UHGV virus genome: UHGV-1338495 | DNA length: 20,518 nt | Direction: 5' to 3' (one strand) | Source of the DNA: a virus | Shown: piece after piece, positions 1 to 20,518 of the stretch | How the letters are laid out: every line of letters starts with the position of its first letter | How positions within the stretch are numbered: position 1 is the stretch's first letter | Program-made: the position numbers and the translations under genes | The notes under the pieces: model-generated | Seen by the model: the letters and a program-made list of their open reading frames with translations, nothing else | Databases searched by the model: none | Told to the model about the DNA's origin: nothing

Positions 1-566
1 GCATTCGCCGCCCTGTTTACCGTTTCCCGTAAACCGACGTTATCGATAAAAGCCCCTTTATCCGGAATGTCTGCGCCGTTCTGCTCCCTGCGCAGGTAAC
101 GGTTATCACCTTCGCTTTTGCTGTAAACATCCAGATTATTACGGGCGGTTCCCTTATTCTCCAGGTCGGCGAGATTCTGATCCTTCGCCAGGGCATTAAC
201 GTCAGCGGGACCAAGACTGTTTTTTGTGGCAAGCGTCCCCAGACCAAGATAACCACGGGCCAGACGCTGGGCCTCCGCACCGGCATCAGCAATTTCTTTC
301 AGGTTATTTTTCCGGGAAAAGGCATTCGCAGCGATAATGGCTTTAATGGACAGCGTAAGCTGGTTTAACTGCGCCTTATCCGGCTGAATACTGGCTTCAG
401 CCAGAATATTCAGCAGTTCGGCCTGGAGAATATTCAGCCAGTCCTGACCAATCCAGCTGATACCTTTTTGTCCGTCACCTTCGGTAAACCAGGTGGTGGT
501 ATTACTCTGCGCCGGTGCCAGCGCAGGCATATTCGCCACGCCGGAATTATTATCAACATGAAACAT
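1..566 (-). CDS. Tail fiber protein, N-terminal part (start codon in window; 3' end lies beyond the left edge)
   Basis: ATG at 566-564 overlaps the TAA stop of the upstream gene (TAATG). The frame stays open to position 1, which is why it is absent from the ORF track. My translation begins MFHVDNNSGVANMPALAPAQSNTTTWFTEGDGQKGISWIGQDWLNILQAELLNILAEA..., which I recognise as the conserved N-terminal region of Mu S / P2 H type tail fibers. It follows the baseplate genes as in Mu. Confidence 0.65.
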   Translation of the reverse strand, partial: MFHVDNNSGVANMPALAPAQSNTTTWFTEGDGQKGISWIGQDWLNILQAELLNILAEASIQPDKAQLNQLTLSIKAIIAANAFSRKNNLKEIADAGAEAQRLARGYLGLGTLATKNSLGPADVNALAKDQNLADLENKGTARNNLDVYSKSEGDNRYLRREQNGADIPDKGAFIDNVGLRETVNRAAN

Positions 567-1126
567 TAAATAGTCTCCTCTTCATGGCTGTTTGCATAAA
601 CGTAAATAAACGTCTGCCATGCAGGCTTATAACGGTTCAGAATACATTCCAGCGCACCGCCTTCATAAATACGCAGCGGCGTGAGAATATCATCCAGCAC
701 ATTCATATTCCGGTAGCCGGTTTCACTGTTAATCGTGACAATACTGACCCACTGCGAATCCGGTGAGGGCTGAATGTCAATCTGATAACCAAACTCCGCC
801 GCAAACCGGATATAAAATTCACGGTTCAGCGAGGGCTTCATCCGGTATTTATTTCCGGCATAACGCTGTCGCTCCGTGAGGGTGGCTCCGGCCATATCAC
901 ACTCGGGAAGCCAGAGATAACGCTCCCAGTCTTCCAGCAGCAGGCGCGACGTGTCAGGGAAACGCTCGGCAAGCAGCTGTTTACCCGTCCAGGATACACG
1001 CGCTGTCGAATGACTGAGGCCCAGACATAATGATGCCAGTACGGATGACGGACGCTTGTCCCATGCCAGCCCGTCAGGCAGTAACTGCAACAGGGCGCGC
1101 TGATGCGGGGTCAGGGTTACAGCCAT
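566..1126 (-). CDS. Baseplate/tail protein, Mu gp48-like (DUF2313-type)
   Basis: 186-aa track ORF immediately downstream of the J-like baseplate gene, with start overlapping that gene's 3' end. Size, position and sequence character fit the Mu gp48 / P2 gpI class. Call is by synteny and motif memory only. Confidence 0.6.
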   Translation of the reverse strand: MAVTLTPHQRALLQLLPDGLAWDKRPSSVLASLCLGLSHSTARVSWTGKQLLAERFPDTSRLLLEDWERYLWLPECDMAGATLTERQRYAGNKYRMKPSLNREFYIRFAAEFGYQIDIQPSPDSQWVSIVTINSETGYRNMNVLDDILTPLRIYEGGALECILNRYKPAWQTFIYVYANSHEEETI

Positions 1127-2199
1127 GTGATTTCTCCTACCGTCAGCAGCTCACTGTCTCCCGCCTGAACTGACGTCAGCGGACTGCGCACTTCAAAATC
1201 CTCCAGATTTTTCACCCCTGCCACCGCCCGCCAGAAAGACGACGGCAGAACCAGACCGCCGGGCCGGGATTCGTTATACAACAGGTCGGTCAGCGCCTGT
1301 TTTACGGCCGCCTGATTCTCCGGTGTTTTCGGGATGATCCTGATGCTGAAGGGCACCGGCTTATTGGTCAGTTTAAACACGGTCACCGTCGGCCCCAGAG
1401 GCTGTCCGACAGGCTGGCCGGTCGCCGGATCATCATGACTGCGGATATAATCCGCCACCCGCTGAACATCACCGTCACCGGGGAAAATGTCCGGGTTATT
1501 ATCCTGAACAAACGTTACCCCCACGCTGCCCGCCTGCGGCCATTCCGGGCGGCACCATGCCCGCGTCACGCCCGGCACTTCACGCGCCCAGCGTTCAAAA
1601 TCATACTGCGTGCCGCCGGACGGTGGATTCTGCACCCGGAAAACCAGACGGGAAAGCAGCTCCGGCACGGTTTCCACATCCGCACCACCGGTGATCCCCG
1701 TTCCGGTCACCGTGGCCGTCTGGTTGATCCCCGCCTGCGGTGTGATAAATGTCAGTTTTGTCCCTGCCGGGGCATTCCCCGCACGACCGGCACTTTCGGC
1801 TTCCACACTGACATTCAGCGTACCGGCCTTACCGGTCAGGGAGGTGGTGATACGGTAAACCACGCCATCACTTCGCTGGAGAAGCACACCTTCCTTGATC
1901 CCCGCATCCGTGGTCAGCATCAGCTGAACCGGCCCGTCCCCCCGAGAGGCAGGCTTACGCATGACGCCCCAGAATGCACAGTGTTTCAGCAGTTCGGCTT
2001 CATCGGCTTCGGTCGGGATGATCTGACGCGCAATCCAGGCCAGATGCTCATGCTCCTGAGCAGATAACCCTGCCTGAGCGTAAGCAATGGCATTCAGGGT
2101 GGTTTCATTCACACCCGGCTGCGAGCCGGGCAGGCGCTGGCTGATATCCTGCTGTGTCTGCGTGATTAACTGTGCCAGCGGTAAAGGCTGATAAGGCAT
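1117..2199 (-). CDS. Baseplate J-like protein (Mu gp47-like)
   Basis: 360-aa ORF. Its ATG overlaps the upstream stop (TAATG at 2197-2201). Size and position after the spike/gp46 genes match baseplate wedge protein J. Confidence 0.7.
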   Translation of the reverse strand: MPYQPLPLAQLITQTQQDISQRLPGSQPGVNETTLNAIAYAQAGLSAQEHEHLAWIARQIIPTEADEAELLKHCAFWGVMRKPASRGDGPVQLMLTTDAGIKEGVLLQRSDGVVYRITTSLTGKAGTLNVSVEAESAGRAGNAPAGTKLTFITPQAGINQTATVTGTGITGGADVETVPELLSRLVFRVQNPPSGGTQYDFERWAREVPGVTRAWCRPEWPQAGSVGVTFVQDNNPDIFPGDGDVQRVADYIRSHDDPATGQPVGQPLGPTVTVFKLTNKPVPFSIRIIPKTPENQAAVKQALTDLLYNESRPGGLVLPSSFWRAVAGVKNLEDFEVRSPLTSVQAGDSELLTVGEITWL

Positions 2200-2636
2200 T
2201 ACTCCCCCTTAAGATCAGCATAAAAAATCATGGGCCTCACTGAACCATCAGGCAGGGTTATGCGCACCGAAAGCGCCAGCCGCGCGTGTCCCACACGTTC
2301 TGCATGACAGACCACGGATGACGCCACGCCATCCTGACTGAGCCAGCCCAGCGCCTCATCCGCGTAAGCACGGGCACGGCTTATCACCGAGGCCAGCGTT
2401 TTTTCCCGGCTGAGAAGCCACAGACGGGAGCCAATGGGGCGCGGGCGAAAACTGTCTCCCCACCATCCCCGGCGGTCGCGCGTACCGTCAGGGATTTCAT
2501 CCGATGCCAGCGCCCGGCGGTCAGTAAACAGCGAAATCAGAACGGCCGTCAGCAGACTGTCATCCGTCAGCAGGTCGGCACCGTTCAGTTGCAGCGAACC
2601 GCATCCCTGATCCCACACAATTGCAATATCAGCCAT
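2199..2636 (-). CDS. Baseplate protein, Mu gp46-like
   Basis: The track ORF runs 2199-2780, but I place the start at the internal ATG 2636-2634, which is preceded by AGGAG about 9 nt upstream and gives about 145 aa (MADIAIVWDQGCGSL...). This start overlaps the stop of the spike gene by 8 nt, a typical arrangement. Confidence 0.55.
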   Translation of the reverse strand: MADIAIVWDQGCGSLQLNGADLLTDDSLLTAVLISLFTDRRALASDEIPDGTRDRRGWWGDSFRPRPIGSRLWLLSREKTLASVISRARAYADEALGWLSQDGVASSVVCHAERVGHARLALSVRITLPDGSVRPMIFYADLKGE

Positions 2637-3243
2637 TCTCCGGCACTCCTGTCTTACTGCCTTCGCCGTTATCATGATGCACATGGCCGGAATACCGTAT
2701 CCCTGCAATAACGGCATCCGACATTGTGAACAGTCCCTGAGATTTCCCCGTACCCTCAAGCGCGAAATTACCCTTAACATGCAGGTTCTTATCCACCGTC
2801 ACATTGCCCGTAAAGGTGGCTTCCGGCGTATCCACCCGCATCCCCTCGTCGGCGTAAATCTCCAGCATTTTGCATGTCACAATAATGCGGCCATCCTTTG
2901 TTAACCGTATCCGGTGCCCCTCATGGTGATACACCCCCGTATCTCCGGCTGTGAGTCCGGTCGGGCGGCTGCGCCGGTCTTCCACCACAAGCACCACAGT
3001 CTGATCCCGCTGTCCGCCCAGACAGGCAAAAAAGGTTTCCGCACCCGGCAGGGGAACGCTGATCTGCCCGTACTGCTGGGGACGCTCCACATCATCAAAG
3101 GTTTCGCCGTCCATGCCGGTGAGCTGCACATTCTGCATTTTCAGTTCGTCATGTGTGCCGGTCAGAACGCCCCGGCCAAACAACAGGCGAATACCGCGCG
3201 TTACCGGGGCAATCAGGCGGCTGAACACTTCATCATTCATCAA
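2629..3243 (-). CDS. Baseplate assembly protein V / central spike (Mu gp45-like)
   Basis: 204-aa ORF between the hub (gpD-like) gene and the gp46-like gene. The C-terminus is Gly/His-rich (…SGHVHHDNGEGSKTG), consistent with a spike-tip domain. Confidence 0.65.
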   Translation of the reverse strand: MMNDEVFSRLIAPVTRGIRLLFGRGVLTGTHDELKMQNVQLTGMDGETFDDVERPQQYGQISVPLPGAETFFACLGGQRDQTVVLVVEDRRSRPTGLTAGDTGVYHHEGHRIRLTKDGRIIVTCKMLEIYADEGMRVDTPEATFTGNVTVDKNLHVKGNFALEGTGKSQGLFTMSDAVIAGIRYSGHVHHDNGEGSKTGVPENG

Positions 3244-4357
3244 AGCTGATCCCCTGTTTTTTCATCTGCTGGCGAATAAAGGCATCAACATCGTCACCGG
3301 AACCACCCCGGCCCTTACTGTCCGGCTCTGCCGGAACGATAAAGCCGTCACGCGGTGCCAGTACCAGCCGGGTGACTTCCCCGTTATGCTCATCAAGTAA
3401 AAACTCCACCTGACAGACCAGCAGTTCAGTCTGTTCTATACCGAAACGCAGGGCTGAAACACCGGTCAGCAGATTGACATCCCATAACCGGCCATCATCC
3501 CGGAACCAGCCACGCACGGTGGCAGAAAACCGTTCTGAACGGGCAATCGCACGGCGCATTTCACGCAGGGCACGCTGCCGTGCACCGGTGATGTCTGTCT
3601 GTTGATCGGCGAGGATGATTTTCGGCCGGTAGCGGCCGATCTGCTCATCACTGATGACGCCCACAGGTGCTGCCAGACGGGCGGCGGATTCGCTGTCTCC
3701 CCGTTTGCCACCACCGCGCCCGTGTCCCCGGACACGGTATTCGCTGTATCGTCCTCGCCAGTCCGTGTTGTAATCGGCATCAAGCAGGTTATCTCCCAGC
3801 ACCAGTCTGTCCGTCTGCTGGCTTCCTGCCTGGGTGAACACCAGATCGCCGTCAGCATTACTGGTCACCAGCACCCCGCGATGCCGGGCAGCACGGGTCA
3901 GCGCATCCGCCACGGTTTCTGAGTTTTCCAGCGTAAAAGAGCTGAAGGGGCGTGCAGCCGTGTCGTCGTTAACCTGCCAGCGCACGGCTATCCCGAAGGG
4001 CGCACATAAATCTGCGGCAATCTGTGCCAGCGTCCGGTTGCGCCACTGGCTGCCGGGATGGATGGCGGCACAGTCCACCAGGTCGCCGGTTTTATCCCGA
4101 CCGCTGATGCTGATCTGATGACGGGTTGCACTGATCCGCTGACTGACCTGATCCAGCCAGCCACTGATGACCGTCTGCCCGTTAATTCTGAGCGTCAGGG
4201 ACTGACCGGTCCGCAGGGCTGAGGGGATGCGCTCACCGGGCAGCATCAGCCCCAGTTCAAACGACCCGGCCAGATGCTCCAGCGAGCGACGGACGCTGAC
4301 CGTCAGCCAGCCGGAAAAAATACTGCCGCCGATATACAGTTCAATCCTGCTGCTCAC
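3233..4357 (-). CDS. Tail/baseplate hub protein, late-control gene D family (Mu P-like)
   Basis: 374-aa ORF starting MSSRIELYIGGSIFSGWLTVSVRRS..., following the DNA circulation gene as in Mu and P2. Confidence 0.7.
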   Translation of the reverse strand: MSSRIELYIGGSIFSGWLTVSVRRSLEHLAGSFELGLMLPGERIPSALRTGQSLTLRINGQTVISGWLDQVSQRISATRHQISISGRDKTGDLVDCAAIHPGSQWRNRTLAQIAADLCAPFGIAVRWQVNDDTAARPFSSFTLENSETVADALTRAARHRGVLVTSNADGDLVFTQAGSQQTDRLVLGDNLLDADYNTDWRGRYSEYRVRGHGRGGGKRGDSESAARLAAPVGVISDEQIGRYRPKIILADQQTDITGARQRALREMRRAIARSERFSATVRGWFRDDGRLWDVNLLTGVSALRFGIEQTELLVCQVEFLLDEHNGEVTRLVLAPRDGFIVPAEPDSKGRGGSGDDVDAFIRQQMKKQGISFDE

Positions 4358-5699
4358 TGATCACCTCCACGCGGCGGCCACCCGGAACAAAAACCGGATC
4401 GGGGATATTGTTTCTGCGGACAAAATACTGCCAGCGGCGGCTGTTACCGGTGGCACGGTACAGCGTGACCAGTGCCGGTTCGGTGGTTCGCACCATGACC
4501 TGAAAAGCACCGGGAAGATGCACGCTCCGCGTGGTTAAATCTTCTGTCAGCGCAAGCCCTGCATCACGTAATGCAAGGGCGGTGCCGGTATGGCCCTGTG
4601 CGGACAGATCCAGCACCTGTTGTTCCATGGCATCGCTCAAATCCCGGTTGATACGCTGCACATCAGCAGAACTTTCCAGCCAGGCCAGTCCGCCCGCACG
4701 GTCAGTATCCTGAACGTGCGTCGTATTCTGCCGGATGACCTGATCCAGCAGTTTTCCGACCGTCTGCGCCTGCGACACCAGGGCTGCACTCTGCATGACG
4801 CTCCGCAGCAGACGGATATTGTTCTGTGCCGCAGGCGTCAGACCAATCAGGCGCTGCGGATCATCCTGTTCGCTGAGGGTGTAACGCAGGGAAGAAAGTG
4901 TGCGGTACAGCTGCGGCATGGCCTGCTCTGTCGTGCTGTCACGGTTTGTGGTCAGGCTGCCGGACGGCGTTCCGGCTTTTCCGGTCAGCGACAGGGAAGG
5001 ATCGCCGGGCAGCCCCGCCAGCACGGCAAACATTCCGGCCAGCGATTCAGCCATGCGACGGGGCGCATTAATCAGGGCGGCGGCATTCCCTTTCAGGGCA
5101 GTAAAACTGGCCGTAAAGGCACTGATATCCTGCACAATCCCCATCCCTGAAACGGCATTCTCCAGCGCATCAATTTTATCGCTGATGGTGTCGGTCATGG
5201 CCTGTACATCATGCAGACCGTCTGAAATCACCGTCCAGCCGTCTGAAAGTGTGTTAAACAGCTGATTCATTGCTGAGCCGCTTTTCTGCTCCAGCGCAGC
5301 TGCCGTATCTTCTGCCACCGAAGGGGCGGTATCGTCACTGGCGGGGATCACGTTGATCGTGAACTCAACCGTTCCCTGCTCGCTGGCGTTATAACGGCTT
5401 TCAAAGCTGTTTATCAGCACGTTTAACGTGCCGTAATCCGGGTGCATCAGTTCACCGGCACCGGGTGCACGCAGCGCATCACGCAGGCGGCTTCGCTGTG
5501 TCTGAAGATCGTCTCCGGTCACTAGAACCGTGAATGTGAACTCCGGGAGTTTTGGCCCCAGATCATCCGCACCGCCGCTTTCACGCAGTGGGTATTCACG
5601 GCGCACAATGTTACGTCCGCCCCGTTCCCGCTGCTCCTGATAAACCAGGAACGGTACGCCACGAAAGGAGCCACGCCCCGGCGTGTCAGTAGAGGCCAT
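4341..5699 (-). CDS. DNA circulation protein (Mu N-like)
   Basis: 452-aa ORF directly downstream of and overlapping the tape measure gene. The N-terminus (…SFRGVPFLV…) matches my memory of the DNA circulation N-terminal domain. Confidence 0.65.
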   Translation of the reverse strand: MASTDTPGRGSFRGVPFLVYQEQRERGGRNIVRREYPLRESGGADDLGPKLPEFTFTVLVTGDDLQTQRSRLRDALRAPGAGELMHPDYGTLNVLINSFESRYNASEQGTVEFTINVIPASDDTAPSVAEDTAAALEQKSGSAMNQLFNTLSDGWTVISDGLHDVQAMTDTISDKIDALENAVSGMGIVQDISAFTASFTALKGNAAALINAPRRMAESLAGMFAVLAGLPGDPSLSLTGKAGTPSGSLTTNRDSTTEQAMPQLYRTLSSLRYTLSEQDDPQRLIGLTPAAQNNIRLLRSVMQSAALVSQAQTVGKLLDQVIRQNTTHVQDTDRAGGLAWLESSADVQRINRDLSDAMEQQVLDLSAQGHTGTALALRDAGLALTEDLTTRSVHLPGAFQVMVRTTEPALVTLYRATGNSRRWQYFVRRNNIPDPVFVPGGRRVEVISEQQD

Positions 5700-7743
5700 A
5701 GTTCCCTCCGTTCCAGACGTTCACATCCAGGCCATGCTGTGCGGTATCATCCACATCAATACTGCGCGCCCGCCAGCCTTCAGGGGCCACAAGCTCCACC
5801 CGTGCGGCGGTTTTCGCGGTGGCCTGTCCGCCGTTTTCGTCACTGCTGCCACGCAGTTTCTGCCAGGCCTGCGTCAGCCAGCCCCCCAGATAATCACCGA
5901 GATAGCTGCCCACCGTGGAACCAATGGCAACCCCGACCGGACCGGCAGCCGCCCCCAGCGCGCCACCGGCGATACTTCCGGCAAGAGAACCCACGGCACC
6001 GGCTTTATCGGCTGCACTGGCGCTGCTGTCCAGCAGTACAGGAGCCGCCATGGCACCGGCCCACAGGGCACCACCACCCAGCCGACCGGCACCACGGAAC
6101 AGCCCGGCAAAACGCCCCAGCCCCATGCGGTTTCCGGCCGCCGTTAGCAGACCACCGGCACGGCTCATCATACGACCGAAGAAGCCCTGTTTACCGGCAC
6201 TCTCCGCCAGTTGCTCACCGGCAGTCACGACGGTCGTGACACCCCGTCCACGTCCGGGGCCGCGTTTTTTACGGCCGCGCACGGTTTTGCCGTCACCGCT
6301 GACCACCACATCCCCGCCACCTGAGGCCAGGCCACCCGCAGGCCAGTTGGTGACCAGCACGGGCTGAACGGCAGCCGGATTTACCCCGGTAAGGAAATTC
6401 AGGAACCGGCCAGCGCGTCCGGGCTGCGTTCCCGGTACAGTGGTCTGCGGTTTGCGGAAGGGCGACGTCAGCACGGAGGTCATCGCCATGCCATAGCGTA
6501 AGGGGGTTGCGCCGAGACGTAATGCCCCCGTCCCTGCAAACCTGAGCACCTTCAGCGCACGGGAGGCGAGATACATATACATCAGGTACTTTGCGGCGGT
6601 CTGCGCACCCTGACCAATACGATCCAGCGCATCGCCATAACCGGCGTCGCGCAGTGCCTGAAGCGTTTCCCTGACTTTCTGAATGGCCCGGTAAAAGCCG
6701 GTCGCAGCATCTCTGGCATACTCAAATCCCTGATTCAGTGCTGAGGCCGTCTGTGTGGCCAGCTTATCCTGTAAGCCGCTTTTCTGTGCCGCATCGGCAT
6801 AATCCAGAAAGCCTTTCAGGCTCTTTTTCAGGCTGTCAAACGGTCCCTTCGCCATCACGTCACGGGCAAACTGATCCCAGACGTCACCCATCATGGACGT
6901 CATTCCCGTCCATGAGTTCATGGCGTTTTTCTGGGCACCTTTTGCCTGTTCGGCCATCACCTGAAATAACAGGCGAATGCTGTCCGGTCCCAGTTTTCCT
7001 TTCTCGCCTTTCTCACGGATGATCTTCTGGTTTACACCCAGCTTATCGGCCAGTAACTGGTAAACGTTAATCCCGTATCCGGTCAGAATATTGGCGTCCG
7101 CTGCCTGGATACTCTGGCGGGCAAACATCTGTTTGAGTTGCAGGGACGCACCCTGTGCCTCTGACAGTGACCAGCCGTGATAGCCGCCCTGATCCTGAAG
7201 CATGGTAATAAAGCGACGGGCTTCCCTGTCACTCATGCCAAACCCGCGACTGGAGGCGTATTCCTGCATAACCCCCGCCAGCCCCCAGGTGGTGTCTTTG
7301 GCGTTCTGTACCGCCCAGGCTTTCACTGCTTCCGTTTTTGCCTTATCGCCATGATTAATGGCGTTGAGACGCAGAATATAGTTCTCCATCTCTGCGGCCG
7401 GGCGGATAAAGGCTTTATTAAAACCGTAGACCGCAGCCCCTCCCGCCAGCATCCCGTAAAGGTTGCTTATCCGCCCGATGGTGCCGGTAATGCTGCCCTG
7501 CAGGCGGTCAAAATCTGACGTTACCGTGCGGATACTGCCACGAACACCGGCAAGCGTTCGCTGCATACGGGAGCCAACAAGCTCTGTTTCCTGACCGGCC
7601 CGGCGTGCTGCATTTCCAAGACCACCCAGCCCCGTCCTGCCGGAACGGGAGAATGCCCCCAGCTCCTGTGACCACTGGCGGGATTTGGCGGAAATATTGC
7701 CGAGTAAATCGACAATCAGGGAGGCTTTCAGGTTTTTTGCCAT
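5686..7743 (-). CDS. Tail tape measure protein
   Basis: 685-aa ORF, the largest in the window. It has a long predicted helical middle section and a Gly/Ala-rich hydrophobic C-terminal third, and sits between the chaperone and baseplate genes. Confidence 0.8.
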   Translation of the reverse strand: MAKNLKASLIVDLLGNISAKSRQWSQELGAFSRSGRTGLGGLGNAARRAGQETELVGSRMQRTLAGVRGSIRTVTSDFDRLQGSITGTIGRISNLYGMLAGGAAVYGFNKAFIRPAAEMENYILRLNAINHGDKAKTEAVKAWAVQNAKDTTWGLAGVMQEYASSRGFGMSDREARRFITMLQDQGGYHGWSLSEAQGASLQLKQMFARQSIQAADANILTGYGINVYQLLADKLGVNQKIIREKGEKGKLGPDSIRLLFQVMAEQAKGAQKNAMNSWTGMTSMMGDVWDQFARDVMAKGPFDSLKKSLKGFLDYADAAQKSGLQDKLATQTASALNQGFEYARDAATGFYRAIQKVRETLQALRDAGYGDALDRIGQGAQTAAKYLMYMYLASRALKVLRFAGTGALRLGATPLRYGMAMTSVLTSPFRKPQTTVPGTQPGRAGRFLNFLTGVNPAAVQPVLVTNWPAGGLASGGGDVVVSGDGKTVRGRKKRGPGRGRGVTTVVTAGEQLAESAGKQGFFGRMMSRAGGLLTAAGNRMGLGRFAGLFRGAGRLGGGALWAGAMAAPVLLDSSASAADKAGAVGSLAGSIAGGALGAAAGPVGVAIGSTVGSYLGDYLGGWLTQAWQKLRGSSDENGGQATAKTAARVELVAPEGWRARSIDVDDTAQHGLDVNVWNGGNYGLY

Positions 7744-7746
7744 GGG

Positions 7747-7941
7747 TTACTGCTTCGTTCTGAGAATTTTTTCGGTCTGTCGGCAGTGCCGGTAAAGCTG
7801 CGATAAGGGGAGGTTAAGCGCCCACTCCGGGCCGCTTTTTGTCACCATCCCCAGCACAATTGCGGCTTCTTCAATCTGATCCCGGCACTGCATCTGGTCG
7901 CCCCCGTTCAGCGACCAGCTTTCCTGCCATCGCGGAATCAA
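7747..7941 (-). CDS. Overlapping +1-frame ORF at the 3' end of the tail assembly chaperone gene (candidate frameshift extension, or a separate small gene)
   Basis: This frame is open from about 7950 to the TAA at 7749-7747 and ends 3 nt before the tape measure ATG. It overlaps the last ~70 nt of the chaperone ORF in the +1 frame. The track start is TTG, not ATG. Confidence 0.4.
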   Translation of the reverse strand: MIPRWQESWSLNGGDQMQCRDQIEEAAIVLGMVTKSGPEWALNLPLSQLYRHCRQTEKILRTKQ

Positions 7942-8350
7942 GCAGGCTTACCGCCGCCATCAGACGGGAGAGATCGCGCTCGCTGAGCTGTCCGATCTGA
8001 CGCGGAGACAATGGCCCCTCAATCTGGCCAACAGCGGCAATCTGACGGCGCAGCAGTGCAATGCCGCGCAGTGCCGGCGAGGCTATCAGAACCGGGCCGC
8101 CATTTCGGGTTTCCATAAGACGCTCGGCCTCGGTTTCCGCGTCAATGCTGTCTTTCGCCGTCAGTTCGCGGAAGGTGACGCGGTATTCACGGGATTCCCC
8201 GAACGGCAGACCGTCGAGCAGATCCACATAGCCGTTCGCCAGCTGTTCAGCCAGCCCGGCGGTGCGGGGATCGCCGTCTTCAAGTACATCCCGGATAGCC
8301 TCCATCACGGCCTCGTCAGAAACCGCCGTTTTTTTCTTACGTGTGGTCAT
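7871..8350 (-). CDS. Tail assembly chaperone candidate (Mu gp41 position)
   Basis: 159-aa acidic ORF between the tube and tape measure genes, the conserved position of the tail assembly chaperone in long-tailed phages. Call is by position. Confidence 0.5.
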   Translation of the reverse strand: MTTRKKKTAVSDEAVMEAIRDVLEDGDPRTAGLAEQLANGYVDLLDGLPFGESREYRVTFRELTAKDSIDAETEAERLMETRNGGPVLIASPALRGIALLRRQIAAVGQIEGPLSPRQIGQLSERDLSRLMAAVSLLDSAMAGKLVAERGRPDAVPGSD

Positions 8351-8364
8351 TGCATTTTTCCTGA

Positions 8365-8730
8365 TTACTGGACACGGGTACTGGTGGCGCTGGCGAACTT
8401 CGCGGAGATATCACCGCCACCGTCAAGCGAGGCCGGTTCACTGCTCCAGGCCTTCGTCATCATATGGACTTCACCGGTATCGGCCACGAACTCAATCGTG
8501 ACCGCAGTCCAGGTGTTGATTTCATCGGCAGCCGGTGAACCTTCTCCGCCAGCCGGAAATTTACAGTCCAGCGTCGCCTCACGGGGTTTCTCACGATAGC
8601 CATAGACTTTCGCGCCTTTCACCACTTCACGCTCAAAGCCGGACGGGGAGAACGTGGCTCCCTCAAGGGTGGCGTACTCCTGTCCGTTCACACGGATGGT
8701 GGCCGTGCCCTGATGCTGTTTTCCGCTCAT
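8365..8730 (-). CDS. Tail tube protein (Mu M-like)
   Basis: 121-aa ORF 8 nt downstream of the sheath gene; sheath-tube adjacency is conserved in contractile-tail phages. Confidence 0.7.
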   Translation of the reverse strand: MSGKQHQGTATIRVNGQEYATLEGATFSPSGFEREVVKGAKVYGYREKPREATLDCKFPAGGEGSPAADEINTWTAVTIEFVADTGEVHMMTKAWSSEPASLDGGGDISAKFASATSTRVQ

Positions 8731-8738
8731 GCCTTACC

Positions 8739-10241
8739 TCACAAAATGAAACGGATCTGCGCGGCCATGAAGCGGAACTGGTTAACCAGATCCGGTGTAC
8801 ACATCACATCCAGACGGTTACGGTCTTTTGTGTTGCGCTCCACGAGCAGATTCTTTTTAAAGGTGTCCAGATTTTCGACCAGCCCGAGTTCCACCCATTC
8901 TTCCCCCAGTGCAATCAGCTGGAGCGTCATAATCTCCGGCGTCACGATATTCTGACCGGGCCGGACGGGAGTACCGTTATCGGCCAGTTTGTGGCGCGGG
9001 AAACGCTGCGTGATAAAGGTGCGCAGGGAATAACGCAGATATGACAGGGTGTAGATGGTTTCTACATCCAGATAGCTGGGATCGCTTTCGCCGTATGCAT
9101 TCTGACGGTACATCGTCACCTGACGTTCAATCTGCACCACATCAGCGGCCGCAACGGTCACCGTGGACATGCCGGTATAAAGCAGGCTGTTTCGCTCTTC
9201 CCGCGTCAGACGAGCCGGTGCTTCAGGTGCCATACGGGCAGGCAGCGCCAGTGTCTGTAATGGTCGGGCCGGATCCGTTGACAGGGAGGGCGCACAGACC
9301 GCACAAATGGAGGCCGCCCAGACATAATCCGGCTCTGGTGCTTTAGGAATAGAAGTGCAGGTAAACAGGAAGTCATTACGGGATTCACCAAAACTGGTTG
9401 CCGTACCGAAGGTGCCGGTATGCGCCATCCAGACCATACCGTCCGACATTTTTACCGGTCCCCAGCGTTTCAGCAGTTCATCCGCCAGAATTTTGAGATT
9501 TGCCGCATCCTTATAGGGCATGACGATGTAGTTGTACTGACGATTCCCCATCCCTGAGACGCTACGGGTGATATCGGGGTTTGTTGCCTTCTGTGTTGGC
9601 GCGACGAGCTCCAGCGTAAGACCGGCCGGTGTAGTTTCACCGTCATAATAGTTCACCCGTAAATCATGAGCTGAGCATTCACCGATAAAGCGGGCGTTAA
9701 CCCCCATGCTCCCTTTAAGTCCTTCAGCATTATCACCACTGACTTCAGCTGCGATAGCAGTGAATGGCGCATCAGTGTCAGCGTTAATGACCTTAGCCAG
9801 CTCTTCCACAAGCTCTTTACCTTTTTTCCCCTTACTGACGGGCAGGAGGTAACGGCGACCGCCGATGTAAACACTTAACACCCCGTCTGCCAATGCTGTT
9901 CCAATGATATTCATCACGCATGCCCTGGACTGACCTGTTCCAGCCCCCTGTGCAATGGCATATAACTCTGTGTCAGGGTTAATGGCGATAAATTCCTCTA
10001 CCATCAGTGCAATCATGGAACCTCGCCCCCAGAGTTCTCTTGCTTGTGAAGCTCGGGTAATACGTACTGGTACATCAAGCTGACCGCGCCCCTGAATGGT
10101 GGTGTCTTTCATTGCAGCCTGACCAAACAACAGTACCGCCTGACGCTGTGGTGGAGTGCCGGTCACGGCCATTGAATTATTGATTTCAATCTGTACCAGC
10201 GGAATGCGATTGTTATCGCCGATATAATCAAAGTTAATCAT
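8739..10241 (-). CDS. Contractile tail sheath protein (Mu L-like)
   Basis: 500-aa ORF of the size and position of a sheath protein. Start ATG at 10241-10239 confirmed in the sequence. Confidence 0.8.
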   Translation of the reverse strand: MINFDYIGDNNRIPLVQIEINNSMAVTGTPPQRQAVLLFGQAAMKDTTIQGRGQLDVPVRITRASQARELWGRGSMIALMVEEFIAINPDTELYAIAQGAGTGQSRACVMNIIGTALADGVLSVYIGGRRYLLPVSKGKKGKELVEELAKVINADTDAPFTAIAAEVSGDNAEGLKGSMGVNARFIGECSAHDLRVNYYDGETTPAGLTLELVAPTQKATNPDITRSVSGMGNRQYNYIVMPYKDAANLKILADELLKRWGPVKMSDGMVWMAHTGTFGTATSFGESRNDFLFTCTSIPKAPEPDYVWAASICAVCAPSLSTDPARPLQTLALPARMAPEAPARLTREERNSLLYTGMSTVTVAAADVVQIERQVTMYRQNAYGESDPSYLDVETIYTLSYLRYSLRTFITQRFPRHKLADNGTPVRPGQNIVTPEIMTLQLIALGEEWVELGLVENLDTFKKNLLVERNTKDRNRLDVMCTPDLVNQFRFMAAQIRFIL

Positions 10242-10528
10242 CAGGACGTCCCCTTGTCTGATGCTGCGGGTTTTTCAGTCGCGGGTTTTTCAGTCGCAGG
10301 TTTTTCTGCTGCCGCTCCCGCGGGTTTTCCGGCGGCATCAGTCGTTGCAGACGCTGCTGCCGGTGCTGCTTCAGCCGCTTTTTCCACCACAATGACGTCC
10401 CCGTCATTAAGACGGCGGCACCAGAACGGGGTGAAGGGTTTTTCCTCTCCCTCCTGCGCCAGCGGTTTCATGGTGTCCGGATCGCGGATCAGGCATCCCG
10501 GCGCGGGTTTGATAAAAATGGTTGTCAT
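10241..10528 (-). CDS. Small phage protein with repetitive Ala/Pro-rich C-terminal tail (Mu gp38 position)
   Basis: 95-aa ORF whose C-terminus reads …AAGKPAGAAAEKPATEKPATEKPAASDKGTS, encoded by a 15-bp tandem DNA repeat. Confidence 0.5.
   Translation of the reverse strand: MTTIFIKPAPGCLIRDPDTMKPLAQEGEEKPFTPFWCRRLNDGDVIVVEKAAEAAPAAASATTDAAGKPAGAAAEKPATEKPATEKPAASDKGTS
10266..10310 (-). repeat. 15-bp tandem repeat (2 exact copies plus 1 degenerate) inside the gp38-like CDS
   Basis: Plus strand reads gcgggtttttcagtc gcgggtttttcagtc gcaggtttttctgct, encoding TEKPA TEKPA on the minus strand. Confidence 0.7.
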
Positions 10529-10531
10529 CTG

Positions 10532-11095
10532 TTATTCCTCTGACGGTCCGGCTTTTTCACCGGCGGCGGTTGCACCTGGCAGGCTGATGTGCGCCTTAAA
10601 TTCCGGTGTGCCTTCCGGTTCGGTGAAGGTTTCGTAATGGCGCAGGAAATCATCCAGCGAGCTGATATCAGTCAGCGGTGCGATCATTTCCTCGCAGGAG
10701 AAATAAAGCGCATACATCACCGCGCCACTGTCGGCCTGCGTTTCGGTGTAACCGTTGACCGCCTTTTCAAAGTAAAGCGGTGAGGTTTTTTCGGTTCTGA
10801 AGCCGTCCAGCACGGTAATCAGGCGGGCCACAATCTGATAAAGCCCGGGACGGCTGACCTCACGGCCATTGAGCATGTCGCCGATGACGTAGAACACCCA
10901 GTGGCTGACCAGACGCCCACGGGTACGGCCTTCACCGGCACCCAGCCAGGCAACGTAGATCGCCGGGGCGCTAATCAGCATGGTGCGCAGCACACTGTCG
11001 CTCCAGTCGCCGGGATGCGTGTCAACTGACACCAGTTCATTCCCGAAATACTCACGGATACGGGCGATGTACGCTTGCTCGGTTTCCGTAATCAT
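10532..11095 (-). CDS. Phage protein, Mu gp37-like (DUF1834-type)
   Basis: 187-aa ORF placed as in the Mu head-tail joining block, overlapping the upstream gene by 4 nt. Confidence 0.55.
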   Translation of the reverse strand: MITETEQAYIARIREYFGNELVSVDTHPGDWSDSVLRTMLISAPAIYVAWLGAGEGRTRGRLVSHWVFYVIGDMLNGREVSRPGLYQIVARLITVLDGFRTEKTSPLYFEKAVNGYTETQADSGAVMYALYFSCEEMIAPLTDISSLDDFLRHYETFTEPEGTPEFKAHISLPGATAAGEKAGPSEE

Positions 11096-11511
11096 ATAAA
11101 GCCCTTCTGGTTGCGCCCGAACACCGCCGCATCAGACTGCACCTGCGGTAAATCCCCGGATTCAGGGGCCGCACCGTCTGTATCCACGCCGACCGGCACG
11201 TTACCGTTCATGACATCTTTCAGCCAGGCCAGCGCCTCACGGTAACGGTCACGCGCCTGATCGGATGCCCGCTGATCGCACAGGTAATAAAAGGCAATCG
11301 TGCAGCAATGCTGAACAAGGACCGCCGGAACCACCGCCAGCGGCAGCGTGTAACGGGCAGACAGGTAACTGTCGATAAGGGCAGACGCGTCCGTCAGTGC
11401 CCGGTTCAGCTTGCGCGCGTCCGGCTCATCCGAACGGGGCACGGCCAGTAATGGCCTGAGCAAATCCTCGCGGTAACGTGCCCGCATATCGGTTTCGGTG
11501 GCGTAATTCAT
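11092..11511 (-). CDS. Phage protein, Mu gp36-like (DUF1320-type)
   Basis: 139-aa ORF, 4-nt overlap with both neighbours, in the position of Mu gp36. Confidence 0.55.
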   Translation of the reverse strand: MNYATETDMRARYREDLLRPLLAVPRSDEPDARKLNRALTDASALIDSYLSARYTLPLAVVPAVLVQHCCTIAFYYLCDQRASDQARDRYREALAWLKDVMNGNVPVGVDTDGAAPESGDLPQVQSDAAVFGRNQKGFI

Positions 11512-11861
11512 GCGCGAGCCTTTTTCGCCTGTCTGGCGTTATTGCCGGTCTTTTTCCGGGGAGCATCCTGTCCGGCTTCGGCTAAATCTGCACCGGTCTC
11601 TGCATGAACCACACCCGCCACGGCTCCCGCATCATCACCAGGCGTCTGTAGTATTCGTACAGTGAGGCATGGCTCCGCTTCCAGTCGGGCAAGCTGCTCC
11701 GGGGTGACGTCAACCTGCTGGCGTCCCCGCATGAACAGGAACCCCGCACGACGAAACTGCGCACGACTGCAACGCACTTCTGCCAGTACCGTGACAGGAC
11801 TGTCACCACTGACCTGAAGGCCTGAATCATCTGTTGCTGCCACAGTGTGATGTTCATTCAT
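11508..11861 (-). CDS. Hypothetical phage protein (Mu gp35 position)
   Basis: 117-aa ORF immediately after the major head gene, with a Lys/Arg-rich C-terminus. I do not recognise a family. Confidence 0.45.
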   Translation of the reverse strand: MNEHHTVAATDDSGLQVSGDSPVTVLAEVRCSRAQFRRAGFLFMRGRQQVDVTPEQLARLEAEPCLTVRILQTPGDDAGAVAGVVHAETGADLAEAGQDAPRKKTGNNARQAKKARA

Positions 11862-11866
11862 ATTTG

Positions 11867-11897
11867 CCCTCCGCAGGGGCCGGGCCGTAAGCCCGGC
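11867..11897 (-). promoter_or_regulatory. Two adjacent GC-rich stem-loops between the major head gene and the next gene
   Basis: Plus strand: GCCGGGC-cgtaa-GCCCGGC (7-bp stem, 11879-11897) and CCCT-ccgc-AGGG (11867-11878). The smaller one contains the GGAGG of the downstream gene. No U-tract follows. Confidence 0.35.
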
Positions 11898-11904
11898 TCA
11901 CCGT

Positions 11905-12852
11905 TTACAGATAATCCGCGACAACCAGCTCCAGCTTGCCCTTCATCTCGTTAGAGACGGTGGTGTTACCGTCCGCGAACAGCTCGCGCTCCAGCAGCTG
12001 CACCGCCTGTTTTTCCAGCGAGGTGGGGACAACAATATGGGTGGGTTTGATGCCGAGTTTGCGGCCACCGTCAGCCTTAAAGTCACGCATGGCTGACCAG
12101 CCGTGCCACAGCGCATCCAGCGTCAGCGGTGACTGCATCATGTAGGCCATCTGCCAGAAGCCGTAGCCCACATTGCGACGGGCGGAAGCACCGAACACAA
12201 ACTCGTTATCAGTAAACGCACGGCCTTCATCGACTTTTGTCTGGGCAACCAGTTCGGCCTTGCGGCGATCCTGATAAATCAGCGGTTTTACCGCGCGGGA
12301 GCAGTCAAGCAGATACCAGGCCGGGCCGCTGTAATCCGCCTGTGCACCGACAGAGCCGGTTTTTGCCACAAACATATTGCTGACCATCTGTGCATCACCG
12401 GAGCCATCCACTTTGGGGTAAACAGGGTGTTCGGTATCAAAGAAGTTCTGGCCGTCATAGCAGGCCGCATTCAGACCATCACGCAGTGCAGCAAAGACCA
12501 GTTCATCCGGTTGTGCCGCCGCAGCGCGCCCCATCTCCTGGAACAACGGGGAGTAGATGCCAAGATTGTCGTCTTCAAAGTCATCGCGGCTAATGGCAAC
12601 GGTGCCTTCAAAGGTTTTGTTCACGATGGCGTAGCCATAGGCTTTCATCTTCTCGATGACGCGGGAGCCGATCCACTCACGGAACTGCGGGAACTGCCCC
12701 AGCCAGCCGTAGGTGTTGGATTTCGACGTGGACGGTACGGTCATCGCAATTTTCTGGTACTGAGACGGAGCCATGGACATCCCGGCCTGAAAATCAGAAC
12801 GGTAGCCCGTCATCAGGGCGGTGATCATCGCCGGTGTAATCGGGGTAGGCAT
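11905..12852 (-). CDS. Major head (capsid) protein, Mu T-like
   Basis: 315-aa ORF directly downstream of the protease/scaffold gene, with start overlapping that gene's stop. Size and position match the Mu major head subunit. Confidence 0.75.
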   Translation of the reverse strand: MPTPITPAMITALMTGYRSDFQAGMSMAPSQYQKIAMTVPSTSKSNTYGWLGQFPQFREWIGSRVIEKMKAYGYAIVNKTFEGTVAISRDDFEDDNLGIYSPLFQEMGRAAAAQPDELVFAALRDGLNAACYDGQNFFDTEHPVYPKVDGSGDAQMVSNMFVAKTGSVGAQADYSGPAWYLLDCSRAVKPLIYQDRRKAELVAQTKVDEGRAFTDNEFVFGASARRNVGYGFWQMAYMMQSPLTLDALWHGWSAMRDFKADGGRKLGIKPTHIVVPTSLEKQAVQLLERELFADGNTTVSNEMKGKLELVVADYL

Positions 12853-13976
12853 TATTGCATTTCCTCTTTCATTTTCAGGAACTCGGCTTCGGTTTTACCC
12901 AGCAGATGGGCGGCGGCGATATCTTCAGCCGACAGCACAGCAGTGGCGGTCTTTTTATCCGGCACGGTCACGGTGTCGGTCTGAAGAGTGGTCAGAGCCG
13001 CAACCGGCTGGCGGGCGTCAAGCTGTGCAGAAAGTGCTGTAACGCCAATCTGTTGTCCGAGTCCTTCCATGTATCCGCGTTCGCTTTTGAAAATGCGTCC
13101 TTCGGACTCAGCCTTATCCAGCAACTGCTCCAGCGTGGTGCTGCCGTGCTGTGCCGACAGCGCGACATATTCGGTACGCAGGGCGTTATACGTCTCAACG
13201 GGCACGTATTTCGTCAGATCAATAGTGCCGCCAGTTGGTGTGCCTTTTGCGGTTTCCAGCTCTGCCGACAGGCTGGCAACCTGCGTTTTCAGGGTGTCGT
13301 GCGCATCCGCACGGGTTTTGATCCCGGTAAGGGCAGACAGCGCCGCCGTGCCCAGTTCCGGTGTAAATTCGTCACCGTCGGCCACGGTCAGACCGAGCGC
13401 CGTCAGCAACTGGCGTAATTGCTCATTCATGGAGGTGTCCTTTAAAGGAGGGTTTAAGGCGTTATAAAGGTCATCCGCCGACAGTGCGGCGACAGGATTC
13501 ATGCCAGTCAGACCGGGGTCACCGGTAATAGCCAGCATCCGAAGCTCAACAGGTTCACCGGTGATTTCGTCATAACCAATCACCGGGGAAAACCAGGGAA
13601 ATTCGTTATTGCGCAGGTGTTCAATGGCCGGAGGGTTCCAGTCCGGACGCACTTCAAAACCCCGCTCTTCACTGAAGCGGAAGTTTTCCGGTGAGGCCAT
13701 GACAAAACCGGCAGCCGGTGCCGGATGCCCCTTAATCAGGGTCTGGTGGTTGTAGTCAATTTTTACCGGCTGATTGAGCGCCACAACCCGGGATACCATG
13801 CGCTCAACGGCCGCATGGTTAATCAGCCAGCCTTCCGCCGGTTTTTCCGGGCGACCGTCACGGGCCTTTACCCGACCGGCTGGCATGATCTGACACCAGT
13901 CACCGTCCCCGTCTGCGGACAGGCTGATGGCATTCAGAATGGCATAAGCAAGTTTGGGCGTGTTTTTCGTCTTCAT
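12852..13976 (-). CDS. Prohead protease / scaffold protein, Mu I-like
   Basis: 374-aa ORF; start ATG at 13976-13974 confirmed. In Mu the scaffold Z is made from an internal start in the same frame; I did not map such a start here. Confidence 0.7.
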   Translation of the reverse strand: MKTKNTPKLAYAILNAISLSADGDGDWCQIMPAGRVKARDGRPEKPAEGWLINHAAVERMVSRVVALNQPVKIDYNHQTLIKGHPAPAAGFVMASPENFRFSEERGFEVRPDWNPPAIEHLRNNEFPWFSPVIGYDEITGEPVELRMLAITGDPGLTGMNPVAALSADDLYNALNPPLKDTSMNEQLRQLLTALGLTVADGDEFTPELGTAALSALTGIKTRADAHDTLKTQVASLSAELETAKGTPTGGTIDLTKYVPVETYNALRTEYVALSAQHGSTTLEQLLDKAESEGRIFKSERGYMEGLGQQIGVTALSAQLDARQPVAALTTLQTDTVTVPDKKTATAVLSAEDIAAAHLLGKTEAEFLKMKEEMQ

Positions 13977-14123
13977 TCCGGCAGCATAAGCCGGTGTTTT
14001 TCGGGGCCGGTTTTGCGGGACTTCAGAAAGTGCTGACAGGGGAAAAATGAGAAAGGCGCTTCACGCAGATTTTAAAGCCCGTTAAATACAGGTTAGAAAA
14101 TCACGACACGCGCCTGAAGGGGG

Positions 14124-14148
14124 TAAGGTAATACGTTTGCATACCTTA
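14124..14148. promoter_or_regulatory. Perfect 7-bp inverted repeat with 11-bp spacer (TAAGGTA-N11-TACCTTA) in the G-I intergenic region
   Basis: Seen directly in the sequence, immediately after the G stop codon and about 150 nt upstream of the I start. The intergenic region is 177 bp. Confidence 0.3.
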
Positions 14149-14153
14149 AACCA

Positions 14154-14627
14154 TTACGGCGTTTCTGTGGCCTTTTTAAAGCGTTTTCTGATTTCGTCCA
14201 TGATCTCCTGTTCTGCCACCTGATCAAAGCCCATATACGGACGTGCGCCAATGGCCGCCGGTCCCGGTGGCATACCAGGCAGGCCACCCCACTGATGAAT
14301 GGCCGCATAAGGTTCATTTGATCCAATCAGCGCCCAGGTATCGCCATAATCCGTGGTCAGGCGGCGGGCCAGATCGCCGTTCAGTGTCAGGATTTTGCCG
14401 GGCGTGTATCCCTTACGGGTACGCCACTTGCGGTAAGGATCTGACCAGTCATGCCAGCGTTCGCCGTCCGGCTCTTTTTCCTGTTCAAACGCCATTTCTG
14501 ACGATGACAGAAGACTCTCCGCCACACTGCGGGCCAGGTCTTTTCCGCCGCCCACAAACTGAAGCCGGGCAAACACCCGCTGGAGACGCGTAACGTCAAC
14601 AACGACAGCGGCATCAATGGATGACAT
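14154..14627 (-). CDS. Virion morphogenesis protein, Mu G-like
   Basis: 157-aa ORF between the MuF and I genes, preceded by GGAGG. Size and position match Mu G. Confidence 0.65.
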   Translation of the reverse strand: MSSIDAAVVVDVTRLQRVFARLQFVGGGKDLARSVAESLLSSSEMAFEQEKEPDGERWHDWSDPYRKWRTRKGYTPGKILTLNGDLARRLTTDYGDTWALIGSNEPYAAIHQWGGLPGMPPGPAAIGARPYMGFDQVAEQEIMDEIRKRFKKATETP

Positions 14628-14663
14628 ATTGCCTCCGCATAAAGGATGAATATAAAATAAACA

Positions 14664-14748
14664 GGCGGTCAGTGTACGCTTAACTGGTAAAGTCGGTGCC
14701 TGCCTCCGGGTGGATCATGTATGCGGGTTCGACCCCCGCCACTGACCG
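14664..14748. other. Structured intergenic element between the MuF and G genes (T-arm-like hairpin enclosed by a 9-bp long-range pairing)
   Basis: Plus strand has CGGTCAGTG … GCGGG-TTCGACC-CCCGC-CACTGACCG: the hairpin resembles a tRNA T-arm and the flanking arms are exact reverse complements. Coordinates are approximate (±1-2). Confidence 0.3.
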
Positions 14749-15747
14749 TTAATCAATTTGTCCTTCCAGCACCTCAAGCATTCCGCCCCGGATATCCGAT
14801 TTCAGCTTATCCATATTGATAACCCGGTAAGCATTCACAATCACATCCAGTTTGTCGGGCTGACGTTTCAGACTGTACGGTGCATTAACGGCAATCTGCA
14901 CACTGCCATCCTTATTTTCCACGATATACATCAGATTTTTGTGCCGTTTGTCCCACAGCACCGCTTTTGGCTTTGCCAGCATTGCCGGTAAGCGCCCGAA
15001 GTCCTCTGGCATCAGGGCGATGCCGTCATTCTGATGTTTCACACTGTCTGCATGGAGCACATTTTTACCGCTCATCGCCAGCAGGCGGGCCGGTGGCGTT
15101 CCCGTCCGGCTTTCCACTGCCTGCGCAATGCTTTCAGTCATAAAGCCCAGCGTGCGGATATCGTTACCACCTCGCCGGGTCTGCATGATGTTTTTTGCCC
15201 AGATGCGGAACGCCAGCTGCCGCTCCGGGCTGTTGTTCATCTCCTGAACCACCATTTCCCGTAACGCCGGGCTTTTCACCTCGATCAGTTTGCGGATCAG
15301 CGCCTGGTCTGTGCCGAACGCTGCCGAGCCGGGGTTATATGACCAGCCCACATCCGGTGTCATGGTTCTGGTGCCATCTGAATATGTGGTCACCGGCATT
15401 TCTCTGACTTCTCCGGTCTGTTTATCCACGCCAGCCTCAACATTGCGGGTGGAGAGATGATCCTCACCGGATGAAACGGATAACCCCATTGCATCCAGAC
15501 GAGCCTGAGACAATGGCCGCACACGGCAGCGGCAGTTCCAGCCATTAGGTGGGTAGTGTGTTTTCCAGAACGGATCGTCATAGCGGAATACCAGACCGTT
15601 AAGGGCGGAATGCGACGGGCGGGTACGGCTGTCCATGACCGCCACATACTGCCAGAACGGATGCGTGTCCGTGTTGTTCATCATCTGCGTGTAACGCCCG
15701 GCATTGTAAGCCACACGGGTGTTCACGTTGTAAATCAGCGCCAGACG
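14749..15747 (-). CDS. Head morphogenesis protein, MuF family (Mu gp30-like); 5' end lost in the N gap
   Basis: The track fuses this with the portal across the N run. The part after the gap contains the MuF signature region …RVAYNAGRYTQMMNNTDTHPFWQYVAVMDSRTRPSHSALNGLVFRYDDPFWKTHYPPNGWNCRCRV…. Confidence 0.8.
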   Translation of the reverse strand, partial: RLALIYNVNTRVAYNAGRYTQMMNNTDTHPFWQYVAVMDSRTRPSHSALNGLVFRYDDPFWKTHYPPNGWNCRCRVRPLSQARLDAMGLSVSSGEDHLSTRNVEAGVDKQTGEVREMPVTTYSDGTRTMTPDVGWSYNPGSAAFGTDQALIRKLIEVKSPALREMVVQEMNNSPERQLAFRIWAKNIMQTRRGGNDIRTLGFMTESIAQAVESRTGTPPARLLAMSGKNVLHADSVKHQNDGIALMPEDFGRLPAMLAKPKAVLWDKRHKNLMYIVENKDGSVQIAVNAPYSLKRQPDKLDVIVNAYRVINMDKLKSDIRGGMLEVLEGQID

Positions 15748-15847
15748 NNNNNNNNNNNNNNNNNNNNNNNNNNNNNNNNNNNNNNNNNNNNNNNNNNNNN
15801 NNNNNNNNNNNNNNNNNNNNNNNNNNNNNNNNNNNNNNNNNNNNNNN
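15748..15847. other. Assembly gap (run of exactly 100 N)
   Basis: 100 consecutive N. It falls between the portal and MuF coding regions, both of which are incomplete. Confidence 0.95.
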
Positions 15848-16857
15848 CGTAAATCAGAATCCCTGATTTCCCGGCGCACCTCGTTATGCACCTCACCCAG
15901 CGAGCGCGCGCCTTTGTCTCCGGCTTCCGTGGTCAGCGTGCCGCCGAGTATTGCTTTGGAGATGGAACGCTCACCCCACGAAATCATGGTTTCAAACGGA
16001 TCGGCCTGACCGTTCGCTGCCGCCTGAAACTCCAGCGACATCCCGGCCGGGATGATCCCGCCTGTACGTCGCCCGATATCCATCACCGCCCGCATCAGGG
16101 CACTTTTCTGCTCCGGTGTTGCCCCGGACGGGTATTTCCCGACCTTCATTGGCAGGCCGTACACCTCCAGAAATTCCGCCAGATCGCGCACGGAATAGTT
16201 TTTGAAAATGAACGGCCAGATAAGCGTTCTGACAAGCCCCGTCGCACCACCGTAGCCGGTGCGTGAACGCGACTGATGCACTATCCAGCCAAAGGGCTGA
16301 AACGCCACCCCGGCATGGCTGCCGTCACGCAGCCGCAGTTCGCTCAAATCATCCGGGTTAAGGCAGAAATGCCCGCTGTCACGCCAGCGGATGGCGCGGA
16401 TGATGTGCATTTTACCGAGCATCCCGTGCTCAATTTCCATGCAGGAATAGCCCTTCAGGATGGCATCCGTGGCGTCAAACAGCATGGCATCAAACCAGTC
16501 TGCGGAATGCAGATATTCGTCGAGCATTTCCGCGTCCTTTTTCTCATTCGCGCTGGCGTTCGGTGGCGGCTCAATGCTCCATGGCACCCCCTGAATGGCA
16601 AGACGTCGCTTGCCCAGCTCCGCAAAAAGGTGGGTGTCCTTTTCTTCAATGTCAGCCGCCAGATCGGACTGGGCAATCAGATCGCCACGTTCAGCCCCGC
16701 GAAGGCACTGCGCCGCCCGGTTCGGGGTGATACCCGAGGCGGGATGCTCAACATAACGGCTGGCAATCTGCGGAATATCCAGCGCGGTACTTTGCATCTC
16801 CGGGTCAAAGGAGAAAGGTTTTCCGTCAAGATCAATTATGCGTCCCACTACCAGCAC
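15848..16857 (-). CDS. Portal protein, Mu gp29-like (DUF935-type); 3' end lost in the N gap
   Basis: About 336 aa are visible. GTG start at 16857-16855 overlaps the 3' end of the terminase gene. The N-terminal region (…GDLIAQSDLAADIEEKDTHLFAELGKRR…) matches my memory of Mu-type portals. Confidence 0.7.
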
Positions 16858-18385
16858 CCCCGATCAAATTCATGATATGCCTCATCGTCATCACGATAAC
16901 CGCCCTCCATTGCCCGCGACCGCTCCGGCAGCGCCTGACAGGCTGATTCATCCAGGATGAATCCCTCCATGTATGACGCCCGGTTTGCCATACAGAGTGC
17001 CACGGCAAAATCACCATGGCGGCGGGCGTTCGCAGCCGTTGCGTTCTGGTCCTTCGTGCGCCCCTTGTCGATTTGCGGGATACCATTCACCACCTTCACA
17101 TGGCGCAAATCATCAAGCGTGGTCTGATGGCGGGCGACGAGGATATTCTGATCTTCAAACTCGGCTTTCAGTTTTGGCATCCACTCGCCGTACCACTTCG
17201 GCGACAACATCACGCAGTCGATGATGTCCGGGCCAAAGGCCAGCAGTGCGGCTTCTGCCAGATAGCCGCCGTTACCGGTGGCGTCGAACGCCGCACCGAC
17301 CAGCGCCGGAACGCGGGTCAGGATGTACATCATCACCTGTTCCTGCTGGGCATACGGCAGGTTGCGCAGCTCCACGCGAAACACCTCGCGCTTTGCCAGG
17401 AGTTCGGTGATTTCCAGCAGCACAAAGCAGGACAGGTCACCGGTGCGGGCAAAGTCTTCCCCGAAGCTGAAGCGGGAACGGGGATTTAATTTCTCTAAAA
17501 GCGGTTTTAAATGTTCTTCACACCAGGTTAAAACTTCCGATTCACGCAGCCATGCGGCACGGCTGATGAAGTCGTCCGGGGCTTCAAACGTCAGAATCGG
17601 GATGTCACGAATCATCGCCATTTCAATAAGCGCGTGAGGAATATAGGCACCGCCGGATTTTTTCGGGATACAGCCGTATTCCTCGTCGGCATCCTCACGG
17701 GTCGGGGCGTTTTTGTAGAGATCATCACGCCATTTCTGCTCGCTTTCCGGTGACCATTCCTGATCGGTGACGTAACAGATACGACGGTACAGCCCGTCCG
17801 CAATGGCATCATCCAGGGTTATGCGGTGGACGCTGTAATCCTTGCGCCCCTCGCGGGCTTCCTGAATGTACTGATTAAACAGATTATCGACGCCGTTATG
17901 CGTGGAGATAATACGCACGCGCGCGCCCCACATAGTGAGCGCCATTGCCGCCTTGAGAAGCTCATCCAGTGACTCGTGGAACGCGGCTTCATCAATCACC
18001 ACATCCCCCTGAAGACCGCGCAGGTTTGACGGACGGGAAGACAATGCCTGAATTTTGAATCCACTGTTCGGAAAGCGGATCATGTAGGTCAGAATTTCTT
18101 CTTTTTTATCCCGATCCCAGAANNNNNNNNNNNNNNNNNNNNNNNNNNNNNNNNNNNNNNNNNNNNNNNNNNNNNNNNNNNNNNNNNNNNNNNNNNNNNN
18201 NNNNNNNNNNNNNNNNNNNNNNCAAACCAGCGGGCCTGATAATCCAGAAACACCGGCATATCACCGGGCAAATCAAGGCTGTCCGGCACATCCACGCCCA
18301 GCAGGGCTTTTTCACCGGACAGATCAATTTTGCGGGGAGGTGTCATTTGTATCAGTGAAGGAGACTTTTCTTTGGCTTTGTTCAT
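16848..18385 (-). CDS. Terminase large subunit, Mu gp28-like; interrupted by a 100-N gap
   Basis: ATG at 18385-18383 opens a 54-aa stretch that runs into the gap. On the other side the 411-aa track ORF frame stays open upstream into the Ns (…FWDRDKKEEILTYMIRFPNSG…). The two halves are in different apparent frames, as expected if the true gap length is not 100. Confidence 0.75.
18123..18222. other. Assembly gap (run of exactly 100 N)
   Basis: 100 consecutive N inside the terminase large subunit gene. Confidence 0.95.
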
Positions 18386-18633
18386 CAGGCTTTACCTGTC
18401 AGAATGCTTTTGATTCGGAACTCAAGCTCTTCAGTCATCACGTCCACGCCACTCAACTCATCAGTGACAGCCCCTGCCAGCAGCGAATGCAGTTGTTCCA
18501 GGGATATTTCCCCGGCAATGCTGAGTTCAGTCAACTCACGACACGCTTTTATGGTTTCAGGAGGTAACTGTGTTGCAAGACTGAATGCCTTCTGATGAGC
18601 ACTACTCATCAGTGAGCGGTTATCTGTTACCAC
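18385..18633 (-). CDS. Small protein sharing its C-terminal ~30 aa with the upstream gp27-like protein
   Basis: 82-aa ORF with GTG start preceded by AGGAGGTG. Its TGA stop overlaps the terminase ATG (TGATG). C-terminus …AVTDELSGVDVMTEELEFRIKSILTGKA. Confidence 0.5.
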   Translation of the reverse strand: MVTDNRSLMSSAHQKAFSLATQLPPETIKACRELTELSIAGEISLEQLHSLLAGAVTDELSGVDVMTEELEFRIKSILTGKA

Positions 18634-18643
18634 GATTCACCTC

Positions 18644-19225
18644 CTACGCCTTACCAAGCAGCATCTGCCTGATACGGAATTCTATCTGCTCGCTCATGCC
18701 ATCCACGCCGCGCAACTCGTCGGTGACGGCGTTCGCCATCTCTTCAGCAAATGCGGCCCGGATTTCTTTTTCACGCTTAATGCTGCGCTCGGCGGCACTT
18801 TCCGCACGCTGTGCCGACAGGAGGATGTCCTTAATAAGGCGCATATCCACATCGCTGTCGCTGTTCAGGGATTCGGTGGCGGCACGCAGACGGCGGTACA
18901 TCAGGGCACGGGACATCTCCAGAATCAGTGCCGTGGTTTCACCGGTCGGCTTATCCCCCAGTTCGGCCATCATGGCTTTTGTCTGCTCGCGTAAATCACG
19001 CAGATTACGGGCAATCAGCTCATTACGGGAGGCTTCCCGGCTGATGGCCGCCGGTGAAAGCTGCTGCTCTTCCGGCAGGCCTGCCTCACGGATCAGACGG
19101 TTGATTTCCTCGCGGATCTGGACCTGCGTCAGGCGTTTTTCACGCAGCATTTCCAGCAGCGGCTTACGGATGCTGTCGGGGAGCAAATCCACCTTGCGTA
19201 CACGGCCACGCGTCGGCTTATCCAT
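18644..19225 (-). CDS. Terminase small subunit candidate, Mu gp27-like (DUF3486-type)
   Basis: 193-aa ORF upstream of the terminase large subunit gene. The basic N-terminus (MDKPTRGRVRKVDLLPDSIRKPLLEMLREKRLTQVQI…) is typical of the family as I recall it. Confidence 0.55.
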   Translation of the reverse strand: MDKPTRGRVRKVDLLPDSIRKPLLEMLREKRLTQVQIREEINRLIREAGLPEEQQLSPAAISREASRNELIARNLRDLREQTKAMMAELGDKPTGETTALILEMSRALMYRRLRAATESLNSDSDVDMRLIKDILLSAQRAESAAERSIKREKEIRAAFAEEMANAVTDELRGVDGMSEQIEFRIRQMLLGKA

Positions 19226-19227
19226 CG

Positions 19228-19518
19228 TTACCCCCTTGCGCGTGGTTTCTTCACACCCGGAACAGTGGCACGACCTTCCGCCACATCCTGACCCCGGCCG
19301 GTCAGTTCAGCGATGAAATAACCGTTAACAAGCGTGCGCTTACGCACCAGTCCCTGCTCAGCAAGCCAGGCAATGTGGGTGTGAACGGTGTCGCGGGACA
19401 CGCGGTGGCCGTAATCATCCAGGCAGTCCTGAAGCACGGATTCGCCCAGTTCGCCGTTGTAATCCGCCAGCGACCGCAGAATGACAAGACGCTGATCTTC
19501 AGTAATGAAATCACTCAT
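19228..19518 (-). CDS. Small putative winged-helix DNA-binding protein (Mu gp26 position)
   Basis: 96-aa ORF. Start ATG overlaps the upstream stop (ATGAGTGA). It has an HTH-like segment (…VSRDTVHTHIAWLAEQGLV…) and a basic C-terminus. Confidence 0.45.
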   Translation of the reverse strand: MSDFITEDQRLVILRSLADYNGELGESVLQDCLDDYGHRVSRDTVHTHIAWLAEQGLVRKRTLVNGYFIAELTGRGQDVAEGRATVPGVKKPRARG

Positions 19519-19822
19519 TGTGTTTTTTCCTTACAGCCTGCTCCAGCAGCAGTTCGTTCTGGTGGGAGACGGATTTCAGGGTGGCATTGGTGGCCTTAAG
19601 CTCACCGCGCAGGGTGGTGATTTCGATATTGAGTCTGTTCACCTCCTGCTGCGTGGGCAGGCCGGAAATCCGGCTCTCCACCCGCTCAACCCGGTCGGAG
19701 AGTTTTTCAAAGGCCTCGCGGGGGACAAAGGTTTTGCGCATCAGCGCCATAAAGATCCCCCCGGCCGTGGCTGTTGCCGACAGGATCGGCACGACATAAT
19801 CTTTAACGATGCTGACCCACAT
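19511..19822 (-). CDS. Membrane-anchored coiled-coil protein (DUF2730-like; Mu gp25 position)
   Basis: 103-aa ORF with one N-terminal hydrophobic helix (IVKDYVVPILSATATAGGIFMALM) followed by a charged, heptad-like region. Confidence 0.5.
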   Translation of the reverse strand: MWVSIVKDYVVPILSATATAGGIFMALMRKTFVPREAFEKLSDRVERVESRISGLPTQQEVNRLNIEITTLRGELKATNATLKSVSHQNELLLEQAVRKKHNE

Positions 19823-20030
19823 GACCGGCCTCCATGATGCTCTGGCAGTTCACACAACGGATGGCATCCGGCACGGCAACCAGACGGGCGGCCGGAATGT
19901 CACCCCCGCAGTCTGCGCATACACGCCTGCCCGGAGTATCCTCCACCCGGCACTTACGTGTCAGCCGGTCACAAAGGGCGCGTTCTGTTGCCCGCTCCAC
20001 GACTGCCTGAGCACAATCTGAATCATCCAT
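19803..20030 (-). CDS. TraR/DksA-family C4 zinc-finger protein
   Basis: I place the start at ATG 20030-20028, preceded by GGAAAAAGG, giving 75 aa: MDDSDCAQAVVERATERALCDRLTRKCRVEDTPGRRVCADCGGDIPAARLVAVPDAIRCVNCQ…. It has the CxxC-(17)-CxxC spacing of TraR/DksA zinc fingers. Confidence 0.7.
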   Translation of the reverse strand: MDDSDCAQAVVERATERALCDRLTRKCRVEDTPGRRVCADCGGDIPAARLVAVPDAIRCVNCQSIMEAGHVGQHR

Positions 20031-20040
20031 ACCTTTTTCC

Positions 20041-20316
20041 TTACTTCGTCTTTCCTGCCGGAACAGCAGTCGTTCCGGCCATATCAGTAAATTCATGCTG
20101 TCGCTGTGCCTCCAGACGGCGGATGCTGGCCTTGTCCACGTTGCAGTTCTTAATCACCGCCAGCAGTTGCAGGTTGTAAGTGACCGATGCGCCAAACGTG
20201 AACGGCTGCGGCACAGAAGGGACCAGACAGTCAGCCAGCCATTCAGCGGGGATCGGCACCGGCTTCACCGGCACGTATTTCACAGACGGCCCGCCGCACC
20301 CGGTCAGCCACATCAT
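20041..20316 (-). CDS. o-spanin (Rz1-like outer-membrane lipoprotein)
   Basis: Reading frame +1 relative to Rz. From Met at 20316 the product starts MMWLTGC (lipobox LTGC) followed by a Pro-rich segment (GGPSVKYVPVKPVPIPAEW). It begins inside Rz and extends about 200 nt past the Rz stop. An alternative start at 20412 would give a longer signal peptide. Confidence 0.55.
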   Translation of the reverse strand: MMWLTGCGGPSVKYVPVKPVPIPAEWLADCLVPSVPQPFTFGASVTYNLQLLAVIKNCNVDKASIRRLEAQRQHEFTDMAGTTAVPAGKTK

Positions 20317-20518
20317 CAGGCACAGGAACAGAGGCCGCAGGCACCGTTGCCAGCGACCGGCGGACAATGCTCTGCTGTTCCTCGCTGTGCTGCATGTTCT
20401 GCTGTTTTTCATTCGTGGCCGCCTTACTGATTTGTGAAATGAGTTGCAGGGTGCGTTGCTGGTTTGCCAGCACCAGACGGGCTTCGTCCCGTTCACGCAC
20501 AAGCACATGATTATTGTC
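20243..20518 (-). CDS. i-spanin (Rz-like); 5' end beyond the right edge of the window
   Basis: The frame is open to the window edge. The visible part is a charged, coiled-coil-like region (…RERDEARLVLANQQRTLQLISQISKAATNEKQQ…) with the o-spanin gene overlapping in another frame. Confidence 0.5.
   Translation of the reverse strand, partial: DNNHVLVRERDEARLVLANQQRTLQLISQISKAATNEKQQNMQHSEEQQSIVRRSLATVPAASVPVPDDVADRVRRAVCEIRAGEAGADPR

Follow-up and report, generated by a model that had tools for sequence, protein, structure and literature searches.

The question raised by this locus is how a second reading frame, which overlaps the end of a tail assembly chaperone gene and runs on to the tape measure gene, could come to be translated. 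The window, by which we mean the whole stretch of 20,518 nt that was analysed (UHGV virus genome UHGV-1338495), is a Mu-like prophage of E. coli whose head, portal, baseplate and DNA-circularisation genes match Mu families. Its contractile-tail module lies on the minus strand in the same order as that of Mu, with a tail sheath gene (Mu gpL-like; 8739..10241; 500 aa; Pfam Phage_sheath_1, E 6e-34, and Phage_sheath_1C, E 4e-22), a tail tube gene (Mu gpM-like; 8365..8730; 121 aa; Pfam Tail_tube PF10618, E 1e-29), the chaperone gene and a tape measure protein gene taken from the ORF list (5686..7743; 685 aa; Pfam TMP_3 PF20155, E 6e-18). The frame-0 chaperone ORF (7871..8350; the 'G' product, orthologous to Mu gp41) encodes 159 aa, ends with TGA at 7873-7871, and matches both Pfam Gp41_Mu (PF23746; E 1e-32; profile positions 1-107 of 107) and PHROG 508 'tail assembly chaperone' (E 1e-41). 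Relative to the chaperone, the second frame lies at +1 (or, equivalently, −2); it opens at 7947, immediately past a stop at 7950-7948, and runs to a TAA at 7749-7747, which is followed by CCC and then by the tape measure ATG (7743-7741). The first-pass annotation had described a 159-aa ORF ending at 7871, a second frame open from about 7950 to 7747 that ends 3 nt before the tape measure ATG, a G5 run at 7901-7905 in the context GGG-CGA, and the need for a +1 or −2 shift to join the frames; these coordinates and the frame relation hold, and the right slip site was named.

According to the stop positions in the three frames, both frames are open only across a 74-nt overlap (7874..7947), so any shift that joins them must occur there, and the G5 run (7901-7905) is the sole homopolymer of four or more bases in this overlap at which a shift could do so. 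The frame-0 codons around it read GTC GCT GAA CGG GGG CGA CCA, with CGG at 7906-7904, GGG at 7903-7901 and CGA at 7900-7898, which places the slip site CGG_GGG_CGA at 7898..7906 on the minus strand. The second-frame segment that would be reached from it (the 'T' part; 7747..7902, minus strand) comprises 51 codons, GDQMQCRDQIEEAAIVLGMVTKSGPEWALNLPLSQLYRHCRQTEKILRTKQ, and the TAA. The 8-mer GGGGGCGA occurs twice in the window against 1.5 copies expected, a count close to chance, so its weight lies in its position, codon phase and conservation in homologues and not in its occurrence as such. The second copy, in the sheath gene, was rejected as a slip site, as the −2 frame there stops after four codons and two copies per window is the chance level.

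On sequence comparison the locus is the orthologue of phage Mu gp41/FS-gp41. The chaperone, like Mu gp41 a member of PF23746, shares 48% identity with it (tblastn, E 1e-25), and the T part shares 52% with the Mu T part (E 1e-21), so that the two parts are about equally conserved. The 12 nt GAACGGGGGCGA (GAA CGG GGG CGA) are common to both phages in the same codon phase and at the same alignment position, Mu reading ACA CAA GAA CGG GGG CGA GTG at the site, and the gene position, the frame relation, the T length of 51 codons and a T-frame stop just before the tape measure start are likewise shared. The two loci differ in the chaperone N-terminus, which is longer in the window (159 vs 144 aa), in the frame-0 tail past the slip site (8 codons in the window vs 6 in Mu) and in an ATG at T codon 4, which the window has and Mu lacks. 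The slip site falls in an R-G-R column that is invariant in a protein alignment of seven distant homologues. In the GenBank record of Mu, Mu_41 is accompanied by a joined CDS named Mu_56 ('tail assembly chaperone frameshift product'), which is annotated as 'verified -2 translational frameshift in PMID 15469818' (Xu, Hendrix & Duda 2004); we take the status of 'verified' from this annotation and from reviews. Our reconstruction of the Mu −2 product (188 aa, ...QERGGEWLRC...) matches exactly the UniProt entry P0DJY4 'Probable tail assembly protein FS-gp41' and GenBank UIW09302.1, whereas the reconstructed +1 product had no match in the protein collection searched. The efficiency in Mu has been put at about 2% in vivo (~2.2% for the natural −2 frameshift in Mu gpGT; PMC3498833), and the Mu 10-mer alone gave 14% frameshifting in the PURExpress purified translation system (bioRxiv 10.1101/2025.10.02.679949). 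The analysis showed homology to Mu, an identical slip site, two conserved frames, a coding signature in the second frame and no conserved start codon or downstream RNA structure, and we consider it highly probable that the locus carries a programmed −2 ribosomal frameshift orthologous to that of phage Mu gene 41. The earlier suggestion of a programmed shift yielding a short and a long chaperone is thus supported by the Mu orthology and by the conservation of both frames.

How far the site is conserved was assessed in 107 loci, 27 from GTDB species genomes and 80 from IMG/VR. These were sampled with the patterns LRRQIAxVG and TLRELTAGD, which lie far from the slip site, so that the sample is unbiased towards it; the patterns came from a four-sequence chaperone alignment, a seven-sequence alignment having no sufficiently conserved stretch. 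GGGGGCGA was present in phase in 89 of the 107 loci, 11-56 nt ahead of the frame-0 stop; the run begins at codon position 2 in every case, and its 21-nt context takes 32 different forms. Past the site, the second frame in these 89 loci spans 44-52 codons and ends between 20 nt before and 17 nt after the tape measure start. Seven annotated phages with 35-49% identity to the window chaperone (Mu, D108, Pasteurella Pmp9, Alteromonadaceae B23, Shewanella MuM16-2 and two Vibrio phages) all have [C/A]GG_GGG_CGA in phase and a +1 frame open to the tape measure start, and the site is present in all six complete E. coli chromosomes sampled (82-99% identity). The alignment check proposed in the first-pass annotation thus found the G run and both frames conserved across Mu-like phages. 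From codon usage elsewhere in the same genes, the expected probability of CGG-GGG-CGA for R-G-R is ~0.001, which indicates selection on the nucleotide sequence itself. The conservation of CGA is partly confounded by the T frame, where these bases specify G-[D/E]. From Enterobacteriaceae to Vibrionaceae and Desulfobacterota, the 8-9-nt site is conserved at synonymous positions, and it is the only invariant stretch from the site to +120 nt in a 24-sequence alignment. A text search of the literature for GGGGGCGA returned only an unrelated Burkholderia phage table, in which the string lies within a ribosome-binding site.

No conserved RNA structure was detected downstream of the site: RNAalifold on 24 diverse sequences gave −0.15 kcal/mol with no covarying pairs, and single-sequence folds were no more stable than shuffled ones (z −0.15 for the window, +0.28 for Mu). 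A downstream stimulatory RNA structure was rejected on these results, which agree with the frameshifting obtained from the 10-mer alone (bioRxiv 10.1101/2025.10.02.679949). Our survey therefore supports the idea that the signal resides in the short site by itself.

The same survey bears on the proposal that a single gene has been split into two frames by a one-base homopolymer error or mutation within the G run, either as a sequencing artefact or as a pseudogene. The frames do fuse on loss of one G, two independent records (Erwinia tracheiphila, L019, and Kluyvera YDC799, L017, identical in sequence to L098) have G4 and a fused ORF, and some gene calls in Logan assemblies of Mu relatives are fused at 187 aa. 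Nevertheless, G5 stands in phase in the 89 loci, in Mu, D108 and the five more distant phages and in the six E. coli chromosomes, it is invariant in 22 IMG/VR contigs at 82-99% identity, and the 21-nt context of the window is repeated exactly in 11 IMG/VR contigs. At least 1000 contigs carry the 159-aa frame-0 protein unchanged, and the frame-0 tail past the site is short, with its stop kept in every lineage. The Kluyvera record has a second indel downstream and the Erwinia record comes from a Pilon-polished assembly; both G4 records look like error or decay in those records and not in the window. With G5 invariant in every close relative examined, and no continuous single ORF in homologues save in these two records, the homopolymer indel that the first-pass annotation had entertained retains a practically negligible probability.

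The extended protein could also arise if RNA polymerase added two G to the run, or dropped one, and the altered message were then translated in the ordinary way. In bacteria, productive transcriptional slippage takes place on A or T tracts of about 7-9 or more bases, next to which G5 is short. The rare CGG and CGA that flank GGG are moreover kept at synonymous sites, which is explained by pausing of the ribosome and not by the polymerase, and the literature treats the Mu case as ribosomal. Two added G would yield the same protein as a −2 ribosomal shift, and the two mechanisms look alike in protein data from reporters or mass spectrometry, the bioRxiv 2025 assay included; even so, slippage by the polymerase seems to us extremely unlikely.

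The T frame has the pattern of variation of a coding sequence. The 39 distinct T peptides share the pattern G[DE]x...E....L......P.W.L.LPL..L.R, and variable sites in the T-only region number 4/3/17 (window clade) and 12/10/20 (Mu clade) at T-frame codon positions 1/2/3, a bias towards the third position; at the level of sequence, the second frame encodes protein. The T segment corresponds to PHROG 12783 'unknown function' (E 1e-37), a family of its own because the segment is often annotated as a stand-alone ORF. No Pfam family covers the T part, no solved structure of the fusion protein was found, and the predicted 201-aa fusion is absent from the protein databases searched.

Another reading makes T a separate 48-aa protein (MQCRDQIEEA...) initiated at an internal ATG (7893-7891), as the first-pass annotation had also suggested; the G run, 7 nt upstream of it, would then serve as a Shine-Dalgarno-like element. 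The ATG and the GGGGG at this spacing do exist, PGAP calls exactly this ORF as a 'hypothetical protein' in some genomes, the 48-aa sequence is found on 116 contigs, D108 lists '41.5' as its own gene, such ORFs are gathered in PHROG 12783, and T codon 4 is ATG, GTG or TTG in about half of the distinct sequences. The ATG is, however, confined to a sub-lineage 96-99% identical to the window and is absent from O157:H7-type relatives and from Mu. In close E. coli relatives (82-90% identity), O157:H7 among them, the sequence there is GDQAQCR or GEQAQCR, with no start ahead of T codon 15-18; Mu reads GEWLRCR with CTG (Leu) as T codon 4, a position simply occupied by a hydrophobic residue (M/L/I/V/A). 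In Mu-type loci the first ATG, GTG or TTG comes no earlier than codon 13 (in most, no earlier than codon 28), and three of these loci lack one throughout the frame; in neither group does the T ORF have a conserved start codon of its own, and yet the conservation of the peptide extends to its first residues. A T-frame stop sits within 12 nt upstream of the site in 33 loci. Since starts are not conserved and these stops lie so close upstream, independent initiation is not a conserved route to T, and the Mu T part has been reported within the fusion FS-gp41. A separate small gene is therefore a very unlikely explanation of this locus. Termination followed by reinitiation at a downstream GTG or ATG in the T frame was also rejected, as these starts are not conserved and their use would drop the conserved N-terminal part of T.

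For the preferred reading, a −2 ribosomal shift, we infer for this prophage the shift itself, its size (−2 and not +1), its efficiency and the roles of both products. Most ribosomes would make the 159-aa chaperone and stop at 7871, while a small fraction would shift and make the longer protein. The pause would occur with tRNA-Gly on GGG (7903-7901) in the P site and the rare, slowly read Arg codon CGA in the A site; CGA is among the rarest Arg codons of E. coli (3.8 per 1000; Table 1, PMC3498833) and makes up 6.6% of the Arg codons in these genes. The P-site tRNA would then move back two bases along G5 and re-pair perfectly with GGG at 7905-7903, and reading would resume at GGC GAC CAG ATG..., GGC being the commonest Gly codon in these genes (50%). 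The computed product, join(8350..7901, 7902..7747) on the minus strand, is a G-T fusion of 201 aa (...AERG-GDQMQCR...) that would end 3 nt before the tape measure start.

The shift may instead be real and of +1, the tRNA-Gly slipping from GGG to GGC to give a protein of 200 aa with one Gly fewer. The predicted junction peptide is ...LVAERGGDQMQCR for −2 and ...LVAERGDQMQCR for +1. Either shift reaches the same frame and the products differ by that one Gly, so the sequence cannot separate them here, and the direction for this site is carried over by analogy from Mu. In a Citrobacter-like clade (10 loci, 62-78% identity to the window protein) the site is AAG_GGG_CGA, where the −2 move would re-pair on AGG with two of three bases and +1 would be no worse. 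At the window site, by comparison, G5 allows perfect re-pairing at −2 and leaves a wobble mismatch at +1, and the Mu record for the identical site gives −2 as verified, with Gly-Gly in the deposited product. We accordingly regard a +1 shift as unlikely.

The roles of the two products are proposed by analogy with lambda gpG/gpGT (PMC5009743). The shared N-terminal part (G) would coat the tape measure protein, the rare T extension would recruit the tube protein, a fixed ratio of the two would be needed for tail assembly, and neither product would be expected in the virion.

Across the wider family the site takes other forms. CGG_GGG_CGC was found in three Desulfobacterota MAGs or genomes (two Desulfosarcina and one Desulfatiglandales), and in two further sequences the homologous T segment lies in the −1 frame, namely in a Smithella MAG (CGG_GGG_GGA_TGA) and in an IMG/VR contig 65% identical to it (AAG_GGG_GAA_TGA); a metagenome scan returned no further relatives of this −1-frame variant. 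The direction of the shift may thus have switched within one homologous family, which, if true, would offer a natural system for studying what sets −1 against −2 slippage on G runs. In the sub-lineage of the window, G5 might further act both as slip site and as a Shine-Dalgarno-like element, so that a free 48-aa T peptide would be made besides G and G-T; if true, this peptide would change the stoichiometry that is normally fixed by the frameshift. We regard these readings as unlikely. We also considered whether a −1 shift on G5 itself yields a third conserved product and rejected the idea, as the −1 extension in homologues is anywhere between 3 and 21 codons long; in the window the −1 frame closes after about 20 codons.

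The locus is found in 230 of 5,426 complete E. coli genomes. In all six of the E. coli RefSeq chromosomes inspected the frameshift is unannotated, RefSeq/PGAP predicting the short chaperone alone or, in some cases, adding a spurious 48-aa 'hypothetical protein'. In the prophage copy studied here the chaperone locus itself is intact. Elsewhere in the window, an ORF at 14749-16857 fuses the portal and MuF genes with a net loss of ~805 nt relative to a relative at 96-97% nucleotide identity, and this deletion suggests that the copy may be defective and no longer making tails. The locus adds one more example of a textbook recoding event and is of small biological significance; its practical value lies in the annotation gap that it exposes (RefSeq/PGAP, PHROGs) and in small comparative additions.

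Among known systems, the nsp2TF of arteriviruses (PRRSV) is likewise a natural −2 programmed frameshift. It is mechanistically unrelated to the Mu-type site, being a eukaryotic system with tandem slippage on G_GUU_UUU that needs a trans-acting protein complex bound downstream. The +1 frameshift in the tail chaperones of SPP1 and of Listeria phages concerns the same gene class and leads from frame 0 into the same alternative frame, but it differs in its direction, which was established as +1 by protein sequencing, in its site sequences and in its proteins, which are non-homologous. In lambda (gpG/gpGT) and P2 (E/E+E') the shift is −1 on a slippery heptamer, which in lambda is G GGA AAG, whereas here it would be −2 on G5 by a proposed single-tRNA slippage in the P site; no lambda G/GT-type −1 arrangement on an X_XXY_YYZ heptamer was found at this locus, the T part lying in the +1/−2 frame. 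No sequence homology to the lambda family was detected, and a weak Phage_TAC_7 match links the chaperone only to the P2 E/Mu 41 group. The lambda and P2 genes are nevertheless alike in lying upstream of the tape measure gene and in making much of a short product and little of one with a C-terminal extension, with presumed roles that are the same as here (PMC5009743). The closest counterpart is that of Mu itself, for which a −2 shift at this very sequence has been established before, a point missed in the first-pass annotation; the feature described here is real, ordinary and already known.

The homologous loci that keep the second-frame C-terminal part of the chaperone fusion (the T segment; 7747-7902, minus strand, in the window) in the usual direction do not all share the CGG_GGG_CGA slip site found in the window (7898-7906, minus strand). 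Citrobacter braakii and IMG/VR relatives (L016, L065-L069 and L071-L073) retain the T frame behind AAG_GGG_CGA, in which AA precedes a G4 run. There −2 re-pairing would fall on AGG, matching at only two of three bases; the frameshift in this group may be weaker, or may be a +1 shift. Two Desulfosarcina MAGs and one Desulfatiglandales MAG (L023, L033 and L040) carry CGG_GGG_CGC; CGC takes the place of CGA at the A site, so that the T frame begins with G-A rather than G-[D/E].

Another variant of the same chaperone family is seen in a Smithella MAG (L038, 1835-1851) and an IMG/VR contig (L123, 3300035436_000164, 1531-1545), where the counterpart of the T segment (GGMI[ML]RHR...ILSLPL), homologous to it, is encoded in the −1 frame, preceded by the G-run sites CGG_GGG_GGA_TGA and AAG_GGG_GAA_TGA. 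Within one homologous chaperone family, the frameshift thus appears to have changed direction. A metagenome scan found no further relatives of this −1-frame clade. Records from Erwinia tracheiphila (L019) and Kluyvera genomosp. 3 YDC799 (L017, identical to L098) have G4 in place of the G5 run, so that the chaperone frames are fused into one ORF. A second indel lies further downstream in the Kluyvera sequence, and these G4 records likely stem from assembly errors or decaying prophages.

The 8-mer GGGGGCGA occurs twice in the window, about as often as chance predicts. The second copy (10023-10030, minus strand) lies in the sheath gene in the same codon phase as the chaperone slip site, reading TGG_GGG_CGA (W71-G72-R73 of the sheath protein), and a −2 shift there would meet a stop after four codons. 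Should the 8-mer by itself be enough to shift a few percent of ribosomes, sheath translation would end prematurely at this position in a small fraction of cases.

Public records of the E. coli RefSeq loci (L010-L015) describe the chaperone as a short 'phage tail assembly protein', with the T segment mostly uncalled by PGAP (in one inspected record, L011, it is a 48-aa 'hypothetical protein'), and none of the PGAP records inspected for these loci carries a ribosomal slippage annotation. The T segment corresponds to PHROG 12783, entered in PHROGs as a family of unknown function.

The 411-aa ORF that occupies the place of the terminase large subunit gene (16848-18083, minus strand) has only a weak, partial Terminase_6N match (E 2e-4, under the Pfam cut-off) and may be truncated, like the neighbouring portal gene. 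The latter belongs to a single 702-aa ORF (14749-16857, minus strand) uniting Portal_Mu (positions 2-269 of the 336 in the profile), Phage_Mu_F and MuF_C. A related Mu-like prophage, inserted in LC727881, has one ORF for the portal (532 aa) and another for MuF (443 aa). The aligned blocks flanking the fusion junction (about 15748-15847) share about 96-97% nucleotide identity. At the junction about 100 nt in the window correspond to about 905 nt in LC727881, so an in-frame deletion probably joined the two genes in the window's prophage, which may be defective.

Follow-up and report, generated by a model that had tools for sequence, protein, structure and literature searches.

Organization of the MuF–G spacer

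The stretch of DNA analysed here (the window) comprises 20,518 nt of the virus genome UHGV-1338495. On its minus strand, the ORF with MuF domains and gene G are separated by a 121-bp spacer (14628–14748), which borders the start codon of G (14627) on one side and the MuF-type ORF's stop codon (14749–14751) on the other. A previous sequence-only reading of this spacer had reported its length, a hairpin resembling a tRNA T arm and two exactly inverted 9-mers, all of which we confirmed by coordinates: the GCGGG-TTCGACC-CCCGC hairpin occupies 14723–14739 on the plus strand, and CACTGACCG (14740–14748) is the exact reverse complement of CGGTCAGTG (14666–14674), from which it is separated by 65 nt. 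The features of the locus are as follows.

14154–14627, minus strand: gene G, virion morphogenesis, Pfam Phage_tail_S (profile match, E = 2.9e-34)
14629–14634, plus strand: predicted −35 hexamer TTGCCT (promoter scan)
14653–14658, plus strand: predicted −10 hexamer TAAAAT, ending 8 nt before position −1 (promoter scan)
14666–14748, plus strand: entire tRNA-like gene, forming a cloverleaf whose terminal helix has 9 bp (Rfam; covariance model R1, 90.9 bits)
14667–14674, plus strand: 5′ strand of the acceptor helix, N−1 and positions 1–7 (G GUCAGUG) (covariation)
14675–14695, plus strand: U8, A9 and an extra C (14675–14677), and the D arm (14677–14695) (Rfam alignment)
14696–14718, plus strand: 23-nt hairpin in place of the anticodon arm (Rfam alignment, fold, relatives)
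14719–14722, plus strand: variable loop GUAU (an NUAU pattern nearly invariant in the family)
14723–14739, plus strand: T arm GCGGG-UUCGACC-CCCGC (Rfam alignment, conserved residues)
14740–14748, plus strand: 3′ strand of the acceptor helix (CACUGAC, C73, G74) (pairing with 14666–14674)
14749–16857, minus strand: ORF with MuF domains, here an in-frame fusion of the N-terminal part of a portal protein with MuF (domain matches)

The terminal helix is 8–9 bp long overall, and its ninth pair in the window copy is formed by C14666 and G14748. The sequence-only reading had fitted neither a D arm nor an anticodon arm. It was correct about the latter; a D arm, however, is present, with a stem of 14677–14681 paired with 14690–14695 (C GCUU with AAG(U)CG) and a loop, AACUGGUA (14682–14689), that contains A14, A15, G18, G19, U20 and A21. 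In the variable loop, U14722 is the equivalent of U48, the Levitt partner of A15. The central hairpin consists of three basal pairs (G·U, U-A and G-C), an internal loop and a 5-bp stem closed by a C(UCCG)G tetraloop (14705–14708). At the two edges of the spacer, the −35 hexamer overlaps the G ribosome-binding site (Shine-Dalgarno sequence GGAGGCAA) on the opposite strand, and the 3′ end of the element abuts the stop codon of the MuF-type ORF.

Resemblance to tRNA

A sensitive local search with the Rfam tRNA model (RF00005), a check suggested by the sequence-only reading, matched 14668–14747 on the plus strand with 31.0 bits (gathering score 29, E = 1.1e-4). The model accommodated the acceptor, D and T arms, while the anticodon region (24 nt versus 18 in the model) was left unaligned. 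A default-filtered Rfam scan of the whole window missed this match and returned none. Among eight further contigs carrying the family, E ≤ 0.01 against the tRNA model was reached by L044 only. No Rfam family besides tRNA matched at E ≤ 1; the two other matches, sR55 (E = 1.2) and STnc480 (E = 6.4), were both far under the family cut-offs. ARAGORN found neither a tRNA nor a tmRNA in the window and rejected 18 of 19 family members located at the MuF–G site; its sole call among them was a forced tRNA-Lys, in which a 7-bp stem carries a UUU triloop. The earlier description of the element as tRNA-like but non-canonical was correct.

The canonical features found in the window copy are a 7-bp acceptor stem, a D arm with A14, G18, G19 and A21, and a T arm with a UUCRA loop and the G53:C61 pair. 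Two others are absent. A hairpin with a UCCG tetraloop stands in place of an anticodon arm with a 5-bp stem, a 7-nt loop, U33, an anticodon and a purine at position 37. At the 3′ end, C73 pairs with G−1 and G74 with C−2, and CCA is not encoded. Because these anticodon-arm and discriminator/CCA features are missing, we do not file the element as a tRNA, for which it only just qualifies by Rfam score.

Folding of the spacer, likewise proposed earlier as a check, gave a divided answer. The minimum-free-energy structure is a four-way cloverleaf, but its stability does not differ significantly from that of shuffled sequences (z = −0.63 on the plus strand and −0.47 on the minus strand). The evidence for a structured RNA thus comes from homology and covariation and not from folding energy.

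Covariation and the conserved core

We built a covariance model, R1, from a 16-sequence seed. In a first MAFFT alignment (A1), acceptor-stem gaps had been misplaced in three divergent members, and it was superseded by this seed and by model-based alignments. R1 found a single copy in the window, scoring 90.9 bits. Family members scored 48.8–91.5 bits, except for a weaker second copy on contig L133 (46.7 bits), and genuine phage tRNAs from the same scans and loci scored 45 bits or less.

Of the cells in the final alignment, which contains 46 distinct sequences, 94.2% formed standard pairs, as opposed to 41–57% when the partners were slid by 1–3 columns. Compensatory changes, affecting both sides of a pair, occurred in 16 of the 21 pairs, and none of 500 shuffles reached the observed values. 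Alignments made with a covariance model are biased toward the modelled structure, and a plain MAFFT alignment not fitted to the structure yielded 94.3% paired cells versus 39–55% in the slid controls. The covariation in related prophages that the sequence-only reading had asked for is therefore present across 46 distinct relatives.

In the acceptor helix, compensatory changes were found at seven of eight pairs, including the eighth pair, N−1:N73. The composition of this pair across the family (GC 17, AU 9, UA 9, GU 2, UG 1, other 7) indicates that pairing is kept and identity is not. Position 73 itself (C 20, U 11, A 11, G 3) covaries with position −1 like any ordinary pair, and a −2:74 pair is formed in 32 of 45 members. 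The three inner pairs of the D stem covary as well.

The most constant residues are those of the tRNA core. G7, U8, A9, A14, A15, G18, G19, U20 and A21 were invariant on the D-arm side in the 46 distinct sequences. On the T side, U48 with its NUAU loop, G49, G52, G53, U54, U55, C56, R57, A58, C61, C62 and C66 were invariant or nearly so. In tRNAs, the core and the tertiary contacts are built by U8:A14, A15:U48, G18:U55, G19:C56, U54:A58 and G53:C61. Given that the residues building the elbow and the core are invariant, the RNA appears to be selected to fold as an L. The T loop varies in two cases: G57A in the copy of O157:H7 PA20, which is not annotated there, and A58C in the IMG/VR group L038. 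A purine is required at position 57 of tRNAs, and G57A retains one.

The central arm shows the opposite pattern. In relatives, it is a hairpin of 18–45 nt with unrelated sequence and loops of 3–14 nt, often of the UNCG type (UCCG, UUCG) and in one member GUAA. Its only conserved part is the three basal pairs, which covary. An anticodon arm of 5 bp with a 7-nt loop was absent from every family member examined. We consider it highly probable that the element is a selected, non-decoding, tRNA-shaped RNA gene.

Strand and predicted transcription

The sequence-only reading had assumed that the element acts as its complement in the late transcript, because the phage genes lie on the minus strand. 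The comparative data point to the plus strand instead. On this strand, there are 41 G·U or U·G cells and 10 A·C or C·A cells, and pairing amounts to 92.3% versus 85.9% on the complement. At the base of the central arm, 34 of 46 sequences have a G·U pair, which the complement would turn into an A·C mismatch. Moreover, the D-loop and T-loop motifs are tRNA motifs on the plus strand only.

The plus strand also carries the predicted promoters. That of the window, TTGCCT-N18-TAAAAT, is of the sigma-70 type and matches the consensus at 9 of 12 positions; the scan returned one match, no clear excess over shuffled sequence, which gave a mean of 0.8. E. coli-type copies have TTGCCY 17–18 nt before TAAAAT. 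In every single-copy member examined, a −10-like box (TAAAAT, TATACT, TATATT, TAGGAT or TATGCT) ends 4–13 nt upstream of the element. In relatives it is accompanied either by TTGCCY 17–18 nt upstream or by an extended −10 motif (TGn), and the flanks are otherwise unrelated. Given that the −10 box of the window ends 8 nt before position −1, the expected transcription start lies at most approximately 1–4 nt from the 5′ terminus of the helix. A plus-strand terminator downstream of the element was not found in the window. In the Leminorella copies, a G+C-rich hairpin and a T-rich tail, that is, an intrinsic terminator, follow directly on the 3′ side. The G·U asymmetry, the plus-strand loop motifs, the −10 boxes and the Leminorella terminator together suggest that the element would form its own transcription unit from a predicted promoter, convergent with the late operon, and would not be a feature of the late mRNA.

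Distribution and genomic context

A 1.2-kb region spanning the MuF–G junction is present in 230 of 5,426 complete E. coli genomes, and the element itself (93 nt) in 173 E. coli genomes. In many of these, PGAP labels the site 'tRNA-OTHER', with no isotype and on the strand opposite to the phage genes; in near-identical E. coli prophages, the annotated interval corresponds to 14668–14747 of the window. The only named phages with the region are two Stx phages carrying an inserted Mu-like phage. In Mu, D108 and SfMu, the match is confined to the interior of G (approximately 70% identity). In phage Mu, gp30 and G overlap, so that the spacer is absent. The element thus lies between genes that are adjacent in related phages. 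It is accessory, probably a 'moron'-type gene belonging to a Mu-like prophage.

Exact-pattern scans of IMG/VR and metagenomes, as well as a scan based on G homologs, recovered many diverged copies. Among the best 80 G-homolog loci in IMG/VR, the element lies just upstream of G in 22, always antisense to it, and the other 58 had no match to the element. The same placement was found in L043, L046, L006, L044, L132 and L129. In species-representative genomes, no hit was obtained with a gapped D-arm/T-arm pattern, and the T-arm pattern hit Leminorella grimontii alone, so that the family seems rare among species representatives. The G proteins of some carriers are only 30–38% identical to that of the window, whereas the G of Mu, which lacks the element, is 54% identical. 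Since phages with distant G proteins carry the element and the closer Mu does not, these sequence relationships suggest that it is either old and was lost in the Mu lineage, or mobile between phages at the MuF–G junction.

Copies are also found elsewhere. A variant in L040, L047 and L103 occupies another position in the Mu-like late region, again antisense to late genes, and lies 217 nt upstream of a same-strand DUF2971 ORF matching the candidate defence family PDC-S31 of PADLOC (E = 1.6e-27). In E. coli STEC17-183, an integrase-bearing island of approximately 8.2 kb, inserted in mdtP and encoding Icd-like, RepA-helicase, SSB, PerC and Mor proteins, has three tandem copies at its end, which are antisense to no gene. 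Similar arrays of 2–3 copies occur on metagenome contigs, and three copies lie upstream of G in L181, where a −10 box of its own precedes each of at least two.

Several DNA-level roles suggested by this context were rejected. The array does not serve as the attachment site of the island, whose end repeats are only AAAAAGGCATAC motifs approximately 160 nt from the array. A remnant of a host-tRNA attachment site was ruled out, as no E. coli chromosomal tRNA gene resembles the element. The junction lies near the genome centre in Mu, and an equivalent of the central gyrase site of Mu was considered for this reason; it was set aside because it explains neither the conserved RNA core nor the copies at other positions.

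Proposed function of the element

We propose that an accessory gene of Mu-like prophages gives rise to a small RNA that would retain the acceptor helix, the D arm, the T arm and all residues involved in tertiary contacts. With the anticodon arm replaced by an inert, capped hairpin, this RNA would be unable to decode. It would be transcribed from its own predicted sigma-70-type promoter, in the direction opposite to the late genes and from a start a few nucleotides from the terminal helix, and its action would be in trans and dependent on shape. Sequence varies freely at both tips of the L, in contrast to an invariant elbow and core, which argues for recognition based on shape. We give this explanation as a whole, a self-promoted, non-decoding, tRNA-shaped accessory RNA acting in trans as a mimic, about an even chance of being correct.

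The shape of tRNA is read by RNase P, by the enzymes of 3′ trimming and CCA addition, by TrmA and TruB, by the ribosome and EF-Tu, and by tRNA-directed toxins and defence enzymes. Candidate handlers of the RNA would be RNase P, the enzymes that trim the 3′ end or add CCA, or else a toxin or defence enzyme directed at tRNA, and its most likely role would be to compete for, or titrate, such a factor without disturbing translation. Of the options raised in the sequence-only reading, a protein-binding site is closest to our preferred one, a possible RNA–protein interaction. The specific mechanism, a trans-acting tRNA mimic or decoy, is put forward tentatively; it is consistent with the multi-copy arrays (as a matter of dose), with the moron-like position and with the variant beside a candidate defence gene. 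No obvious gene for a tRNA-handling enzyme is encoded in the window. Because CCA is not encoded, N73 pairs with N−1 and the −2:74 pair is formed in most members, the mature RNA may end differently from a tRNA. The window copy may no longer matter to a phage, given that its own prophage is defective and degraded.

A more specific and rather doubtful version of the mimic model is that the family, in Mu-like phages and a possible satellite island, soaks up a tRNA-directed abortive-infection or toxin enzyme. Such an enzyme would recognise the tRNA elbow or the acceptor end, the host tRNA pool would be protected with translation spared, and the arrays would be a way of raising the dose.

Alternative explanations

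The strict antisense placement at the MuF–G junction would also suit a role in cis, in which an antisense RNA or transcriptional interference controls expression across the junction. The transcript would pair with the late mRNA to form an RNase III substrate, or would block read-through in the lysogen, and the tRNA shape would confer stability only. This is improbable in our judgement, yet it has the geometry of the locus on its side: the element is antisense at the same junction in 22 of the 22 loci found through the best 80 G homologs and in L043, L046, L006 and L132, and even the L047 variant, located elsewhere, remains antisense to late genes. The overlap of the −35 box with the G ribosome-binding site and the contact of the 3′ end with the MuF stop codon fit it as well, and, with no plus-strand terminator seen in the window, transcripts may extend antisense into MuF. 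The island copies, however, are antisense to no gene, and the Leminorella copy terminates right after the tRNA-like part. Furthermore, most of the RNA is engaged in helices and in the contact between the D and T loops, the window-type tetraloop hairpin offers no pairing surface, and the invariant residues of the tertiary core are left unexplained. A role within the late mRNA itself, in processing, stability or translational coupling, with the complement folding in the gap that separates the MuF stop from the ribosome-binding site of G, is far less probable still. The complement does fold as a mirror cloverleaf, Watson–Crick covariation supports both strands equally, and the element fills the junction exactly, but the excess of G·U over A·C cells (41 to 10), the basal G·U pair kept in 34 of 46 sequences, the loop motifs, which are those of tRNA on the plus strand only, and the predicted plus-strand promoters all favour the other strand, and neither the island arrays nor the L047 copy lies within a late mRNA in that orientation.

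The remaining alternatives take the tRNA resemblance either more literally or less so. The RNA could be trimmed, provided with CCA and charged by a synthetase that does not depend on the anticodon, which for the window copy would be HisRS through G−1:C73; once charged, the RNA would enter a non-ribosomal reaction or tie up a synthetase or EF-Tu. For E. coli HisRS, G−1:C73 is reportedly the main histidine identity element and effective even in minihelices, and the window copy has this pair, an intact acceptor/T-arm half and a D arm (GCUUAAYNGGUAAAG) shared with many phage tRNA-His genes. We nevertheless regard charging as quite unlikely, considering that position 73 lacks conservation and covaries with −1 in the manner of any base pair, that CCA is not encoded and the helix often extends to −2:74, and that no transferase gene was found nearby. 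Alanine identity in particular is ruled out, as the 3:70 pair is never G·U in the family. At the other extreme, the element could have no function as RNA and be a decaying tRNA pseudogene or a site acting at the DNA level, for example what is left of an attachment site, a hotspot of recombination or a topological site. It is true that ARAGORN calls no tRNA, that PGAP assigns no isotype, that T-loop changes occur (G57A in O157:H7 PA20 and A58C in the L038 group) and that the prophage of the window is itself degraded. Against such decay, which the sequence-only reading had offered as a tRNA-derived relic, the core residues are kept and stem changes are compensated in 16 of 21 pairs over 46 distinct sequences, which come from phages with no more than 30–58% identity between G proteins, and the G57A copy still has the purine that tRNAs require. 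Nor does the element derive from a duplicated host attachment site, since no chromosomal tRNA gene of E. coli resembles it, and phages of the Mu type transpose and do not integrate at tRNA genes. We therefore consider a relic or DNA site very unlikely and retain the mimic model as our preferred explanation.

Comparison with known tRNA-like RNAs

To our knowledge, tRNA-shaped RNAs that do not decode are limited to a few scattered cases. With canonical phage tRNA genes (RF00005), the element shares the acceptor, D and T arms, all residues of the tertiary core and a variable loop of 4 nt; its score is just over the cut-off, and in the D and T arms it closely resembles real phage tRNAs from the same scans. 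It differs from them by the missing anticodon arm, the eighth acceptor pair (−1:73), the extra C after A9 and the lack of an encoded CCA. The nearest architectural analogues are the mammalian mascRNA and MEN-beta RNAs, cloverleaves with an intact elbow and acceptor/T domain and a stunted, non-decoding anticodon arm, to which it has no sequence relationship. RNase P and RNase Z release these RNAs from long nuclear transcripts, after which CCA is added but no amino acid is attached, whereas the element belongs to a bacterial virus and has its own predicted promoter at the 5′ side.

Nearest in biology are the T4 RNAs C and D, P4 CI and P1 c4, which are small stable phage RNAs that use tRNA features for maturation by the host, and pseudo-tRNAs such as the Bacillus cereus 'tRNA-Other'. 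The latter is a chromosomal, tRNA-shaped RNA that keeps its anticodon arm and has a role outside decoding; like the element, it is annotated by pipelines as a tRNA of undetermined type, and the two are unrelated in sequence and context. P4 CI and P1 c4 are regulators expressed by the prophage that pair with their targets through exposed loops and have no D-loop/T-loop elbow. The window-type hairpin, in contrast, has no pairing loop, and the Rfam C4 family did not match. In tmRNA and YrlA, the acceptor/T-arm/elbow half of tRNA is mimicked and the anticodon half is replaced, in tmRNA together with G3·U70 and an mRNA module, and in YrlA with RNA ends at the anticodon side and a Ro-binding stem. 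ARAGORN found no tmRNA in our case, and Rfam gave no match to either RNA. By its position beside G, the element can also be likened to the anti-CRISPR operons of Pseudomonas Mu-like phages, which are small self-promoted accessory units beside G in the head-gene block. Those operons, however, code for proteins, are located between G and the gene for the protease, and are co-oriented with the late genes; an anti-defence role of the element is conjecture.

Significance and annotation of the family

RNAs encoded by phages have been studied far less than phage proteins. The family described here is well delimited, with strong comparative support and a predicted promoter, and it occupies a constant position in prophages that are frequent in pathogenic E. 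coli. Should the RNA titrate an enzyme that binds tRNA, an RNA mimic would be added to the tools of phage–host conflict, and it would reveal the parts of a tRNA that are enough to be recognised in vivo. If the decoy reading is true, the family would represent an undescribed kind of RNA-based counter-defence or of lysogenic-conversion factor. Our literature search for tRNA-like, anticodon-less or decoy RNAs in Mu-like phages or prophages found no description of the family, and no published characterisation was found beyond the 'tRNA-OTHER' flag already set by annotation pipelines.

Even if its function is modest, the family merits a covariance model of its own, which would end its annotation as a tRNA gene. 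Pipelines currently label its members 'tRNA-OTHER' or overlook them. One copy on the STEC17-183 island is annotated by PGAP as 'tRNA-Tyr', apparently wrongly: this call rests on the GUA within a GUAC tetraloop that caps a 6-bp stem, a structure that rules out a real tRNA-Tyr.

State of the prophage in the window

The window appears to carry a defective prophage. Relative to the intact copy of E. coli O157:H7 PA20, it has lost approximately 0.8 kb, a stretch of 906 bp being reduced to about 100 bp (window 15747-15848). As a result of this deletion, the N-terminal portion of the portal (Portal_Mu, residues 65-336) continues in frame into MuF as a single fused ORF:

Window 14749-16857: portal-MuF fusion ORF, 702 aa

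A further rearrangement, at window 18122-18648, affects the terminase region, which is broken into ORFs of 411, 98 and 82 aa.

Genomic settings of the tRNA-like copies

Three tandem copies of the tRNA-like gene are located at one end of an integrase-bearing island of approximately 8.2 kb within mdtP:

NZ_CP075652.1 about 2238440-2246870 (L154 10646-13501 plus L002 1-6310): integrase-bearing island
L002 5997-6078: island copy labelled 'tRNA-Tyr' by PGAP

Besides the integrase, the island encodes ash, an Icd-like protein, DUF4222, a RepA helicase, SSB, PerC and Mor, while no structural genes are found among its genes, and AAAAAGGCATAC repeats are present close to each end. The island might represent a satellite of Mu-like phages. 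The 'tRNA-Tyr' label is very probably a misannotation because the GUA taken as the anticodon belongs to a GUAC tetraloop capping a 6-bp stem. A similar call concerns an array upstream of G:

L181 2126-2434, minus strand: three consecutive tRNA-like genes

ARAGORN names one of these copies tRNA-Lys(UUU), but in that arm a UUU triloop caps a 7-bp stem. At least the first and third genes of the array have a TATGAT or TATAAT box in front of them.

In the Leminorella grimontii lineage, only six clean acceptor pairs are formed, the 5' overhang is AA, and a hairpin directly follows the tRNA-like gene on its 3' side:

L006 8867-8895, also in L027 and L037, oriented for the plus strand: terminator-like hairpin AACGCCCCGCACTGCGGGGCGTTGTTGGTT

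This hairpin resembles an intrinsic terminator. Another Mu-like prophage carries a variant within an insert rich in A+T, located downstream of the major head gene:

L047 2293-2367: tRNA-like variant with a 14-bp terminal helix
L047 2584-3765, same strand as the variant: DUF2971 ORF

The variant lies 217 nt upstream of the DUF2971 ORF, and this ORF gives a match to PDC-S31, a candidate defence family in PADLOC (E = 1.6e-27).

T-loop variants and other look-alikes

Natural substitutions in the T loop mark one further copy and one further group of copies:

L155 about 6008-6088: G57A, T loop UUCAACC, the O157:H7 PA20 copy
L038 12632-12712: A58C, T loop UUCGCCC, found in a group of IMG/VR contigs

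The former was left without annotation by PGAP. A58 is a universally conserved residue of tRNAs, and A58C may be a sign of inactive copies.

Other viral contigs contain tRNA-like sequences that ARAGORN did not call:

L055 about 6487-6566: look-alike with a 5-bp stem and 4-nt loop at the anticodon position
L053 7835-7905: look-alike
L105 5847-5992: look-alike

Phages may thus harbor non-decoding look-alikes of tRNAs more widely.

G-I intergenic region

On the other side of G, a second spacer separates this gene from the protease/scaffold gene I:

Window 13977-14153: 177-bp intergenic region

In phage Mu, the corresponding region harbors the central strong gyrase site (NC_000929, annotated at 17879).

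Follow-up and report, generated by a model that had tools for sequence, protein, structure and literature searches.

An 82-codon chimeric reading frame between the terminase genes of a Mu-like phage carries a diverged copy of the gp27 tail and overlaps terL

In the viral genome studied here (UHGV-1338495; the window is the whole stretch of 20,518 nucleotides that was analysed), the genes for the small and large terminase subunits are separated by a reading frame of 82 codons, orf82, which joins an orphan N-terminal module to a diverged copy of the C-terminal tail of the small subunit, gp27. The explanation that we prefer, and to which we give a probability of roughly 0.55, is that orf82 is a translated, lineage-restricted chimera that arose by mosaic recombination at the gp27/terL junction of E. 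coli Mu-like prophages and was kept because it couples translation to terL, the gene for the large subunit. The minus strand carries all genes of the locus, with orf82 between gp27 and terL, and the features on which the argument draws are as follows (positions are those of the window).

18644-19225, minus strand: gp27, Mu-type small terminase subunit (193 aa), with matches to PF11985 and phrog_426
18644-18739, minus strand: tail A, the last 31 codons of gp27 and the stop (MANAVTDELRGVDGMSEQIEFRIRQMLLGKA, then stop), delimited by BLASTP and DNA comparison
18638-18645, minus strand: Shine-Dalgarno (SD) sequence AGGAGGTG of orf82, overlapping the gp27 stop codon TAG
18385-18633, minus strand: orf82, the chimeric small ORF (82 aa, GTG start), a member of phrog_30922
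18466-18633, minus strand: orphan N-terminal module, orf82 codons 1-56, homologous to orf67/P0132
18385-18480, minus strand: tail B, the last 31 codons of orf82 and the stop (LAGAVTDELSGVDVMTEELEFRIKSILTGKA, then stop), putatively from a diverged gp27 allele
18383-18387, minus strand: TGATG stop/start overlap from orf82 to terL, read directly from the sequence
16848-18385, minus strand: terL, large terminase subunit, assigned through its full-length orthologue in locus L002

Profile searches, which the sequence-only reading of this DNA had proposed for both small proteins, placed gp27 in PF11985 (E=3e-33; 116 bits against a cut-off of 28) and in phrog_426, "terminase small subunit" (E=9e-55), and the protein is 57% identical to gp27 of Mu. 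The phrog_30922 profile covers orf82 over its full length (1-82 of 82, E=7.6e-57); no Pfam family was found in it at E<=1, and in RefSeq it is the hypothetical protein WP_000255659.1. The terL frame is broken in the window by a mask of 100 Ns (18123-18222) that stands for 227 nt, and the L002 orthologue (554 aa) matches phrog_2, "terminase large subunit" (E=6e-43).

The resemblance between orf82 and gp27 is confined to their C-termini. BLASTP matched only residues 52-82 of orf82 with residues 163-193 of gp27 (20/31 identical, 26/31 positive, E=1e-12), and hhalign of the two families aligned only 50-82 with 161-193 (probability 96%). Identity over the 150 nt upstream of the tails is 31%, a random level, and the remainder of the two proteins is unrelated, as had been supposed. 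At the DNA level the tails are identical at 62 of 96 nt; they are indeed diverged, and the measured 65% is slightly lower than the estimate of about 70% made beforehand. Third codon positions account for 20 of the 34 differences, and pS between the tails is 0.79, near saturation, which indicates that the copies are old and have diverged as coding sequence. The same structure is found in 25 complete genomes and in eight IMG/VR contigs. The earlier claims of an old shared tail that is no error of assembly were upheld by these data, and of the two origins then named, duplication or module exchange, it is module exchange that they support; a recent tandem duplication is ruled out by the pS value together with the genomes and contigs.

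With 259 nt between the two tails, which are in direct orientation, and with orf82 exactly where a tandem copy would be expected, the arrangement could suggest a truncated paralogue, formed when the 3' part of gp27 was tandemly duplicated in situ and left with an N-terminal half diverged beyond recognition. Such an origin is highly improbable. Compared with the 0.79 between the tails, pS for gp27 and terL among these prophages is only ~0.1, and tail B is closer in DNA sequence to the gp27 tail of another prophage type, the insert-free L003 (77% identical), than to tail A (65%). In addition, the N-terminal module stands alone in orf67, and because neither hhalign nor the DNA comparison found similarity upstream of the tail, we rejected the truncated paralogue as a candidate. 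The high pS points instead to separate gp27 lineages.

Homology links residues 1-56 of orf82 with residues 1-60 of orf67/P0132, a 67-aa ORF without the tail that ends in AHAQSSRRGKT and matches the phrog_30922 profile at positions 2-55 only. Searches for relatives of this module returned the orf82/orf67 family only, whether they were word-indexed or an exhaustive HMMER search of 1.84 billion representative proteins, the latter adding just two spurious repeat proteins. In the AF2 model of orf82 (mean pLDDT 70), helices at 5-22, 25-39 and 45-60 are predicted to form a compact three-helix N-domain that is followed by a loop and a terminal helix, and comparison of this model with BFVD and the PDB gave no fold match at E<=0.001, TerS and HTH proteins included. 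The AF2 model of gp27 (helices 17-29, 34-47, 58-89, 95-120 and 128-171) is predicted to finish in the same helix-loop-helix, at a confidence (pLDDT 55) too poor for fold comparison, and the gp27 profile gave nothing significant against PDB sequences.

The insert is restricted to a narrow group of prophages. It occurs in ~25 of 230 complete E. coli genomes with the matching prophage type and is absent from ~90% of the closest E. coli prophages; it is also missing in the Mu-like phage loci sampled, including Mu itself, where, as the sequence-only reading had stated, no gene lies between 27 and 28 and the interval is 7 nt. A scan of 185,579 species-representative genomes found no orf82, and among the fetched loci, including 80 from IMG/VR, a second copy of the gp27 tail was seen only where orf82 is present. 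The sequence-only reading had made conservation of the small ORF in related prophages, with an intact frame, a point on which its proposal should turn: homologues exist and keep the frame, but in one narrow lineage only.

Four architectures are found at this junction among near-identical prophages, namely gp27 overlapping terL directly, orf82, orf67 followed by a gap, and a stub of 9 codons. In the insert-free L003, gp27 is joined to terL by GGTAAAGCCTGATGAA, which is identical to the tail B/terL junction, and both L003 and L022-L030 have the same stop/start overlap between gp27 and terL that orf82 has with terL in the window. The SD AGGAGGTG is also found in L009, ahead of orf67, and in CI5, ahead of the mini-ORF of 9 codons. 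The CI5 mini-ORF overlaps the terL ATG; in L009, 120 nt separate orf67 from terL and coupling is not obvious, which shows that terL can be expressed without an overlap and weighs against a need for coupling. Other Mu-like phages carry inserts of 200-630 nt at the same place between gp27 and terL.

These junctions are consistent with an assembly of orf82 from two sources. The first ~56 codons would derive from an orphan small gene, which some relatives have behind gp27 (orf67 in L009). The last ~27 codons (residues 57-82) would be the 3' end of another gp27 allele that is deeply diverged, and the two pieces would have been fused in frame at a common Ala-x-Ala spot. The gp27-derived piece would have arrived in its ancestral layout, with an upstream stop overlapping the terL ATG. 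We infer this direction of recombination; against it, orf67 is far rarer than orf82 (an IMG/VR scan for it found none) and could be the derived form. No donor gp27 allele with tail B was seen in the databases searched, although these are clustered and may have hidden one.

The SD of orf82 lies 5 nt upstream of its start codon, which is GTG in the window and ATG in several relatives, and its duplex with the 16S 3' end is worth -11.5 kcal/mol, compared with -11.8 for gp27. The orf82 stop TGA (18385-18387) shares one base with the terL ATG (18383-18385), and on both the strong SD and the TGATG overlap the sequence-only reading was correct. For the 20 nt upstream of terL the corresponding value is -3.8 kcal/mol in the window; L003 has -3.7 and CI5 -2.2. 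A strong SD and start upstream, a stop placed over the terL ATG and a terL without an effective SD are found together, as expected of an upstream ORF that is translationally coupled. With so weak an SD, terL would need ribosomes delivered by a translated upstream ORF, and its translation presumably depends on coupling; the ribosomes would be supplied by gp27 in insert-free prophages, by orf82 here and by the 9-codon stub in CI5. Judged from these signals, coupling to terL is the likeliest selected role of orf82. Selection would then keep the frame open and translated as far as the terL overlap, with the amino-acid sequence itself only weakly constrained.

Variation in orf82 was examined in 20 loci, which comprise 11 DNA haplotypes with 48 segregating sites. 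All 11 haplotypes have 82 codons with zero stops and zero indels, and all preserve the SD and the stop/start overlap, the latter as TGATG or ATGA. Constraint on the protein is relaxed: among orf82-carrying prophages, pN/pS is 0.48 for orf82 overall and 0.36 for tail B, compared with 0.01 for gp27, 0.01 for the gp27 tail and 0.09 for terL. In the most divergent pairs, binomial p values for an orf82 pN/pS below 1 range from 0.01 to 0.19. The first 15 codons are highly variable and codons 16-52 are nearly invariant, so that, with pN/pS below 1, some selection on the orf82 protein is possible.

A pN/pS of ~0.5, the highly variable first codons and the narrow lineage are also what might be seen in a neutral recombination scar, that is, a recent junction ORF without a selected role that is open simply for lack of time. 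A neutral frame would have stayed free of stops with a probability of ~0.17, which is appreciable, and the open frame by itself is weak evidence for or against selection. Database members with in-frame deletions or frameshifts (P0002, P0003, P0010 and P0011) would fit a scar as well, but the contigs that carry these disrupted forms were assembled from metagenomes or reads, and the disruptions may be errors of assembly. We consider a neutral scar unlikely, since the 11 haplotypes, which differ at 48 segregating sites, have not one indel, and every one of them retains both the overlap and the SD. Moreover, because the terL SD is very weak, loss of upstream translation should be costly, and CI5, an independent derivative, also keeps a translated leader over the terL ATG.

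A further question is whether the shared tail gives orf82 a function at the terminase. In Mu-like phages, from Mu itself to prophages of E. coli and Salmonella, no part of gp27 is better conserved than its tail, with the motif ELRGxDG(M/I)SExLExxIxxxLLGKA, and in other phages the C-terminus of TerS (lambda gpNu1, P22 gp3) binds the N-terminus of TerL (PMC9611059). By analogy, docking to TerL is a plausible role for the gp27 tail, and the junction points indirectly to this tail as the most conserved element of the uncharacterised Mu-type small terminase, and probably one that contacts TerL. The sequence-only reading, which also took the shared tail for a docking peptide, made the 82-aa protein a second TerL partner, whether adaptor or competitor of gp27 (a chaperone would be a third variant), and such a protein might be made stoichiometrically with TerL via coupling and modulate terminase assembly or nuclease activity. 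The strong SD, the frame open in 11 haplotypes, the pN/pS below 1 and an AF2 ending similar to that predicted for gp27 are in keeping with a second partner, as is the retention of most invariant tail residues, with E, L, D, E, E, I, L, G and K/A of the motif kept in tail B and ~10/13 invariant positions still present.

Tail B nevertheless differs from gp27 tails where these do not vary. Its changes relative to the motif are R to S, G to V, S to T and L to T, of which R172S, G176V and S178T are at positions invariant in gp27 alignments, and one orf82 variant has L70P, a proline in the terminal helix. Tail B scores 32-47 bits with the gp27-tail HMM, about half of any real gp27 tail (73-78 bits; tail A, 76.8), and its pN/pS is 0.36 where the genuine tail of these genomes has 0.01, which is not the strong purifying selection expected of an essential interface. 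Since ~90% of the closest prophages lack orf82, as do the other sampled Mu-like phages, it is not needed for packaging, and recombination accounts for the junction anatomy without any function. Our literature search returned nothing on orf82 or on a Mu gp27-gp28 interaction, and no test of TerL-tail interaction in any Mu-type terminase. A selected second partner thus appears doubtful, and this part of the earlier proposal was not supported. Under the recombination-and-coupling explanation, the gp27-like tail of orf82 would be mainly a relic of the docking tail and not a second essential TerL partner, and its binding to TerL would be weak or absent; with ~10/13 invariant positions retained, some binding could still occur.

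We also give a small chance to a domesticated mimic of the TerS tail, in which a docking helix was shuffled onto the three-helix domain and orf82, present one-for-one with TerL owing to coupling, would occupy the TerS site. It might serve, for example, as a holding factor that keeps the TerL nuclease silent until gp27-pac complexes displace it. If true, domain shuffling would have given rise to a class of terminase regulator, encoded by the phage, that has not been described before.

Among known proteins, orf82 is most readily compared with gp27 of Mu (PF11985, phrog_426, predicted small terminase), since its last ~27-33 residues are homologous to the gp27 C-terminus and it likewise overlaps terL from just upstream. 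It differs in having no homology over its other 50 residues, no full-length match to PF11985 and neither the HTH-like N-terminal region nor the long oligomerisation helices of gp27, and tail B departs from the gp27 tail at three invariant positions and is under roughly 30-fold weaker constraint. The docking segments of lambda gpNu1 and P22 gp3 resemble the gp27 tail in position and in its predicted loop and terminal helix; they have no sequence relationship to it, and TerL binding in the Mu type is a prediction by analogy. A free-standing small protein with such a tail alone is not known from the lambda and P22 systems.

Coupled terS-terL pairs and the short leader ORFs of phage late operons share with orf82 the strong upstream SD, the TGATG or ATGA overlap and a weak terL SD. 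Here, unlike in those pairs, the coupling ORF is not TerS but a chimera with a copy of the TerS tail, and the tail copy implies that terL kept its native translation-initiation region through duplication of part of a gene. As in mosaic-junction ORFs and "moron" insertions, orf82 is an orphan of one host species, lies at a recombination hot spot between conserved genes and is present or absent in near-identical prophages. A scan of 18000-19600 found no promoter-like site and no terminator-like sites above chance, so the insert is not an autonomous moron; it differs from classic morons in having no promoter or terminator of its own and in being fused in frame to a fragment of a neighbouring structural gene. 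Small satellite proteins (SaPI TerS and Ppi, PICI Rpp) interfere with or re-target terminase subunit interactions, and could be an analogue for a competitor role of orf82; they are products of satellites directed against a helper phage and have no sequence relationship to orf82, which belongs to the packaging operon of the phage itself.

The family of phrog_30922 and the "hypothetical protein" WP_000255659 can be annotated as a gp27-tail chimera, and, if the tail copy binds TerL, orf82 would be a natural competitor peptide with which to map the TerL interface. More broadly, the gp27/terL junction offers a stepwise view of mosaic recombination building a new small ORF, and suggests that the survival of recombinants is restricted by a need for terL to remain translationally coupled. 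If it persists as a leader that hands ribosomes on to terL, as is most likely, orf82 is an instructive case of phage mosaicism and not a new packaging factor.

The small gene studied here, orf82, belongs to the packaging part of the late operon in a Mu-like prophage of E. coli, where every gene is on the minus strand.

Packaging genes of the window
Upstream of the gp26-like gene, minus strand: TraR/DksA zinc-finger protein, then a DUF2730 protein (Mu gp25-like)
19228-19518, minus strand: gp26-like protein, 'VpaChn25_0724 family'
18644-19225, minus strand: gp27 (PF11985, E=3e-33; phrog_426 'terminase small subunit')
18385-18633, minus strand: orf82, an 82-codon ORF between gp27 and terL
16848-18385, minus strand: terL, large terminase (full-length orthologue matches phrog_2 'terminase large subunit', E=6e-43)
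Downstream of terL, minus strand: portal, then MuF

The full-length terL orthologue matched no Pfam family. Comparison with the related loci L002 and L007 shows that two 100-N runs in the window are placeholders that do not preserve length: the run at 18123-18222 hides 227 nt of terL, and that at 15748-15847 hides about 905 nt (portal 3' end and MuF 5' end), so that ORF calling yields a false 702-aa ORF (14749-16857) in which portal and MuF are run together. The gp26-like protein has weak winged-helix/HTH Pfam matches (HTH_12, HTH_20, ArsR-type; E 3e-4 to 1e-2), all under gathering scores, and the feature under the gp26/gp27 match in the Mu record AF083977.1 is labelled 'winged HTH domain-containing protein'; a DNA-binding partner encoded directly before the small terminase could have a bearing on pac recognition. 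A 291-aa gp26-gp27 fusion on a Logan contig (P0013), in which the gp26-like frame continues into gp27 (…KKPRARGVTMDKPTRG…), is probably due to stop-codon loss or to a sequencing error within a single assembly. The serine/arginine-rich 243-aa ORF at 18585-19316 (plus strand), antisense to gp27 and the orf82 start, is a typical shadow frame of a GC-rich gene, with no evidence for a gene.

The sequence-only reading had described orf82 as ending in a diverged copy of the gp27 C-terminal tail, and BLASTP, profile-profile and DNA comparisons show that description to be accurate. Residues 52-82 of orf82 match gp27 163-193 at 20/31 positions (E=1e-12), no other stretch being aligned by BLASTP, and the limits from profile-profile comparison agree. 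Over the last 31 codons plus stop, the DNA of gp27 (tail A) and orf82 (tail B) is identical at 62/96 positions, with 20 of the 34 differences at third codon positions and synonymous divergence near saturation (pS 0.79); the 150 nt upstream of the two tails show 31% identity, the random level. Even very distant gp27 homologues (L076-L091, 35-39% identical) have a similar tail, G-(V/L)-S...amphipathic helix...G-I-(E/A), and a gp27 stop overlapping terL by 1-14 nt, so the tail-plus-overlap arrangement is ancient in the Mu-type terminase family.

Junction alignment of several prophages, whose background is otherwise 91-99% identical, revealed four architectures. In the insert-free type (L003), the gp27 tail is followed by ...GGTAAAGCCTGATGAA... 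leading into terL. In the window type, gp27 carries tail A and stops at TAG; a Shine-Dalgarno (SD) and orf82, which ends in tail B, come next, and then the identical GGTAAAGCCTGATGAA junction. The L009 type shares gp27, the SD and the first codons with the window type, and its small ORF, the 67-aa orf67, is homologous to orf82 through residue ~56 (...QLQTLVAHA in orf67 vs ...QLHSLLAGA in orf82), then ends in QSSRRGKT*; 120 nt separate it from a terL whose 5' end differs. In the fourth type (E. coli strain CI5, L004 about 3101-3133, and L016), which otherwise resembles L009, the small ORF is deleted down to a 9-codon stub, a mini-ORF ATGGCAACAGACTGGTTTAGTTATGAGTAA behind the same strong SD with its stop just past the terL ATG; this is the remainder of the small gene after deletion and an independent translational-coupling arrangement.

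These architectures show orf82 to be a chimera, in which an orphan module (residues 1-56) is joined to the final ~27 codons of a gp27 allele. The joint falls at an Ala-x-Ala spot (AGA in orf82, AHA in orf67, ANA in gp27). In situ duplication is a less likely origin; tail B shares 74/96 positions with the L003 tail and 62/96 with tail A. In the L003 tail, the 5' half is A-like (42/48) and the 3' half more B-like (38/48 vs 32/48 for A), further evidence of repeated exchange in this short stretch. Other enterobacterial Mu-like phages (IMG/VR contigs L035, L036, L042-L045, L055, L056, L062, L064, L068) hold unrelated inserts of 200-630 nt at the gp27/terL boundary, with small, mechanically called ORFs; in several inserts a short ORF ends at or over the terL start, and none of the inserts carries a gp27-like tail. 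The boundary is thus a hot spot for insertion and recombination.

Mu has no gene between 27 and 28 (7 nt only), and in the insert-free relatives examined (L001, L003, L022-L030, L073) the gp27 stop directly overlaps the terL ATG. The nearest phage-collection records, LC727881.1 and LC727895.1 (L001), are Stx-converting phages with a Mu-like phage inserted inside, in a copy without orf82. The region was matched in 230 of 5,426 complete E. coli genomes, with the whole insert in 25 (94-99.9% identity) and the gp27 side alone in about 200. Members of the orf82 family in a large protein database come from E. coli only (79-98% identity), together with a small number of broken copies in metagenome or read assemblies; an exhaustive HMMER search of 1.84 billion representatives gave no further real relatives, and 185,579 species, at one genome each, gave zero matches. 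Across the loci retrieved, 80 IMG/VR Mu-like loci with gp27 identity from 35% to 100% among them, the second tail copy is confined to orf82 loci. The orf67 form is very rare (one protein cluster) and was not found in complete E. coli genomes.

If orf82 were a selected second partner, adaptor or competitor of the terminase, as had been proposed, its tail should be constrained; this role is not supported, because the tail copy shows relaxed constraint. Mean pN/pS across the orf82-carrying prophages is 0.36 for the orf82 tail, 0.44 for codons 2-15, 0.67 for codons 16-52 and 0.48 for the whole gene, and 0.01 for gp27, 0.01 for the gp27 tail and 0.09 for terL. One identical gp27 protein (WP_000360580.1) occurs in loci whose orf82 proteins all differ. 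An HMM built on real gp27 tails gives those tails 73-78 bits vs 32-47 bits for tail B, in which R172, G176 and S178, all invariant in gp27 alignments from Mu to Salmonella, are replaced; the terminal helix of one orf82 variant contains a proline, and the final residue varies among A, S and V. A purely neutral scar is also a less likely reading. The 11 DNA haplotypes in 20 loci all keep 82 codons, with 48 segregating sites and neither stops nor indels; the lack of stops (P about 0.17 if neutral) argues weakly for selection, and pN/pS is below 1 only marginally (p 0.01-0.19).

The gp27 tail itself plausibly docks on TerL, since it is conserved, lies at the extreme C-terminus, is predicted as a loop plus helix, and has a parallel in lambda and P22, where the TerS C-terminus binds the TerL N-terminus (PMC9611059). 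The AF2 model of orf82, from a small family alignment (mean pLDDT 70), has helices at 5-22, 25-39 and 45-60, a low-confidence loop at 61-67 and a terminal helix at 68-79; the gp27 model is poor (pLDDT 55) and ends in the same way: a long helix reaches residue 171, and a loop (172-178) and a helix (179-189) come after it. Foldseek searches of viral and PDB libraries matched nothing, nor did the gp27 profile in a search of PDB sequences. TerL residues 1 to ~15-17 (codons 1-17 at 18335-18385) are hypervariable and mosaic among terL genes otherwise 97-99% identical (L003, L004, L009, L032-L069), with pN/pS above 1 as calculated on a small number of sites, and are followed by a conserved (P/E)PR(K/L/Q)IDL motif, a candidate TerS-tail contact if the tail docks on the TerL N-terminus, on the lambda and P22 pattern. 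That orf82 regulates TerL as a mimic of the TerS tail seems improbable.

The translation signals noted from the sequence are borne out: orf82 has a strong SD (AGGAGGTG, 5 nt before a start codon that is GTG in the window and ATG in several relatives), and its TGA and the terL ATG have one A in common. The duplex with the 16S 3' end reaches -11.8 kcal/mol for gp27 and -11.5 kcal/mol for orf82, but for terL only -3.8 (window), -3.7 (insert-free L003) and -2.2 (CI5). Three of the four architectures place the terL ATG over the end of a strong-SD ORF (gp27, orf82 or the 9-codon stub). The region has no promoter-like sites, and terminator-like sites are not above chance. The best-supported account is that recombination made orf82 as a chimera, which preserved the native translation-initiation context of terL in frame; the gene would then stay open mainly by relaying ribosomes to terL, which has no SD of its own.

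Mosaic phage genomes, junction ORFs and translational coupling of terS to terL are familiar phenomena, and the orf82 family was already catalogued, but without description (a hypothetical protein in RefSeq; phrog_30922, function unknown, in PHROGs). What is new here is the finding that orf82 combines an orphan module with a gp27 tail as a chimera, along with the set of surviving junction intermediates.

Follow-up and report, generated by a model that had tools for sequence, protein, structure and literature searches.

A TraR-family gene inside the lysis cassette of a Mu-like Escherichia coli prophage

Introduction

The occurrence of a gene for a small zinc-finger protein among the late genes of a prophage raises the question of whether its product acts on host RNA polymerase (RNAP), and at what stage of the phage cycle it would be expressed. 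We address this question for one such gene in the window analysed here, by which we mean the whole 20,518-nucleotide stretch of UHGV virus genome UHGV-1338495.

Regulators of the TraR family have been characterized in some detail. Binding to the RNAP secondary channel, inhibition of rrnB P1 without ppGpp and complementation of a dksA-null mutant have been reported for F-plasmid TraR and for five homologues from phages and prophages, all five of which bound RNAP and inhibited rrnB P1 (PMC9239242). The DxxDxA tip of TraR and of lambda Orf73 reaches the RNAP active site and is required for activity, and TraR R48 binds the beta' rim helices (PMC9239242). This Arg and the C4 zinc site likewise count among the residues that, by experiment, TraR and lambda Orf73 need to act on RNAP. 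[quoted passage not shown] Three further TraR residues, E46, R49 and K50, touch beta'Si3; full activation depends on them, whereas binding and inhibition do not (PMC6970531).

Results

Boundaries of the TraR-like gene

The TraR-like gene is a minus-strand open reading frame of 75 codons at 19803-20030, exactly the interval given in the original prediction, with its ATG at 20030 and a TAA stop at 19805-19803. The translated product is MDDSDCAQAVVERATERALCDRLTRKCRVEDTPGRRVCADCGGDIPAARLVAVPDAIRCVNCQSIMEAGHVGQHR. The gene, its parts and its junctions are as follows.

19803 to 20030, minus strand: TraR-family gene, 75 aa, in the slot of Mu gene 24 (open reading frame, PF01258, TIGR02419, fold matches, dN/dS)
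20010 to 20027, minus strand: codons 2-7, D-D-S-D-C-A, the DxxDxA tip of the N-terminal helix (HMMER alignment to TraR D3-E-A-D6-E-A8)
19908 to 19919, minus strand: first zinc knuckle, C38-A-D-C41 (cysteines invariant in 119 of 119 representatives)
19881 to 19886, minus strand: R49-L50, aligned to TraR R48-R49 (the Arg invariant in 119 of 119)
19845 to 19856, minus strand: second zinc knuckle, C59-V-N-C62, and start of the C-terminal helix (invariant cysteines; predicted helix 60-70)
20031 to 20043, minus strand: upstream junction, with the Rz1 stop TAA (20043-20041) and an overlapping Shine-Dalgarno AAGGA (20042-20038), read directly from the sequence
19803 to 19822, minus strand: 20-nt overlap of the 3' end with the start of the DUF2730 gene, whose ATG is at 19822, read directly from the sequence

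The AAGGA lies 7 nt before the ATG and overlaps the Rz1 stop codon, and only 10 nt separate that stop from the ATG. A longer, 97-aa reading from an ATG at 20096 was rejected; this ATG lies inside the Rz1 gene and, at homologous loci, the 22 residues that it would add are either interrupted or unrelated. The 75-aa form is taken as the gene because the extension is not conserved and would displace the TraR-type functional tip. Given the established specificity of methionine aminopeptidase, the mature N-terminus would be in register with that of TraR, M1-D2 here corresponding to S2-D3 of TraR after removal of Met. In VHML Orf8, an N-terminal extension has been suggested to contribute to the lower activity of that protein (PMC9239242).

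Genomic context

The whole 20.5-kb window is one co-directional minus-strand block of Mu-type late genes and represents the late part of an E. coli prophage of Mu-like myovirus type. From low coordinates upward, genes for Gp48, baseplate J, Gp46, a Gp44-like hub, a DNA circularisation protein and the tape measure are followed by those for Gp41, tube, sheath and Gp37, and then by head genes, portal, large terminase and Gp27. Beyond the Gp27 small terminase lie genes for a gp26-like winged-helix protein, the DUF2730 protein, the TraR-like protein, Rz1 and Rz. The neighbours of the TraR-like gene are as follows.

18644 to 19225, minus strand: small terminase subunit of the Mu Gp27 family (PF11985, E 3e-33; PHROG 426)
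19228 to 19518, minus strand: winged-helix protein of the VpaChn25_0724 family, in the slot of Mu gp26 (NF050184, 117 bits; PHROG 436)
19511 to 19822, minus strand: DUF2730 protein, 103 aa, a homologue of the Mu gp25 releasin (PF10805, E 1e-22; aligns with Mu gp25)
20041 to 20313, minus strand: Rz1-like outer-membrane spanin (LysC) with lipobox L-T-G-C (PF23793 LysC, E 8e-16; PHROG 3001)
20243 to 20518, minus strand: 3' part of an Rz-like inner-membrane spanin that runs off the window end (other-frame open reading frame; upstream of lysC in L001)

L001 is an E. coli prophage about 99% identical in DNA across this region; it continues upstream with a lysozyme gene and a Mor/C-family activator gene, and its copy of the TraR-like gene is annotated by RefSeq as 'TraR/DksA family transcriptional regulator'. 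The region is found in 231 of 5426 complete E. coli genomes, about 4%. The PF23793 LysC match covers residues 66-135 of the Rz1 open frame, with the RefSeq lysC gene at the same place in L001, and we infer the Rz identity of 20243-20518 from its position relative to Mu gp23. The DUF2730 protein has an N-terminal transmembrane segment (hydrophobic residues 10-28).

The gene had been described as lying between lysis and packaging genes. Its upstream neighbour is indeed a lysis gene, but the downstream neighbour is not a packaging gene. Since this neighbour encodes a DUF2730 protein, and DUF2730 is the family to which the lysis protein gp25 of Mu, the releasin, belongs, the TraR-like gene falls within an extended lysis cassette. 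It is two genes upstream of that for the small terminase.

A number of other features of the region were observed. The protein in the gp26 position (19228-19518, minus strand) gives weak Pfam helix-turn-helix matches and weak PADLOC matches to Csa3/CARF-associated helix-turn-helix regions (E about 1e-3). Directly downstream of the Gp27 gene (18644-19225, minus strand), an 82-aa open reading frame at 18385-18633 on the minus strand shares 65% identity with Gp27 over the C-terminal 31 residues of each (BLASTP E 1e-12), and the Gp27 tail matches PHROG 30922; this open reading frame has the appearance of a partly duplicated terminase tail. At 15748-15847 and 18123-18222 the window holds 100-N runs in place of 905 nt and 227 nt of L001. 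The seeming fusion of the portal and F genes by a 0.9-kb deletion (open reading frame 14749-16857) was discarded as an artefact of a 100-N gap, as were the split large-terminase open reading frames 16848-18083 and 18089-18385, which reflect no real rearrangement. RefSeq places a 'tRNA-OTHER' at 1137-1216 of L001, in the space separating G (virion morphogenesis) from F (minor head); ARAGORN and Rfam at gathering thresholds gave no match in the window, where the equivalent interval is about 14668-14747. Outside the window, the 112 nt annotated as intergenic between lysozyme and Rz (L001 7995-8106) contain, when read by eye, a short and very hydrophobic open frame, MIALLCVVVVLRGVLWLR.

Timing of expression

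The co-directional packing, the 10-nt gap upstream and the 20-nt overlap downstream make late expression together with the lysis and packaging genes the natural reading. Gene order and junctions are those of a Mu late (Plys-type) operon, with the Mor/C-family activator gene upstream in L001, and by this arrangement the TraR-like gene is a member of a Mu-type late operon. Mu itself expresses gp25 from its late Plys transcript (PMC9239132). Alignment of the L001 activator-lysozyme intergenic region with the Mu Plys region gave no convincing similarity, so we make no claim of a C-type late promoter sequence.

An additional mode of expression was allowed for in the original prediction, which held that the gene might act during lysogeny if it had its own promoter. 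In this reading an own or read-through promoter would drive the gene in the lysogen, where its product would remodel host stringent-type transcription to the lysogen's advantage, in the manner of a moron. We find no support for it. A scan of 18300-20518 for sigma70-like promoters returned one match against a chance expectation of 0.7, and that match lies inside the TraR-like open reading frame; the same kind of scan upstream of the TraR-like gene in L001 returned none; the 10 nt to the upstream stop leave no room for a promoter between the Rz1 and TraR-like genes. No terminator-like site was found on the coding (minus) strand flanking the gene. Given the tight junctions, the chance-level promoter match and the lack of a coding-strand terminator, we see no basis for independent or lysogenic expression. 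The gene also lies amid a co-directional late block, and growth inhibition would be costly to a lysogen. Nothing was found in favour of lysogenic expression, although a phenotype would be possible if it occurred, since TraR-family proteins alone slow growth. We consider expression in the lysogen very unlikely, and late expression remains the reading used below.

Family membership and fold

The cysteines of the TraR-like protein have the pattern C38-x2-C41-x17-C59-x2-C62, which is the spacing of F TraR (C37-x2-C40-x17-C58-x2-C61). The CxxC…CxxC spacing that had suggested the TraR/DksA family in the 75-aa product is thereby upheld. Profile searches place the protein in the same family, with both matches above curated cut-offs; Pfam PF01258 zf-dskA_traR is matched with 46 bits where the cut-off is 24.9 (E 5e-12) and NCBIfam TIGR02419 C4_traR_proteo with 65.1 bits where it is 59.7 (E 6e-18), the latter spanning protein residues 2-67 and model positions 1-64 of 64. 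PHROG 54, a DksA-like zinc-finger family, is matched at E 7.5e-17. In a sequence search of the PDB the best matches were the TraR chains of the RNAP complexes 5w1s and 6n57 (E 3-4e-5, residues 2-68). The equivalog models gave scores far below their cut-offs, with the F TraR model NF010268 at 25.8 bits against 108, and the DksA models TIGR02420, NF008045 and NF033459 at 18.5-22.5 bits against 105-289, one pair of values being 18.7 against 115.5, and over the zinc-finger part only. By these scores the protein is a member of the TraR family and an orthologue of neither F TraR nor DksA.

A word-indexed homologue search returned close E. coli alleles only, and distant relatives came from an exhaustive search of 1.84 billion representatives, which yielded 506 relatives at E <= 0.001, mostly of 65-80 aa and aligned from the first residue. 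Scanning genome contigs with the protein gave mostly zinc-finger-only matches, probably to DksA-like genes, and little context information. PADLOC assigned neither the TraR-like nor the DUF2730 protein to a defence system.

A model predicted without homologues was unusable (pLDDT 46), and the structure was rebuilt with AlphaFold on an alignment of 97 homologues, reaching a mean pLDDT of 84.4. The model has a helix at 3-27, a zinc ribbon and a helix at 60-70, a layout in which the 75-aa protein is predicted to have one N-terminal helix in place of the DksA coiled coil. Foldseek against the PDB placed the TraR chains 6n57_M and 5w1s_M at the top (probability 1.00 and 0.99), followed by DksA. TM-scores to the TraR chains reach only about 0.45-0.49, which reflects a different orientation of the helix in the free model. 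The predicted C-terminal helix carries the conserved E67 (TraR E66), and the tail at 69-75, GHVGQHR, is of low confidence and differs from the basic tail of TraR.

The fold and family searches also bear on a second alternative, in which the protein is a zinc finger that binds nucleic acid. Being small, with a C4 motif and a gene that overlaps the next one at its 3' end, it could serve as a translational activator of that next gene, as Com does for mom in Mu, or could be a late activator like P2 Ogr that binds DNA or contacts the alpha subunit. Mu uses its small zinc-finger protein Com elsewhere, as translational activator of mom. However, a Pfam scan at E <= 0.1 returned neither Com nor Ogr/Delta, with zf-dskA_traR as the sole significant family, and the fold search returned TraR and DksA rather than fingers that bind nucleic acid. 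Mu-like phages, moreover, rely on Mor/C-family proteins for late activation, and one of these is encoded upstream in L001. We regard a nucleic-acid-binding role as extremely unlikely.

Conservation of RNAP-contact residues

The tip D2-D-S-D5-C-A7 aligns with D3-xx-D6-x-A8 of TraR, and R49 is the equivalent of the TraR rim-helix residue R48. In 119 aligned representatives these are the majority residues, with D2 in 110, D5 in 112, A7 in 98, R49 in all 119 and E67 in 105. The TraR contacts to beta'Si3, E46, R49 and K50, are replaced here by A47, L50 and V51, and Leu at position 50 is the majority state of the nearest clade (79 of 119 representatives). For comparison with proteins of established activity, the sequences of the six tested family members were translated from published gene blocks. 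The TraR-like protein is 24-38% identical to these; all six have Arg-Arg at this site, as against Arg-Leu in the TraR-like protein and in its counterpart from Vibrio phage martha.

Compared with other E. coli alleles, the TraR-like gene mostly shows dN/dS values of 0.2-0.5, and it is under purifying selection. Substitutions among alleles cluster in the mid-helix and linker and spare the acidic tip and the zinc domain. Some E. coli copies appear damaged. For example, allele P0008 (71 aa) has a changed C-terminus and has lost the fourth cysteine, and locus L074 has no intact C4 open reading frame, possibly through a frameshift; these copies suggest occasional decay in resident prophages.

Judged from these residues, RNAP binding and inhibition are likely intact and activation is likely weaker. 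Because the beta'Si3 contacts are Ala, Leu and Val, weaker stimulation of amino-acid-type promoters than by F TraR is expected. The original prediction had the protein mimicking the effects of ppGpp and DksA; the motifs for the inhibitory half of this activity are present, and the activating half may not hold, given the replacement of E46, R49 and K50. Its further claim of a late-stage effect on host transcription is consistent with the homology to TraR, namely the DxxDxA motif, the rim-helix Arg and the C4 site, and with the packing among late genes.

Pairing with DUF2730 and the relation to Mu gp24

Pairing was counted in 78 viral (IMG/VR) contigs found with the DUF2730 profile. A small C4 open reading frame ends at the DUF2730 start in 75 of these, and in 31 of those 75 the overlap is as long as here, with the open reading frame end at +19 nt from the DUF2730 match start. 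Among the 78 loci, DxxDxA and the Arg are both kept in 42, both lost in 30 and mixed in 3. The 30 loci lacking both motifs are Mu gp24-like types with conserved residues of their own (W17, G19 and P25).

The seven nearest representatives that were looked up are 40-50% identical to the TraR-like protein, come from unrelated metagenomes and all have Arg-Leu; DUF2730 is directly next in six of them. Where the contigs of Arg-Leu representatives are long enough, GemA/Mor lies upstream and Gp27/Portal_Mu downstream. A DUF2730 context was present for one of the five Arg-Arg representatives looked up. The idea of Arg-Leu as an exclusive mark of Mu-like contexts was dropped, with DUF2730 following 6 of 7 Arg-Leu and 1 of 5 Arg-Arg representatives; Arg-Leu is enriched in Mu-like contexts, in numbers too small for any broader statement.

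In Mu, the slot of the TraR-like gene is occupied by gene 24, a 64-aa 'hypothetical protein' (NC_000929 11524-11718, which is 2525-2719 of locus L053). Pfam zf-dskA_traR has no match in Mu gp24. A gp24-like profile aligned to a TraR-like profile by hhalign gives a probability of 96.3% and E 2e-9 over the full length. From these alignments Mu gp24 looks like a degenerate homologue of the TraR-like clade in which the RNAP-contact residues have been lost together, and it probably no longer acts on RNAP. Literature searches returned no functional study of Mup24 or of HI1497.

These observations raise a third alternative, in which the conserved job of the locus is independent of RNAP and the zinc-ribbon protein acts together with another phage protein in timing lysis or packaging. 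That partner could for instance be the gp26-like winged-helix protein, the terminase or the DUF2730 releasin, the last through its cytoplasmic coiled coil, and the TraR-like features would be ancestral or secondary. The pairing in 75 of 78 contigs, and among the representatives looked up (6 of the 7 with Arg-Leu, 1 of the 5 with Arg-Arg), is what such a partnership would give, as is the retention in 30 of 78 loci, including Mu gp24, of a protein that lacks DxxDxA and the Arg and conserves W17, G19 and P25. There is also a precedent, since in VP882 the phage TraR binds QisA, another protein of the phage, by a route that does not depend on DxxDxA (bioRxiv 10.64898/2026.07.27.740977). However, the protein studied here keeps every RNAP-contact motif, and allele substitutions avoid these motifs. 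The tip and the Arg are, moreover, kept together (42) or lost together (30) with few mixed cases (3), a pattern expected if both serve one joint function, which is present here. For Mu itself, the lysis paper reports co-expression of gp22 and gp25, states that gene 25 is required for endolysin release and nowhere mentions gp24 (PMC9239132). From this co-expression and the silence on gp24, Mu gp25 may be read as working without gp24. We consider an RNAP-independent role through a phage partner unlikely, if less so than the two alternatives above, and return to action on RNAP as the preferred reading.

Discussion

Comparison with known TraR-family proteins

F-plasmid TraR (5W1S, 6N57/6N58) resembles the TraR-like protein in length (about 73-75 aa) and in its N-terminal helix, C4 zinc ribbon and C-terminal helix. 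The two share the DxxDxA tip, an identical Cx2C-x17-Cx2C and the conserved IPxAR, Pro54, Gln63 and Glu67. They differ in that identity is 29%, the linker between helix and zinc domain is a few residues longer in the TraR-like protein, and TraR is encoded in a conjugation operon whereas the TraR-like gene lies in a phage late/lysis operon. DksA shares the C4 zinc-finger domain and, by homology, the RNAP secondary-channel site, but is about 151 aa long, has a two-helix coiled coil and uses ppGpp as cofactor.

The phage-borne homologues lambda Orf73, P2 Orf82, VP882 Orf61, VHML Orf8 and X. bovienii Gp34 (PMC9239242) belong to the same family and are of the same length. A complete DxxDxA is common to the TraR-like protein and lambda Orf73, VP882 Orf61 and VHML Orf8, and P2 Orf82 is the closest tested protein at 38% identity. 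Four of these five homologues, namely lambda Orf73, P2 Orf82, VP882 Orf61 and VHML Orf8, are encoded in early or regulatory regions (pL, Pe, or near immunity or quorum-sensing genes), in contrast to the late position of the TraR-like gene.

Counterparts in the same or a similar place occur in phages of other hosts. In Vibrio phage martha 12B12 a 'DksA-like zinc-finger protein' with DxxDxA, Arg-Leu and 44% identity is encoded in the same slot, directly before DUF2730. H. influenzae FluMu HI1497, a DksA/TraR zinc-finger protein, likewise occupies this slot, which the lysis genes precede and the small terminase follows, and Burkholderia phage KS10 gp7 is similarly placed between lysis genes and small terminase. 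Mu gp24 is alike in genomic position, helix-plus-C4 layout and x17 spacing, but its tip reads N-E-D-Q-N-R-A rather than DxxDxA and it is without the invariant Arg, the IP motif and the C-terminal helix.

A proposed role late in infection

The gene probably encodes a TraR-type regulator that binds the secondary channel of host RNAP and is expressed late by this Mu-like E. coli prophage, a conclusion drawn from sequence comparison. The gene would be transcribed solely as part of one long late RNA whose start lies upstream of the endolysin gene. By homology, the long N-terminal helix would enter the RNAP secondary channel and bring the acidic DxxDxA tip beside the active site, the zinc-ribbon domain would dock on the beta' rim helices via Arg49, and the C-terminal helix would touch the beta lobe/Si1. 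Open complexes at promoters for rRNA and ribosomal proteins would then be destabilised without ppGpp, as with TraR and lambda Orf73, and polymerase and resources would be freed for phage late transcription before lysis. The inhibitory activity would be intact in this scheme, and stimulation of amino-acid-type promoters would be weaker than with F TraR.

Several points count against this scheme. Arg-Arg is present in six of six tested proteins and Arg-Leu is present here, and identity to those proteins is just 24-38%. Additionally, Mu gene 24 has been retained without the RNAP-contact residues, which hints at a second function of the locus. Finally, the gene is placed late here and early in lambda and P2.

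A broader proposal can be made for the family. In transposable phages, the TraR-like gene and that for the DUF2730 releasin may together make up a conserved unit of two genes, through which shut-down of host RNAP is coupled, by co-translation or by contact, to holin-less lysis. The Arg-Leu clade would then be an inhibition-only, late-phase variant of TraR, and Mu gp24 a decayed form with only an RNAP-independent role. We offer this as a speculative proposal that is unlikely to be correct.

Implications

The TraR-like feature is largely ordinary and already known, because public annotation already names it and the mechanism of the family is established, and our result mostly confirms existing annotation. 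Two modest additions are made. The first is that a TraR-like gene lies in the lysis cassette, beside the recently defined releasin, and the second is that Mu gene 24, listed as 'hypothetical', appears to be a degenerate member of the TraR family. If the proposed activity is true, Mu-like prophages would carry a ppGpp-independent switch that lowers host ribosome synthesis late in infection. This would extend the result obtained with lambda Orf73, the product of an early gene, to another group of phages and to another time in the phage cycle.
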